Below, in pieces: positions 1-64,000 of a DNA stretch of 64,000 nt. Source of the stretch: an uncultured Pseudomonadota bacterium (GTDB lineage Bacteria > Oederibacteriota > Muellerivitia > Muellerivitales > Muellerivitaceae); assembly GCA_963770835.1 (NCBI GenBank), contig CAVYRH010000004.1, forward strand, positions 512,001 through 576,000. The letters run 5' to 3'. The notes under the pieces are model-generated. The model was not told the DNA's origin. It searched no databases and saw only the letters and a program-made list of their open reading frames with translations. How positions within the stretch are numbered: the first letter of the stretch is position 1; each line of letters starts with the position of its first letter. The position numbers and the translations under genes were made by a program.

Positions 1-1
1 G

Positions 2-898
2 GCCTGGGTGATTTACCTGAGTGCGGCGTTCTTGATAGCCCTTTCTTTCGTCTTTAAGTCACCCCAGGCTTATAACTGGCTTTATATCCCCGGCTTTTGC
101 TTCTTCGTCCTGGGAGTAAGCATGAGCATTTACGGCTTCGTTTTGCGGTGCCTGATCGCGGGGAGGCCCCCGGTTTCCAACATGTACGAGTCGCTGATTT
201 GGGTGACTTTCATGATGACGGTCTTCGCCCTTGTGTTCGAGATTATCTTCAGGGTCCGCCTGTTCCTGCTGGCCGGGTCGATCCTGGCAACGGTGGGGTT
301 CATGCTGGCGGACAACATTCCCACCGTCCTGAGCCCTTCCATCGAGCCCATCGAGCCGGTTTTAAGAAGTTCCTTCTGGCTGACCATCCATGTCTTGACC
401 ATTACCTCCGGTTACGCGGCTTTCCTGCTGTCATTGGGCATCGGGCATGTCTGCCTTTGGTTCATCTGGTTCCGGGGCGACCGGAAAGAACTTATCCAGA
501 GACTGACCCGGCTTCTTTACCGCGTGGTGCAGGTAGGGGTGGTGCTGTTGGCCGCCGGGACCATCCTTGGAGGCGTTTGGGCCAGCTATTCCTGGGGAAG
601 GTTCTGGGGCTGGGACCCCAAGGAAACCTGGGCCTTGATCGCCCTTTTGGGTTATGTGGCCATTCTCCACGGCCGATTGGCCGGCTGGCTGAGGGAACTG
701 GGGTTCACCATCGGCATCATTTCCGCTTTTCTCGGGGTTTTAATGGCCTGGTACGGGGTGAACTTCATCCTGGGCGTGGGCTTGCACAGCTACGGCTTTT
801 CCAAGGGTGGATTGCCCTATGTGATCGCTTTCGTGGTGGCGGAGATCATCCTGGTGGCGACCGTTGGCCTGAAAGCCCGGAAACCCCTGGCCGCCTAA
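2..898 (+). CDS. ccsA: Cytochrome c biogenesis protein CcsA/ResC (system II), 5'-truncated by the window edge
   Basis: Polytopic membrane protein with PVSNMYES, WLTIHV and the tryptophan-rich WGRFWGWDPKETW motif, plus GLHSYG. The frame is open to the window start. Confidence 0.93.
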   Translation, partial: AWVIYLSAAFLIALSFVFKSPQAYNWLYIPGFCFFVLGVSMSIYGFVLRCLIAGRPPVSNMYESLIWVTFMMTVFALVFEIIFRVRLFLLAGSILATVGFMLADNIPTVLSPSIEPIEPVLRSSFWLTIHVLTITSGYAAFLLSLGIGHVCLWFIWFRGDRKELIQRLTRLLYRVVQVGVVLLAAGTILGGVWASYSWGRFWGWDPKETWALIALLGYVAILHGRLAGWLRELGFTIGIISAFLGVLMAWYGVNFILGVGLHSYGFSKGGLPYVIAFVVAEIILVATVGLKARKPLAA

Positions 899-904
899 AC
901 CTTC

Positions 905-2434
905 TCAAAACCCGTAAAGCGCGCCGAATTTTTGGTTGAGATGGCCCAGGAAAAACTCAGGGCTCAAATCCTTCCCTGTCGCCTGCTTGCATAACTCCCC
1001 CGCCCGGTAGCGCTGGCCCTGGGCATGAATCTTCTCATTCAGCCATTTCTTCAAAGGCTTAAAATCCCCCTTCTCGAATTTACCTTCTAACGGCCCTACT
1101 TCCTTATTGGCGGCTGCGAAAAACTGCGCCGAATAAAGGTTTCCCAGGGTGTAGGTGGGGAAATAGCCGAAACTGCCGTGGCTCCAATGGACGTCCTGCA
1201 GGCAGCCCATGGCGTCGCTCGGGGGCGTGATTCCAAGGTATTTCTTCATGGAATCGTTCCAGGTGGCGGGAATATCCGCGGTCTTCAGCTTTCCGCCAAT
1301 CAAGGCCACCTCGATGTCATAACGCAGGCAGACATGGAGGTTGTAAGTCACCTCATCGGACTCGGTGCGGATCAAAGAAGGCGCGGAGTGGTTGATGGCG
1401 AAGTAAAAGGTCTCCAGCGAAAGGTCGTCGAAAGTTCCCGGGAAGGCCTTTTTTAATTCGGGGAAGAAATATTTCCAAAAGGCCAGGCTCCGGCCCACCA
1501 GGTTTTCCCACATACGGGATTGGGACTCATGGATGCCTAAGGAAACCGCCGAGGCGCGCGGGGTGCCGTAATGGCCGTCGGCGGGCAAGTTTTGGTCGTA
1601 AATACCGTGGCCGGACTCATGCAGGGTGCTGAAGAAAGAGTTCTCGAAATTGGTTTCCTCGAAGCGCGTGGTGATGCGGGTGTCGGCGGGGCCCAAGCCG
1701 GTCGTGAAGGGGTGGGCGGAAATATCGATGCGCCCCTTGGCGAAATCGAAGCCGATGGCGTCGGACATCCGGCGGCAGAAGGCCTGCTGGGCGGGGATGG
1801 GACAGGGGCGTTTGAGGATGGAAACGTCGGGTTGGCGCTTGGAGGCCGCGATCTTCGCCACCATGGCGGAAAGGCTTTCCTTCAAGGGGGGTAGGAGCCG
1901 GTTCAACTCGCCGGTGGTCAGGCCGGGTTCATAATCCTCCAGCAGGGCATCGTAGGGGTGTTCCTTATAGCCATAACACTTCGCCATCTCTTGGCAAAGG
2001 GGGATGATCTTGTCCAGCCAGGGCTGGAAGCGGGAAAACTTGTTCTCCTTGCGGGCCTCCACCCACTCCACTTGGGCGTTGGAAGTGACCCTCGTCATTT
2101 CCTCGACCAATTTCTGGGGGAGCTTGGTGGAACGGTCATAGGACCGGCGCCACTCGCGCAGGTTGACCGCGCCGTCGGAAAGGGGGTCCCCTGTGAGTTG
2201 CTTCGAGGATTCGGCGCTCGAAATCAGTTCCCCTACCTTGGGGTCGGTGAACTTCTGATGGCACATGCCCGCCAAGAGGGACAACTGATCGGCCCGGTAG
2301 GGGGCGTTGGCGGAGGGCATATAGACTTCCTGGTCCCAGCCTAAAACGCCGGCGGTATTGCCCAAGACGGTGATTTCCTTCATGCGGTGGATCAGCTCGG
2401 CGTAAGCTTGTTCGGGACTCAATGGCTCCTCCAA
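905..2434 (-). CDS. Carboxypeptidase, peptidase family M32 (carboxypeptidase Taq-like)
   Basis: HPF, HESGH (HExxH), GIHESQS, IRTESD, GCLQDVHW and GYFPTYTLG motifs. Confidence 0.93.
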   Translation of the reverse strand: MEEPLSPEQAYAELIHRMKEITVLGNTAGVLGWDQEVYMPSANAPYRADQLSLLAGMCHQKFTDPKVGELISSAESSKQLTGDPLSDGAVNLREWRRSYDRSTKLPQKLVEEMTRVTSNAQVEWVEARKENKFSRFQPWLDKIIPLCQEMAKCYGYKEHPYDALLEDYEPGLTTGELNRLLPPLKESLSAMVAKIAASKRQPDVSILKRPCPIPAQQAFCRRMSDAIGFDFAKGRIDISAHPFTTGLGPADTRITTRFEETNFENSFFSTLHESGHGIYDQNLPADGHYGTPRASAVSLGIHESQSRMWENLVGRSLAFWKYFFPELKKAFPGTFDDLSLETFYFAINHSAPSLIRTESDEVTYNLHVCLRYDIEVALIGGKLKTADIPATWNDSMKKYLGITPPSDAMGCLQDVHWSHGSFGYFPTYTLGNLYSAQFFAAANKEVGPLEGKFEKGDFKPLKKWLNEKIHAQGQRYRAGELCKQATGKDLSPEFFLGHLNQKFGALYGF

Positions 2435-2445
2435 ATTTTTATTGT

Positions 2446-2597
2446 TGTCATTGCGAGCCTCGAATTTTGAGGCGAAGCAACCTCAGTTCATGGGTTGTTT
2501 TAGCCTTGGCCGTAGATTATTCGCAACGGCGTTATCTAAACTGAGGTTGCTTCGTCATTATCGCCCGCCTATTCGGTGGGCATTTCTCGCAATGACA
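2446..2597. repeat. Nested palindromic intergenic element (MITE/RPE-like)
   Basis: Terminal IR TGTCATTGCGAG (2446-2457) / CTCGCAATGACA (2586-2597). Inner IR CGAAGCAACCTCAGTT (2473-2488) / AACTGAGGTTGCTTCG (2539-2554). Small side hairpins. Confidence 0.8.
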
Positions 2598-2616
2598 GCC
2601 GTTATTACAACGTGGT

Positions 2617-3171
2617 TCAAAGATCTTCGCTCAAACCCATCAGGATCGGAACATCTTCCTGGGTGACATTGTTATAAATCAAGAAGTAATAGCGCCCTTC
2701 CACGAAAGCATGTTCCCCGGGACGGAAGTCGAACTGGAATCCCACACCCACCACGGCGGCCAAGGAAGAAGTAAAGTACCCGCTTGGGCTTGAGAATTGA
2801 AAGTCATAACCCGGTCCCGCCAAAATATAGGGGGCCCAGTCGGGGCCCGGGTTGGCCAATCGCAGTTCGGGTGAAACCCGCCAATCCACCACGGTTAAGC
2901 CGTCCCCGGAAAAGGTCCAGGGGGAAATGGACAGCTGAAGGGACAAGGCGGGGTTCAGGCGATAGCCAAAGAGAACATTTCCCCCGCCGCCCACGGTGTA
3001 TTCAGGGTCCCAGTTTTGGGCTGGAACAGAGGCACCCAGTCCCATGCCCAAATACCATTTGGAAGAAAGGGAGGTAGAAGCCGCGGAGTCGGAAAGATCG
3101 GCCGCCCTCAGGAGCGGGGCCGTTAAAAGAAATAAGCATCCGAAAAGGAATATTGAGGCCGTTTTTTTCAT
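2617..3171 (-). CDS. Small outer-membrane beta-barrel protein (OmpA-TM/porin-like)
   Basis: Signal peptide MKKTASIFLFGCLFLLTAPLLRA followed by amphipathic beta-strands (WYLGMGLG, PYILAGPG, FVEGRY). Start set at ATG 3171. Confidence 0.65.
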   Translation of the reverse strand: MKKTASIFLFGCLFLLTAPLLRAADLSDSAASTSLSSKWYLGMGLGASVPAQNWDPEYTVGGGGNVLFGYRLNPALSLQLSISPWTFSGDGLTVVDWRVSPELRLANPGPDWAPYILAGPGYDFQFSSPSGYFTSSLAAVVGVGFQFDFRPGEHAFVEGRYYFLIYNNVTQEDVPILMGLSEDL

Positions 3172-3310
3172 AAGAATCCTTTCTTTCAACCGGATTTGAA
3201 GGCGATTATACCCATGGCCGGAAGAAAGGTTCAATTTTTGAGCGTTTCCTAAGGATATAAGGGAATCTTATCTTCTTAAAAGCCTTCAGCGGAGGCCGAT
3301 AACACCCGTT

Positions 3311-6076
3311 ATGAACAGCAAACAGTCGAATGGAATGGCCTATGCCGGAACCCCGGATTTTCTCCTGATGCGGTCCTTGAAGCCTTTTCTTATCCCATTC
3401 CTAGCAATGGTATTAGGGCTGTTTCTCTTCGGCCTGGCTCCGGCCATGGCCCAATATGGGGCCTCCGGGGCGCCTTATACCCAAACCGCTCCCCTGGACA
3501 ACTGCACCTCCTCCAGCGTTTCCCTGAACACCATGGCCATCAACCAGTTCTACCTTTATTCCGCCTCCGGGGTTTCGGTGCTTTACGCCGGGGGGGTGAA
3601 CTTGGCCGGGGCCAATACCATCGTGATGCAAAGTGCCCCGCCGGCCAACGCCACCATCGTGGCGGCCTACCTGGAACTGATAGAAGAGGCAACCTCAAAC
3701 ATCTACTTCAACGGCCCGGTTTCCCTGGGGGGAGGGTTGACCTCCTCGGGAACCCTGGTGGGACAGGGCAACTTCGAGAATGTTTGGACTGACCCCTTCT
3801 GGGGGATGGACCTGCAGAGCGGCGACAGCGCGTTTTTCAGCGACGTGCGCTACAACGTGACCAGCCTGGTCTCGGACGGAACCGTCACCTACAGCACCAA
3901 TGCCCTCGACGAAAGCCTCCTGGCCGCGCTGGTCATTGTTTATACCGTCCCATCACCCAACAGCTGCGGGGCGGTGGCCCTGGACGACGGCCTTTTCGTT
4001 TGGGGCGGGAGCACGGTCGGTTCCCCCAAACTCGATTACGGGGTGACGCCCTGGTATTCGACCCTGGACTGGAGCTGCCAGCACAGCCAGGCTTGCGCCG
4101 TCAACCAATTTTCAAGGTGGGGAGGGGTGGGCGAAACCGACACACCTGTGAGCATTACGGATGACTTTTACGGTGTTGATGATCCCAGCCCCGGCCAGCC
4201 GGCCGCCGTGAGGTTGGGAGCCGGGACCATTTTCCAGGATTCCAGCAACATCCAATACGACACCTTCCTGGACACCTATAACAACGTGCAACTTTCGAAC
4301 CCGTCCGGCAAAATCACATGGTCCTTGGGAAACCCCTTGTCTTCTCTGGATAAGGAATGGTACTGGGTTAACCTGTTGACGGCTTCCTGCAATTCCATCT
4401 GCAACAGCCCGACGCCTACCAACACACCTACTTCCACCCCCACGGCCACCGCCTCCGCTACGCCAACGAATACATTGACGGCTTCGCCGTCAAGTACTCC
4501 TTCGGGCACCTTCACCCCCACCGCCTCGGCCACACCCACCAACACCGCGACGCTGACCCCCTCCGCCACAGCGACCTCCACCGCGACCCTTACGCCAACC
4601 GCCACCCCAACGCCCACCGTCACGGATACGTTCACGGAAAGCCCGACACCCACTCAAACCCCCACGTCCATTCCTAGTTTCACACCCACCTTGACCGCCA
4701 CCCCCACCTCCACGGGCACCCCGACGAATTCGGCGACGACGACGAACAGTTTCACCCCCAGCCTCACCGCCACCCTCACACCGACTTCCACCCCGAGCAG
4801 CACACCGACCCTTACCGCCACCGTGACCGCCAGCTTCACAGCCACCGGCACCCCCACCCTGACGCCTAGTTTTACGGTTACTTCTACGTTGACGGCAACG
4901 CCGTCAAGTACGCCTTCGGGCACCCCGACCCTCACCCCGACTTCAACAGCCACCGCGACCTCCACCTCTTCCCCCACCGCAAGTTTTACTTTTACCATCA
5001 CGCCGACCCCGACCCCCAGTTTCACCCCCACGGCCACCGGAACGCCCAGTTCCACCCCCACCGTCACCTCCACGTTCACCATTACTTTCACTCCTACGCC
5101 GACGTTTACGCCGACCAACACGGCTACGTCGACGGTGACGGATAGTTTTACCCCGACGGGGACAGCAACTCCCACTCCTCCGCCCCAATCCTATACGGTG
5201 AGTTTTTGCGTCTATAACTCCGCCGGGGAACTGGTGAAGCAGTTGCTGGTCGAGAAATCCGCCCAACCTATCTTGTCCCTCTTGCTCAACCCCGGTAACG
5301 CCATTACCAGCCTGGGAGGGCCCGATAACGTGGTTTCTATTTATTGGAACGGAATCCTTCAGACCGCCTGGAACGGGACCAACGCGTCCGGGAACCCGGT
5401 TTTGAACGGAACTTATTACGTGAAAGTGGACAATGTAGATTCCACGGGTTCGGACCAGAGCGCCCTCCAAACCGTGACGGTTAGCAGGCCCTTGGATACG
5501 GTGGAAGCGGAGATTTGCAATGAAGCTGGGGAAGTGGTGCGGATTCTCTACCAGCAGAATGGGGCCTCGGGGCCGGTCACCGCGGTGCAACTCTCTTCCT
5601 CCACCGTTCAAGAGGGGTCCGCCCAGGGCGGGGTTACTATCAGTTTAAGCAACGGAACCACCTTCACCTGGGATGGAAGGGCGGCGAACGGGAACCAGGT
5701 GACCAACGGTCTTTATTACCTGGAAGTCTTTTCCCAAAGCGGGATGGACGGCGAGGAAGTCCTGACGAAAGACGTGACGGTGGTGGACAGCGGTCGGGCG
5801 GGCTTAGGGGTTTTCGCCTACCCCAACCCCTGGCGCGTAGGGGAACCGCCCTTGACCTTCCAGTGTTCCCCCACCCAGCCTTTGACCTTAAAAGTTTGGA
5901 TTTATGATTTGGCCGGCGAGAAAGTGGATGTGCTGGAAGGACCTCAGGGGGCCAACCAGGTGGTCTTAAACAACAAGACCCTCGCCAGCGGGGTCTATGT
6001 GGCCATGGTAGACCTGCTAGATGGAAACGGCAACCTGGAGGGGCGCCAGACCTTGAAGGTGATGCTGGAGCATTGA
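3311..6076 (+). CDS. Secreted surface protein: Cys-containing N-domain, long Thr/Pro stalk, two FlgD-Ig-like modules and a T9SS-type-A-like C-terminal domain
   Basis: Signal peptide ending PAMA. TPT-rich stretch at about 4405-5185. Modules [16 protein letters not shown] and NEAGEVV..WDG..NGLYY. Tail YPNP..SGVY..KVMLEH. The start may be 3368. Confidence 0.8.
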
Positions 6077-6117
6077 AGTAAGAGGCTCTAACAAAAATCA
6101 AAACAAAAGCTACTTGA

Positions 6118-6146
6118 ACCACCAAGGGCACCAAGCTCACCAAGAA
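6118..6146. repeat. Half copy of the CACCAAG 9-bp-period intergenic repeat
   Basis: ACCACCAAGGGCACCAAGCTCACCAAGAA is the exact reverse complement of 18621-18649. Confidence 0.75.
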
Positions 6147-6197
6147 AAGCAAGAATCAAACATCGGATTTTCAGCGTTTTAATTTTTCATCATCCTG

Positions 6198-9100
6198 CTA
6201 ATGAAGGACCGAGACCTTCACAATCTGGCGCTGGATGAGGCCTCCATTGGCGCCCCGCACCTCGATCACCGCGATATAAAGCCCACTGGAAAGTCCGTTG
6301 GAATTCCAGGATACCTGGTTGGCACCACTGCCACCCGTCACCATCTTCACGAGTTCCCCCGCGACCGTATAGATCCTCGCCTTTAAAGTGTAGGAAGAAG
6401 TGGATTGGACCGTGAAATAAGCCGTTGAATTCGCGGGCGTCAAGATATTGGGTTCGGCTATGACGGTGTTCGAATGCCCTCCCCCCGTCACCGTGATCTC
6501 CCGGGTAATATCCGTTTGCTCCCCCTGTCCACTGTTCCAATGGACCTGGACTTCATAAACTCCATCGGTGACCTTCGCGCCTGAATCGTTGGTTCCATCC
6601 CATACAAGGGTCACCGGATTCCCGGAAGTTTGGATGAAAATTTGGACGCTTGAATTGGGATTGGAGGGGACGGTTCCAGGGGAAATCGTGCTGGAACTTA
6701 AATTAACGCCGGTTATTTCGGAACCTCCCGCATTGGCGGCCTGGGTATAGAGGGTTCGCACCAGCTCCCCAGCCTCGTTATAGATATCAGCCTCCACTGT
6801 GGCGTAAGGCCGGCTTACGGTGGCCTTCTGCGAAACGGTGGTTACATTACCCGAGCTGTCGATATTCTCGGCGTTGATGAAATAGGACCCGTTGGTGGCC
6901 GGGGTTCCCGCGGAAGTCATCCCGTTCCAAACCGCGATGGGGACACCGGCGAAATAAACCGTTACCGCACTGCCCGCACCGCTCAAAGCTGTGATCGTGC
7001 CGGATTGAAGCGCGAAACTCGGGATGGGTTGGGAGTTCTGTTCCGTCAAGATGGTATCCACCAATTCCCCGGCGGAATTATAAACACCGATCTTCACCGT
7101 ATAACCCCCGAGTACAAGAATTTGGGCGCTCGCCCTTATCAGTGGGGATCCCGGGTAAGCCATCACCGCGTTGTTGGTAAGGGCTGTTCCCGCCGGCACA
7201 AGGTTGTTGACCTGGGCTTGGTAAGAAAGCTGGTAGGTGCCAGGGGCGAGGGCCGGCAAGGTCCAAACCAGCTGGTTGGACGTCAGGTTATAAGCCGGTG
7301 TGGGAAGGTTAGAAGGATTATTGGCGGCGGGCCCCACGTAAGTCATTTGGGCCGGCAGGGTGTCGGTCATCACGATTCCGGAGGTGCTTGAGTTCACGTT
7401 GAGCGTCAAGGAATAGGTCAAGGGGGTGCCGGGCTCTATCTGGCCCGTGGAAACCTGCTTGGTGAAGGATACCTGCAGGGTGGGGGTCGAAGTAAAGGTG
7501 AAGGTGGGAGTGCCGGTGGCCGTCAAAGTGGCCGTGTCCGTGGGAGTAAAGGTTTCGGTGGATATTTTGGTAGGGGTGGCCGTATCCGTCATGGTGGGCG
7601 AATTCGTGGGGGTGAAGGTCGGGGTGGGGGTGTAGGTAAAAGTCGAGGTGAAGGTATTGGTCGGCGTCTTGGTGGCCGTAAAGGTGAGGGTATCCGTGGG
7701 AGTGTTGCTGGGCGTCCAAGTGGCAGTGGGGGTGTGAGTGAAAGTCGAGGTGAAGGTATTGGTCGGCGTCTTGGTGGCCGTAAAGGTGAAGGTGTCCGTG
7801 GGAGTGTTGCTGGGCGTCCAGGTGGCAGTGGGGGTGTAGGTAAAAGTCGGCGTGAAGGTATTGGTCGGCGTCTTGGTGGCCGTAAAGGTGAAGGTGTCGG
7901 TGGGAGTGTTGCTAGGTGTCCAGGTGGCAGTGGGGGTGTAAGTGAAAGTCGAGGTGAAGGTATTCGTCGGAGTCTTGGTGGCCGTAAAGGTAGAGGTTTC
8001 CGTGGGAGTGTTGGTGGGTGTCCTCGTGGCGGTGGGCGTGTAGGTGAAAGTCGGCGTGAAGGTATTCGTTGGCGTGTTGGAGGGGGTGAAAGTATTGGTC
8101 ATAGTGTCGGTCGAGGTGGGCGTCCTGGTCGGGGTGGCCGTGGCGGTGTCCGTGGGGGTATTGGTGATCGTCCAGGTATTGGTGGGGGTGGCGGTGGCCG
8201 TCATCGTGGCCGTGTTGGTGGGCGTGTGGGTGTTCGTAAAAGTGTTGGAAGGCGTGGGGGTGGCTGTGTTGGTGGGCGTGTTGGAGGGGGTGAAAGTGTC
8301 GGTCATTGTATAGGTCAGGGTGGGGGTCCGGGTCGGGGTAGCCGTGGAGGTCACGGTGAAGGTGTTGGTGGGAGTGGCGGTGGCGGTCAGGGTGGCCGTG
8401 TTGGTGGGCGTAAAGGTATCCACCGGGGTATTGGTGGCCGTGGCGGTGGCTGTCGAAGTGGCCGTGCTGGTGGCTGTATTGGTATTGGTGGCCGTACTAG
8501 TGGCCGATGAAGTAGCCGTGCTAGTCGCCGTGTTCGTGCCGGAAGCCGTAGCTGTGCTGGTCGTTGTACTCGTAGCCGAAGAGGTGGCTGTGGACGAGGC
8601 AGTGGCGGTTGCGCTGTTCGTGGTTGTGGCGGAAGCCGTGCTGGTGCCGGTGCTGGAAGCGGTGGAGGTGGTCGTACTGGTGGCCGTACTTGTGGCGCTG
8701 TTGGTGGTTGTGGCGGAAGCCGTGCCGGTTGTCGTACTCGTAGCCGAAGAGGTGGCCGTGGACGTGGCAGAGGCCGTTGTGCTGTCCGTGGTTGTGGCGG
8801 AAGCCGTACTCGTTGTTGTCATTGTCGGGCTATTCGTAGGCGTGGGTGTGGAGGTAAAAGTGGGCGTTTGAGTGGCCGTGGAAGTGGCGGTCTTTGTGCT
8901 TGTCGTTGTCGGGCTGAAAGTTGAAGTTTTACTAGGAGTTGGAGTCACGGGACAGCCTGCAACTGTGTTGGTAACGGCGTTCGACAATATCACCCTTAGG
9001 ATCGGGGTAGAAGTCGGCATGGGCGTGAAAGTAATCGTGGGTGTGAAAGTTTTCGTGTCCGTGGGCCCTCCCGGCGTGGGGGTGAATGTATTGGTGGGGT

Positions 9101-9569
9101 TGCCTGTGCACATATTGAGGGTCACGTTGCCGAGGATGGTGCTGCCGCCGCATAAATAGGTGCTGTTTTGTATCCCAACGACATCCACGGTGGTATAGAG
9201 GCCCGTGACCGTGGCGGGGATCGTTACGTTTTGAAAGACCGTAACGGGGGCGGTGGTGGGGAGGGAGCCGGTATTATAATTCGCGTTGCAGCCATCCGGC
9301 ATCAGGATGGTCGAGGCATTCCCGAAACCGAAGTCGTAGTCGTCGGTTTCGAATTGCTGATTGGTGGGGCCAAAGACGGCCGTGACCGCGATGGTTTCCC
9401 CGACGGTCACGCAGGAGTTGGTCGTTGTAACCGTAATGGCCGTGAATTGTCCAAAAACCTTGGCGGCTGGAAAAACGAAAAGCCAGGCCAGCGCCATCCC
9501 CCAAAACAGGGGATGGCATTTTTTTTTCGTTGAACGGGGGCGAAAAAAAACAAAGGACATGGTTTTCAC
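6198..9569 (-). CDS. Secreted surface protein: small N-domain, very long Thr-rich stalk, DUF11-like Ig domain, two FlgD-Ig-like modules and a T9SS-like C-terminal domain
   Basis: Signal-like [16 protein letters not shown]. About 500 aa of T-x alternation. DUF11-like segment [28 protein letters not shown]. Tail EPNIL..SGLY..KVSVLH. Exact start uncertain. Confidence 0.8.
7627..8070. repeat. Intragenic tandem repeat, 102-bp (34-aa) unit, about 4.3 copies
   Basis: AAGGTATT anchor recurs at 7651, 7753, 7855, 7957 and 8059. The unit encodes [34 protein letters not shown]. Confidence 0.85.
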
Positions 9570-10952
9570 CTAGTTACACGGCTGTAGTAAATCACTTAAT
9601 TCGCCCTGGTTAACGATCGTCACGCAAGACTGGGTTACGACAACCTTGAAACTCAGCGTGCCGGTGGCGCCCGCCGCCAAATAACCGATGTCCCAACCCA
9701 CCTGGTTACCGTTGACGAAGGTTAAGGGCATATTGGGAGTGCTGGCTTGGGAATTGCGAACCAAGGTTGTTCCAACCGGAACCATGTCAGAAACCGTCAC
9801 GCCGATGTCGGGAGTGGCGCTGGTATTGTCGTAGGTCAAGGTGTAGGTGATGGTCTGCCCCTCATTGACCGCCCCGGTGGGATTATTGGTTTTGCCCAGG
9901 GTCACGGTGGGCGGGGCGCAAGCGGTCCAGGCGGGACAGTCGATATAACCCCAGCCGTAGTGGCCGCCTTCATTGCAATCGTACATGGTGGCTTCAAGCG
10001 TGATCTGCTGGCCCGCGTATTCGCACAAGTTCAGTTCATATTGGGTCCAGGGCCAATAACCCCACTGCACGTTCCCGCTGCAATAGGTGGCGGGATTAAT
10101 GGTGCAACCGGTGGCGGCCCCGTAGGAACCGGCGCCATTGCCCACAATGCCGGAGGTCCGGATCTGGTTGCTGCCGACAAGATAGGTCCAATTGATGATG
10201 ACATCGTCAAGCACCGCGTTGTTGGGCGGCTGGGCCGCGCAATTGGCGTTTCCAAGAAGGACGCGAACCTCCAGGTAGGCGTCCCCGTTTTCGTCATTGG
10301 CGCCACAGGCGACGGTATCCTCGTAATGATAATTCTCGAAGATCGCGGCCAAATCGAATGACAGGCAGGTGTTTCCGTTGGTGGGAACGGTGGCGGTTTG
10401 GCATACCCGGGCCCAGTCGTCCGGGCCGGCGTCGCCATGGCCCGAGAATAGTTGGACAGCGTCGGTTTGGCCCAAAGGAACCATGGGAAGAAGGCCGTTC
10501 GAGTTCGGGGCGGTTCCCGGCGCCGCCTGGCCCGGATAAACCGTGGCGTTTGTCACCACCTCAACATCCCCGCCGCAATCACCGCCCGTGCCGGCGGCGG
10601 CGTTAGGCCCGATGTGGGTGACGGCCTCCCAATTCGTAAGATTGCTGTTGAAACAAGCGTTCGGCCATTCTTGGGCCCAACCGGCCCCTATTCCAGCCAT
10701 TCCCATCACCAGGGATAGGACGAGAATGTAAAGTGCTTGCTGGAAACGTTTCTTGGAACCAAGGGGGGCATTAATCGATTTAAAAGGGCTAATGTTTCCG
10801 AATATTTCTTGCGGAAGGGAACATAAGGTGTTTAACAACGAAAATAGCATTTCGTTGGAAGTAATACTCTTCCCAAAAAATGAAAAACGATTTTCTAGAA
10901 AGCAATCATTAGTACTTCCGATGAAGCCGTCATTTTTCTTGTCTTCAAACAA
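9570..10952 (-). CDS. Cys-rich exported protein with a C-terminal, apparently incomplete DUF11-like domain
   Basis: Hydrophobic signal ending GAGWA, many Cys, and LGKTNNP..GQTITYTL..VSDMVP..VGW..IVNQG. The true start is probably downstream of 10952, since the N-terminal extension is AT-rich. Confidence 0.7.
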   Translation of the reverse strand: MFEDKKNDGFIGSTNDCFLENRFSFFGKSITSNEMLFSLLNTLCSLPQEIFGNISPFKSINAPLGSKKRFQQALYILVLSLVMGMAGIGAGWAQEWPNACFNSNLTNWEAVTHIGPNAAAGTGGDCGGDVEVVTNATVYPGQAAPGTAPNSNGLLPMVPLGQTDAVQLFSGHGDAGPDDWARVCQTATVPTNGNTCLSFDLAAIFENYHYEDTVACGANDENGDAYLEVRVLLGNANCAAQPPNNAVLDDVIINWTYLVGSNQIRTSGIVGNGAGSYGAATGCTINPATYCSGNVQWGYWPWTQYELNLCEYAGQQITLEATMYDCNEGGHYGWGYIDCPAWTACAPPTVTLGKTNNPTGAVNEGQTITYTLTYDNTSATPDIGVTVSDMVPVGTTLVRNSQASTPNMPLTFVNGNQVGWDIGYLAAGATGTLSFKVVVTQSCVTIVNQGELSDLLQPCN

Positions 10953-11298
10953 GTTATATCTCCAAACAAAAAATCGGCGTCAACCGATTTACAACTCATA
11001 AGGTTAAGGTGGGGTGTGTAAGGATTTCGAAAATTCTTACTGGAACCTTTTCTTTAAACCCACCATGAAATTATATCAGTGCGTCCAAATTTAATAATTT
11101 TTGCAACCGGTTTCACGGAATGGGGGTTTAACGTTAGAGAGGGGTATGGAAAACGAACATTTATTTTTTTATAAGTCTTTACTGATTCTTTACCGGGTTA
11201 AAAGGAATCAACTCAAAAGATTCATCCGCCCTTGGTTCCGGTTCATTTTCTGACGGGAACCCGAGTGGACAACCCCGGGAAGGTCCCCGCCGCAGACG

Positions 11299-12138
11299 TT
11301 AAAAATGAAAAGCTAGGAAAGCATCCCCGGTGAAACCAGAATAATCAACGACTGCGTAGCGAAGCGTACTTCCCCCGAAACTGGGGGACCCAGCGGTGAT
11401 GGACCCCGTCAGGGGAGCCGGAGTGTAGATCATCAGGGCGTAAGGAGCGTTGGTGGTTTGGGTGGAGCCATTGTCAAAAATGCTTGAGGACTTTACTTCG
11501 CTGAAAGTGGCCAAGCGGCCCTTCACCGAAAAGCCGAAGGTGAAACTTTTTCCGATTTCCAGTTTTTCGGTCAAACCTACCGCCCCACCGATGATATCCC
11601 CGGTGAAGGTGGCCGACTGGCTCGTGGAGGGGCCGGTGACGTCATAATAACTCACGTTGGCATGGTAATAGCCGCCACCGATCATCACGTAGGTGGCGCT
11701 GCCCTTCGAACGGAAAAGGGTATGGTAATAATTCAAGTTGATGTCTTCCAGGCTGGGCCCGATGGTTTCCCTGTAGGCCGTTCCCCCGCTGGTATAACTG
11801 TAACTTTCGTTTTGAGTGGCGATATTCTCCGCCTCCAACGAAAGGGAATGGCCGACATCCAGGGCAAAGCCGATTTCCATTCCGTCCACGAAACCGTTGT
11901 TGCCCGTTGAGAAAGTGGGGCTATAACCCGCTGCTTGAAGGTTTCCTTGCCAAGCTTTTATCCCGTTAATGACGTCGCCCATCAGGGAATAGTCATAACC
12001 CGCGTAAACTTTCAGCCACCAATCCTTCGAAAGGGCCCCTCCGAATTGGGCGGTGGGCGTCGCCGAAGCCTCCTGGCCCTGGACCCAAGACGGTATCCAT
12101 ATTAGAACCACGGCGATGACCATATAAAGCTTTCTCAT
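11299..12138 (-). CDS. Outer-membrane beta-barrel protein
   Basis: Signal peptide ending VQG, alternating beta-strands, and C-terminal aromatic residue (..FLAFHF). Confidence 0.65.
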   Translation of the reverse strand: MRKLYMVIAVVLIWIPSWVQGQEASATPTAQFGGALSKDWWLKVYAGYDYSLMGDVINGIKAWQGNLQAAGYSPTFSTGNNGFVDGMEIGFALDVGHSLSLEAENIATQNESYSYTSGGTAYRETIGPSLEDINLNYYHTLFRSKGSATYVMIGGGYYHANVSYYDVTGPSTSQSATFTGDIIGGAVGLTEKLEIGKSFTFGFSVKGRLATFSEVKSSSIFDNGSTQTTNAPYALMIYTPAPLTGSITAGSPSFGGSTLRYAVVDYSGFTGDAFLAFHF

Positions 12139-12217
12139 TGGACGCCTCTAGATATTTTAGCCTGTCCACGACGTGTCTTCCCAGCGCGGGCACTCTTAAT
12201 CTTCAGGATAATTTCCT

Positions 12218-13189
12218 TTAGGACGCGAAAGTCTGCCCGATAAACTTCACGTCGTCCGTGCTGAGAGGTTTGTCGTCGCCCGCCAGGTTGACCTCCACCT
12301 GCTTCAGGTTCCGGAAGCCGGGGATCACGCAGCAGACTACGGGGTTGGCCAGGAGGTACTGCAGGGCCACCCGGGCCAAGTCCTTGGCGTCCTTCCCAAA
12401 GCGGGACTTCAGCTTCTCGATCTTGGGCTGGACACTCAGTAGGGATTCGGTCGTGAAGCGGTTGTCACCCTTGCGGTGGTCACCCTCCTCGAACTTGGGG
12501 GGGTTCTGGGGGTCGAACTTCCCCAAAAGGATGCCCTGGTTCAGGGGTGAAAAGGCCACAAAGCTCATCTTTCTCTCATCCAATAGCTTGCGTACCGGCG
12601 AGCCTTCCCGGATGAACTGGTCGTCCATGATATGCGCCCAGCTTTGGAGCACGTCGGGCTTCACCTTGGGCACCAGTTTCACGAAGTCGGAATTGGAATA
12701 AGCGGACTGGCCGATGAGGCGGATCTTGCCTTCCTTCTTGAGTTGGTGCATGACCTTCACGGCATCGTCCAGGTAGCGGTCTTCGGGGCCGAAATCACCA
12801 TGGTGGAAATAATAAAGGTCGATGACATCCCGCTTGAGGTTAATGAGGGATTGCTCGCATTGGTGGCGGATATGAGCGGGCTCATAGGCATGGGCGGCGG
12901 TTCCGGGGAACCAGCCCACTTTGGTGGCGATGACCAGCTTCTTCGTGCGGTTTCCCAGGATTTCCGAAAGCATGAGTTCGGCCCGCCCATTGCCGTAGAC
13001 ATCGGCGTTATCGAAATGGTTCACCCCCTGGTCCAGGGCATAGTCGATGGCCCGCTTGACCTCGGTGGCGTCCACGTTGGCCCAGCCGTTAGGGGAGCCG
13101 TTCACCCAATTCAATCCTCCCAGGGTCCAACAGCCCAGGCTGATTTCGGAAACCTCGACGCCGGATTGGCCTAATTTGCGGTATTTCAT
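12218..13189 (-). CDS. Aldo/keto reductase
   Basis: MKYRKLG..VSEISLGCW, FDNADVYG, IATKVG, IDLYYFH and VIPG motifs. GGGAGG RBS upstream of ATG 13189. Confidence 0.92.
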   Translation of the reverse strand: MKYRKLGQSGVEVSEISLGCWTLGGLNWVNGSPNGWANVDATEVKRAIDYALDQGVNHFDNADVYGNGRAELMLSEILGNRTKKLVIATKVGWFPGTAAHAYEPAHIRHQCEQSLINLKRDVIDLYYFHHGDFGPEDRYLDDAVKVMHQLKKEGKIRLIGQSAYSNSDFVKLVPKVKPDVLQSWAHIMDDQFIREGSPVRKLLDERKMSFVAFSPLNQGILLGKFDPQNPPKFEEGDHRKGDNRFTTESLLSVQPKIEKLKSRFGKDAKDLARVALQYLLANPVVCCVIPGFRNLKQVEVNLAGDDKPLSTDDVKFIGQTFAS

Positions 13190-13239
13190 GAAAACCTCCC
13201 AATGAATAAGCCACAGATTAAGGCAAAAAGATGATTTTT

Positions 13240-13355
13240 GCCACAGATGCATGGGATGGATTCAGGCAAAAAATAAAACAAACTTTTAAAATAAAAATCG
13301 TATTGATTTCATCTTTTGGTTTCGGTTTATCCAATGCATCCCATGCATCTGTGGC
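13240..13355. repeat. Intergenic inverted-repeat element
   Basis: Perfect 19-bp IR GCCACAGATGCATGGGATG (13240-13258) / CATCCCATGCATCTGTGGC (13337-13355) around an AT-rich spacer. Partial extra copy at 13209-13218. Confidence 0.7.
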
Positions 13356-13526
13356 TGATTAGTCTTTTGCGGCTTTCCGGTCCCTGCGTAAAAATTTCCC
13401 ACTTGGGTAAATGGTAGAAGTGGAAGGGTCCACCGGCGGGGTTTAATCCACGGAATTTCATTAGGTTTTGTTGGCACACCAATTGCGTTAGGAAGGACGA
13501 AGCTTATTCAACCAAGGAGAGGTGTT

Positions 13527-13937
13527 ATGAAACAGCATAATGATTTCAAGATTCTAATCGCGGAGGACGATGCCGCCATCCGTAAGATGTATGAAAAGAC
13601 ATTCCGCCAGGAAGGATATGAAGTGGTGACGGTGGAGGCGGGCGGTCAAATTTTGGCCGAATTGGCCGATAGCTCCTTCGATCTCCTGATTACCGACTTG
13701 AAGCTAAATCATACCAGCGCCCTGGAAATACTTCCTGAGGTGCGGAAAATCCATTCCCGCCTGCCCGTTATTGTGGTGTCGGGTTACTACTCGAATATGG
13801 TTGAGGACTTCCACCAGAAGGGTTTCAACGTGAACCTTTTCCTCAACAAACCCCTAGGTCTGTCGGATTTGAAAACGGCCGTCCGCCGCGTCCTGGGGCT
13901 GCCCGTGGAAGAAACCACCGATAAGACTTCCTTTTAA
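13527..13937 (+). CDS. Single-domain response regulator (receiver)
   Basis: KILIAEDD, DLLITD (phospho-acceptor Asp), VIVVSG and LNKP motifs. AAGGAGAGG RBS. Confidence 0.9.
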   Translation: MKQHNDFKILIAEDDAAIRKMYEKTFRQEGYEVVTVEAGGQILAELADSSFDLLITDLKLNHTSALEILPEVRKIHSRLPVIVVSGYYSNMVEDFHQKGFNVNLFLNKPLGLSDLKTAVRRVLGLPVEETTDKTSF

Positions 13938-13977
13938 GGGCGGGCGCATGAACCCCCTGCTTTTTTACCTGGAGCTC

Positions 13978-15000
13978 TTATTTTTGGCTGGCCTTGGCAA
14001 GGCGGTCGTTGATCGCGCGGCCCAGGCCCTGGTCCGGAACCGGAAGGGCCCAAATGACATCTAAATTCTTCTCATCCAGCCTCCTAATGGCGGCGAAGAG
14101 ATTCGCCGCCGCTTCCCTCAAATCCTGATGGTCGGACAGGACCTCCAAAGCCGCGAAGAGGCCCGGGTCGGCGGGGGCTTGAAGGCCCAGCCATCCAATC
14201 CGCTTACCCTTGGGAAGGGATTCCAGGGAACCGCCCAGGACCAGGGGCGTATGGGGAGCGTAGTGATTTTCCAATTGCCCCGGAGCCAAGAGGCCGGGGC
14301 CGTTTTGGGGCTGCGCCCCTTGCCCCGGCACACCCAGGGCTTGGCCCTCGGCTTGTGGGCCTCGGGCCAGGGGGGGCTTGCCCGGTGTTTGCGCCGCGAT
14401 GCGGACCGGGCCGATCAACGATTGAATCTCCTCCAACGGCGCACCGCCTGGCCGGAGGAGCACGGGTTCCTTGTCGACAAAGGAAATGACCGTGGACTCC
14501 ACCCCGACAAGGCAAGGGCCGCCGTCTAGGATCATTCCGATTTTTCCCCCGAAAGATTGCCGCACATGCTCCGCCGTGGTGGGGCTTACCTGGCCGAAAA
14601 GATTGGCGCTGGGCGCGGCGATAGGCCGGCCCGATTCCCGGATGAGTTCCAGGGCCAGCGGGTGGTTGGGCACCCGGATGGCCACGTTGGGCAGGGAAGA
14701 CGTGACGATGTCGGGGACCATGGAAGACTTGGGCAGGACCACCGTCAAAGGCCCGGGCCAGAACTTTTCGATCAACTTCAGCGCCGCAGAGGGAAACTTC
14801 AGCACCAGGATTTCGGCCTGCCGCACATCCGCCACGTGGACGATCAAGGGATCAAAGGTAGGGCGGTTCTTCACCTCGAAGATTTCCGCCACCGCGTAGG
14901 GGTTCAAGGCGTCGGCGCCCAGGCCGTAAACGGTCTCGGTAGGGAAGGCCACCAACCCGCCTTCCTGGATAATTTGAGCGGCTTTTTGGATTTCATTCAT
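13978..15000 (-). CDS. sua5: Threonylcarbamoyl-AMP synthase, Sua5 type (YrdC + SUA5 domains)
   Basis: VAFPTETVYGLGA, KNRP, FWPGPLT, AAPSAN, GVESTV, HYAP and AINDRL motifs. Confidence 0.93.
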   Translation of the reverse strand: MNEIQKAAQIIQEGGLVAFPTETVYGLGADALNPYAVAEIFEVKNRPTFDPLIVHVADVRQAEILVLKFPSAALKLIEKFWPGPLTVVLPKSSMVPDIVTSSLPNVAIRVPNHPLALELIRESGRPIAAPSANLFGQVSPTTAEHVRQSFGGKIGMILDGGPCLVGVESTVISFVDKEPVLLRPGGAPLEEIQSLIGPVRIAAQTPGKPPLARGPQAEGQALGVPGQGAQPQNGPGLLAPGQLENHYAPHTPLVLGGSLESLPKGKRIGWLGLQAPADPGLFAALEVLSDHQDLREAAANLFAAIRRLDEKNLDVIWALPVPDQGLGRAINDRLAKASQK

Positions 15001-15061
15001 AAAGACGGTTTACCATAGAGGACACCGAGTTCACAGGGTAAAACCCAACATTCCTCTTGGG

Positions 15062-17881
15062 TCAGCCGGTGTTCTTCAGCCCCGCCGCGATGCCGTTGAT
15101 GGTCATCAGGATGGCCTCTTCCAACTCCCGGGCCTCGGCCTCATCGGGGTCGTTGCGGAAGCGCTTGATGAGCTCGACCTGGACGAAACTCAGGGGGTCG
15201 ATATAGGGGTTGCGGCGCTTGATGGAGTCATACAGCGGCCGGTCTTTCTCCAGGAGTTCCGCCACTTGGACAACCTGGCAGACGACTTTCACGGTCCGGT
15301 CGAATTCCGCCTTGATGCGGTCGAAGATTTCCCGGCCCAGGGCCTTGTCCGGAACCAGTTCGGCGTATCGGCGGGCGATGTCGATATCCGCCTTGGATAG
15401 GATCATCTGGGCGTTGTCCAGCACCGTCTGGAAAAAGGGCCATTGGGCGTACATTTCCCGAAGAACCGCCAGCCCCTTTTCTGGATCGGTTTTCAAATAG
15501 TCCTCGATGGCGCCCCCCATGCCGTACCAGCCGGGAAGGGTGGTGCGGCTTTGCATCCAGGAAAAGACCCAGGGAATGGCCCGAAGGGCCTCGATGGAGT
15601 CGCCCTTTCCCCGGCTGGCGGGACGGCTGCCGATGCGGTGGCGGCTGATCTCGTCGATGGGCGTGGCCGCGTGGAAATACTCCACGAAACGGGGATGGCC
15701 GTACACCAGCGAATGGTAGGCCTGGAAGGACTGGCGGGAGAGTTTTTCCATGATCTGCTTCCACTCGGCCTTGGGGATCACCTCCTTGGGCGGGAAGGAA
15801 GCCCTCAAGACCGCGTTGGTGATCTGCTCCAAGTGGCTGCGGGCGGTGGAGGGTTCCCCATAGCGGTCGCTGATGACCTCCCCCTGTTCGGTGATCTTGA
15901 TGCGTCCCTTCACCGTTCCCGGCGGCTGGGCCAGGATGGCCTGCCCGGCGGGCCCGCCGCCGCGGCCCACGCTGCCGCCGCGGCCGTGGAAAAGCCTCAA
16001 GGCGATTCCGTGGTTGTCGGCCATCCTGGCCAGTTCCTGCTGGGCCTTATAGAGGGACCAATTGGCGCTGAGGTAGCCCCCCTCCTTGTTGGAGTCGCTG
16101 TAGCCCAGCATGATTTCCTGCACGTCGTTGCGAAGGCTTAAATGGGCCCGGTAGGATTCGTTCTTCAGGAGCCGTTCCAGCATGCCGGCTCCCCGGCGCA
16201 GGTCGTCGCCCGTTTCGAAAAGGGGCACGATGTTGAGGTGGCTGTAGTGGCCCTTGCGGTAAAGGCCGGCCTCGCGGAGGAAGAGCAGGACGGTCAGCAC
16301 GTCCGAGACGCCGTGGGTCATGGAGATGATGTAGGTGTCGACGGCGCGGGGGTTCAGGTGTTCCTGGATGACGGAAAGCACCCGGAAGGTCTCGATGGTA
16401 TCCATGGTTTCCGGGCTGTATTCGGCCTTCGCGGGAATCAGGGGGCGTTCGTCCATCAAAAGGCTTTCCAGGAGGACCAGGCGTTTTTCCTCGTCCAGGG
16501 ACAGGTAGTCGGGGCGGATGCCCATCCCAGCCAGGATTTCCGCCAGGGCCTGGGTGTGCCGGGAGGAATGCTGGCGGATGTCCAGGGTGGCCAGGCGGAA
16601 GCCGAATATTTCCGCGTTGTGCCGGACCTTCGCCAGGTATCCGTCGGCCAGGATGGCGCCCTTGTTGGCGCGGAGGCTGACGTCCATGACGTTCAAGTCC
16701 CCCAGGAACTCGGAGGCGCCGGGGTACCAGGTGCCGGGCGGCGGGGGAGGCGGGATGGTGTGCCAGTCCCTGCGGAAATCCTCGGCGTGGGCCAGGGTCC
16801 TCAGGAGCTTCTCATGGATGTAGTTGCACTTCTGCCGGTAGCGCTCATGCCAAATCTGGGTATTGATGCGTTCGGCCAGGTCCGGGAAAAGGGACTCGTC
16901 CCGCGCGATGGAAGCGGCTAATTCGGTGGTAATGGGGGCCAGGCGGTCGGAGGGGCTCAAGCGGCTGCTGAGTTCCTCGATGGCCTTGATATGGGCTTTG
17001 AGGGCCGAGATCCGCAGGTGCTTCACGGCTTCCACCGTGACTTCGGGGGTCACGAAGGGGTTGCCATCCCTATCCCCGCCCACCCAGGAGCCGAACCGCA
17101 GGAAAGGCGGCAGGGCCCAGGTGGTCTTGGGGAATTCCTTCTTCAGAGAGCGTTCCAACTCCCGGTAGATCTCCGGCATGACGCCCCAAAGGGATTCCTC
17201 GAAATAGTAAAGATACCCCTTCACCTCGTCCAGGACGTTGAGCTTGACCTGGCGCACCTCGTCGGACTGCCAGAGCGCCACGATCTCTTCCAGGACGGAT
17301 TTCATGACCTCGTCCCGCTCGGCTTCCGTCAGGCGGTCTTCGACGAGGCGGACGGCTGTGGCGTAGACCCGGTGGAGCTTGGTGAGGGCGGTGCGGCGCC
17401 GGGATTCGGTGGGATGGGCGGTGAAGACCATGAGGATCTTGGCCTGGTCCAGGAGAGCCTGGATCTTGCGGGGGAGCACCCCTTGTTCCCTTAAAACCGA
17501 GACGGCCTCGGGGATGGAACCGGGCAGGGGGGCGCCGTTGCCCGGCAGGCTCTCCTGGGCATGGACCGCGTCGATTTTTTCCGCCAGGTTGATCAGGCCG
17601 AAGAAATGGGTGAAGGCCTTGGTGAGCAGGTTGAGTTTCTCCACCGGCAGGGAGGCCACGATCTGGGACAGTTCCTCGCCCACCCTGACGTCGGAAGTCA
17701 TCCGGAAGTTCCGGGCCAGCTGCCGGACCCTTTCGACCAAGGCCAGGGCCTCCGGGCCCTCCTGGAAGGAAATGACCTTTCCGAGGGTGGTGGCCAGGGT
17801 GTTGACGAGCGCGGGCAGGGAATAGGGGTCGGACTTGGGGTCAAACGGCGTGTTAGAGGGGTTGGGATCTTCCTGAAACAT
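15062..17881 (-). CDS. ppc: Phosphoenolpyruvate carboxylase
   Basis: VFTAHPTE, SWVGGDRDGNP, QEIMLGYSDSNK, FHGRGGSVGRGG, LRAIPWVFSW and C-terminal LKNTG. Confidence 0.97.
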   Translation of the reverse strand: MFQEDPNPSNTPFDPKSDPYSLPALVNTLATTLGKVISFQEGPEALALVERVRQLARNFRMTSDVRVGEELSQIVASLPVEKLNLLTKAFTHFFGLINLAEKIDAVHAQESLPGNGAPLPGSIPEAVSVLREQGVLPRKIQALLDQAKILMVFTAHPTESRRRTALTKLHRVYATAVRLVEDRLTEAERDEVMKSVLEEIVALWQSDEVRQVKLNVLDEVKGYLYYFEESLWGVMPEIYRELERSLKKEFPKTTWALPPFLRFGSWVGGDRDGNPFVTPEVTVEAVKHLRISALKAHIKAIEELSSRLSPSDRLAPITTELAASIARDESLFPDLAERINTQIWHERYRQKCNYIHEKLLRTLAHAEDFRRDWHTIPPPPPPGTWYPGASEFLGDLNVMDVSLRANKGAILADGYLAKVRHNAEIFGFRLATLDIRQHSSRHTQALAEILAGMGIRPDYLSLDEEKRLVLLESLLMDERPLIPAKAEYSPETMDTIETFRVLSVIQEHLNPRAVDTYIISMTHGVSDVLTVLLFLREAGLYRKGHYSHLNIVPLFETGDDLRRGAGMLERLLKNESYRAHLSLRNDVQEIMLGYSDSNKEGGYLSANWSLYKAQQELARMADNHGIALRLFHGRGGSVGRGGGPAGQAILAQPPGTVKGRIKITEQGEVISDRYGEPSTARSHLEQITNAVLRASFPPKEVIPKAEWKQIMEKLSRQSFQAYHSLVYGHPRFVEYFHAATPIDEISRHRIGSRPASRGKGDSIEALRAIPWVFSWMQSRTTLPGWYGMGGAIEDYLKTDPEKGLAVLREMYAQWPFFQTVLDNAQMILSKADIDIARRYAELVPDKALGREIFDRIKAEFDRTVKVVCQVVQVAELLEKDRPLYDSIKRRNPYIDPLSFVQVELIKRFRNDPDEAEARELEEAILMTINGIAAGLKNTG

Positions 17882-17898
17882 GGTTGGACCTGGGGTTA

Positions 17899-18004
17899 AG
17901 TTCGCAGTCCGCAGTCCGCAGTTTCAAGTGAATGAAGTTTTTGTTTGGCGGGGCCAAACAAAAACATTCCGAAACTTCGAACTAAGAACTTCGCACTTCG
18001 AACT
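17899..18004. repeat. Intergenic element of inverted 7-bp tandem repeats with a central hairpin
   Basis: AGTTCGC-AGTCCGC-AGTCCGC-AGTT on the left, AACTTCG-AACTAAG-AACTTCG-CACTTCG-AACT on the right, and a central TTTGTTTGGC-GGG-GCCAAACAAA hairpin. Confidence 0.6.
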
Positions 18005-18008
18005 GGGG

Positions 18009-18500
18009 TTATGTGAGTTTTTCCTTCAGGATTTTATCCGCCTGGTCGGCGCGGTATTGCTTGATCTTTTTTCGAAGTTCGGGGTCCTTCAAACCAAGGA
18101 TGGCGATGGCCAGGAGCGCCGCATTGACCGCCCCCGCCTTGCCCACGGCCAAGGTTCCCACCGGAATGCCGCCGGGCATTTGGGCCGTGGAAAGAAGCGA
18201 ATCAAGCCCCAAAAGCTTGCTTTCCATGGGCACCCCCAAAACCGGAAGCACGGTATGGGCCGCGCAAACGCCGGCCAAATGGGCCGCGCCGCCCGCGGCC
18301 GCGATGACGACTTCCACTCCCCGATCCTCCGCCCCCGAAACGTACTCGGCGGTTTCCTTGGGCGTGCGGTGGGCCGAAAGCACGCGGCACTCGTGCGCCA
18401 CGCCGAACTGGGCCAGTGTATCGGAGGCGTTTTTCATCACATCCCAGTCCGACTTGCTGCCCATCAGAATATTAACGAGAGGCTTGGAAGCTGGAACCAT
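18009..18500 (-). CDS. purE: N5-carboxyaminoimidazole ribonucleotide mutase
   Basis: MGSKSD, SAHRTP, AGGAAHLAG, PVLGVP and QMPGGIPV motifs. Confidence 0.97.
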   Translation of the reverse strand: MVPASKPLVNILMGSKSDWDVMKNASDTLAQFGVAHECRVLSAHRTPKETAEYVSGAEDRGVEVVIAAAGGAAHLAGVCAAHTVLPVLGVPMESKLLGLDSLLSTAQMPGGIPVGTLAVGKAGAVNAALLAIAILGLKDPELRKKIKQYRADQADKILKEKLT

Positions 18501-18557
18501 GTTCGCGGCCTTTCAACGGAGTGATGGGGAGAGAATACCAGATTCGAAAGAAAATTT

Positions 18558-18649
18558 AACCACCAAGGGCACCAAGAAAAAATTAAACCCTGACCAGGCT
18601 TAAACTATTGTTCTTTGCTGTTCTTGGTGAGCTTGGTGCCCTTGGTGGT
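18558..18649. repeat. Intergenic palindromic element built of CACCAAG units
   Basis: AACCACCAAGGGCACCAAG (18558-18576) inverted against CTTGGTGAGCTTGGTGCCCTTGGTGGT (ending 18649). Confidence 0.75.
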
Positions 18650-18696
18650 CAAAAGCTTTTGTGTGTAATCCGTTTTGATTCCTGTAAAATACGATT

Positions 18697-19389
18697 ATGA
18701 CCACTGAAACTTTCGCGCTTTTCTACAAAGCCATCACCCAGGGCCTCATCATGGGTTTTTGCACGGCGGCCCTCTTAGGGCCCGTCAACGCCCTGGCGGT
18801 CCGCAGGGGCATCGTCGGGGGGTTCCAACAAACCGTGGGAGTGGGGGCCGGAGCCGCCATCGTGGACGCCATTTGGGCCTACGTGGTTTTCGCCGGGCTG
18901 ATCAAAGTGGGCATTGTAGGCACCGGCAAGATCATCGTCTGGTGCCTTTGCGCCGTTTTCCTGCTCTACCTAGCCTATTCGATGCTGATGGAAATTAGGG
19001 ACAACCCGGAGATGATGGACAATCCGAAAGTTTCGAGGCAAATCCGGTTCCTGGACGATTCCTTCATCATCGGGTTCCTCATCGCGGCCACGAACCCCTT
19101 TTCCCTGCTCCGGTGGATCGGGCTGGTGGGCACCCTGGACGTGTCCGGCAGCATCGAACTGACCGGCGGGGCCGCCACTTCCTTTTTTTCGGCGGTATTG
19201 GTCAGTGAAATGGTCTGGTTTTTCGGCCTGGGGCTGGTGGTCCAATACAGCCGGAACCTTTTCGACCGAAAGGCCTTGAACACCATCAAGTGGGTGTGCG
19301 GATTGATCCTGTTGGTTTACGCGCTTTTCATGGCCAGCAAGGTGGTGATCACCCTGATCCACACCGGCGGCGCACCGATCCTGCCCTAG
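18697..19389 (+). CDS. LysE-family translocator
   Basis: About 6 TM helices, GPVN..VRRG motif, GAAIVD and ATNP. Confidence 0.8.
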   Translation: MTTETFALFYKAITQGLIMGFCTAALLGPVNALAVRRGIVGGFQQTVGVGAGAAIVDAIWAYVVFAGLIKVGIVGTGKIIVWCLCAVFLLYLAYSMLMEIRDNPEMMDNPKVSRQIRFLDDSFIIGFLIAATNPFSLLRWIGLVGTLDVSGSIELTGGAATSFFSAVLVSEMVWFFGLGLVVQYSRNLFDRKALNTIKWVCGLILLVYALFMASKVVITLIHTGGAPILP

Positions 19390-19438
19390 TCCCAGCGGTC
19401 CTCAGTCCACCCCCAGAAACAAGATTCCCGGCCTGGAG

Positions 19439-21205
19439 TCAGCGGATCACCACCAGTTTCAGGATCTGCGCCCGGACAGAGCCTCCGGGATCGGTCACTT
19501 TAACCCTCGCCAGGTACAAGCCGCTGGCCTTCCCCGTTGAATTCCAAAGGCATAAGCTGGAACCGGATACTCCCCTTTCGGTGGCCATCCACTCCCCGGC
19601 AACGGTGTAGAGGGAGATCTCTAGTGTCGCGCCGGATTCCGGAACCCTGAAAGTGGTCGTCGTATTGCCGCCGGTAAGCCTATTGGGTATGGCGACCACC
19701 GGGCCCACCGGCACCGGCGTCAGTGTTATGGTCGGGGTATTGGTGGCCGTGGGGGTTAAAGTAGGCGTGCAGGTATTGCCGGGATAACCGCAGGGAGTGT
19801 CCGTGGGCGTGGGTGTGGATGTCCAAGCGGGGCAGGTGCCCGTGGAACTGATGGCGGAAAGCCAGGTTGAAACGGGCGCCCCATGGTAGGAGGTGGCGGG
19901 ATAACCGCTGAAACTCGTCAGCAATTGCGGGCCGTCATCCGGACTGAAAGCCCAGGCCATGGCGGAATACACGTAGCTTTTGTCATTGCTTCCGTTGATC
20001 CAGGCGATGGTTTGGTTGTCCCAGTTGGAGGGATCGGTTGAAGACTCGCCGAACTCCTCGATCATAACTGCGTGGTTGGTCGTGGCCACCGTCACATAAG
20101 GGTCCCACCCTCCCGCCGTCACGCCCTTGTTGTTGTAGACGTGGGCCGAGTAAAGGATTCCGTTACCCGCCACCGTCGTGCCGCTGTTGGACGCCGTGTC
20201 GGCAAGCGCGTTGGTGGACAACCCGGTTAAATCGTAGGAGTACTGGAGCCCCCCCACGACGAGCACATTGCTCACCCCCGCGCCCCGGATCGTATCCACC
20301 AGGTATTGAAAACCCGGGGTATTGAAGGCCGGCTGGGCGTCGCCATAGGTCACGTTTCCGCTGGCGGCCACGGCCCCGCCGTCCTGCCAGGTGCTCCAAA
20401 AACCACTGTCGTTCCCGTTGGGCGCGAAGGGCTCGTTGTAGAGGTCGTAAAGGACGGCGGGATTGTTGCCGATAACCGAGGCCACCGAGGACCAAAAAGC
20501 CACCGAGTTCCAGTCCGGCATCGGGGCTTGCCCGGTGGAACCAGAGGCCGATCCCCCGGCGGTGCCCCAGCCCCCGCCCCCGCAAGGGGCCGTCGGGGCG
20601 GTGCCGCCATAGGTGCCCGACCAATGCAGGTCCAGGTCCAGGTAGGCGTTATGGGCGGAACAAACGCTGACCGCGGCCTGGATCATGCCCCGATAGGCTG
20701 CGGTATTGACCGCCGCATCGTAGTCACGCAGGTTTCCGCACCCGAACCAATAATCCTGGTTCACGGGCAGCCTCACGATATTGCAATGCCAGGCCGTTAT
20801 CACCTCACTTAGGATCGCGGGGTAATCGGCCATGCCCACCCCGCTGATGGTGGTCGTTGGCGCGGTCCCATTCCCATAGTCTCCGGTGGGGCTGTATTCC
20901 AACCCCGAAACGTCCACACCCCTCAAGCGGATCGTGCATCCCTGGCTGGTCATGATTTGGTTTCCCACGACTGAAAGGGGAAGAGGGGCGGCCCAAATGC
21001 GGGGGACAGGCAGCAGGGCCAGAAAAAGGAAGACCGGGCTTAAAACATGAACTTTTTTTAAGGTACGTTTAAAGTGCGGATCCAAATTTTTCCTTCGCCA
21101 ACTGCCTTTGGTGTTTTTCCAGGCCTGCGGAAGAAAGGCATCAAATGATATAACGGCAGTGACGAAGGTTCCAAACCGGCCTTTCTTAGGCCACGGACTC
21201 CCCAA
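19439..21205 (-). CDS. Glycoside hydrolase family 5 (endoglucanase-like) with Thr/Pro linker and T9SS-like C-terminal domain
   Basis: LRGVD..GLEY, NIVRLP, DLHW, YDLYNEP (acid/base), SAHVY and MIEEFG (nucleophile). Tail IPNRL..SGLY..KLVVIR. Start uncertain; signal ends PRIWA. Confidence 0.85.
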   Translation of the reverse strand: MGSPWPKKGRFGTFVTAVISFDAFLPQAWKNTKGSWRRKNLDPHFKRTLKKVHVLSPVFLFLALLPVPRIWAAPLPLSVVGNQIMTSQGCTIRLRGVDVSGLEYSPTGDYGNGTAPTTTISGVGMADYPAILSEVITAWHCNIVRLPVNQDYWFGCGNLRDYDAAVNTAAYRGMIQAAVSVCSAHNAYLDLDLHWSGTYGGTAPTAPCGGGGWGTAGGSASGSTGQAPMPDWNSVAFWSSVASVIGNNPAVLYDLYNEPFAPNGNDSGFWSTWQDGGAVAASGNVTYGDAQPAFNTPGFQYLVDTIRGAGVSNVLVVGGLQYSYDLTGLSTNALADTASNSGTTVAGNGILYSAHVYNNKGVTAGGWDPYVTVATTNHAVMIEEFGESSTDPSNWDNQTIAWINGSNDKSYVYSAMAWAFSPDDGPQLLTSFSGYPATSYHGAPVSTWLSAISSTGTCPAWTSTPTPTDTPCGYPGNTCTPTLTPTATNTPTITLTPVPVGPVVAIPNRLTGGNTTTTFRVPESGATLEISLYTVAGEWMATERGVSGSSLCLWNSTGKASGLYLARVKVTDPGGSVRAQILKLVVIR

Positions 21206-21216
21206 TGGCCGAAGGG

Positions 21217-21855
21217 TTAATATCCGAAACTATCCACATCCACGACTCCTGGAGAGGTGAAAACGGCGCTGCCAGACCCGGAGATTTGCACTCCCACCTG
21301 GAGTACTTGCGAAACATTAGGTGTGTTGGGGGGAGGCGCCTGGTAATTGGGGGCATTAACGTTGTAAGTCACCTGGTTCCATTGGCCGGGGGTCAATTTG
21401 ACGAAGGACCCGTTGGCGTAATTGTAACTGGAATCCTTTAGGAAAATTTGGCCGCCAATGAGGTTGGGCGGGGTCACGATGCCGGATTGAAAATAAATCC
21501 ACACGGAGAAGGTTTTATTCGTCATGTCCTGGGCAGAAGCGAACTGGTAATGGACCGCGTAAGAAGTTAAGTTATAAGTAACCCCTTGGCTGACGCCTTG
21601 GTCGGGGATTTGCAGTTGCAAAGCTCCCGGTCCCTGGAAAACATATTGGTTGGTCCAAGTGATGGGACCGGCCACGCTCACCGGGTTGGAATCGTCAAAA
21701 ACCCAGCCATCCGTTGTTCCATCATCGAAAGCCCCGAAAGAAGCGATAGGCGGGTGGATGAGAGGGCTGATGGGGCCCGTCACCTTGCCGCAGCCGCCCA
21801 AAAGCAGGGCCAGCCCGGCGCCCAAAACAATCATTCCCGAGATCTTATTTTTCAT
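21217..21855 (-). CDS. Lipoprotein with a CBM-like beta-sandwich domain
   Basis: Lipobox LLGGC, then FDDGTTDGW..GALQL..DMTNKTFSVWIY..LTPGQW..VGVQI..VDVDS. Confidence 0.65.
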   Translation of the reverse strand: MKNKISGMIVLGAGLALLLGGCGKVTGPISPLIHPPIASFGAFDDGTTDGWVFDDSNPVSVAGPITWTNQYVFQGPGALQLQIPDQGVSQGVTYNLTSYAVHYQFASAQDMTNKTFSVWIYFQSGIVTPPNLIGGQIFLKDSSYNYANGSFVKLTPGQWNQVTYNVNAPNYQAPPPNTPNVSQVLQVGVQISGSGSAVFTSPGVVDVDSFGY

Positions 21856-24253
21856 TTCCTTTTCCTCCCCTTAACTCGTTGGACATCAGAACGAACGTGT
21901 TACAAGCATCCACCTGGGTGGGGTCCAGCTGGTAATTGTCCCCCTTGTAGTCGGGTTCGGCCAGCATCCAATATTGGGTACCGTCCCCGCCTGCGTCGTA
22001 AAAAGCCTTCATCATGTAATAGATGAATTTGGGCCGGTCATAATCGGCCCGGTCCTTGTCGATGCCGAATTCCTCCATGACCACCGGTTTTTTCAATATC
22101 CCGTGGGCGTCCTTCACGTAGGCCGCCAAAAGGGCCTGGGTGGTTTCCAGGTTCCACATGGAATACTGGTTGGAAGGGTAGACATGGAAGGTGGCGTAGT
22201 CGATGTTGGGCGAACTGTGGTCCAGGATAAAGTCGGTTCCGGAATAGTGGGTGCCGTTCTCGGCCCGCAGGCCTTCCGAACCCGTCGTCACCAGCTGTTT
22301 CACTCCCAGGTTTTTAATATAGGAAGCCATCTCGTCGATCCATCCTGCCAGGGTTTTGCCCGTGGTGTCCGATTCGTCGCGGGGTTCGTTCATCAGGTCC
22401 CAGGCCATGATGGTGGGGTCGTCCTTATAGGCGATGCCGCTGATGCTGTTGACGTGGTTGACGAAGGCTTTCACGTAGTCCTTATAGGCCTCTTTGACCT
22501 GCTTATTGGCGAAGAAGTCGTTCTTGTCCGTGAGGCCGAAATACTTGACCCAATCGGGCGCCCCTCCCAGATCGGCCCAGTTGTTGGCCAAGGCGATGAC
22601 CAGGCGGATATGGTGCTTGGCCGCGGATTGGACCACCCCGTCCATGTCCTTAAAGGCCTCCTCCCGGTATTTTCCGGGGCCGGTTACGAAGTAACGGCGT
22701 TTTTCCCAGTCGGCCCAATCCTTTTCCGGTTTGCCGGTGACGCCAAATCCCCAGGTGCGCATGACCGTGAAGCCCAGCTTTTGGGCCCAGCCCATGACGT
22801 ATTCCAGCGACTTGGCCCCCTGGTAATGCAGGTAATAATTGTTGGTGCCGACGTAGCGGAAGGGCTTGTCGCCGTCGTAGAAATGGGGGCCCTTGACCGT
22901 GATGAAATGGTTGGACAGGGAAATGGGCTTGGCGAAGATTTGCCTCACGGGGAGCGCGGTGAAAGTGGAGGTGTTGGAATATTGGGTATCGTCGCCCTTA
23001 ACCGCCTTCAATTGATAGGTGTAGGTTTTTCCAGCGGCGAGGCCCGAAAGCGACACCCTTTGGGTCGTGGAGGGTTCGGAGGTGAGGGCGGTTTCCTGGG
23101 CCATCATACCCTCCAAACCGTAACGGACCTGAACCTGGGCAGGATGAGCGAGAACAACCTTGATGGATTCCTGGGCGTCCCAGCTCATGACGGGAGTTTC
23201 GACTTGGGAGGCGGAGACCGAGACGAAAAGATCCTTGGCGCCGAACCCACCCAAATGGGAAAGGCCGGTGAAAAAGGCACCTAAGGCCGTCCATTTATCC
23301 TGGGCCATGGAAGGTCCGGATCCAACCAGCGCGCCCGCGCAAAGGTCGGCGGGTTGGGCTTCCGGCTTGTCCAATAAGGCCACCACCGGTTTTCCAATTT
23401 CTTGGGCCCATTTCATGGCCGAGGGAGCCTGGGGTTGGAGGCGGTCCATAACGAAATCCAAGCCGGGTTGCCCGGCCGCCGTAATGGCGTTGATGCCCTG
23501 AGCCTGGGGATTGAGGGTTACGGCCACCAAGGCGTGGTTGGTGAGCGACTTGACGAAAGGCCCCATGGAGGCTATCCAACCATCGAAAGAACCCGGGTCA
23601 TCACCGGGATTTTCCGGCGTGTCAATAAGGTCCCAGGCCAGGATGGCCGGTTCGGAGCCATATTTAACGCCGGTCACCTTATTCACCCGGGTCAGGAGCA
23701 TTTTCACGTAGTCCTGGTACCAGTCCTTGCATTGGAAATTGATGAAGAATACGCCGGGGTTGGGGCTGCCCACCCAGGCCCCGTAATCGGCCTTTCCCCC
23801 CTCATCGCCCTTATCCGCGCAAAGGTTCAAAACCAGGTTCACTCCGGAAGCCTTAGCCGATGCCACCATTTGGTCGAGCTTCAAAAGCGCGTTCTCATTC
23901 CATTGGTCCGGCCCGGTTTGGAGGACGTCGGCTCCTTTGCCGGTGGAGAAGGCGTTGGTCTTCACCACTTTGCCGCCCGCCGCCCTGACCTGCTTAAAAA
24001 AAGAGGATAGTTGCCCGGGTGAAAGCCGGTAAAGGCCGGAGGCTTCAATACCGGCCAAGAAATAAGGCTTGCCGTCTTCCGAAAGGGCCAAGCCCTGGAC
24101 CTTCAATCCTAAAGCCGTGGTTTTTTTGGTTTTGGAAGCCCAAGTCCCCGTCGGGGCGGCCAACAGAAAAGCAGCTGTCCAAACCATCCACCGGTAACGG
24201 GGACGACGGGACAGCCCGGACTTCCCGGAGGTTTTGAGGGCTTGGTGGTTCAT
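21845..24253 (-). CDS. Modular GH5 enzyme (mannanase-like): degenerate GH5 domain, FN3-like domain, intact GH5 domain
   Basis: C-terminal domain has YVGTNNYY, VMRTWGF, NNWADLGG, AWDLMNEPR, TFHVYP and VMEEFG. The N-terminal copy has AWDLIDTP. FN3-like segment LSGLAAGKTYTYQL. Start ATG 24253. Confidence 0.85.
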   Translation of the reverse strand: MNHQALKTSGKSGLSRRPRYRWMVWTAAFLLAAPTGTWASKTKKTTALGLKVQGLALSEDGKPYFLAGIEASGLYRLSPGQLSSFFKQVRAAGGKVVKTNAFSTGKGADVLQTGPDQWNENALLKLDQMVASAKASGVNLVLNLCADKGDEGGKADYGAWVGSPNPGVFFINFQCKDWYQDYVKMLLTRVNKVTGVKYGSEPAILAWDLIDTPENPGDDPGSFDGWIASMGPFVKSLTNHALVAVTLNPQAQGINAITAAGQPGLDFVMDRLQPQAPSAMKWAQEIGKPVVALLDKPEAQPADLCAGALVGSGPSMAQDKWTALGAFFTGLSHLGGFGAKDLFVSVSASQVETPVMSWDAQESIKVVLAHPAQVQVRYGLEGMMAQETALTSEPSTTQRVSLSGLAAGKTYTYQLKAVKGDDTQYSNTSTFTALPVRQIFAKPISLSNHFITVKGPHFYDGDKPFRYVGTNNYYLHYQGAKSLEYVMGWAQKLGFTVMRTWGFGVTGKPEKDWADWEKRRYFVTGPGKYREEAFKDMDGVVQSAAKHHIRLVIALANNWADLGGAPDWVKYFGLTDKNDFFANKQVKEAYKDYVKAFVNHVNSISGIAYKDDPTIMAWDLMNEPRDESDTTGKTLAGWIDEMASYIKNLGVKQLVTTGSEGLRAENGTHYSGTDFILDHSSPNIDYATFHVYPSNQYSMWNLETTQALLAAYVKDAHGILKKPVVMEEFGIDKDRADYDRPKFIYYMMKAFYDAGGDGTQYWMLAEPDYKGDNYQLDPTQVDACNTFVLMSNELRGGKGNEK

Positions 24254-24267
24254 GATAAATTCTTTCC

Positions 24268-27200
24268 TCAAAACTTCCCGGCCAATGAAAAAGCCCACAT
24301 GTCCACCGTCTGTAAATTATTGTCATCCTCCCAATAATCGAGGAAGCTGGGAACCCCATAGATCAGGCTGAGCGTGACCGTGTTTTGCCAAAGGTACTTG
24401 GTAAAACCGGCCGAGAAGTTGTCATAAGAACCAAAACGGCTGCCGGTCTGGTCCACATGCTTGTAGTCGCCGTTGACCCAGGTATCACCCCAGAACTTCC
24501 AGCTGAACCGTCCCGAATAAGTGAAGGTTTCCCAGTAATCCGTGAAGGCGTCCCGGAAAAGGCCCGTCAAGAGGATCTTGGGGGTGAATTGGTAATGAAG
24601 CTCGTAATTGGAGGTGGTGACCAAAGCCCGGTCGCTGATGGCGGGATTAGGCAATTGGGGGTCCCCCGCGTTTTGCCCTTCGTCGTACCAGTACCACCAG
24701 AAAAAGAAAAACAGCGGGGGGCGGTAAGTGTTATTTTGCAAAAGCGCCCTCAAGCCGAAATTGCTGTAGGTATCGGTCATGGAGGCATAATCATAATATT
24801 GAACCTGGAGGTTAAGGCCCGTGAGCAAATTGTTCCAGAAGGTGCCCCAGCCCTGCATATCCTTAATTAGCGGAAGGGTATCCATTTGCCAGGTGATTTG
24901 GCCGGTATTCTGGTCCGCGCCGGAATAGGGGGATCCCGAATAGGGGGCGAAAAAGTTGAGCCCATGCTCCAACCGGCTTCCCTGGATCTTGAAAGCCCCG
25001 AATTGGTAGTCCAATTCGGCGTAATAGGCGTTGCTATTCCCCGAGAGGTCGTAGGGGCTTCCGGCGAAAGCGTCGTACGCGCTTTGGGCCACTTCGCCAT
25101 GGAACCCTAAGCGTATATCCCGGAAATAACCTTGCACGTCGGCCTCGTAGGTTTTAACGTCCGCCTCCACCTCCGCGGTCAAAGGATTGGACCCCGGGTT
25201 ATTGCCATACCGGCTATCCAGGAGCCCGGCGCCCAGGAAGCAATCGGAGATCGGCGCAGTCTTAAACCGCAGGAGATAACCGGCCGTATTCCCCAGGCTT
25301 TCGGGGGTCGCGCCATATTCGGAAAAACCGGAGGCTTCGAGCATGCCCAGGCCCTGGACCGTATATCGGTCGTCTATCCCGTAAATTTGATTCCCTAGGA
25401 CGGCCCCGCTCAAAAGGGTCATGGGATCGTCGGTACTGCTCAATTGATCGCCGGTGAAAAGCGAAAATTCATCGCCCTCCGCCCGGACATCCAGCCTCAC
25501 CTTGCCCAAATTAAATTGGGCCTGGTTGGTGCCGGTACCCATCACGGTCCCGTTGGCCACGAATTGCACCGCGTCCGAGGGATTGAACTTGAGGCCTATT
25601 TGCTCACTGGCTATGCCGTCCACCTGTTGGTTTCCGGCGCCGATCAGGCGCACGTTGTCCAGATAGATGGTCTGCCGCCCCGGCGGGATTCCGCCGCTGA
25701 GGCTTTCGATCACGAATTGGATCTGGTGGGTTTGGCTGGCGTTTCGCAGGGTGTCCCATTCCTTCCAAGCCGTGGTCGCCGAAGTGAATTGGTTGCCGAG
25801 CAGGGGAATGTTGAGGTTTCGGTTCCAGCCCGAACTGATTGTCACCGAAATAGACTGGATGTCCTGGCCGGTGGCGGTTCCGTTGTAGGCAGGCCCGGTA
25901 TAAAAAGCCATGTACATTTCCACGGGAAGGCCTGGGTTGTAAACGTCGAACTGGACATTGGAATAGGGGGACATGTCCATGGTCCCTCCCGGGGGATTAT
26001 ATTCAATGGCGGGGTTGGTCCCAACCGCGACAAAAGCGCTCTGATAATCGATCCTCAAGGAATGGGTTCCATCCGTGGCATAGGAAGTGGATTGGGACAG
26101 AACCGCGTTAGCCACGGGCTGCCAGGCCGAGATGTTGCCCTCAAAACTGTCCAGCAGGGTGTACTTCAAGGTACGGGCCGAAATTTGGGTTTCAGAGGAA
26201 AGACCCAAAGCCTTACCCAAATCATCCGAGCCGGTGGCGGGGCTGACCAGGTCCCTTTCGATGATCCTCAAATTGGCCATGGAGAGTTTTCCATCGCCCA
26301 CGTGATGGGGGTAAATGTTGATGATGACGGTCCGAATGTCGTCCCGGGTGCGCAGAAAGTCTGTGCCGCTCCAGTTGGTCTGCAGGGACTTGAAGATAGG
26401 CTGGGTGATATCCACCTTGACCGCCCGGTTCCAGCCCGGCTTCAAGGTGGTTTCGGTGCTTTCCTGCCATTCGCTATTGGGGCCCGTCTGGACCGCCAGG
26501 GTGAAGCCCACGGCGTAATCCTGGGGATTGTAAAAGTCGAACTGCAGTCCCAGGACATTGCTCCAATCGGTCTCTTGGGTTTTCACGAATTGCGCTGTTT
26601 GGGAATCGCTGACGGTCCGGTATTTCATATCCACGATGTTCTCGTCCTGGAAACGCTTGTACTCGGAGACGACCGCGAAGGAATTGCTTCCCGGGCTTGT
26701 TTGCGCCAGCCATCCGTCACCGGCGAAATTCAGGAGGGGGTCCCACAAAACCGAACGGCCCTTCAGCTCGTGCTGGGCCGCGGCCGCGGCTGTCCCCGCC
26801 TTGAAGGAGCCGGTCGCCCGGATATTGTCGAAATAAGCTGAGCCCTTCAAGGCTCCCGTGGAAACGAAACCGATGTAGAGGCTCTTCACCTGGTCCAAGG
26901 GATCGGCATAGGCATGGTTCATCCAGTTGGAGGCGGCGTTCTTGAAGGTTTTGGCTTTGAGTGGAAAAGTCACGTCACGGTTCCAGCCGGGTTTCATCTG
27001 GATTCCCTTGGACTCGGTCCAGTCGTAGGTGTCGCCCAGCTTCAGGACGATTTCAGCCTGGAGGGGAGAGGGGTTGGGGTTATAAATGTCCACCTTGATG
27101 GCCGAGGAATCCTTGAAGTTTAAATCCTGGTCGATGCCGATCCAGGCTTGCTGGTTTTTGTCGTCGAAGTCGAAGTCACATTTCAGCATGTGGGTACCTT

Positions 27201-28476
27201 CGCTGGCTTTCCCCTCCACGATGGTGGAGCCGGTCGCCTTGGAAGAAGCAATGGCAGTCCAGGCCGTAAGGCCCTTCTCGAAACCTTCCAAGAGATTGTC
27301 CCCGCCCGCCGTGGCCGGAACCTGGGGAAAGAGGTCGTTGACCAACTGTTGGACCGACTTGGGATCGTTGGAAAGGAACCGCAGGTTATCCAGGCGGATG
27401 GACGACTTGGCAATCTGGTGGGGATAAAAGGTGAGCCCCAGCTTGCGGGTGACGCTGATGCCGCTGATTCCCACCGTGTTGGTCCATTTGGAAGCCGCGC
27501 TCTTGAAGGTTTTGGCCTTCAGCGCGAAGGTGACGTCGGTGTTCCAGCCCGGTTTCAGGGTGGCGGAGGAGGATTCGTAGTAATCCCAGTTGGCCCCGGT
27601 GTTCACGAATATGGAAGCGTCTATGTTTTGCTTGAAGGGATTGTAAACGTCGTAAACCACGCCCGTCACCTTGGACAGGTCCATATCCGCCTCTAATTGG
27701 AAGGAAGCGTGGGCGTCGGGCTGTTTGCAGTCGAAAGCCAAGTCCGCTACGCGGGTTCCCTCGGGGGCGTCGGACGCGGTCACGGCGTCGGCCCCGGTGG
27801 CCCCGGAATAACCGGTATCGGGCGACAGGGGGCAGGAGCCGTCCTCGAAGCCGGTCACGGTAACCGGGCTTCCGGTGGCCATTTCCTCCGGCCGCACCAT
27901 GGCGACCTTGCCGGGATTGGCGCCCTCCAGGCGGAGGTAGTCGATGTAAAGATATCCTTCCCCGGCTTCCTTCGATTGGAAAATGAGGGAAAGCTGCATG
28001 ATGTCCTTCAGGTCCGTCAGGGTTTTGCCCGAATCGGTTTTGAGGGAAGTCAGGTCGAAAGTCATGTCCTTATTCCAGCCGGGTTGGATGGGTTTTTCCG
28101 GCGACTGGCACCACAACCAGGCCTGGCCCTGCTTGACGATCATCATGAGGGTCATCGGGGTTTTCGAGGCATTGTAGACATCCACGGTCAGGTAGGTTCC
28201 GCCGGTCAGGTCACCCACCTGCCGGGTGGTGAAATCGGCCTTGCCGCCATTCGCGGGGAAAAGAAAATGCCCCCGGTAGCCGAATTTGCCGTGGGAAGGG
28301 AAATCGGGGGAGATGATGCCCCCACTCATGGCCGGGCCTTCCATGCCGGTGGTCCAAAAGGAAGCCCCCAACTCGAAATCCTCCCAAACGAAACCCGATG
28401 CGGCGTGAAGAATGGATGCAATAAAAAAGGCGGCGCCAAAGGCGACCGCCTTTGTAAACCAGGAGTAATTATTCAA
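24268..28476 (-). CDS. Large outer-membrane protein: five CBM-like repeats plus a predicted C-terminal beta-barrel
   Basis: Signal peptide ending ILHA. Five repeats sharing F-E / D(V/I/F)YN / GWN motifs. The last ~450 aa form aromatic-rich amphipathic strands ending ..SLAGKF. Confidence 0.7.
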   Translation of the reverse strand: MNNYSWFTKAVAFGAAFFIASILHAASGFVWEDFELGASFWTTGMEGPAMSGGIISPDFPSHGKFGYRGHFLFPANGGKADFTTRQVGDLTGGTYLTVDVYNASKTPMTLMMIVKQGQAWLWCQSPEKPIQPGWNKDMTFDLTSLKTDSGKTLTDLKDIMQLSLIFQSKEAGEGYLYIDYLRLEGANPGKVAMVRPEEMATGSPVTVTGFEDGSCPLSPDTGYSGATGADAVTASDAPEGTRVADLAFDCKQPDAHASFQLEADMDLSKVTGVVYDVYNPFKQNIDASIFVNTGANWDYYESSSATLKPGWNTDVTFALKAKTFKSAASKWTNTVGISGISVTRKLGLTFYPHQIAKSSIRLDNLRFLSNDPKSVQQLVNDLFPQVPATAGGDNLLEGFEKGLTAWTAIASSKATGSTIVEGKASEGTHMLKCDFDFDDKNQQAWIGIDQDLNFKDSSAIKVDIYNPNPSPLQAEIVLKLGDTYDWTESKGIQMKPGWNRDVTFPLKAKTFKNAASNWMNHAYADPLDQVKSLYIGFVSTGALKGSAYFDNIRATGSFKAGTAAAAAQHELKGRSVLWDPLLNFAGDGWLAQTSPGSNSFAVVSEYKRFQDENIVDMKYRTVSDSQTAQFVKTQETDWSNVLGLQFDFYNPQDYAVGFTLAVQTGPNSEWQESTETTLKPGWNRAVKVDITQPIFKSLQTNWSGTDFLRTRDDIRTVIINIYPHHVGDGKLSMANLRIIERDLVSPATGSDDLGKALGLSSETQISARTLKYTLLDSFEGNISAWQPVANAVLSQSTSYATDGTHSLRIDYQSAFVAVGTNPAIEYNPPGGTMDMSPYSNVQFDVYNPGLPVEMYMAFYTGPAYNGTATGQDIQSISVTISSGWNRNLNIPLLGNQFTSATTAWKEWDTLRNASQTHQIQFVIESLSGGIPPGRQTIYLDNVRLIGAGNQQVDGIASEQIGLKFNPSDAVQFVANGTVMGTGTNQAQFNLGKVRLDVRAEGDEFSLFTGDQLSSTDDPMTLLSGAVLGNQIYGIDDRYTVQGLGMLEASGFSEYGATPESLGNTAGYLLRFKTAPISDCFLGAGLLDSRYGNNPGSNPLTAEVEADVKTYEADVQGYFRDIRLGFHGEVAQSAYDAFAGSPYDLSGNSNAYYAELDYQFGAFKIQGSRLEHGLNFFAPYSGSPYSGADQNTGQITWQMDTLPLIKDMQGWGTFWNNLLTGLNLQVQYYDYASMTDTYSNFGLRALLQNNTYRPPLFFFFWWYWYDEGQNAGDPQLPNPAISDRALVTTSNYELHYQFTPKILLTGLFRDAFTDYWETFTYSGRFSWKFWGDTWVNGDYKHVDQTGSRFGSYDNFSAGFTKYLWQNTVTLSLIYGVPSFLDYWEDDNNLQTVDMWAFSLAGKF

Positions 28477-28506
28477 GATCGCAACTCCTTTGTCCTTTAA
28501 TTTGAA

Positions 28507-29295
28507 TCAAAGCCAACTTTGAATATCGATTATGGTATTCGCAAAACCTGATCCACTACCGCCTGTCCCGATTTGGATACCCAAAATCTCAACTTGCGAG
28601 GAATCGAATGGGCCGTTGTAAACGCTATAACCTGAATAACTATCGGTTGCCGTGACCCCGCTTGGGATGGGCAAGGTTAATGTGACACAGCCCGAACTGC
28701 TCGGCGTACTTGTGGAGGCGAAATAGAGTCCGGTTCCCGATTGATAAAGTGAGGAATAGGCTAATCCGCCATTGGGCCCTGCCGTGGATCCTTGCCCTAC
28801 GAAAACAGCCCCATAAAGTTGGGCCGAATCCGAATTCCAACCACCGGTAACGTCAAGAATAAGGGTCACTGATTTCCCGCCCAAATTTACGGGAGACGTT
28901 AAATCGTGTTGGAGAAACACGCCTTGAGTAACCGCGTTGAACCCAACGGTCACCTCCATTGCGCCAGTGGAGGCCGCACAACCCGAAAAAGTTGAATTGT
29001 AAATGATACTGACGGGAAGCCCGGATGGTTGCGTTGTGTTGAGGACCCAATTTGAAACCACACTTTGTGAATTGAAGGTATCTCCCACGAAGGGAGGGGG
29101 AGTCGGCGAAGGAGTGGGAGTCAGCGTAGGTGACCCGGGAAGGGGGGTTGATGTTATTGTAAAAGTGCCCGTTGGGGTGTTCGTTATATATCCATAATAA
29201 GGCTGGGGCGCGAAGTTCCCGCCCTTGCAACCGGTAAAATACAAGGCAGGAAAGATTCCTAACACGACTAAAAGGATGAATGGTAAGCGACGCAT
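28507..29295 (-). CDS. Lipoprotein with Thr/Pro linker and CBM-like domain
   Basis: Lipobox FTGC and TPT linker, then GAMEV..NLGGKSVT..FDSSQVEILGIQIGTG..IDIQSW. AGGAGG RBS. Confidence 0.65.
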   Translation of the reverse strand: MRRLPFILLVVLGIFPALYFTGCKGGNFAPQPYYGYITNTPTGTFTITSTPLPGSPTLTPTPSPTPPPFVGDTFNSQSVVSNWVLNTTQPSGLPVSIIYNSTFSGCAASTGAMEVTVGFNAVTQGVFLQHDLTSPVNLGGKSVTLILDVTGGWNSDSAQLYGAVFVGQGSTAGPNGGLAYSSLYQSGTGLYFASTSTPSSSGCVTLTLPIPSGVTATDSYSGYSVYNGPFDSSQVEILGIQIGTGGSGSGFANTIIDIQSWL

Positions 29296-29572
29296 GTGAT
29301 TTCCTCCTGGGACAAATTCATCGGCGGAATACCAGCATTATTTTGGAAGGGAAAAGTGTAAATAGTTTCCCTCCCTTACTCCAAGAAGAGGGCCGATGCG
29401 AGGGTGAGTTTTGACGGCTCAAAACAAAAGACACTTTTGGATAAGCCTAAGGAAGTTTAACCTCTTTTTTGTTAAAACGGTTAAAGCGTTTTATCAAAAA
29501 ATACCATTTAAGCCCCTGCCTGTCAACTTTTCCACTGGAGGATTAAGCCCGAACAGAACCCCTGAAAAGCCG

Positions 29573-29761
29573 TTAGTCTTGTTCCCTTTCGACGTTCATT
29601 TCCTCGACCTCCCCGCCCCGGACCCGCACCCTTAAAACGATCGGTCGGCAGCAATTTTCGCAATCGTTGGTCCACTGGTGGACCCCCGATAGGGGATCCA
29701 AGGGGGAGAAATTGGGGTAACCGCAATAGGGGCAGTCGAACTCGACGTTGGGGCCGCTCAT
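29573..29761 (-). CDS. CPXCG-motif cysteine-rich small protein
   Basis: CPYCG and DCENCCRPI, ending EREQD. Confidence 0.8.
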   Translation of the reverse strand: MSGPNVEFDCPYCGYPNFSPLDPLSGVHQWTNDCENCCRPIVLRVRVRGGEVEEMNVEREQD

Positions 29762-29771
29762 GGAAGCGCGA

Positions 29772-30449
29772 TCAGTCCGAGCCCTTCAACAGGAAGTTAT
29801 TGCTGGGGGGCGGCACGCGGGGGTCTCCGTCGAAAAATTTGTTGAAGTTCACGACGTCCAATTCGTCCACGGGATCGGGGTCTTCCTTGTCCATTTTCCC
29901 GCTCACCCAGGAATGTTCCGTGTGGTTCACGTTGAACTTTTCCTCGTGATCCTTGTCGATGACCGTCAATTTCCCGACCAAATACTGGGCCTGGAAGGTT
30001 TCCTTGGCCGGGTCATAGTGGAGGATACCGTGGACGTCGTTGATGGACGCCACCACGGAACCGGCATTGACCTCGAAAAAGCTTTGGTGGGAGCCGCAGC
30101 CATTGGTCTTGAAATAGAGGGTCCCCTTTTGCAGCACGAACCGGATCTGGCGGTCCGGCCCCTCGATGTAGTACTCGTCAATATTAACCACCGTATTCCC
30201 ATCCAGGCCGATCCGGTCGCCCTTATGGGTTTTGAGGATGGCCCAGCTTTGGTCGTAACAGGTCAGGGTGTCCCCCTTTTCCACCGTGCTTCCGGTTTGA
30301 AGGGCATAGGGCTTGGAACCATCCGCTTTCTGCACCATGACGGTCCCTTCCAGCATCAGGACATCCGCTTCGTTGAAGGTTGCCGCGCGGAGGAAAACCG
30401 GAAACAGGAGGCTGAAGATCGCCGAAAGAGTCAGGGCCTTTATGCGCAT
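29772..30449 (-). CDS. Exported FecR-domain protein
   Basis: Signal peptide, then LEGTVMV..GDTLT..S.A.L..GD.I.L..NT..L.KG pattern. Start ATG 30449 with AAGGAG RBS. Confidence 0.7.
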   Translation of the reverse strand: MRIKALTLSAIFSLLFPVFLRAATFNEADVLMLEGTVMVQKADGSKPYALQTGSTVEKGDTLTCYDQSWAILKTHKGDRIGLDGNTVVNIDEYYIEGPDRQIRFVLQKGTLYFKTNGCGSHQSFFEVNAGSVVASINDVHGILHYDPAKETFQAQYLVGKLTVIDKDHEEKFNVNHTEHSWVSGKMDKEDPDPVDELDVVNFNKFFDGDPRVPPPSNNFLLKGSD

Positions 30450-30648
30450 GGGCGCTCCTTGAAGAAATGGAACCAACTGGGATTCTAGCAGGCCCTTGAG
30501 GAAGACTCCAGATTGAATTCACCGTAGAAGACCCAAAGGGAAGCCGCCCGCCACTGAAGAGTGGATGAAGGCCGATGAAATGAAAAGGAACGGGAAATTC
30601 CTCCGGTTTTAAATTAAACTGCCTTTACTTCAAAACAAAAGGACCCCC

Positions 30649-31500
30649 TTGGGAGACCAACCCGTCGTCCTCATTACCGGCTGTTCCACCGGCATCGGCT
30701 TTGAAACCGCCCTGCTCTTGGCCCGGAAAGGTTACCGGGTGTTCGCCACCATGAGGAACATGAAAAAAGCCGGGTCCTTGAGGGATGCTGGAAAAGATTT
30801 TCCTCTTGAAATCCTCCCTTTGGACGTGGATAAGCCTGCTTCGGTCAAAGCCGCCGTTACCGCCGTCCTTAAGAGGGCCGGTCGAATTGACGCGCTGGTG
30901 AACAACGCCGGCTGGGGGGCTTTCGGGGCCATGGAGGAATTTTCAGACACCGAAATCCGCGCCCAGTACGAAACCAACGTATTCGGCCTTTTGCGGGTGA
31001 CGCGGCAGGTATTGCCGGTGATGCGCCGGCAAAAAAACGGCCGGATTATCCACATCGGTTCCCTCGCCGGAAGGATGACTTTCGCCGGAATCGGCCTTTA
31101 CTGCTCCAGCAAACACGCCGTGGAAGCCATCAACGAAAGCCTACGGCTGGAAGTACGCCCTTTTAATATCGAGTCGGCGGTGGTGGAACCAGGCACCATT
31201 TGGACGCCGTTCAAGGTCAACCGCCGCAAGGCGCTGGCTTTCCAGAAAGGGAAGTCGGCTTACCAGAAGGTGTTGGAGAACATTCTCCATTTTGGGAACA
31301 AGCCGTCTTCTTCCATGCCCGGGCCGGAACAAGTGGCGGCCACCGTCCTGAAAGCCCTCCAAGCCGGGCGCATGGCCGTCCGTTATCCCGTGGGAAAGGA
31401 TGCGGTTTGGCTCCCCTTCCTGCGTTGGTTCATGCCGGACTCGCTTTTTGACTGGGTTTTGAAATTGAAATACCAGGGTTTCCAAAAGGGGGGCGCTTGA
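30649..31500 (+). CDS. Short-chain dehydrogenase/reductase
   Basis: TGCSTGIG, NNAG and YCSSK motifs. Confidence 0.92.
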   Translation: MGDQPVVLITGCSTGIGFETALLLARKGYRVFATMRNMKKAGSLRDAGKDFPLEILPLDVDKPASVKAAVTAVLKRAGRIDALVNNAGWGAFGAMEEFSDTEIRAQYETNVFGLLRVTRQVLPVMRRQKNGRIIHIGSLAGRMTFAGIGLYCSSKHAVEAINESLRLEVRPFNIESAVVEPGTIWTPFKVNRRKALAFQKGKSAYQKVLENILHFGNKPSSSMPGPEQVAATVLKALQAGRMAVRYPVGKDAVWLPFLRWFMPDSLFDWVLKLKYQGFQKGGA

Positions 31501-32342
31501 ATCCCCCGCATGTCGCACTCATTACCGGCGCCAACTCCGGGTTTGGCCTAGCCTGCGCCAAGGCTTTGGCCGGGAAGGGATATAGGGTTTACGCCACCTA
31601 CCGCAAACCCCGAAAAGCCGGGCTCCTTTGGGAGCTTTCCCGCGCCCTTCCGGTTTTTCCACTTCTCATGGACATCAATCGCGATCCCTCGGTCCAAAGG
31701 GGGGTCCGGCAAGTGTTGAAACGCGAGGGTCGGATCGACGTTCTTTTGAACAATGCGGGGTTCGTCATGGCCGGTTTTTGGGAGGACCTCTCGGACAAGG
31801 ATATCCGGGAACAGTTCGAAACCAACGTTTTCGGCCTCTTGCGCGTGACCCGGGCGGTGATGCCGGCCATGCGCAAACGGGGGTCCGGGAAAATCCTGAA
31901 TATCGGCAGTATCGCGGCCTTCGCGGCCTTGCCCGGGTTGGGGCCCTATTCGGCCACCAAATCGGCGGTGAACTCCCTAACGGAGGCCCTGCGAATGGAA
32001 GCGCGCCAATGGTGTGTGGATGTCGCAGAAGTAAACCCCGGTGAAATAAGGACTTCCGTCGTCCAAAACACCCGAATGGGAGAAAAGGTTCTATCGCCCA
32101 AGTCCCCCTATACTCCCTTTATGCGCCAATTCGAGAAATTCGCCAAGGAAAGGTTTGAGCACGCGGCGCCAGTGGAAAAACTGGTCCAAGTGGTTTTAAA
32201 AGCCTTAAACCAAAGCCCCATGAAACGGCGGTATTTGGTGAAGCCGGACGATTACGCGGCTTATTACCTGCGCTGGCTCTTGCCCGATTGGGTTTGGGAG
32301 TGGGGCTTGGGATCGATGTTTCCCTGGAGCCGGTGGCCTTAA
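31497..32342 (+). CDS. Short-chain dehydrogenase/reductase, tandem paralog
   Basis: TGANSGFG, NNAG and YSATK motifs. Overlaps the upstream stop by 4 bp. Confidence 0.92.
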   Translation: MNPPHVALITGANSGFGLACAKALAGKGYRVYATYRKPRKAGLLWELSRALPVFPLLMDINRDPSVQRGVRQVLKREGRIDVLLNNAGFVMAGFWEDLSDKDIREQFETNVFGLLRVTRAVMPAMRKRGSGKILNIGSIAAFAALPGLGPYSATKSAVNSLTEALRMEARQWCVDVAEVNPGEIRTSVVQNTRMGEKVLSPKSPYTPFMRQFEKFAKERFEHAAPVEKLVQVVLKALNQSPMKRRYLVKPDDYAAYYLRWLLPDWVWEWGLGSMFPWSRWP

Positions 32343-32391
32343 ACTTTCCGCAGAAACCAACTATTTGATTATCGAAAGATGTCCTAAAAAG

Positions 32392-32428
32392 AAAAAGCCC
32401 CATCCCCCGAAGGGGACAGGGCTTTTTT
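32392..32428. terminator. Bidirectional intrinsic terminator
   Basis: AAAAAGCCC-CA-TCCCC-CGAA-GGGGA-CA-GGGCTTTTTT between convergent genes. Confidence 0.8.
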
Positions 32429-32446
32429 CTTAGAAAAAGTACGGCG

Positions 32447-33832
32447 CTATTGGATTGTTACGTTGTCGACATAAAAGTTGGGACTGGTGAAGGGTGCTGT
32501 GCCGGTGGCTCCTGTTCCAATTTGGGCACCCACCTTCCAAATGTTGGTAGGATCGACTCCTCCTTGGTTTGCCGGGATTGAAACCTGGGTCCAAGTTAAG
32601 GTTTGTACAGTGCCAAATGCTAAAGATTGGTAATTATAGGGCGATGCTCCGTTCGCACCATCCTGGACATACATCTGGCCGAACCAGCCAGTCGAAGGGG
32701 CGGTGTCGAGATAATACCAAAAGGTTATCGTTCGGCCCGTCAGATCGGTTCCTGCCGTCGAATTCGGGAAATCAAACTCAATATCGGCCGCTTGGTTCAC
32801 CGCAGTAAACGGTATCGGCCCCGCCAAAAGGGATTCGCAGCCGACTGTACAAGTATTCTCGTTTTGGACGGCTGAAAGAACCAAACCTGGAACCACAATA
32901 CTGCCTCCGTTGTTGTTGGAAGCCCATCCGCTCGGCTGGGAACAATAGTTGTCAAAGGTCCAGTTAAAGGGATAGGAGGGTGTGAAAGTGGGTGGCGGCA
33001 CGCAACCCGTAGGAGAGGAGGTAGGCGTGCTGGTCGGCACTGTTGGTTGGGCTATATTCACATCGGCGATGTAAATGTTCCCCTTGGCGTGGGGGGCGAT
33101 GTTGGAAACCTGAACCCCGAATTGAATCGCCGCTGTGTTTGTAAAAGCGGAAGGGTTGTAAATGGTCGTCCAAGCGCCCGCGGTGGTGGAAAGGTTTTTA
33201 AAGGAGCTGCCGGTATCAAAATTGTAGCTGGCATTTTGACTAAATAGCTGAGCGCTCAGGATGCCCGAAGTTTCTGAAGGAACGACTAAACTCGGATCCG
33301 CGCTCACGTAAGCCGTGACCGCCGCCGAACTGAAGTTCACGGCGTTAGTGGAACCCCAAACGACCTCCACCTGGGCCTGTACCGTAGCGGCCGATGAATT
33401 GTTGATGGTAAGACAAAGAACGCTATTCCCGTTATGTTGAATAACCGAGGTGGTACCGATGCCGGTAACGCAGGACACACCCGCGTTGGCTTGAGTATAG
33501 GCATCCACAATCCAGCATTGAACGCCACTGGTGAAATTGTAGACCGGTATGAAGGTCGGCGCCGCGGAACAGGGTGTGACATTGGCGTTGGGCGTCATCG
33601 TGATCTGGGTCGTCGATATAAAAGTAGCTGTGGGTGTGGAAGTGGCTGTGCCAGTAGGTGTGCTGGTAGGTCCTGTGGCGGTCGGCGTGGCTGTGGCCGT
33701 GCCTGTGCTCGCGGGAGCAGGCGTGTTCGTCGGATTAGCGGGACTGGATGGACTGTTGCTTTTGGCTGGACACCCTATGGCACCTAGAATGACGCATCCC
33801 ATGAGAATCATGAAACCTGCAAGTTTCCGCAT
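32447..33832 (-). CDS. Lipoprotein with Thr/Pro linker and two CBM-like domains
   Basis: Lipobox AIGC. Two related modules ending FGVQV..IYIADV and VGAQIGTG..FYVDNV. Start ATG 33832 with AAGGAG RBS. Confidence 0.65.
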   Translation of the reverse strand: MRKLAGFMILMGCVILGAIGCPAKSNSPSSPANPTNTPAPASTGTATATPTATGPTSTPTGTATSTPTATFISTTQITMTPNANVTPCSAAPTFIPVYNFTSGVQCWIVDAYTQANAGVSCVTGIGTTSVIQHNGNSVLCLTINNSSAATVQAQVEVVWGSTNAVNFSSAAVTAYVSADPSLVVPSETSGILSAQLFSQNASYNFDTGSSFKNLSTTAGAWTTIYNPSAFTNTAAIQFGVQVSNIAPHAKGNIYIADVNIAQPTVPTSTPTSSPTGCVPPPTFTPSYPFNWTFDNYCSQPSGWASNNNGGSIVVPGLVLSAVQNENTCTVGCESLLAGPIPFTAVNQAADIEFDFPNSTAGTDLTGRTITFWYYLDTAPSTGWFGQMYVQDGANGASPYNYQSLAFGTVQTLTWTQVSIPANQGGVDPTNIWKVGAQIGTGATGTAPFTSPNFYVDNVTIQ

Positions 33833-34208
33833 GATACGCTCCTTGAATTTTTTCGTTCCGTTTTTGCCGTTCAGGCTCAAAAGCGCTTGAAGCAAAAACA
33901 GGGTTTACCCCTAAGGGAAGGATATCATAACTGATGATTCTGGCAACTTTATGAGGAGGGTCATAGTTTTGGCATTTAAACGACTGTCCATGCAACGAGT
34001 TAAAACAAGTCCAAAAAAATCACACGGATTAAATCGTAAGTTAAACATTAAAACTGTCAGTTTGGAAAACGCTTCCAAGTTTAAAGCCGTTTAACCTACT
34101 TTTAGATCTTTTTACTTGTAAGGATTTTAGAATTTCCTGGATTTGGCCAATTTTTCGGCTAAAGGCCCCGGTTTGAACCTCAGACGAAGTTTTTTGCCCC
34201 GTGGAAGG

Positions 34209-35789
34209 CTACTTCGAAAGGCAGACAAAGAGCGTAGCGGTTAAGGGTGGAAGGGAATAGTCAAAATGGTCCCCGTCCACCTTGTCCTTCTTTACCAGGG
34301 TGATTTCAGGCGAGTTTTTATCGAAAGCGTAAGCCTCGTAGGAAGAAAAGGTCTCTTTGCCCTTGAACTTAAACTTTCCATTAATGGAATCCTTCTGGTT
34401 CTTATTTAAAACCACGACCCAAAGGGTGCCGGGATTTTTGCTATCGGTGGCCGCGTAGCAGGAGGTTTGGGTGATATCCTCGGTGGCGGCGGAAACCGCC
34501 GTATCCCCAATACTATCGTTTTTGCCGTCGTAATTCCGGTACAGCTTAAAAGCCGCTTTGTTGTAAGTCTTCAGATCCCCCCAGTAGCAGGCCAAATAAA
34601 CGCCGTACTTTCCGAAAATACCCAGCACGTCCGCTTGCGCCAAGCCTCCGGAAATATGGTCGCCCGCGCCGTAATCGTACTCGGAAAAAGCCAGCTTGGT
34701 TCCGGGACAGCGGTTGTCGATCTTCTCCTTCACCCAGGGGATCAATTGGATCGGTTGGCCCTTGGTGGACCATTGGGTGATCCAGCTTTTCTCCACGTAG
34801 CCAGGGTCCCAAAGGCTCCGGGGTGCCTGCAGGCGGGCATCGATTGAATCGGGCGAGGTGTCGCCGTCCGTGATGCGCTTCCCGCCGCCCTGGGCTTCCG
34901 GGTACCAGTGCAGGTCTAGAACCTGGACCAATTTCTTTTGGTAGGTCTTTTCCAGTTGGTGGATGTAATCCAAGTAGAAATCCAGATAGGTAGGGAACTG
35001 GGCGGTCATGGTGGCGTCCTTGCTCTCGGGAGCGTCCTGGAGGGTCAGGAATTCCTGCCAGCCGTAGCAGACCCCCCCCAGGATGACGGCGGTGGGGTCC
35101 ACCCGCAGGATGTTGTCGGCGGCCACCTCGGTTTTTTTGGCCATTTCCCAATAGGAGGTTTTGACGGGATGGATGCGGGGATGGGTGGAAGGCCAAATTC
35201 CCGGTTCGTTGTCCAGGTCGTAAAACCTCACTCCGCCGTCCTTGGCCTCCTTGTAATTGGATACCAGATAGTTAATGAACTCGTCCTCATAAACCACGGG
35301 CCCATTAGGGTCGGGGGACAGGGTGTAGGGCCTTTTCTTGTGGAACTCGATCTTTTTCCACCGCTTGCTCGGTGCTGTTTCGGTTTCCGCAACCACGCCC
35401 GATTTGTCGGCCGCCACAAAGCCCGCCATCGGCACCGTCATGAGGGTGTCCATCCCGTATTTTTGGGTTTGCTGGACGAACTGGGCGGCCATGGAGCCGG
35501 GTTTGTCGCAGTCGGTGTAATGGAAATTCTGGGCGCACATCCAATCGTCGCTGGTGTGGTGCCAGTCGTTGCCGGCGTTGGAGGCGTTATTCTCCCAGTT
35601 GTAACCCGTCATGCGGTTGCCGCCCAGGCGTCGGACGGTGGTATGGGTGTCGCCGGGGTCTTTGTCGTTGATACCGTAAATATAGGGACTGATCGGACCG
35701 ATTACCTCGTCGGGCATGACCAGGAAGTTAACATCCGCCGCAAGAACCGATCCTGCCAACCAGAAGAAAACAAGTAAGCGGTAAACCAT
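34209..35789 (-). CDS. Glycoside hydrolase family 44 (endoglucanase/xyloglucanase)
   Basis: ISPYIYGIN, RRLGGNRMTGYNWENNASNAG, LDNEPGIW, THPRIHP, DLHWYPE, RSLWD and FSEY motifs. Start ATG 35789 with AGGAG RBS. Confidence 0.9.
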   Translation of the reverse strand: MVYRLLVFFWLAGSVLAADVNFLVMPDEVIGPISPYIYGINDKDPGDTHTTVRRLGGNRMTGYNWENNASNAGNDWHHTSDDWMCAQNFHYTDCDKPGSMAAQFVQQTQKYGMDTLMTVPMAGFVAADKSGVVAETETAPSKRWKKIEFHKKRPYTLSPDPNGPVVYEDEFINYLVSNYKEAKDGGVRFYDLDNEPGIWPSTHPRIHPVKTSYWEMAKKTEVAADNILRVDPTAVILGGVCYGWQEFLTLQDAPESKDATMTAQFPTYLDFYLDYIHQLEKTYQKKLVQVLDLHWYPEAQGGGKRITDGDTSPDSIDARLQAPRSLWDPGYVEKSWITQWSTKGQPIQLIPWVKEKIDNRCPGTKLAFSEYDYGAGDHISGGLAQADVLGIFGKYGVYLACYWGDLKTYNKAAFKLYRNYDGKNDSIGDTAVSAATEDITQTSCYAATDSKNPGTLWVVVLNKNQKDSINGKFKFKGKETFSSYEAYAFDKNSPEITLVKKDKVDGDHFDYSLPPLTATLFVCLSK

Positions 35790-35823
35790 TTTTCGACTCC
35801 TTGCTGGTAGCTGCCAACTGGTG

Positions 35824-37134
35824 TTAGTTAACGCTTCCGGTGCGCCTTTCGCCCAGGATGCGGTCGTCCTTTTGGCCGATGGCTTTTGCCACTTTCGCAC
35901 GGTCGGTGTAGAGGGACTGGGTTTTCAGCATGCGGGCCAGATAACCCGCCTCAAACCAAAGATTCGCTATGATACAAACCACCGCAAAGATGCGCCATGC
36001 CCGGTGGGAAGCCCATCGGCTCCAAGCGTAGATGGAATAAACCGTTAGCAGGGGCATGAGGATGTAATAAATGTGGGCCAGGGGCTCCTTGGACGTGAAC
36101 CAAAAGCTCAACCAAACCAAAAGAAAGGCAAAAAGCGCGATTTTTGTGATAGTCCAAGAATCCGGGTGTTTTTTATCCCGGAACCAACCAAGGGCGAAAA
36201 GGGACAGGGGCTGGAGCCAACCCATGAGAACCATGAATAATCCGGGCAGGATAATCCAAAACGAGTGGACCAGGAAATCCCTTCTCTCAGCCGTGCCGGT
36301 GCCGATGAAACGAAGGGTTTCGAAGCACGGCAATGATAGGAAGCGGCCCAGGATGACGGGAAAGGCCTTGAAGTTATCCGGGTTGAAAAGGCGTGACAAT
36401 TGGAAGCCCGATGTGCCTTGAGCGAAGCCGTATTTGAGGTAGGTCGGCGCCAGGAGGGCGGCCAGGGGAGCGGCCCCCACCAGGAACGCGACGAAGTCGT
36501 GTACAAAGTGGAACCGCTTATCCCTCAGGCGCAAGGCGAGGGCGAGGATCACAAAGGGGGGAAGTAGGACCCAGGATTGATGGAACTGCATGTCCCAAAA
36601 AAGTCCGAATCCCATGAGCGCGAAGGCCACGGCCGGAGGCAAATAATCCTTTGAAAGGGAGGGGACGGCCTCCAGGAAGCCCAGGAAGAAGAGGGTGCTT
36701 CCGATCAGAAGAAAGGAAGGGTTGATGATATTGGTGGACTCGTGCAGGTTCCAGGGCAGGAGCGCGATCCAGGCAAAAAGAAAGGGGAAGGGGATTTCGG
36801 GAAGGCGCTTGGAAAGGTACAAGGCGAGAAGGCCGATGACGCCAGTGGTCAACAGGTTCAGGAAAAGGAAAGGCGCCTCGGGAATGGGACAGATCACCAA
36901 GGGATAACCCACCACCCAGGCCTCCAAGGGCCCGGGAATCTGGGTGTGAAAACCCGTTTCGGTCACCAAAAGGTCGGGCCCGAAATAGGGCCAGCCGCCA
37001 TGGCAATACCATTTCAAGCCGATGAGGTAGGTTTGAATTTCATCGGGGGAAAAAAAGGGCTGGGACAATCCAAAGGCCGTCCGGAAAAGGAAAAGGGCCA
37101 GGAAAAGGAGGATGTATTTGCGCTTGTTGGACAA
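35824..37134 (-). CDS. Polytopic membrane protein, GT-C glycosyltransferase-like (paralog 1)
   Basis: About 10 TM helices. Acidic motif after TM1 (SPDEIQTYLIGLK), plus WPYFGPD, QIPG, INPS, MQFH and C-terminal ERR, all shared with two other genes in the window. Confidence 0.55.
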   Translation of the reverse strand: MSNKRKYILLFLALFLFRTAFGLSQPFFSPDEIQTYLIGLKWYCHGGWPYFGPDLLVTETGFHTQIPGPLEAWVVGYPLVICPIPEAPFLFLNLLTTGVIGLLALYLSKRLPEIPFPFLFAWIALLPWNLHESTNIINPSFLLIGSTLFFLGFLEAVPSLSKDYLPPAVAFALMGFGLFWDMQFHQSWVLLPPFVILALALRLRDKRFHFVHDFVAFLVGAAPLAALLAPTYLKYGFAQGTSGFQLSRLFNPDNFKAFPVILGRFLSLPCFETLRFIGTGTAERRDFLVHSFWIILPGLFMVLMGWLQPLSLFALGWFRDKKHPDSWTITKIALFAFLLVWLSFWFTSKEPLAHIYYILMPLLTVYSIYAWSRWASHRAWRIFAVVCIIANLWFEAGYLARMLKTQSLYTDRAKVAKAIGQKDDRILGERRTGSVN

Positions 37135-37153
37135 CTCACACCTCAGGAAACCT

Positions 37154-37312
37154 AATTTTAAATTCTCAATTATGAATTATGGTTGTTTCCATTTCGTGGA
37201 AACTTAAACCCTTTTTACCGGCCCGCCGAAAGCATTTATTTTTAAAAAGCCAGTCCTTTCCGCGAAGCGGAAAACTCAAAAGTTTAAAATTCATAATTAA
37301 GAATTCAAAACT
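37154..37312. repeat. AT-rich inverted 7-bp-period intergenic element
   Basis: AATTTTAAATTCTCAATTATGAATT (37154-37178) matches the reverse complement of 37288-37312 at 22/25. Confidence 0.6.
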
Positions 37313-37318
37313 TGCTTT

Positions 37319-38788
37319 TTAGTAGAGGCTTTCCGGCCGGCGCTCGCCCATAAGGTGATAATTTTTTTGGTCGATGGCCTGCTTGATGACCGTCCACTTG
37401 GTGTAGATGGAATCCCTTGGCTCCACCGCCACCGCGTAACCCAGTTGAAAGATAACCCCGATGACCAGGAAAGCCTTAGCCAGCAAGGGAGCATATTTAA
37501 GGTCTTTCAAAGCCGCCCAGCCATAACACGAATAGGTCATGATCAAGGGGAAGAAAACAAAATAAATATGGGAGAGGGGCATTTTTACGGTGAACCAGAA
37601 ACTGGCGTAAACCATCGCGAATACCCCAGTCAGCAAAAGGTTCAATCCTTTCCACTGGGGCCCCGTCTTTTCCGGGTGGAATCTTTCCAGCCAAAGACCC
37701 AACAAGTAGGTGACAGCCAAAACCCCGATGGAGACCTCCAGGATGTCCTTCCGTTGGGGGTTGGTGATTTTAATCACAGCGATCAAAACCAAGAAGCCTC
37801 CCCAAAAAAACCAGGGGGAAAGGCGACGCAACCAGCTAAACCAAAAGGAAGCCGGAATAAAGGGCTGGATCAACCCCACCCCCCAGAGGATCATCCCTGG
37901 AACCAGGAGGAGGGGATACTGGTGCACCAGGAAATCTATCCTCGATTGCACGCTGACCCCGATGAAGCGGGGAATCTCAAAGGAAACCAGGGAGAAAAAA
38001 CGGGCCAAGATGGTCCAGAATTCCCCGACGTTTTCCCAATCAAAGGGAACGGTAAAGCCCGATGCCACGTTCCCCCGGGAGAGGCCGAATTTCAGGTAGG
38101 TGGGCAGGAGGAAGACCAGGGGAGGGAGGGACCCTAGGGCCATGTAAAGGATGGAGCTCCAGCGGTTGTTTTTGAGGATTTGAGCCACGAGAGAAAACAG
38201 CATCAAAGGAGGGAGATAAACATAGGAGAAGTGAAATTGCATAATCCAAAAAAGGGAAAAACCCATGGCCGCATTGGCCCAGGCGGGTGAAACAAGGTTC
38301 AAGGTGAAGAAAGGAAGGGATTCCATGAACCCGATGAAAAAGAGGATTGCGGGCAGGAAGATATAAGCTGGGTTGATGAGGGTGGTGGATTCATGGATGC
38401 TCCAGGGGCAGATGGCAATCCAAATAAAAACCCAGGTGAAGGATAGGTCCGGAAGCCTCTTTTTAATGTACGAAGCCAAGAGGGCTACTCCGGCGATGGA
38501 CATCAGGTTCAAAAGGATGAAAGGTGCTTCTGGGAAGGGAAAAACGTAGAAAGGCCAGCCGATGACCAGGCCTTCCAAGGCCCCGGGGATCTGGCTGGTA
38601 AAGGAGTTTTCTGCGCCGTTCACGTCGGGGCCGAACCAGGGCCAGGTGCCCGTGGTGTAGCACTTGAGGCCGATCAAGTAGGTTTGAAACTGGTCGATAT
38701 CGAAAACCCGCGCCCGAAAGAGGCCGAACATCAGCCGGAAAGCGAAAAAGGCCAGCAGGAGGATGAATAGTTTTTTCCGGTCGGACAT
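37319..38788 (-). CDS. Polytopic membrane protein, GT-C glycosyltransferase-like (paralog 2)
   Basis: DIDQFQTYLIGLK, WPWFGPD, QIPGALEG, INPA, MQFH and ERR.SLY motifs. Carries an extra two-helix insertion. Start ATG 38788. Confidence 0.55.
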   Translation of the reverse strand: MSDRKKLFILLLAFFAFRLMFGLFRARVFDIDQFQTYLIGLKCYTTGTWPWFGPDVNGAENSFTSQIPGALEGLVIGWPFYVFPFPEAPFILLNLMSIAGVALLASYIKKRLPDLSFTWVFIWIAICPWSIHESTTLINPAYIFLPAILFFIGFMESLPFFTLNLVSPAWANAAMGFSLFWIMQFHFSYVYLPPLMLFSLVAQILKNNRWSSILYMALGSLPPLVFLLPTYLKFGLSRGNVASGFTVPFDWENVGEFWTILARFFSLVSFEIPRFIGVSVQSRIDFLVHQYPLLLVPGMILWGVGLIQPFIPASFWFSWLRRLSPWFFWGGFLVLIAVIKITNPQRKDILEVSIGVLAVTYLLGLWLERFHPEKTGPQWKGLNLLLTGVFAMVYASFWFTVKMPLSHIYFVFFPLIMTYSCYGWAALKDLKYAPLLAKAFLVIGVIFQLGYAVAVEPRDSIYTKWTVIKQAIDQKNYHLMGERRPESLY

Positions 38789-39033
38789 ATTCCCTTCGGG
38801 AGTTCTAAGTTTCCCCCATGGTTCCAATTTAATTTTAATGGACTACATGGGGACGTCCCCATTTTCATTTTTTACACCAAAAAGATGAAATGGGGGTGAG
38901 TTCGGAATTCGTAGTTTATGGTAAATTTCCCTAAAGCGGAAATTTTCATTAACTTCGGACTTAAACCTTGGTGCTTAAAACTGTTTTTCAGGGGGATATT
39001 AACAGAAGCCTCCGCCGGGTAAAAGTCTTCTAA

Positions 39034-39175
39034 AACAGGGTCCTGAAAAAGTATTTTTCAGTACTTTGTCGACAGCCTCGGGATAGAACGAACCTCTAAA
39101 ATTTGATTTTTATCTTTCGTGGCTCGTTGGTTAAGTAGGAAAAAGTCCGTTTTCGGACTTTTTCAGCATCCTGTT
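39034..39175. mobile_element. Non-autonomous MITE-like remnant with IS-type terminal inverted repeats
   Basis: AACAGGGTCCTGAAAAAGT (39034-39052) versus the reverse complement of 39157-39175 (AACAGGATGCTGAAAAAGT), 17/19 identical. No transposase between them. Confidence 0.5.
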
Positions 39176-39268
39176 AAGGCGTTCGGGTGCGGCCCCCGTT
39201 ATAATGAGCTAGTAAACCCGCATCGTGAGCCGTGCCTACCCCGCTGATTTAAGAAAGGATTCCGGGCG

Positions 39269-42200
39269 ATGATTTTTCTTTTCACGGAAATCGATCATCC
39301 GGAGGTTTTTCAAAAGAAGGGTACCCCTGAGGGCGACCATATCCTTGCCAGCCAATATTTCCTGATCGAAGAAATACTACTCAACCACGGCGTCCATTGG
39401 ATGCAACGCTCCCCTACCGGCGTCCTGGCGGCGTTTGAGGGCGGGGCAAGCTCGGAAAAAGCACGGGCCTCCGGTGAAACCACCCCCACCGGACAACCAG
39501 GTAGGCCAGCGGAAGCCGCCCTCTCCCTTCAAAAGGACTTCCAAAGCCATCAGTGGGGGCAGTTCGGCAAGGCCAAGCTCCGGGTGGCGCTCCACTCGGG
39601 GGAAGCCGAACCGGCGGGCCAGACTTACGTAGGGCCCGAGGTCACCCATGCCTTGAAACTCCTGGAAGCCGCCCAGTGGTCCCAAACGCTCCTGACGGTG
39701 CCGGCGGTTCATTTCATCCCCCTTCCCCCAGGCTCCCGCTTGAAGGACATGGGAAAACATTTCCTCAAGGATTTAACCGAACCCCAAAACCTTTATGCCC
39801 TGCTCCATCCGGACATTGACGGCGGCGAGGTCCTGCCGCCCCAATCCCTGGAGGATTATCCCCAGAATTTTTTCCCCCAATCCTCACCCTTTTTCGGGCG
39901 TGAGGAGGAATTGGGGGAAATCACCGGACTCCTAGCTTCACCCCCAACCCGGCTGGTGACCCTGACCGGCCCGGGCGGTTTCGGCAAGACCCGTCTGGCT
40001 TTCCAAGCCGCCGCGGAGGTGGTTGAAAAATTCAAGGACGGCGTCTTTATCGTGTCGCTGGCCCCACTCCTGTCGGACCACCTCCTGATCGCCAGCGTCG
40101 CCACCGCCATCCAGTTTTTCTTTTACGGCGCGGAAGACCCCAAGACCCAGCTTTTGGGCCACCTCAAGGAAAAGGAAATGCTGTTGCTGATGGACAATTT
40201 CGAACACATCATCGAAGGAGCCGAATTTGTCCAAGAGATCCTTTCCGCCGCTCCCCGAGTCAAGGTCCTGGCCACCTCCCGGGAAAAGCTGGGGGTGGAA
40301 GCGGAAAAGGTTTTCGAGGTCAAGGGGCTCCGTTATCCGTTGGCCGAGAACGCCGGCCAGATGGAAGCGTCCAGTGCCGTTCAGCTTTTCATGAAGAGCG
40401 CCCACCGCATCCAGCCTCATTTCGAGCTGGCGACGGAGGACCGGGGGTCCCTCCTGGATATCTGCCGCTTTTTGGAAGGCATGCCCCTGGGGCTGGAACT
40501 TTCCGCCACCTGGGTGGGAACGCTTACGCTCCCCCAAATCGCCGAAAAAATTGAAACCAGCCGGGACTTCCTGGCCACCTCCATGCCCCACCTACCGGCC
40601 CGCCACCGGTCCCTCAGGGCGGTATTTGAATATTCCTGGATTCTCCTGACCGAGGCCCAAAAGAAAGCCTTGAAGTCCATTTCCGTTTTCCGTGGCGGTT
40701 TTACCGTTGATGCGGTCAAGAAGGTGGCGGGGGCGGCCGAGGAACTGCTGGAACGGCTGGCCCAAAAATCCCTGGTGCGCAAAAAGGAAGGCCGTTGGGA
40801 AATCCATGAATTACTGAAGTACTACGCCAAGGAGAAACTGTTCGACGATTCCGGTGAAAAGGAAAGATCCTTCGACGCCCATAGCGGTTATTTCAGCCAA
40901 TGGCTTCGGAAAAGGGAAAGGGACCTGACCGGGCCCCGGCAACAAAAAGCGCTGGAAGAGATGGTGGAGGAAATCGGAAATATCCGGGAGGGCTGGAGAA
41001 GGGCCGTGGAGAAAGGGATGGTGGAGGAACTGGGGGATTACTTAGAGGCTTATTTCATTGTCCTGGAGACCAAGGGATGGTTCCAGGAAGGCCAGGAAGC
41101 CTTCCGACAGGCCGCCCAATCCATCCGGGAGGCTTCCTCCGCCGGAAGTTCCAAGCCCACCCCCGTTTTTCTCCTTTTGGCCCGGCTCTTGTGCCGCTGG
41201 GCCGATTTTGAACGGAACCTGGGCAATACCCCCAAGGCTGAGGAATTGCTCAAGGAGAGCTTGGGGGATTTCCAATCCGCCTCGGCCCCCCAACTGTCGG
41301 GATACGCGTTGGGAGGCCTGGGAAAGGTGGTGGAAACGAAGGGCGATTACAAAGCCGCGAAGGTCCTTTTCAATAAGAGTTTAAAAACCTTTCAAAAGGC
41401 CAGGGACCGGCATGGGTCGGCCTGGGCCTTGAATGAACTGGGCCATATGGAGTCCCTGGCGGGAAATTTCAAGGCCGCCCAGGCCCTCATCCGCCGCAGC
41501 CTTTCCCACTCCGAGGCCGGGGGGGACCGAAGGTCCGTGGGCCATTCCTATATCCTTTTAGGGGACGCCCTCTATGGATTGGGGCAGATGGAGGAGTCCA
41601 AACTTTTTTACCAAAAGGGCCTGGATGCCTACCTGGAGTCGGGGGACCGAAGGGGCATGAGTTGGGCTTTCCTTAACCTGGGCCGGGTGGCCGAGATGCT
41701 GGGCAATTATGGCGGGGCCCGCCAGATGTACAGGGAAGGCATGGTCATCGCCAAGGACTTGGGTGACCTCCGGGGCCTGGCCTGGGCCGACAACCTACTT
41801 GGTTTCACAAGCTGGGCCACGGGGAATTACCAGGAAGCCCAGCGGTTTTACCAGGAAGGGCTCTCCCTTTACCGGAAGATCGACGACCAGCGCGGGCAGG
41901 CTTGGACCCTGGACCTGCTGGGCAACATCAAGCTGGCCCAGGGCAATGATAAGGAAGCTGAGGAATACTACCAGCAAGCCCGCGCGCTAGTCCTCCAGGA
42001 GGGAATGAGCACCCAGAATAAGGCATGGGACGCCTTCCACCAGGGGGTCCTCGCGGCTTTCCGTGGCGAATCCCGGCAGGCTTTCCAACGGTTCAAGGAA
42101 GGCCTGGGGTGGTTCCGTTCGATCGGGGACAGCTTGGGCCAAATGACTTGTTACCTCCATCTGGGAGAGGCAAGCCTAACCCTAAAAGAAACAGCGGCCG

Positions 42201-42628
42201 CGGGGAATTATTTCCGCAAAGCCGCTTCCCTGGCCCTGGAACGCCGTTTGAAGCCTTTCCTGTCAGACCTTCTGGTGGGCGCTGCCAAGCTGGCGAAGGC
42301 CCAGGGCGACGAGGGGCAAGCCCTCGGGTTGTTGATGGCCGCCCTGTCCCAGCCCACCTGCCGCCAGCCAACCAAGGACCGGACCCTCACCCTTTTGAAA
42401 GAACTCCAGTCCCGCTTCACGGCTCAGGAAGTGGAAGGGTCCGCCCATTGGGCCAAGAGCACCCGCATTGAGGACATCGTGGCCGATTGGGTTGCCTCCA
42501 GTTCGGGGTTATTAAAGAAGAAAGGTTTCTCCCGGAAGCACCACTCCCGAAAGAAACAGCGCGGTTCCGGGAACAAATCCCGGAAGGCGGGGAAGGCTCT
42601 CAAATCGCGGGGGAAGAAAAGAAAATAG
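39269..42628 (+). CDS. STAND-type NTPase: degenerate class III cyclase domain, P-loop NTPase, TPR array, basic tail
   Basis: IFLFTEI..LRVALHSGE..YVGP cyclase-like region. FFGREEE, GPGGFGKT, LLLMDNFEH, LATSRE and GMPLGLEL NTPase motifs. Many TPR-like repeats. Confidence 0.85.
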   Translation: MIFLFTEIDHPEVFQKKGTPEGDHILASQYFLIEEILLNHGVHWMQRSPTGVLAAFEGGASSEKARASGETTPTGQPGRPAEAALSLQKDFQSHQWGQFGKAKLRVALHSGEAEPAGQTYVGPEVTHALKLLEAAQWSQTLLTVPAVHFIPLPPGSRLKDMGKHFLKDLTEPQNLYALLHPDIDGGEVLPPQSLEDYPQNFFPQSSPFFGREEELGEITGLLASPPTRLVTLTGPGGFGKTRLAFQAAAEVVEKFKDGVFIVSLAPLLSDHLLIASVATAIQFFFYGAEDPKTQLLGHLKEKEMLLLMDNFEHIIEGAEFVQEILSAAPRVKVLATSREKLGVEAEKVFEVKGLRYPLAENAGQMEASSAVQLFMKSAHRIQPHFELATEDRGSLLDICRFLEGMPLGLELSATWVGTLTLPQIAEKIETSRDFLATSMPHLPARHRSLRAVFEYSWILLTEAQKKALKSISVFRGGFTVDAVKKVAGAAEELLERLAQKSLVRKKEGRWEIHELLKYYAKEKLFDDSGEKERSFDAHSGYFSQWLRKRERDLTGPRQQKALEEMVEEIGNIREGWRRAVEKGMVEELGDYLEAYFIVLETKGWFQEGQEAFRQAAQSIREASSAGSSKPTPVFLLLARLLCRWADFERNLGNTPKAEELLKESLGDFQSASAPQLSGYALGGLGKVVETKGDYKAAKVLFNKSLKTFQKARDRHGSAWALNELGHMESLAGNFKAAQALIRRSLSHSEAGGDRRSVGHSYILLGDALYGLGQMEESKLFYQKGLDAYLESGDRRGMSWAFLNLGRVAEMLGNYGGARQMYREGMVIAKDLGDLRGLAWADNLLGFTSWATGNYQEAQRFYQEGLSLYRKIDDQRGQAWTLDLLGNIKLAQGNDKEAEEYYQQARALVLQEGMSTQNKAWDAFHQGVLAAFRGESRQAFQRFKEGLGWFRSIGDSLGQMTCYLHLGEASLTLKETAAAGNYFRKAASLALERRLKPFLSDLLVGAAKLAKAQGDEGQALGLLMAALSQPTCRQPTKDRTLTLLKELQSRFTAQEVEGSAHWAKSTRIEDIVADWVASSSGLLKKKGFSRKHHSRKKQRGSGNKSRKAGKALKSRGKKRK

Positions 42629-42712
42629 GCTCACCGGGCCCATGGAATCAGCTCTTTGGCCCGGCAAGCCTATTTCATATTTTAAAATCGGTTAAAAATC
42701 GCCCTGGGCGGC

Positions 42713-44308
42713 TTAAGGGCAAGTACTAGCCGTGAAATTCTGGATATGCAGGATGTTGCCCGCAACCACGTTGTAGGCCCGGATGCCCACGCTCCCCGTT
42801 GTGTAACCCGCCGTCAACCCGGTCAATCCAGTACAGGCCACCGTATCCGTCACATTGGTAAAGATCTGCACAGTGGCGCCACTCGCCACTCCCGGAGCGC
42901 TTTCCGGCGTCTCCCAGGCGTTGAAGGTCCCGCCCGAGGCCGTCACCTTCAAATGGACCCAGGTCCCCAGCGTATAGGCGTTCCCCGTCGCGCATCCCGG
43001 ATAGTAATAAAGCCCGTTCGTGCAGGCCTTTTCGATTTCCCATCGGTTATTCAAGCCATTCCATTGGAAACTGTAGGTTTCACTGACTGGGCCGTCACCC
43101 CGGAAGGCCGGTCCGAATACACCCTGGCTGACGGTATCGAGCTTGAAGTCCCCCTCCACCCCGTAATCCCCTAAGGACTGGTTAAAAGCGGTGTTCGTAG
43201 CGAAGGCCCAGGAATAAACCGTCCCGCTGGTGGGAGCTACCTGCAATTCTCCTGAAACAACCTGATAGGAAAGAGCCGCAGCCGAAGAAGTGCCCCAAGC
43301 GTAAAAATTATAATTGTTGAGGCTGGCCGAACTGCCGTAAGTATCCGTGAATTGAATGCAGGTTGACGCCGGAGTGGCGCTAGGTGTTGAAGAAGGCGTC
43401 GAAGTGGCCACGAACGTCGGAGTGCTCGTAGATATTGAAGTGTAGGTAGCGGTTGGGCTTGACGCGGAAGTGACGCAGGATTGGGCGTTGGCGAAGAAGT
43501 TCTTGATCCGCGCCACGTTCGGGCTATTGATGCCGTAGGTCCTCACGCCCACCCCGCCGCTGGTATAGGGGGAAGAGGTGTCGGTGGCGTTGAAAATCAA
43601 GTGGTCGCCGGTGCCGTCGTTGAAATTCACGTAGCATTTGAAATTGTTCCCCAAAGCCGCGACCTTCAAGTGCACCCAAGTCCCAAGAGTGTAGCCCGGG
43701 ACCGTCACGCAGCAGGCGGGATAGGTGAAGCTGACGGAAGGCGATCCCGTGTTCTTCTCCAGTTCCCAGTTGTGGGTGCCGCCGTCGGCATTCGAGAAGT
43801 TCCCATTCCATTGGAAGGAATAGAAGGAACCGTTGTTTCCGGTCCTGAAGGCGATTCCGAATACGCCCAGGCTGCCCTGGTAGGAATCCATCTCGAAGTC
43901 CGCTTCGACGGTGTAATTTGAAAGACTGTGGCTGAAGAGGGAGTCGTTCACGATGGCCAAGCCGCCGTTGGCCGTATCCTCAAGGATGCCCCCGGTGATC
44001 TGGTATCCGCCGCTGGCCGCCGTGCCGGCGGCCTGGGTGCCCGCGTCGAAGTAGCTATAGTTGGCCAGGTCCGCGGAACCGGAGAAATTATCCGAATAAG
44101 AAGCGCAGCCGGCTGTAGGAGTGGCCGTGGGAGTCCAGGAGACCGTCGCCGTGGTGGAGGCTGTCGGCCCACTCACCGTGGAGGTCGGGCTGGGAGAGGG
44201 CTCCCCGGGCCCGCTCAGGTTGTGGTGGGTGACGCAAGCGGTGGAAAACAATAAACAACTGAATAAAGCAGTCCCAATACCGGCTAAAGACAAATATCGG
44301 TTCATCAT
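42713..44308 (-). CDS. Lipoprotein with two ConA-like/DUF1080-like beta-sandwich domains
   Basis: Lipobox FSTAC. Two modules with Y.VE.DF, FQWNG, WE.EK, GTWVHLKV and G.VG.R motifs, separated by a Thr-rich linker. Start ATG 44308. Confidence 0.7.
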   Translation of the reverse strand: MMNRYLSLAGIGTALFSCLLFSTACVTHHNLSGPGEPSPSPTSTVSGPTASTTATVSWTPTATPTAGCASYSDNFSGSADLANYSYFDAGTQAAGTAASGGYQITGGILEDTANGGLAIVNDSLFSHSLSNYTVEADFEMDSYQGSLGVFGIAFRTGNNGSFYSFQWNGNFSNADGGTHNWELEKNTGSPSVSFTYPACCVTVPGYTLGTWVHLKVAALGNNFKCYVNFNDGTGDHLIFNATDTSSPYTSGGVGVRTYGINSPNVARIKNFFANAQSCVTSASSPTATYTSISTSTPTFVATSTPSSTPSATPASTCIQFTDTYGSSASLNNYNFYAWGTSSAAALSYQVVSGELQVAPTSGTVYSWAFATNTAFNQSLGDYGVEGDFKLDTVSQGVFGPAFRGDGPVSETYSFQWNGLNNRWEIEKACTNGLYYYPGCATGNAYTLGTWVHLKVTASGGTFNAWETPESAPGVASGATVQIFTNVTDTVACTGLTGLTAGYTTGSVGIRAYNVVAGNILHIQNFTASTCP

Positions 44309-44549
44309 TTTTCTCCATTCCTCTTTAAAATTCTTATCGATCAGGGAGAATTCCAATTTCCCCTCCGTCTGCTATCCAGTGTGTTGAGGGGGCGTTTTAT
44401 TCCATGGCGGGTTCTGTTTTCCGGTAAGGAAAAAAGTGTGGATTGTCCCGGAAATTGCTATATTTTGGCCTTGCTATCCTCAAGGACGTATTCTTTTGGG
44501 AATAAAAACCCCGCTCCACCCACTAGGTTAATGAGGGAAACCGCTAATC

Positions 44550-45161
44550 GTGGCGTGGAATCGGGGGAATCCGGCGGGGGCCCTTTTGGAAGACCGTGAA
44601 CTGGTGGAAAAGCTTTTAGCCAAGGAGGAACAGGCCTACGGGTATTTTTACGATACCTACCGGAACAAGATTTATAAGGCTTGTACCTACCTCTTAGGCT
44701 ACCAGGACCCCGACGCCGAGGACGTCGCGCAGGAAGTTTTTCTCGCAGCCTTGAAACAACTCCCTCAATTCGAGTTCCGGTCCAGCCTTTACCACTGGCT
44801 TTACCGCATCGCCATGTACCTTTGTTACGAGAGGATCCGCAAGCGCCGCCGGCTTGTCGTCAGCCTGCAGGAGGACCTAGAAACGGCGGCCACGGGCTTG
44901 TCCATCCGTCACGAGGACGAGGCGAATGAGGAAACAAAAAAGAAGAAAATGCTGGAAGTTGTGGCAGCACAAAAGGAATCCATGGGCGATCCTTGCCGAA
45001 GCCTCCTGGACATGAGGGAAAAGCAGGAAAAGAGCTATGCCCAAATCGCTGACGCCCTAAAGGTACCTATCGGAACAGTGATGTCCCGGCTGGCGCGGTG
45101 CAAGGAAGCGCTGAAAGCCCTGGTTTTGGGGGCTTTAAAGGAAACGTCTCATGGCGGATGA
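44550..45161 (+). CDS. ECF (sigma-70 group 4) RNA polymerase sigma factor
   Basis: DAEDVAQEVF, F..RSSL..WLYRIA and SYAQIADALKVPIGTVMSRLAR motifs. Confidence 0.93.
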   Translation: MAWNRGNPAGALLEDRELVEKLLAKEEQAYGYFYDTYRNKIYKACTYLLGYQDPDAEDVAQEVFLAALKQLPQFEFRSSLYHWLYRIAMYLCYERIRKRRRLVVSLQEDLETAATGLSIRHEDEANEETKKKKMLEVVAAQKESMGDPCRSLLDMREKQEKSYAQIADALKVPIGTVMSRLARCKEALKALVLGALKETSHGG

Positions 45162-45868
45162 CCTTATCATCAAATTTTTCAGGGAAGACCTGACCGAGGC
45201 CGAGGAAAAAGCCTTGAGCGACCGGCTTTTGTCCTCCACCGAGGACGCCTTGCGTTTCGGACATCACGCCGAAGCCTCTTACCGGCACTATGGCCTACCC
45301 GAGCCCAAATGGCGGGGCGGCGGGCCTCCGCCGGGGTTCCTACCCAAATCCGCCTTCAAGCTGGGACCCTGGCTTTTAACGGGACTCGTCGCCGGTTTGT
45401 CGGCCTGGGCGGTTTGGAATTATTGTTGGAAAGGAACCGAAAGGAAAATGACGGCCTCCGTTCCGCCCGCTTTTTCCAACCCCGTTCAATCCCCCGTGGC
45501 GGCGAAACCCAATCCTCCAGCCGTCCAACCAAAGGAAGCGGTCATTCCGGAAAAACTGGTTCTTCTGGGGGCCCCGCCGTCCCCGGCTTTAACGCCGATG
45601 AAAATGGGGGACCCAACCCATCATCCCCACACCAACTTGGAAGTTTTGGTGAACCAGAAAAAACTCGGGGCCATTACCGTCCGGGTAATGGGTCCGGATG
45701 GGGACCCAGGCTGTGATGCTTTACCAGGGAACGCTTCAACCCGGGGGATGGACTTTCGATTGGAACGGACGGCTGTCTAATGGGGGCGCGCCATCCGCAG
45801 GAACCTACCAAATCCAGGTGGTTTCCGGCCCGGTCACCTTGAATAAGAGCGTGGTTATCCGGAAATAG
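45151..45868 (+). pseudogene. Putative anti-sigma factor (single TM, Pro-rich linker, FlgD-Ig-like C-domain) interrupted by a 1-nt frameshift
   Basis: Overlaps the sigma gene. Removing one G from GGGG at 45700-45703 extends the frame as GTQAVMLYQGTLQPGGWTFDWNGRLSNGGAPSAGTYQIQV..KSVVIRK to TAG 45866-45868. Could also be a sequencing error. Confidence 0.7.
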
Positions 45869-45894
45869 CCGGTCGAAGACACCTTTTTGCACCC

Positions 45895-47646
45895 TTGTTT
45901 CCCGAACTACGAATTCGTTGTTCCTATCGTTTGCAGAATATGTTAAATAAAAAGTCCTTTGAGGGAATAAAAAAGCCCCTGCCGACACTAGATAAGTGGA
46001 AGGCTCAAATGGCTTTTTTTCACCTTAGGTGGATGAAAAGAGACCTATTGATTATGAAGCTTTTGAGCCTATTTATTTTCCGCAAGCGGTATAGGCGGGC
46101 GGCGGTCATGCCCCGACCTGGTATTACCCATTCGGAGCCTTCCAAATTTATTCCAATTTGCCTTTCTTTCGGTGTTTTTACCATTGTTTTAGCGTCCTTC
46201 CTCCTGGCTTCTTTTTCCATTCCCGCCCTTTCCTACGCGAGTCAAACCGTCTATTCCGCCTCTTCGCAATCCGATTCCTTGGACAACACCAATGACGTTG
46301 CTCGTTCGGCCGCCATGGGCTCGGCCTTCACCGGGGTGGCGGACGACGCCTCAGCCCTCTTCAGTAACCCGGCGGGATTGGGATTTTTAAAACAAGGCCA
46401 GTTGTTCCTTAATAGTGATTTCTGGTTGGTGGGAACGTTCCAGGAAACGGCCCTTTTCGGGATGCCGACCACGGGCGCGGGGGGAATCGCCCTGGCCGTC
46501 CATTATCTGGATTACGGCCTCTTCGAAGGAAGGGATGAACTCGGTTCGATCACGGCCAATTACAGCGCGGACCGATTGGGCCTGGATGCGGGATGGGGAT
46601 ATGAGGTCCTGAAAAATTTGTCCTTGGGGATTGGGTTCAGCGGCTCCCAAGCGACCCTAGCCGGACAAGGTTATACCTACTTCACCACCAACATTGGGGT
46701 TTTGTGGAAGAGCCGGCAGGGTTTCGGGTTGGGGGCCTCCTACGTGAATACAGGATGGGTTTCCCCCGGAGGGGCGAGCGAAGACGCGGTGAACCTCGGG
46801 GCTTCTTTTAATACAGTTTTGGATTCCACTAGCCACCTTTTGATGGCGTTGGGAGGGTCCATCGAACCTGGCGCGGTCAACTACCTGCAAGCGGGCGCTG
46901 AGTATTCCATCCAGAACCAAGTCTTCCTGCGCGCAGGATGCCAAGTGCCCCTTTCGGACCAAACTATTGGAGGTTTGACGGATCTCACGGCGGGAGTGGG
47001 TTTTCACCTTTCCGATTTCAGCCTGGATTACGCATTCCTGCCTTATGGGGACCTGGGGGCCGCCCACCGGGTCAGCGTGGGATACTTTTTTGAAAGCGGC
47101 CCGCCGAAGGGATCGTCCCTTGGAAAAAACAATTCATCCCCCGGCTCCCAATCCGGCCTTTTGGGTCAAAAAGGGAATGGCCTCAAGGCCGTCACGGTTC
47201 CGGGCATGGCGGGTTCTCCTAATCCCTCCTTCACCGCCCAAGGGATTCCTCCCCTTCCCCCCAACCCGATAGCGCCCTCATTGCCCCAAGCACCCGCACC
47301 CGTCACTGTTTTCAGTCCGGCAGCGCCCATTTCCCAAACCCAAGCCGCCCCCCCAGCGGAGGCCAAGGATTCCCTGGTCGTTCAGTTCGACCTGCCGGAT
47401 AATTCCGTGCCCAGTGGCGCCGAACTTGAAAAAGAAGGGAAAACAAGGGAAGCTTTGGCGGCCTATATTGAAGCGGTTAAACAAAATCCCGGGGACGCCG
47501 CGTCCTGGTATGCCATGGGAAACCTGTACCGGCAGATGAGCCAAAAAGCTTATGCCATCCAATGTTTTGGGCAGGTTCTCAAGCTTGAGCCGAATAACCA
47601 GAAACTGGCCGATTGGCTGGAACAGTACAAGGATTCCAATCCGTAA
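45895..47646 (+). CDS. PorV/FadL-like outer-membrane beta-barrel with Pro-rich linker and C-terminal TPR
   Basis: ARSAAMGSAFTGVADDASALFSNPAGL hatch motif, LDYAF..GDLG..HRVSVGY barrel end, and TPR ..NPGDAASWYAMGNLY. The real start is probably later (46054 or 46108). Confidence 0.8.
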   Translation: MFPELRIRCSYRLQNMLNKKSFEGIKKPLPTLDKWKAQMAFFHLRWMKRDLLIMKLLSLFIFRKRYRRAAVMPRPGITHSEPSKFIPICLSFGVFTIVLASFLLASFSIPALSYASQTVYSASSQSDSLDNTNDVARSAAMGSAFTGVADDASALFSNPAGLGFLKQGQLFLNSDFWLVGTFQETALFGMPTTGAGGIALAVHYLDYGLFEGRDELGSITANYSADRLGLDAGWGYEVLKNLSLGIGFSGSQATLAGQGYTYFTTNIGVLWKSRQGFGLGASYVNTGWVSPGGASEDAVNLGASFNTVLDSTSHLLMALGGSIEPGAVNYLQAGAEYSIQNQVFLRAGCQVPLSDQTIGGLTDLTAGVGFHLSDFSLDYAFLPYGDLGAAHRVSVGYFFESGPPKGSSLGKNNSSPGSQSGLLGQKGNGLKAVTVPGMAGSPNPSFTAQGIPPLPPNPIAPSLPQAPAPVTVFSPAAPISQTQAAPPAEAKDSLVVQFDLPDNSVPSGAELEKEGKTREALAAYIEAVKQNPGDAASWYAMGNLYRQMSQKAYAIQCFGQVLKLEPNNQKLADWLEQYKDSNP

Positions 47647-47677
47647 CCCGAGGAAAGGTTGAAAAGGAAATAACGGC

Positions 47678-49498
47678 ATGAAACATAGTTTCTGGCGGAC
47701 CATTCCCCTTCTTTTCATGGCGCTTTTCCCGGCGCAGGGACTGCTGGCCCAGACCCCCACCAGCACCCCGACCTGCACTCAGTTCACGGATACCTACGGC
47801 AGTTCCTCCAGCTTGAATAATTATAATTTTTACAATGGTTGGACCTTATCGACGGCCGCGGCCCTGTCCTACCAGGTTTCCTCGGGGGAATTACAAGTAG
47901 CGCCCACCAGCGGAACGGTTTATTCCGTGGCCGCCGCCACCAACAGCGTTTTCAACCAAACCTTGGGGGACTATAGCGTGGAAGGGGACTTCAAGCTGGA
48001 CACGGTCAGCCAGGGCGTTTTTGGACCGATGTTCTGCTGCGATGCGGCGGCAAGTCAATGCTATTTTTTCCAATGGAACGGATTAAACGGCCGTTGGGAA
48101 ATAGAAAAACAAACGGGAACGGGGTATTACTATCCGGGATGTGTGACTGGGAACGCGTATACTTTGGGAACCTGGGTGCACTTAAAGGTGACGGCTACAG
48201 GCGGAACATTCAACTGCTGGGAGACCCCGGAAAGCGCCCCGGGGGTGGCTAGCGGGGCGACGGTGCAGATATTCACCAGCGTTACCGATACGGTTGCCTG
48301 CGCAGGAACGAGCGGCCTGACGGCGGCCCTGACGACGGGGAACGCCGGCTTGAGGGCCTACAATATCGTCTCGGGCAATATTCTGCACGTCCAAAACTTT
48401 ACGGCTTATAACTGCACGTCAGGCACATTAACCCCCACCCTGACCAATTCGCCAACGCAGAGTCCGACGGCAACGGTTTCCCCGACTCCAACCTCAACCG
48501 GCACCTTGGCGCCAACCGCCACAGCCACGCCGCTATCAGCCGGTTGCCAACAATTCATGGACACCTATAACAATTCGTCCAGTTTATCGAATTATAGCTA
48601 TAACGACGGGTCCTGGAATGCCGCCACAGCAGTTAACTTGGATTACTCGGTAGCGTCTGGGGAATTGCAGGAAACCCCGCCAACCGGGGCCAACGTTGGT
48701 TCCTACCTCACCGTTCTTAATTCCCTCTTCAACCCCTCCCTCAGCAACTATACAGTGGAGGCAGATTTCAAATTGGACAATTGGACGAGCGGCCACGGGC
48801 TTTTTGGATTGGTATTCCGGGAGGCGGCCACCGGAGAGGCCTATGTTTTCCAGCTCAACGGAAATCCGGAAAATTCCCAGCCCCATTGGCAATTGGAAAA
48901 GCAATTGGCGCCGGGAGGAACCAGCTACACCTACCTTCCAGGATCGGGATTCGGCATGGGAGCGGCTTCGCCGGCTTACACCCTTGGGACTTGGGTACAT
49001 TTGAAAGTCGTGGCCCAAGGAAACCTTTTTAATTGTTACGCGAATACCGGGGGTGGGGACCAATTGGTTTTCAGCGTTTCCGACCCCGGAACGACGGTTT
49101 ACGCCTCGGGCTCGGTGGGAATTCGAACGTCATTCATTTATAACCCCAATACCCTTCATGTTCAGAACTTCACCGCCACTTGGTGCGGAGGGCCCGTTTA
49201 TACGGGTTCCAATCCTCCGGTTTCAGGGGACTTCTTTATTTATCCGTCCCCTGCCCGGGGCAGCCAAGCCACGGTCTCCTACAACATGGCCCAATCGGGG
49301 CAAGTGGACTTGAGGGTTTGGAACGAGAAAGCCGAGCTGGTGACCCATATGACCGACTCCAAGACGGCGGGCGTCCAGGTGACGCCCTTCTCGATCGCCG
49401 GTTTCGGCACCGGAGTTTATTTTTACTCCCTTACTCTCACCTACGATTCGGGCACCGTTGAAAAACTTGGACCCAAGAAGTTCGTCATCCTTCACTAA
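47678..49498 (+). CDS. Secreted protein with two ConA-like/DUF1080-like domains and a T9SS-type-A-like C-terminal domain
   Basis: Signal peptide ending GLLA. Two GTWVHLKV modules. Tail IYPSPA..GTGVYFY..KKFVILH. Confidence 0.75.
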   Translation: MKHSFWRTIPLLFMALFPAQGLLAQTPTSTPTCTQFTDTYGSSSSLNNYNFYNGWTLSTAAALSYQVSSGELQVAPTSGTVYSVAAATNSVFNQTLGDYSVEGDFKLDTVSQGVFGPMFCCDAAASQCYFFQWNGLNGRWEIEKQTGTGYYYPGCVTGNAYTLGTWVHLKVTATGGTFNCWETPESAPGVASGATVQIFTSVTDTVACAGTSGLTAALTTGNAGLRAYNIVSGNILHVQNFTAYNCTSGTLTPTLTNSPTQSPTATVSPTPTSTGTLAPTATATPLSAGCQQFMDTYNNSSSLSNYSYNDGSWNAATAVNLDYSVASGELQETPPTGANVGSYLTVLNSLFNPSLSNYTVEADFKLDNWTSGHGLFGLVFREAATGEAYVFQLNGNPENSQPHWQLEKQLAPGGTSYTYLPGSGFGMGAASPAYTLGTWVHLKVVAQGNLFNCYANTGGGDQLVFSVSDPGTTVYASGSVGIRTSFIYNPNTLHVQNFTATWCGGPVYTGSNPPVSGDFFIYPSPARGSQATVSYNMAQSGQVDLRVWNEKAELVTHMTDSKTAGVQVTPFSIAGFGTGVYFYSLTLTYDSGTVEKLGPKKFVILH

Positions 49499-49608
49499 AC
49501 CAAGGATAAGCTCTGGCTCTGCGTTCTTCCTGGCTTGTTCTTTTCGCTTGAAAACCGGAATCCATTCTTTTTTACTGGCCTTTCAGCACAACTGAAAGGC
49601 CTTTTCTT

Positions 49609-50238
49609 TTGAAACCCACCCGTATCATCCTGTTCGACCTGGACGGAACACTCACCTACGGTGTTTCCAGCACCCGTTTCCTCTTCCGGCGGGCGGGGGA
49701 CGAGGCCTTTTTCGAGTTCTTGGAAAGGGAGTGGCTGAAGGACCGAATGGGCCACCTTCCCTTGGCGAAAAAGGTGACCAAACGCATGGCGGGATGGCGG
49801 GTCCGGGATGTGGAGAAAGCCCTCCACCTCATTCCCAAAATGAGGGGCATCGCCGAAACGGTCAGAACACTCAAGAAGCGTGGCTTTTACGTGGCCCTGG
49901 CCACCTTGGGATATGAATTATGCGCCCGGTATTTCCAGAAAAAGTTCGGCTTTGACGATGTGCGGGGAACGACTTTGGAGATAAAGCGGGGAATGATTAC
50001 CGGAAGGAAGATGAAAATCTTCGAGGAACACGAAAAGGCCCTGTTCTTACGCGAACTATCGAAAACCCACTGCGTTCCACTGGCTGAAACGGTGACGGTT
50101 GGCGACAGCCGGTCGGACCGGGAAGTCTTCAAGATCGCGGGGTTCCGCATTGCGGTCAACCAGGACGGGTTCCTCAAAAAGCTCGCGGACGTCGATTTGA
50201 AAACCAAAGACCTGAGGATTATCCTCAAGCACTTATGA
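49609..50238 (+). CDS. HAD-superfamily phosphatase (SerB-like)
   Basis: FDLDGTL, LAT, conserved K and VGDSRSD motifs. Confidence 0.85.
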   Translation: MKPTRIILFDLDGTLTYGVSSTRFLFRRAGDEAFFEFLEREWLKDRMGHLPLAKKVTKRMAGWRVRDVEKALHLIPKMRGIAETVRTLKKRGFYVALATLGYELCARYFQKKFGFDDVRGTTLEIKRGMITGRKMKIFEEHEKALFLRELSKTHCVPLAETVTVGDSRSDREVFKIAGFRIAVNQDGFLKKLADVDLKTKDLRIILKHL

Positions 50239-50445
50239 ACCCCCGGAAAATGGAATTTGATTCCTCTTCTTATGGCAGACGGCCCTTGTCCGCGCGAACG
50301 GTATTCTTTTGGGGCTCCAGGAGCCGAAAGGCGGGTGAATTTTAAACGCCTAAAAGGTGACTGGTTTTAACTAAGGGCGCAAGGGGAAATCCTCCTGGAC
50401 TTTCTATCCCGGCTGTAAAATAAGAAAAAGATTGGGGAAGGGACT

Positions 50446-50850
50446 ATGAGCCTCCAAACCGGATGGATAGAAAAAAGGGAAAGCGAGCGCAAGAAGGCCC
50501 CTTGGGAATTGACCTACCAGGTCATTGGCGCGGAGGAAGCGGCCCAGTTATGCCGGGAACACCTCCGTCAGGAAGCCCGGGCCGCGGAAAAGGACGCAAT
50601 CGCACTATCCAGCGCCAGGACCCATGATGTTTCGGCCAAGGGCTTGGCCGTCGTGGGACCCCGGTTCCTTGAGCCGGGGACCAAACTGCTACTTTATATC
50701 CATTCCCCCCTCCAAACGAATTCCCTGGTCGTGGTGGCCGAAGTCGTCCATTGCGTGTTGGATGGGTCGGCATCTTCCCATTACCGGTCCGGCATGAGAA
50801 TTTTGGCCGTAGACCAAACCGACCTGGACCAAATCTTAAAGGAACTTTAA
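50446..50850 (+). CDS. PilZ-domain protein (putative c-di-GMP receptor)
   Basis: RESER (RxxxR) and DVSAKG (DxSxxG) motifs, followed by AEVVH..YRSGM. Confidence 0.8.
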   Translation: MSLQTGWIEKRESERKKAPWELTYQVIGAEEAAQLCREHLRQEARAAEKDAIALSSARTHDVSAKGLAVVGPRFLEPGTKLLLYIHSPLQTNSLVVVAEVVHCVLDGSASSHYRSGMRILAVDQTDLDQILKEL

Positions 50851-50892
50851 AAGGGCCCCAAGATGCCGCGATTGCCGCAGTCCTATTGAAAT

Positions 50893-50924
50893 AAAAAAGC
50901 CCCCGGAAAACTTCCGGAGGCTTT
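50893..50924. terminator. Intrinsic terminator between convergent genes
   Basis: AAAAAAGCCCCCGGAA-AAC-TTCCGGAGGCTTT hairpin. Confidence 0.7.
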
Positions 50925-50951
50925 GAAGGAACGGCGGTCACGGCAAGAAAT

Positions 50952-51389
50952 TTAAGACCAAGCCCCTAAGATCAGACCCATCAAGAGCAAGCCCACCAAA
51001 TAATGGCTGGCATTGATGGCGTAAAATTTCCAGGATTTCCTCTCCCAAAATACGGTATTCATGAGGGTGGTGGCGAAGAAGCCCAGCCACACATAAAACC
51101 CGGATTTCAATCCAAGAACGGCTCCGGATTCGTGTTGGGCGATCCCCGCGAATTGGACAATGTAGGCCAGGACCCAAGCGGTTAAGAGGAGGGAGGCGAA
51201 ATTACCCAGCATGGGTTTCCACATCCCCTTCATCATCTTCTCCCTTTCCTTCTTGCTGGGCACTTTCATCCCCATTTCTTTCATCCAGGGCTTCACAAAA
51301 AGAACCGAGAACCAGGCCCACCCAACGAAAAACTGGGCCAAAGCCGCCACAAAAACGGCCATGTAATTGATGTGGATGTCCATCGCCAC
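50952..51389 (-). CDS. DUF1761-family membrane protein
   Basis: INYMAVFVAA..GWAWFS.LF.KPW, WLGF and INASH motifs, about 4 TM helices. Confidence 0.8.
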   Translation of the reverse strand: MAMDIHINYMAVFVAALAQFFVGWAWFSVLFVKPWMKEMGMKVPSKKEREKMMKGMWKPMLGNFASLLLTAWVLAYIVQFAGIAQHESGAVLGLKSGFYVWLGFFATTLMNTVFWERKSWKFYAINASHYLVGLLLMGLILGAWS

Positions 51390-51491
51390 CTCCTCAAGTT
51401 TTGATCAACAGTCCCATTCTAGCTGGGGAAGCCTAAATCGAAGGTTAACTTTCGGGGGCTTAATCGCGAAGGGTAAATGGGAACCCATTTT

Positions 51492-52823
51492 TTAATATAG
51501 AGAACCTTCGCGTCTTTCAGCGAAAAGGCGGTAATCCCTGGCTTCAATGGCTTTAGCCATTTGGCCGTGGTTGCGCGCGTAAAGGGAGTCCCCGGATTCA
51601 ATGTTTTTCAAAGTGTATCCCGCCTGAAACCAAACCACGCAGAGGATGAAGACCCAGCCCAAAATCCGGCACCACTTCCATTGAGTTAAATAATCCCAGC
51701 AGTAGAAGGAGTAAAGAAACAGGACGGGAAAAAACAGAAGGATCCGGAAAGACGCCGCCATGTCAGGGGTGAAAAGAAAGCAGCCGTAAATAATCAAAAA
51801 AGTTAGTCCGGCCATGGTTTTAACCGCCTTCCAGTCCTGCCGGGGATGATTGGGGGCAAAGAAGAGGGCCAACAGGGCCAGGACCTGAAAGAACCATGCC
51901 CCCCAAAGAAAAAAGCCGGGCAGTGCTAACCAGGGTGAATGAAACAGGTAAGCCATTCGTTGGCGTGTGTGTTCACCGATGAAGCGGGCCATCTCGAAAC
52001 TGGCGATGGAAAGGAAGCGGGCCAAGGTGCCCAAAAGGTCTTTTGCGTTGTTCCATTCGACGCCGGACATGAATCCGTGGATATCCTTGCCGGTGTTAAA
52101 TCCGTACAGCGCATAAGTGGGAAGGACCAAGGCAAGCATGGGCAGGGATCCCAGGAAAGCGAAAAGAACGCAGGAAAGGTTCTTCGCCACGCGTATTTGA
52201 AAATAAAAAGAGACTAGGAGAAAAGGTACCATCGCCACCCAGGACATGTGCAACTGCATCACCCAGCCGAGGCCGAAACCCATCCAGGCGTTGGCCCAAG
52301 CGGGGCGGAGAAAACCGATGGAAAGGGCTGGGATGGTCTCGAAAAACCCTAGAAAAAACAAAACGCTTCCCAAGAAAGCAAAGGAGGGATTGATGACCTG
52401 GGTGGAGTAGTGGGTGAGCCAAGGCGCCAGATAAACCCAGGTAAAAAGGAAACCGGGTGAAAAGCCGGGCAGGCGTCGGACGCAGTACCAGGCCAAAAGG
52501 GTCAAAGCGAAAAAGGATAAAAAGTTCAAGAAGAAGTAAGGAGATTCCGGCGCCGGCCATATTTTGAGGGGAAGGGCGATCAGAAGGCCTTCCAGCGCGC
52601 CCGGCATTTGGGTCTTAAAGGAGGTTTCCGGTCCTTGGACATCGGGGCCATAGTAAGGCCAGGCCTGGGTGGTATAGGCCTTCAGGCCGATGGCATAGGT
52701 TTGGGTGTAATCCTCAGTGGCGGTGACTTCCGGGCAATAGAGCCCGAAGAGGAAACGGAAGAGGAACGCAAACAAAAGGAAGGCCGAGATTTTCAACCAT
52801 TGGGAAAGGGCTCCAGCCTTCAA
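51492..52823 (-). CDS. Polytopic membrane protein, GT-C glycosyltransferase-like (paralog 3)
   Basis: TEDYTQTYAIGLK, WPYYGPD, QMPGALEG, INPS, MQLH and ERREGSLY motifs. Confidence 0.55.
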   Translation of the reverse strand: MKAGALSQWLKISAFLLFAFLFRFLFGLYCPEVTATEDYTQTYAIGLKAYTTQAWPYYGPDVQGPETSFKTQMPGALEGLLIALPLKIWPAPESPYFFLNFLSFFALTLLAWYCVRRLPGFSPGFLFTWVYLAPWLTHYSTQVINPSFAFLGSVLFFLGFFETIPALSIGFLRPAWANAWMGFGLGWVMQLHMSWVAMVPFLLVSFYFQIRVAKNLSCVLFAFLGSLPMLALVLPTYALYGFNTGKDIHGFMSGVEWNNAKDLLGTLARFLSIASFEMARFIGEHTRQRMAYLFHSPWLALPGFFLWGAWFFQVLALLALFFAPNHPRQDWKAVKTMAGLTFLIIYGCFLFTPDMAASFRILLFFPVLFLYSFYCWDYLTQWKWCRILGWVFILCVVWFQAGYTLKNIESGDSLYARNHGQMAKAIEARDYRLFAERREGSLY

Positions 52824-52833
52824 GAAGATGGCC

Positions 52834-53766
52834 TTATTTAAGCGCCTTCATGGTTTCCCGGATAAGGTCCGCGGATTTCTCGACCATCTTGCGCTCTCCC
52901 GGCTCCAGGGGAATTTCAATGATCATTTCCAAACCCTTACGGCTCAGCTTTCCGAGAACGCCGAAGTACATTTCCTTCAGCCCGTATTCGCCGTCCAAAT
53001 AGGCAGAACAGGGAACCACCATCTTTTTGTCCTTGAGGATGGCTTCCACCATGGAGCCGGCCGCGGCACCGGGAGCGTACCAGGCGGAAACGCCGAGGAG
53101 ATTCACCAGTTCCCCCCCCCCCTTACGGGTGCGCTCCACAATGGCGTCCACTTGCTCGGGCTTTAGGATATTGGAAATGGGCACTCCCGCGATGGTGGAA
53201 TAACGCACGAGGGGGACCATCTCATCGCCATGGCCGCCGATGACGGAGGCATGCACGTTTTCCACGGCCACGTCGGTGGCGGCCGCCAAAAAGGCGCGCA
53301 TGCGGGCCGAATCCAGGACACCGGCCTGACCGATGACGCGGTGCTTGGGAAGGCCGGAAGCCTTGTAGGCCACGTAGCACATGGTGTCCAGCGGGTTGGT
53401 GACGACGATCAGGATGACGTTGGGGGAGGAAGCCACGATTTTCTTGGTCACATCGGCCACGATGCCCTGGTTGATGGCCACCAGGTCCTCCCGGCTCATG
53501 CCAGGCTTGCGGGGTACACCCGCCGTGATGACACAGATGTCCGAGTTGGCCGTGTCGGCGTAATCGGTGGTGCCGGTCAATCGGGTGTTGTAACCGGAGA
53601 TGGGCCCCACTTGCTGCATGTCCAGGGCTTTGCCCTTGGGCATGTCCTTGGTGGCGGGAATGTCGAGAAGGACGATATCCCCCAAATCCCTTTCGGCCAT
53701 CCAGGCGGCGCAGGAAGCGCCGACGTTGCCGGCTCCGACCACGGTGATTTTGGGACGATTGGACAT
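52834..53766 (-). CDS. mdh: Malate dehydrogenase (LDH-like)
   Basis: VVGAGNVG, AGVPRKPGMSREDL, VTNPLD, LDSAR, GGHGD and RTRKGGGE motifs. AAGGAGG RBS. Confidence 0.96.
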   Translation of the reverse strand: MSNRPKITVVGAGNVGASCAAWMAERDLGDIVLLDIPATKDMPKGKALDMQQVGPISGYNTRLTGTTDYADTANSDICVITAGVPRKPGMSREDLVAINQGIVADVTKKIVASSPNVILIVVTNPLDTMCYVAYKASGLPKHRVIGQAGVLDSARMRAFLAAATDVAVENVHASVIGGHGDEMVPLVRYSTIAGVPISNILKPEQVDAIVERTRKGGGELVNLLGVSAWYAPGAAAGSMVEAILKDKKMVVPCSAYLDGEYGLKEMYFGVLGKLSRKGLEMIIEIPLEPGERKMVEKSADLIRETMKALK

Positions 53767-53947
53767 AAGGTCCTCCTTCATGGAATGGGAAATAGGATTA
53801 AAACGGGCGGCGAGGGATTAGTCTAGCGAAAGCCTTCCAGGCTGTCTAGGAAGGCCCTTTGATTCAATGTTTCCGGTTCCTATCCTAAACTTGACATATG
53901 CTGGGGGCCTCGGTAGTTTGGGGCCACTCCGCGTTCCAGGTGAAAAA

Positions 53948-54493
53948 ATGAGCGATCCAATCCAACCAAAAGGTTTCACCCTCTGGTTCACGGGCCTGTC
54001 AGGGTCCGGGAAATCCACCATCGCCGAGCGGGTCGCCCTGAAGCTGGAACGAAAGGGCATTCCCGTTGAAATCCTGGACGGGGACGTGGTGCGCACCCAT
54101 CTTTCCAAGGGCCTCAGTTTTTCCCGCGAGGACAGGGATGAGAACATCAAACGCGTGGGCTTCGTATGCCAACTTCTGACCCGGAACGGGGTAGTGGCCG
54201 TCGCTTCCGTCATCTCCCCTTACCGCGAAGCCCGGGAATACAACCGCCAGAAGATCAAGAATTTCGTGGAGGTTTACACCCGGTGCCCCGTGGAGGTTTG
54301 CGAGGAGAGGGACCTGAAGGGGCTCTATCAAAGGGCCCGGGCCGGTGAGATCAAGGGTTTCACGGGCGTGGACGACCCCTATGAGCCGCCCCTCAACCCC
54401 GAGGTTACCTGTAAAACCGATGTCGAATCCGTCGAGGAAAGCGTCGAGAAGGTTCTCAAGAAGCTCGAAGAATTGGGATATATCACCGCATGA
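53948..54493 (+). CDS. cysC: Adenylyl-sulfate kinase
   Basis: [31 protein letters not shown] and [11 protein letters not shown] motifs. Confidence 0.95.
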
Positions 54494-56736
54494 GGGAGGA
54501 TGGGGCGGCGCCTTCCCCCTTTTCCCGCCATCCTGATTTCACCGCCGTGGTTTTCCTGCTGGTGGCCGTTCTCCTTCTTTTCAACCGGTTCCTGGACCCC
54601 TCGGGCCATTGGGTGCTTTCCCACGCGGGGGACCTCACGAAACAATTCGTTTGGTGGCGCCAATTCGGTTTCGGGGAACTGAGGAAAGGACACCTTGTCC
54701 TATGGAACCCCCATCTCTTCAGTGGCGCTCCTTTCTTCGGCGGTTTCCAGTCCGCATTGCTTTACCCACCCAACTGGCTCTTCATGGTCCTGCCCCTGGG
54801 TTTTGCCCTCAATTTCAGCATCGCCTTTCACGTCTTCCTGGCCGGCTGGTTTACCTACCTTTGGCTGAAAGGGAGAAACACCCATCCGGCCTCAGCCCTC
54901 CTGGGAGCTTTCATGTTCATGTTCAGCGGAGCCTATTTCACCCGCCTGGCGGTGGGTCAGATCCCCAATCTTTGCACCATGGTTTGGATTCCCCTGGTCT
55001 TCCTGGCCCTCGACCAGTACCGGGATACTGGGGGCCTCAAGTGGATCGGCACCGGGATATTCGCCCTGGCCCTCCAGTTTTTTTCCGGCCATGTCCAGTA
55101 CTGCTATTACACGGGCATGGCGGCTTTCTTTTACGCGCTTTTGACCATGCGATTTACCGACAAAAAGGCCCGTTACCTGATGGGGTTCCTCCTGCTCTAC
55201 ACGGGCGCCTCCCTCTTGGCGGCGGTCCAGCTTTTAGCCGGATGGGACGCGGCCTTTCAAAGCGTGCGGACCCAACATATGTCCCTCGGCTCCCTCGATG
55301 TGGCGGATATGACCGTTGAAAGGGCCTGGTGTTTTTTCATGCCGAACTTTTTCGGAAGCTGGGACAATTATTGGGGTGGGGGCATGTACTGGGAAGGCCA
55401 TCCCTACGTCAGCGTCACGGGTTTTGTCCTGGCCCTCTTTGCCTTGAGAAGCTCGCCCCGGCCGGAAAAAGGGATTTTCGCCGGGCTGGCGTTGTTTTTC
55501 CTCCTGCTTTCCTTCGGCAACCGGACACCCTTGTTTCCTCTTTTCGCAAAATATTTTCCACTCTTTGGAAGCTTCCGGGGCGTGAGCAAATTGAACATTT
55601 TGACCACCATTTGCCTGACAGCGCTGGCGGCCATGGGGTTGGATGAGGTTTTTAAGCGGCCGGAGACCCTTAAAGGCCTTCGGCGGGGAACGACGGCGGG
55701 AGCCGCGGTTTTCGGTTTGGTAGCCCTCCTTTTTTACGCCGCCCCACGCCTGGGTTGGGGCCGGCTCTTCAAACAATTCCTCAGCCATTCCGATGAAATG
55801 GCCTGGAATCTTTTGGCGGCGGGACTGCTCTTGGGGGTGATCGCCTTAACGGCCTTGATGGCCATCCGAAAACCCACTTGGCGTTGGGGGTTTTTGGGCC
55901 TGGTGTTTTTGGAACTTTTTTCTTTCGCTTGGGAAAACCGGCCCAGTTTCGATCTCCAGGCCTTGCGGCAAAAGATCGCCCCGATCCAGCAAACCTACGA
56001 CAGGGACCCGGGCGATTACCGGGTTTGCGTGCAAGGGGGGAATTACACCCTGGGAACCTCGGGCCTGGACATTTGGGGGGAGGATCCCATACTGCCGCTG
56101 CGATATGCCTTGTTCGTCGCCAGGACCGAGAAGCACGATTACGACCACATCATCGATTCGGTTTTTTCCAGCGTGTCCCCCCCGCTGGGGCTATTGCGGC
56201 TCAGGTACGTCTTTTTGCAAGAAGGGGATGAATTCGTCCCTCATCGGACCGGTTTTAAGGAAACGCCCCGGGTTTTTCTCGCCGACCGGTGGGAAGTGCA
56301 GAAATGGGAGGACATCCTGGACAAAATCACAGCGAATGGGTTTGACCCCATGCGGGAGGTGCTGCTCGAGTCGGACCCAGGCCTGGGGCCGCCATCCGGA
56401 AAAATCCAGGGGGATATCGCCGTGAAGGATCTATCCACCGAACAAATCGAAATTACAGCACAAGTTCCCAAGCCGGCAGTGCTGGTGATGACCGACAACG
56501 ACAGTCATGGATGGCGGGCTTTACCTTTGGAAAACTCAGACCAAAAGATTTTTTCGATCCTTCCAGCCTATGGCTTTTTCAGGGCGGTGCCCCTTCAAGC
56601 GGGGCACCAGCATTTTCTTATGGAATACCGGCCTACCGCCTACGTGGTGGGGAAGTGGATTTCCATCATTTCCTGGCTCGTTTTCTTGGGGTTTCTTTTG
56701 TCCCAAGGATCGCCTTACCTTCGGAAAAAGGGGTGA
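54490..56736 (+). CDS. YfhO-family membrane protein (GT-C-like)
   Basis: [21 protein letters not shown] and GH.Q motifs, many TM helices, C-terminal [24 protein letters not shown]. Confidence 0.85.
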
Positions 56737-56772
56737 ACTACCACGGCGGTAGTCTACTTATAATGAGAAACC

Positions 56773-57630
56773 ATGAAGACCGTTGCTGACCTGCACATGC
56801 ATACCAACCATTCGGATGGGACACTCAACCCCACTGAGCTGGCCCGCTTGGCCCACGCCCAAGGCGTGGACGCCGTCGCATTAACCGACCACGACACCGT
56901 GACCGGCATCGCGGAACTGGTGGAAGAAACGAACCGGCTGGGTTTGGAGGCCATCCCCGGGGTGGAGCTTTCCGCCAGTTTTAATCCCGGGACTCTTCAT
57001 ATTCTTGGCTACGGTTTTGATCCTAATGGACCCATTCGTGAAAGGCTGGCCGAATTCCAGAAAGCCAGGGCCGAACGCAATCCCCGAATACTGGAAAAGC
57101 TCAAGTCCGTGGGCATCTCTTTGACCTTGGAAGAGGTCAAGGAAATCTCCCGAGCCCAGGGACAAGTGGGCCGGCCCCATATCGCCCGGGCGATGGAAGC
57201 CAAGGGTTACGTTGAAAGTTATAAGGAAGCCTTTGACAAATACTTGACCAAAGGCGCCCCGGCTTACGTTTCCAAGGCGGCATGGACCGCCCAGGAATGT
57301 ATTGAGATGCTGCACGAATCGGGCGGAGCGGCGGTCATCGCCCACCCCATTCAAATGAAACTCCAGGGAATGGAACTTCGGGCTAAAATAAAAGAGCTAG
57401 CTGAACTAGGTTTGGACGGATTGGAATCGGTGCATCCCGACCACAAACCCGGGGATCGGGAGCTTTTCACGAAATTGGCGGAGGAGTTTGGGCTCTTGAC
57501 CACGGGCGGCAGCGATTTCCACGGCGAGCATAAGCCGGGGGTCCAGTTAGGGCAGGGACGGCCTCCCTATGTTTTCCTGGAACGCTTGAGGAAAGTCATT
57601 CAAAAAAGGCGAAGGGAAGCCGGAAACTAA
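56773..57630 (+). CDS. PHP-domain metal-dependent phosphoesterase (TrpH/YciV-like)
   Basis: DLHMHT..SDG, LTDHDT, GVELS, HILGY, GRPHIA, AHP and TGGSDFHG motifs. Confidence 0.92.
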   Translation: MKTVADLHMHTNHSDGTLNPTELARLAHAQGVDAVALTDHDTVTGIAELVEETNRLGLEAIPGVELSASFNPGTLHILGYGFDPNGPIRERLAEFQKARAERNPRILEKLKSVGISLTLEEVKEISRAQGQVGRPHIARAMEAKGYVESYKEAFDKYLTKGAPAYVSKAAWTAQECIEMLHESGGAAVIAHPIQMKLQGMELRAKIKELAELGLDGLESVHPDHKPGDRELFTKLAEEFGLLTTGGSDFHGEHKPGVQLGQGRPPYVFLERLRKVIQKRRREAGN

Positions 57631-57643
57631 GGGCAGGTTTTAA

Positions 57644-58324
57644 ATGGACGAAATCACAGCGGAACAATTATTAGAAAATACCAAAACCTGGAAACCCGAG
57701 GGGGATTTTGAGGCCCGGGTGGATAAACAATTGCGCGCGGCCCAGGCGCCGGAAGGGCTGGTCGGAGATTTGAGCCGGGCCTTTCACCGGTGTTCCGAAA
57801 GCACCTATGGTTACATCCAGTACATCCACGAACTGGCCACCACCAAGGAAATCGACCGGAAAAATTTCCTGCCCCAAGTGGCCCGGCTGGTAGGCTTGGT
57901 GCAGGAGCTCCAAGCCAGCGGGGAGGATTACCGAAAAACATTTCAAAAATACGACGACGTTATGCGGGCCGGCCTTACCCAGGACCATTTCGACACCATT
58001 TATTACGACGCCATCCAGAATATCGACATCCGGGTATTGTTGAAAAAGATCATTGAGGAGGTGGAGGTTGTTCTCCAGTCCTTCTCCATGGTCAGCGGGG
58101 ACCTATCGGGCATCCGGTGCGTCGATCTCTACGAAAGCAGCATCCGGTTCCAACTTTTCCTCCAGTATTTTTTGAACAAAGGGAAGTTTACCCCGGAAGA
58201 ACTGTGGTCCATCCTCTTTGACGTCTTCGACCAGATGGGAGAAATGGAAAACTTCTCCGTGGAGCCGACCGAGGAAGAACTGCGGGAGCTTCACGAAAAA
58301 ATACAGAAATACAAATCCAACTGA
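57644..58324 (+). CDS. Hypothetical acidic, probably helical protein
   Basis: 226-aa ORF 13 bp after the PHP gene with ordinary codon usage. No motif recognised. Confidence 0.6.
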   Translation: MDEITAEQLLENTKTWKPEGDFEARVDKQLRAAQAPEGLVGDLSRAFHRCSESTYGYIQYIHELATTKEIDRKNFLPQVARLVGLVQELQASGEDYRKTFQKYDDVMRAGLTQDHFDTIYYDAIQNIDIRVLLKKIIEEVEVVLQSFSMVSGDLSGIRCVDLYESSIRFQLFLQYFLNKGKFTPEELWSILFDVFDQMGEMENFSVEPTEEELRELHEKIQKYKSN

Positions 58325-58492
58325 AACCCGCGAAAATTTGCCATTCCCTTGAGGTGCACCCTTACGATCCGTTAACCTGCAATAACCAAACTTTCATTAG
58401 GATTTCTTCCAAAAAAGACAGCTAACAATTTATGGAACCGCTTTTTCCTAACGAGGTTTTAGGAGTTACCCGTTTAACTTCGCCAACTCAAA

Positions 58493-58522
58493 TTGATATT
58501 CTCAATTTATTGCGAATATAAT
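58493..58522 (+). promoter_or_regulatory. Candidate sigma-70 promoter of the cyclase pair
   Basis: TTGATA (58493-58498), 18-bp spacer, TATAAT (58517-58522) in an AT-rich intergenic region. Confidence 0.4.
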
Positions 58523-58589
58523 AAGCCCCTCACTACGAGTAGTTGTTTTTGACTTTTAAAATAATTTATTTAAGGAAGATCTTCCGGCA

Positions 58590-59630
58590 ATGGCCACACT
58601 CGAATCGGTCTATAAAAGGGCACATACCTCCAAAGTCTCCGTTTTCTTTTTCCTGATCCTCCTCATGCTCTCGGTGACGGCGGGAGAATTGGTTTGGACC
58701 CTTCGCCACAACCTTAGGGAGTCCCTCGTGGTCGGCGGCGTAGCCCTCTTCTTCTTCTGTATTTGGTGGTTTTTCTTCCAATGGCAAAGCAAAGTGACCT
58801 GGCTCTGCCGCCTTCAAATGATTTTCCTGGGTGCGGGCACCCTTCCGAACGATTACCGGCTTTCGGATGACGCCATGCCCTGGGACGTCGCGGAACGCAC
58901 CGATGCGGTGGTCCAAATGGCATCCCAAATGGTTCAAAAAACCCAAAGGGACCTCCAGGCCAACCGGAAAGCCTTGGACAAATATGTCGGGTCCCAGGCC
59001 TCCACACAGATATTGAAGCGGCCGACCACCGGGCTATTGGGCGGGGATATCGAAATGTTGTTCGTCCTTTTCTCAAAAATTCTGGGGTTCAACCAAATGA
59101 CCTCGAAACTGGCCCCGTCGGAAACGGTGGACACCCTAAACAGCCTTTATTCCGCCATGGCCGCCGCCGTGGAAACTCAAGGTGGCGAAATCAACAAATT
59201 CATCGGTGATTCGGTCATGGCCTATTTCAAGCGGCCGGATGGGGACCCATCCCAGGCAGCGGAAAGGGCCGTCGAGGCCGCGATGGACATGCAGAAAAAT
59301 TTCAACTTCCTGACCTCCGAAAACGAGGTCCTGAAGGCCCGGGGCCTGGAACTCGGGTTGGGAGTCGGCATTGTGTCAGGGCATGCCATCCTGGGCAACT
59401 TGGGCTGGCGCCAGCGCATGGAGTTCACCCTGATCGGCGACTCGGTCAACCTTTCCGCCCGCATTTGCGCCATTGCCCCCGCGGGGGAAATCCTGGTGAA
59501 CGAGGAGCTGGCCCAGATGGTCGGCGGTGGGTTCCGGACCGAAACCCGCCCTCCGGTCCAACTCAAGGGAAAAAGTGAAAAGGTCACCACTTATTGCATT
59601 TTGGGTCGAATGGAAACAACCCATGTTTAA
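58590..59630 (+). CDS. Membrane-anchored class III adenylate/guanylate cyclase-domain protein A (first metal-binding Asp lost)
   Basis: Two TM helices. Motifs LFSKILGF, INKFIGDS, EFTLIGDSVNLSAR and VQLKGK. Confidence 0.88.
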   Translation: MATLESVYKRAHTSKVSVFFFLILLMLSVTAGELVWTLRHNLRESLVVGGVALFFFCIWWFFFQWQSKVTWLCRLQMIFLGAGTLPNDYRLSDDAMPWDVAERTDAVVQMASQMVQKTQRDLQANRKALDKYVGSQASTQILKRPTTGLLGGDIEMLFVLFSKILGFNQMTSKLAPSETVDTLNSLYSAMAAAVETQGGEINKFIGDSVMAYFKRPDGDPSQAAERAVEAAMDMQKNFNFLTSENEVLKARGLELGLGVGIVSGHAILGNLGWRQRMEFTLIGDSVNLSARICAIAPAGEILVNEELAQMVGGGFRTETRPPVQLKGKSEKVTTYCILGRMETTHV

Positions 59631-59660
59631 ATCGATTCCGGGTTTTTAAAGGAGTAATTT

Positions 59661-60758
59661 ATGGCAACCCTTTCCTCGGTGAAGCACAGGGCCGAAACAG
59701 TGATGGTCCCCCTCTTTTTCTTTTTTTTGCTTCTCCTGCTATCCATCGTTGTTGGCCAACTCACATGGCTTTTCACCCAAAACTTACAGCTTTCCATCCT
59801 GTCGGGATCGGCGGCGGCGGTGATTTTTTACGTGTGGTGGTTCCTTTATCAATGGCAAACCAACGTGACCTGGTTATGCCGCATCCAGATGATATTTTTC
59901 GGGGCCGGGGCGTTGTCCGCGAATCACGCTTTTATCGACGATGCCCTGCCTTGGACTGTGAAAAAGCGCACGGAGGAAGCCATCAAAACGGCGGAGGAAA
60001 TCATAAAAGGAGCCAGCAAGAACTTGGTCGAAAACCGCCACGTGCTGGATAAATACCTGGGATCCCATGCCTCACAGCAGACGCGCCGGAATCCTTTCGA
60101 AGTCGGGGGGGAAAACCAGGAACAAGAGGTTATTATCCTGTTTTCGGACATCCGGGGGTTTACCGCCATGACCGAAAAACTGACCTCCAAGGAAACGATG
60201 CGGGTGCTCAACCAAATTTATTCCCTCTTGGGTTCCACCCTGGCCAGCTATGGGGGCGAGATCAATAAATTCATCGGGGACGCCATCCTCGCCCACTTTA
60301 AACGGTCGGGAACCAACCCGCGCGCGGAGGCTGAAAAAGTGGTCCAAGCCGCGTTGGAAATGCAGGAAAAGTTCGCCGCCTCGGTCCGCAAGAACAACGA
60401 TTTGAATATCCGCATGGTCAAAATTGGATTAGGAATTGGGATCGCCTCGGGGAAGGCCATCATGGCCAACCTGGGCTCGGAGAACCGGATGGAATTCTCC
60501 GTGATCGGGGACACGGTCAACACCGCGTCCCTTCTTTGCGGCCTGGCGCACGAGGGTGAGGTGCTGATCAATGAGGATCTGGCGCTCCTGGTCACGGACA
60601 AATACCACATGGAATCCCGCATGCCGGTGCAATTAAAAGACAACAAGGAAAGCACCACGCCCTATTGCGTTTTCGGCTCGATGGAAAACCGCGCGAGCAT
60701 CAAACAACCGCCCGCCAATCAAGATAATTTCTTTTCCCTTGAACAGGATAAAAATTAG
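59661..60758 (+). CDS. Membrane-anchored class III adenylate/guanylate cyclase-domain protein B (transition-state Arg lost)
   Basis: Two TM helices. Motifs LFSDIRGFT, INKFIGDA, EFSVIGDTVNTASL and VQLKDN. AAGGAG RBS. Confidence 0.88.
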   Translation: MATLSSVKHRAETVMVPLFFFFLLLLLSIVVGQLTWLFTQNLQLSILSGSAAAVIFYVWWFLYQWQTNVTWLCRIQMIFFGAGALSANHAFIDDALPWTVKKRTEEAIKTAEEIIKGASKNLVENRHVLDKYLGSHASQQTRRNPFEVGGENQEQEVIILFSDIRGFTAMTEKLTSKETMRVLNQIYSLLGSTLASYGGEINKFIGDAILAHFKRSGTNPRAEAEKVVQAALEMQEKFAASVRKNNDLNIRMVKIGLGIGIASGKAIMANLGSENRMEFSVIGDTVNTASLLCGLAHEGEVLINEDLALLVTDKYHMESRMPVQLKDNKESTTPYCVFGSMENRASIKQPPANQDNFFSLEQDKN

Positions 60759-60859
60759 ATGGGTTTTGGCGGGGAAACTGTGTTATTTGTTGCTTTGAGG
60801 CCGGGGTTTTTCTTTGAAATCGGGAGAATTTGAAACTGGAAAAATCAGGACGAATTTTT

Positions 60860-61792
60860 TCAAACCGGTATCGTTAGACCCTCGTAAGCGCAAATGGAGT
60901 TCGTGAAAAGTTTCTTGGCGGCTTCTTCCTTCTTGGCGACGGCCGCGTCGTCATGGTTAGGGTCATGGTGGTAAAGCACCAACTGCTTGACCCCGGCTTC
61001 CTTGGCCACAAAACAAGCCATCTCAGGTGTTGAGTGCCCGAAACCCTGGGTGGGGACGGGCCCCGTATACTGTTCCACGGTGTATTGGGCGTCGTGGATT
61101 AAGACATCCGCGCCCCGCGCAAATTGAATCAGCCTTTTGTCCCCCTCTTGGTAACCCTCGATATCCGTCGCGTAAACAATGGATTTTCCGGCATATTGAA
61201 GCTTGTAAACCAGGGTCCCGTTTTTGGGGTGGTTGTAGGCCCGGTACTGGCTCACGATGACCTTGTCCTTGAATGTGGCCTTGAAATCCGTCTGCAAGTT
61301 GACCAGTTCAGCCTCACCCCCCTCGGCCAGGAGAACTTGGTCGAATTGCTTAAGGGTCGAGATCTTTTTCAGGGAGTGGGTTTCCTTCAGGTCGATGGGA
61401 AAGAACATTTGGTCCATCATCATATCCAGCACGTAATCCAGGCCCGTCTTCGACCCGACGGGGCCGTAAACCGAGGGCCCGAAGATCGAAAGGGAGGTGT
61501 CGCCGATATAAAGGGGCGGGAAAAAGGGAAGGCCCATGACATGGTCGTGATGGGTGTGGGAAATAAGGATTGTCACGGCCAAGCGCTTCATCTTGTCGCG
61601 GTTGGCGAAGAAATTGCGCACCAATTGCTGGCCCGCGCCGATGATGCCGGTTCCGGCGTCCAGGAAGATGGTGTGGTCCAGGACGTTGACCTGGACGCAG
61701 GAGGAATTGCCCCCGATTTTGAGCGTGGAAGGTCCGGGAACCGGGATGCTTCCGCGCACCCCCCGGAACGTAATCGTGAAATCGTGAGCCAT
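60860..61792 (-). CDS. Metallo-beta-lactamase-fold hydrolase (phosphodiesterase-like)
   Basis: GVRGSIP, GGNSSC, LDAGTG, SHTHHDH, HDAQY, GHS and HHDP motifs. Confidence 0.88.
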   Translation of the reverse strand: MAHDFTITFRGVRGSIPVPGPSTLKIGGNSSCVQVNVLDHTIFLDAGTGIIGAGQQLVRNFFANRDKMKRLAVTILISHTHHDHVMGLPFFPPLYIGDTSLSIFGPSVYGPVGSKTGLDYVLDMMMDQMFFPIDLKETHSLKKISTLKQFDQVLLAEGGEAELVNLQTDFKATFKDKVIVSQYRAYNHPKNGTLVYKLQYAGKSIVYATDIEGYQEGDKRLIQFARGADVLIHDAQYTVEQYTGPVPTQGFGHSTPEMACFVAKEAGVKQLVLYHHDPNHDDAAVAKKEEAAKKLFTNSICAYEGLTIPV

Positions 61793-61932
61793 TCAGCTCC
61801 TTTAAAAATGCAGGTTCAGGCCGACAATATTGACCATTATTTCTAAAAAAAGAAGGTTTTGCAACGATTTAGCCCTTTGAAACCACAGGGAAGTCTTAAA
61901 CACTTCACACCTCAAGCTATTCATGGGAGCTT

Positions 61933-62154
61933 TTAAGGTTCCCAGAGCGCCCGGGCCCCGCAGTTTTCGCAAAGAGGGGCGTTTTCACCCGCCTTGAGAT
62001 AAACACTGACCGTCCGGTTTTCCTCGGCGCAGGTCACGCAGAGATGGGGGCCGGTGTAGAGTATCTTCTCTCCCGGCTTTCGAGGGGAAATGTCGATGTT
62101 CATTTTATTTTTATTGTCCGGGTCCAAGGGGGTTCCGGAAGGCAAGGTTTCCAT
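61933..62154 (-). CDS. Small zinc-ribbon protein
   Basis: CVTC and CENC pairs, PGEK..G.H.C pattern, GGAG upstream. Confidence 0.6.
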   Translation of the reverse strand: METLPSGTPLDPDNKNKMNIDISPRKPGEKILYTGPHLCVTCAEENRTVSVYLKAGENAPLCENCGARALWEP

Positions 62155-62178
62155 TTCGGTTCTTGTTCTCCAAAAAAT

Positions 62179-62210
62179 AAAAAAGCCCCGTCGCTGAGAG
62201 GCGGGGCTTT
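62179..62210 (-). terminator. Intrinsic terminator downstream of aconitase
   Basis: AAGCCCCG..CGGGGCTT stem with a T-run on the minus strand. Confidence 0.7.
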
Positions 62211-62233
62211 AGCCGAATCATTTTCCCGGCGCG

Positions 62234-64000
62234 TTACTTCACTTTTTCCTTTTTCGAGGCCTTTCCCTTAACCGGAGTTTCGGGTTTTGCCGCCGAAGTT
62301 TCCGCGGTTTTCTGTTTGGTCCAGTTCAGCAATCCCCCCGCCAGGATGATCTCCTGCTGGCGGGCGGTCAGGCCATGCACCACCTGGACGGATTTCCCGT
62401 TGGTCAGGTTCTTGACCGGGAAGGGATGGTCCACCTTGATGACCTGTTTCAAATCCGGGATCTCCAACTTGTCCCCTTGGGAGAGGGTGTCGCAATCGGA
62501 AGGCTGCACCAAGGTTAATGGCAGGATACCAAAATTAATGAGGTTGGCGCGGTGGATGCGGGCGAAACTTTTCACGATCACCGCCTTGAGCCCCAAGTAC
62601 ATGGGGGCCAGGGCCGCGTGCTCACGGCTGGAACCCTGCCCATAGTTCTCTCCGCCCACCACAAACCCGCCACCCGCCTCCTTGGCGCGCTTGGGAAAGG
62701 TGGAATCGATGATATTGAACACGAACTCCGAAATGGCGGGGATGTTGGACCGCAGGGGCAGCACCTTGGACCCTGCCGGCATGATGTGGTCGGTGGTGAT
62801 GTTATCCGCTACTTTCAGGAGGACTTCGCCCTCAAGGGTTTCCCCCAGGGGCTCCTTGACGGGAAGGGGCTTGATGTTCGGCCCGCGCAGGACTTCCACC
62901 TTTTTGGGGTCCTTGGCCGGGGGAATGATGCCGTCGTCGTCCCAGACGAACTTGTCGGGAACCTCGATTTTATGGGGCTTGCCCAGGGTGCGGGGGTCGG
63001 TGATCTTGCCGGTGAGGGCGCAGGCCACGCAAACCTCGGGGGAGGTCAGGTAAACCTTGGCGTCGCGGGTGCCGGAACGGCCCTCGAAATTGCGGTTGAA
63101 GCTGCGGATGGAAACGCCGCCCGAGGGGGGCGCCTGGCCCATTCCGATGCAGGGGCCGCAGGCCGATTCGATGATTCGGGCGCCGGAGGCGATGATGTCG
63201 GCCAGTGCCCCGTTTTTCGCGATCATCTCAAAAACCTGCTTGGAGCCGGGGGTGACCGTCATGGAGACGGCGGGGTGGATATGCTTGCCCTTGAGCATCT
63301 TGGCCACGGCCATCAAGTCACGATAGGAGCTGTTAGTGCAGCTTCCCACGCAGACCTGCTGAACGTCCACGTTCTTCAGCTTGGAGACCTCAGTCACGTT
63401 GTCCGGGCTGTGGGGCTGGGCGATCAAGGGTTCCAGCTTGTTGAGGTCGATGATGAGTTCCTCGTCATAAGTGGCGCCGGGGTCGGCCGCCAGGGGGGTC
63501 CAGTCTTTGCCCCGTCCCTGGGCCTTCATGTACGCGCGGGTATTCTCGTCCGAGGGGAAAATTGAAGTCGTGGCGCCTAATTCCGCTCCCATATTGGTGA
63601 TAGTGGCGCGCTCGGTGGCCGAGAGACTTTTTACGCCCTGGCCGGTATATTCCAGGATCTTGCCCACCCCGCCTTTCACGGTCAAACGGCGCAGGACTTC
63701 CAAAATGATGTCCTTGGCCGTGACCCAGGGCTGAAGCTTGCCCTTCAGTTCCACCCTCAGGACCTTGGGCATGGTCATATAGAAGGGGCCGCCGCCCATC
63801 GCCACCGCCACATCCAGGCCGCCCGCGCCGATGGAAAGCTCCCCCAACCCCCCGCAAGTGGGGGTATGGGAGTCGGACCCCAAGAGGGTCATACCGGGGG
63901 CCGCAAAACGTTCCAGGTGCACTTGATGGCAGATACCGTTACCAGGGCGGGAAAAATAGATGCCGTACTTAGCCGCCACCGTCTGCAGGTAACGGTGGTC
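62234..64000 (-). CDS. Aconitate hydratase (short type), 5'-truncated by the window edge
   Basis: GNGICHQV, GSDSHT, GSCTNS, CGPCIG, FNRNFEGR, ITTDHIMP and YGQGSSREHAA motifs. Confidence 0.93.
   Translation of the reverse strand, partial: DHRYLQTVAAKYGIYFSRPGNGICHQVHLERFAAPGMTLLGSDSHTPTCGGLGELSIGAGGLDVAVAMGGGPFYMTMPKVLRVELKGKLQPWVTAKDIILEVLRRLTVKGGVGKILEYTGQGVKSLSATERATITNMGAELGATTSIFPSDENTRAYMKAQGRGKDWTPLAADPGATYDEELIIDLNKLEPLIAQPHSPDNVTEVSKLKNVDVQQVCVGSCTNSSYRDLMAVAKMLKGKHIHPAVSMTVTPGSKQVFEMIAKNGALADIIASGARIIESACGPCIGMGQAPPSGGVSIRSFNRNFEGRSGTRDAKVYLTSPEVCVACALTGKITDPRTLGKPHKIEVPDKFVWDDDGIIPPAKDPKKVEVLRGPNIKPLPVKEPLGETLEGEVLLKVADNITTDHIMPAGSKVLPLRSNIPAISEFVFNIIDSTFPKRAKEAGGGFVVGGENYGQGSSREHAALAPMYLGLKAVIVKSFARIHRANLINFGILPLTLVQPSDCDTLSQGDKLEIPDLKQVIKVDHPFPVKNLTNGKSVQVVHGLTARQQEIILAGGLLNWTKQKTAETSAAKPETPVKGKASKKEKVK

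Follow-up and report, generated by a model that had tools for sequence, protein, structure and literature searches.

The question raised by this locus is whether two adjacent cyclase genes, each lacking a different part of the class III active site, together encode one enzyme. The class III site is formed across a dimer: one monomer is described as supplying two Asp residues, the P-loop and helix alpha1, while its partner supplies Asn, Arg, the loop Lys and the base-specifying residues (PMC2576301). In two reviews, bacterial class III cyclases are described as homodimers with two sites, and the C1/C2 split is placed in eukaryotes (PMC9552081, PMC4821796). The window analysed here is the whole stretch of 64,000 nucleotides (G000:C4:512001-576000, where G000 is the source genome, 96% complete), and all coordinates are those of the window. 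G000 was compared with 30 other genomes of its family. A probability of about 0.72 is assigned to the reading, drawn from sequence, that the two genes, A and B, encode a lineage-restricted class III adenylyl cyclase that is a catalytically obligate heterodimer; it would have a single live site, specific for ATP, to which B would contribute the metals and P-loop and A the Lys, Thr, Asn and Arg. Obligate is used in the catalytic sense, and inactive homodimers may still form.

Both genes lie on the forward strand. Gene A (58590..59630) encodes a 346 aa protein comprising two TM segments, a helical linker and a class III cyclase domain, and is read as the C2-like subunit; gene B (59661..60758) encodes 365 aa with the same architecture and is read as the C1-like subunit. 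The description of the pair in the earlier note, as two tandem paralogues with a 2-TM N-terminus, holds: both open reading frames were found, their products are 45% identical, and each has two hydrophobic segments. The frames are separate, with stop codons and a 30-nt spacer between them (59631..59660, +). This spacer contains no terminator-like site and carries AGGAG at 59650-59654, 6 nt ahead of B's ATG. A Shine-Dalgarno-like AAGGA was read from the sequence at 58572..58576 (+), 13 nt ahead of A's ATG. Further upstream, a sigma-70-type promoter-like site (58493..58522, +; TTGATA, 18 nt, TATAAT) matches the consensus at 11 of 12 positions; the stretch 58250-60950 holds two such sites, where shuffled sequence gives an expectation of 1.6, and this site is therefore treated as a consensus match only.

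The hydrophobic segments of A (58620..58784, +) were placed by hydropathy at aa 11-39 and 44-65, with almost no outside loop, and the AlphaFold model of A has helices at 14-39 and 42-82. Those of B were placed at aa 9-40 and 44-62 by hydropathy. An outside domain is absent from both proteins. The linker of A is helix-loop-helix in the model and may be HAMP-like, which is offered as a lead only; look-alikes with HAMP in the Atlas score 0.84, under the 0.9 mark, and a listing of 25 families for 78 members does not include HAMP. Each protein has one PF00211 catalytic domain, at 59058..59603 (+) in A (aa 157-338; E 9.6e-23; 81.2 bits) and 60117..60665 (+) in B (aa 153-335; E 5.7e-23; 81.9 bits), above the curated cut-off of 21.9. 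No H-NOX or PAS regulatory domain was found in either by Pfam search, and both are single-domain proteins with no AAA/TPR extension and no tandem domain on one chain. The model of A (mean pLDDT 79) has the class III fold and matches CyaC, CyaB and Cya2 at E about 1e-17; against homodimeric bacterial cyclases, Foldseek gave E 1e-17 with TM 0.82-0.89 on target.

Residues are numbered within each protein, and positions 163, 203, 207, 280, 287, 291 and 326 correspond in A and B. In A, the metal/phosphate half is degenerate (59076..59105, +): it carries D163K, R165L, T168N and E172S, at four columns that are invariant in 37 intact orthologues and altered in all three A-lineage proteins. The codon at 59076-59078 is AAA, giving Lys163 at the first metal Asp position within LFSKILGFN, and two base changes would be needed to reach an Asp codon. 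The other half is retained. Base-specifying Lys203 is present, together with the second Asp207 (59196..59210, +; sequence and alignment with B), as are Thr280, Asn287 and the catalytic Arg291 (59460-59462) within 59427..59462 (+; sequence and orthologue alignment) and the KGK motif. These assignments bear out what the earlier note had said of A, both in the sequence and in the orthologues.

The same comparison confirmed the earlier account of B, in which both Asps and the phosphate loop are kept and Leu stands for the catalytic Arg. The intact metal/phosphate half of B lies at 60147..60176 (+; Asp163, Arg165, Thr168, Glu172), with the second Asp207 at 60279-60281. The arm and helix alpha4 (60465..60533, +) carry G269A, R274E, T280S, L281V and R291L; these columns are invariant in the 37 intact orthologues and altered in all four B-lineage proteins. 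Leu291 is encoded by CTT at 60531-60533, in VNTASL. B also keeps Lys203 on the base side, Ser280, Asn287 and the RGFT loop. Its beta7-beta8 loop (60636..60653, +) retains Lys326, carries G327D and K331S, and reads KDN at 326-328, as first noticed. The description of this as loss of KGK is only partly right: residue 328 is variable even among intact orthologues (KGM, KGL, KGI), and Lys326 is kept. The informative change in the loop is G327D, since all 37 intact orthologues have Gly327. The first Lys of KGK, here Lys326 of B, is presumably the phosphate-binding Lys, and if so the loop is weaker support than the earlier note had made it.

In a homodimer-type enzyme a single chain carries both Asps as well as Lys, Thr/Asp, Asn and Arg, as in 79 relatives; A lacks Asp163 and B lacks Arg291. 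The base-specifying pair is K203/T280 in A and K203/S280 in B; in the guanylyl cyclase Cya2 (2w01), the first of these positions is occupied by Glu. Neither protein has the Glu/Cys pair of guanine specificity; both are of the Lys/Thr type. Lys at the first and Thr or Ser at the second base position is the pattern of a Thr-type (class IIIb) adenylyl cyclase. ATP is the predicted substrate of A:B, the prediction being drawn from Lys203 where Cya2 has Glu. The earlier note had drawn it from Lys and Thr together; the Lys part stands, and Thr at the base position alone does not decide ATP specificity (PMC4215837).

From their sequences, A and B are likely to assemble as an A:B heterodimer. One site of this dimer would be complete, with D163, D207 and the P-loop from B and K203, T280, N287, R291 and K326 from A. 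The second A:B pocket and both homodimers would be short of Asp163 or Arg291 and dead: A:A would be without a metal ligand, with Lys in its place, and B:B would be without the transition-state Arg. It may be speculated that Lys163 of A pairs with Asp207 in place of metal. Complementation of this kind has been described for the engineered Rv1625c mutants D300A and R376A, a metal-Asp and a catalytic-Arg mutant, each inactive alone and active together (PMC4821796). The Rv1625c pair were made in the laboratory as point mutants of a single gene, and the Asp altered there is the second one, whereas A and B are natural paralogues, 45% identical, in which the first Asp is lost. Soluble guanylyl cyclase (sGC) subunits carry reciprocal halves, and their homodimers are described as forming yet inactive (PMC3591389), because each subunit holds only one half of the site, as is proposed for A and B.

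The earlier note had cautioned that CTT is one base from CGT and might be an error. Sequencing error was ruled out at both Lys163 and Leu291, since the metagenomic orthologues keep the same residues. P0084 and P0085 (92% and 99% identical to A) read LFAKILGFN, and P0074, P0073 and P0086 (81%, 88% and about 99% identical to B) read VNTASLLC and KD. Read-level checks covered 4 of 13 listed runs. Around 60532, where the earlier note had proposed to look, a contig from a second study spans 60511-60747 without difference from the window, but with just 21 letters left of 60532; the Lys codon of A at 59076-59078 was spanned by no listed sequence piece. The family set comprised 90 proteins, 86 of them scorable at five core sites. 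All five core residues are intact in 79 of the 86, and the remaining seven are exactly the A lineage (P0001, which is A, P0084, P0085) and the B lineage (P0072, which is B, P0073, P0074, P0086), a pattern that points to more than chance, with only two to three distinct sequences per lineage. P0084 and P0073 are on 2824 bp contigs, and P0085 and P0086 on 102274 bp contigs, from two other assemblies. From the equal lengths, the A and B orthologues of each assembly probably sit on one contig.

The distribution of changes was examined at 114 columns conserved at ≥90% in 37 distinct intact orthologues. Departures at these columns number 21 in the A lineage and 16 in the B lineage, with 2 common to both, and 0-7 in single intact orthologues. 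Radical changes in A fall in strand beta1, the P-loop and helices alpha1/alpha2 (D163K, R165L, T168N, E172S, R181D, Q185S/G) and beside D207, and those in B fall in the arm, helix alpha4 and the beta7-beta8 loop (G269A, R274E, T280S, L281V, R291L, I295L, G327D, K331S/T). With role segments defined once the data were known, and roles taken from PMC2576301, changes on the metal and base faces are 8:2 in A and 0:8 in B (Fisher p=0.001, or p=0.003 when positions 163 and 291 are omitted).

An independent set of 146 new representatives was divided into 40 with at least two cyclase domains and 106 with a single domain. Reciprocal halves were found in 25 of the 40 multi-domain representatives, a few from partial alignments. 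The C2-like domains of those 25 keep R165, T168 and E172 in 8%, 8% and 33% of cases, against 44%, 96% and 92% for the C1-like domains, which matches the losses of A. In such domains a kept D207, as in A, and a kept K203, as in B, are common (40% and 48%). A data-driven role test that took in every scorable change other than the defining ones (7 in A and 3 in B; columns 327-331 fall outside the scoring) did not separate A from B (p=0.28). Of 10 columns that are strongly C2-marked, 7 are kept in B and 6-7 in intact orthologues. Together with p=0.28, this means that the defect of B rests on few residues, and its base/transition-state half appears only lightly eroded.

One alternative is that B is a weak homodimeric cyclase in which Arg165 or Lys326 covers for Arg291, with A as a modulating subunit, so that the pair would not be obligate. 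Besides the seven C2-marked columns, B keeps both Asps, K203, S280, N287 and K326, and Ma1120, which has Ala for the canonical Asn, is described as an example of class III enzymes tolerating non-canonical residues (PMC4215837). P0074 (81% identical to B; contig of 2527 bp) also has no visible A partner: none was found among the best 8000 and 420 candidates, which were those scored, and a search for short A fragments gave two proteins, neither of them A-like. Genome contigs scanned using only B gave no confirmed locus. Profile scans of metagenome and genome contigs returned two loci each, the contigs of P0073, P0074 and P0084 not being among them; two related loci were 53-55% identical to A. 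This alternative is nevertheless judged unlikely. Arg291 is found in every one of the 37 intact orthologues, and 102 of 106 single-domain representatives have it too (the others being 3 gaps and 1 Gly); the R376A mutant of Rv1625c is described as inactive (PMC4821796), and B is altered also at the invariant positions G269, R274, G327 and K331.

A second alternative is that A and B are regulatory pseudo-enzymes, which would bind each other or other cyclases of the cell and so modulate or inhibit the production of cAMP, or would hold nucleotide without converting it. Candidate partners exist in G000, which has 14 PF00211 matches in all, including two further intact paralogues (L005 and L006) with the 2-TM architecture of A and B, and cyclase catalytic interfaces are described as able to be promiscuous (PMC3591389). 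L005 and L006 are, however, just 33-37% identical to A and B, and exactly complementary halves side by side are not expected of two independent pseudo-enzymes: A keeps every base and transition-state residue and B every metal residue. We regard this alternative as quite unlikely.

Within each lineage, the conserved columns are spared. A and P0084 differ at 3 of 114 conserved columns and 24 of 232 others (p=0.01), B and P0074 at 5 of 114 and 63 of 249 (p=4e-7), and B and P0073 at 2 of 114 and 42 of 249. This argues against decay of either gene and suggests that constraint continues in both lineages. That A and B are redundant copies drifting to pseudogenes and complementary by chance, as the long stems in the tree (0.81 for A, 0.54 for B), the narrow distribution and the other intact cyclases in G000 might suggest, is accordingly very unlikely, given intact open frames and start signals and the same substitutions kept over 8-19% protein divergence with conserved columns spared in both lineages. 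The heterodimer reading had been put forward in the earlier note, with A as C2-like, B as C1-like and one live ATP-specific A:B site; it is supported by the conservation in orthologues, the constraint, the additional losses on the matching faces and the complementation of Rv1625c mutants (PMC4821796).

The heterodimer would be of narrow distribution. A was matched at E <= 1e-80 in 14 of the 30 family genomes, with one orthologue in each; G000 alone has two. Each of the 14 single orthologues, three of which come from the same genus, carries D163, K203, D207, T280, N287 and R291. These intact single-copy proteins of the P0002 type are 55-60% identical, with the architecture of A and B. The tandem pair, which the earlier note expected in related genomes, is absent from the 30 searched, and its sequence distribution indicates confinement to a narrow lineage. 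The case that the earlier note had set against its own proposal, B homologues carrying Arg and occurring without A, was not encountered: the intact orthologues carry both Asp163 and Arg291 and are therefore not of the B type.

The pair is flanked by genes for a 226-aa hypothetical protein and a metallo-beta-lactamase-fold protein, which share one contig in 23 of the 30 relatives. The gap between them is 33-234 bp in 19 relatives and 742-1213 bp in 4, compared with 2541 bp in G000, and none of the four wider gaps contains a cyclase. A functional link with the metallo-beta-lactamase-fold gene was set aside, the gene being present at the locus without a cyclase in 23 relatives. In the same-genus genomes G001 and G002 the intact gene occupies a different locus. 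The genes next to it correspond to a part of G000 contig C26 (at about 663-685 kb) for which no PF00211 match is listed. The gap data and the lack of a listed cyclase on C26 indicate that the pair in G000 is at a new site, between genes adjacent in relatives, and is the sole form of this subfamily found in G000. Horizontal transfer was considered and has no compositional signal: GC3 is 0.715 for A and 0.699 for B, at the genome median of 0.699.

In a 21-row tree, branches inside each lineage are short relative to the stems given above. Intact P0002-type proteins are the group that A joins (support 84/83), while B is without supported placement; an A+B clade is neither rejected nor shown (AU p=0.129). 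Origin of the pair by simple tandem duplication is likely from the sequences. The history would then be that of one intact gene copied into two lineages, each passing through a burst of change followed by renewed constraint. Tandem copies need not degenerate, since three tandem paralogues of the wider family in another genome (G019) are all intact.

By analogy, the A/B pair appears to work like mammalian C1/C2 and sGC alpha/beta, and to belong to neither. In mammalian membrane adenylyl cyclase (AC5 C1 with AC2 C2; 1azs, 1cjk), as in A and B, the metal Asps and P-loop are on one domain and Lys, Asn, Arg and the phosphate Lys on the other, giving one live site and one degenerate pocket, as is proposed for A:B. 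The mammalian enzyme is one chain with two six-helix anchors, whereas A and B are two genes with two TM segments each; the base site has Asp in the mammalian enzyme and Thr in A/B, A keeps Asp207, and B keeps Lys203 and Asn287. Nothing in A or B points to control of the G-protein or forskolin type. In genetic layout the closest system is sGC alpha/beta, with two genes and reciprocal halves, inactive homodimers and a pseudosymmetric pocket (described in PMC3591389). A and B differ from sGC in having Lys/Thr (ATP type) rather than Glu/Cys, a membrane anchor, and no H-NOX or PAS.

Homodimeric bacterial adenylyl cyclases (CyaC 1wc0, CyaB 3r5g, OaPAC, bPAC) share the fold and the Lys/Thr base residues with A and B; in contrast to A and B, all their catalytic residues are described as being on one chain, with two sites per homodimer (PMC9552081). 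Soluble adenylyl cyclase (sAC) is described as having a one-site core on a single chain (PMC3475452), and bicarbonate-activated relatives are described in Chloroflexus (PMC11006738). In the sAC-type C1-C2-AAA-TPR chains, of which 6 of 8 scanned carry AAA_16, losses fall on the P-loop columns that are affected in A as well; these chains differ from A/B in having both domains on one chain and in being mostly soluble. Two-gene obligate heterodimers from a homodimeric family, as A/B is read, are described for chytrid rhodopsin guanylyl cyclases (RGC/NeoR). These are unlike A/B in being fungal and GTP-specific, and the isolated RGC1 cyclase domain is described as active alone, the split not being fully reciprocal (PMC10622942).

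No two-gene bacterial class III heterodimer was described in the literature searched on cyclase heterodimers, which was largely open-access; there may be an earlier mycobacterial proposal (PMC2447327, which names Rv1358 and Rv1359). If the heterodimer reading is correct, A/B would be a bacterial two-gene, one-site enzyme, and the C1/C2 split would need no gene fusion and could arise late and locally. The close intact single-gene relatives (55-60% identity; 79 intact family proteins) would form a natural before/after set for the evolution of homodimer to heterodimer. With such a set it could be asked if complementary loss is enough by itself to fix a duplicate pair, and if a regulatory function is taken up by the freed pocket. 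Fixation of a duplicate pair by complementary loss is described as experimentally shown for a yeast enzyme, of which A/B would be the natural counterpart (PMC10888846). A bolder extension of the reading, which is doubtful at present, is that the pair is a young and independent replay of the C1/C2 split. Its dead pocket (Lys163 by Asp207, Trp273 and Asp181 of A; Glu274, Ser280 and Leu291 of B) would be rebuilt as a ligand sensor of the forskolin/bicarbonate kind, in line with the allosteric role that the earlier note had floated for it, and charge swaps would steer A:B assembly. If this were so, the relatives at 55-60% identity would allow stepwise rebuilding of the whole path.

For annotation, caution is advised: a single cyclase gene that appears dead should not be recorded as inactive before the neighbouring gene has been checked. 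Among the runs listed, no RNA run holds the window; 12 listed runs hold part of it, most at a small share, and 10 of the 12 are labelled soil metagenome. G000 also has 17 matches to cNMP-binding domains, which are possible receivers for a cAMP output.

The tandem class III cyclase genes A (C2-like) and B (C1-like) share a reading frame and are separated by two in-frame TAA stops (window 59628-59660). This shared frame is a one-in-three coincidence. Were both stops to be lost, a fused C2-C1 chain would result. Reciprocal C1-like and C2-like halves on one chain were present in 25 of 40 representatives with multiple cyclase domains (P0096-P0235 set). These 25 included the C1-C2-AAA-TPR type and also large proteins with HAMP, about 2100-2400 aa in length, whose two cyclase domains lie far apart (e.g. 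P0142).

P0004, a close single relative with 55-60% identity to A and B, retains every core residue and departs at 7 conserved columns, among them Gly283, which is replaced by Ser. In six intact orthologues (L016-L021), the otherwise conserved Asp284 is replaced by Asn or Glu (GNSVN, GESVN). In the wider cyclase family, the catalytic motifs are intact in all three tandem paralogues at locus L060 (genome G019, contig C1, 66000-71500).

Further cyclase loci were recorded in G000, the genome holding the window. L014 (contig C7, 156574-156795) comprises a cyclase in two fragments; the fragment motifs are identical, letter for letter, to those of the intact L003 cyclase, and this locus is probably a broken copy or an assembly duplicate. 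Two others are non-canonical. In L009 (contig C19, 79612-80148) the catalytic Asn is replaced by His and KGK by RGS, and in L012 (contig C7, 79281-79697) the base-specifying Lys is replaced by Gln.

Downstream of B, a metallo-beta-lactamase-fold protein is encoded on the minus strand (window 60860-61792) and is present in 28 of 30 family genomes at 69-95% identity. In NCBIfam it came closest to RNase Z and to a family of cyclic-nucleotide phosphodiesterases, with every score well short of the cut-off. The protein could be a cAMP phosphodiesterase, but relatives carry the gene at the same locus without a cyclase. Upstream of A, a plus-strand gene (window 57644-58324) encodes a 226-aa protein with no match in Pfam or NCBIfam. 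Single copies occur in 27/30 family genomes (identity 35-82%), which makes it a conserved gene of the lineage. Across the family genomes, the two flanking genes are mostly convergent in orientation.
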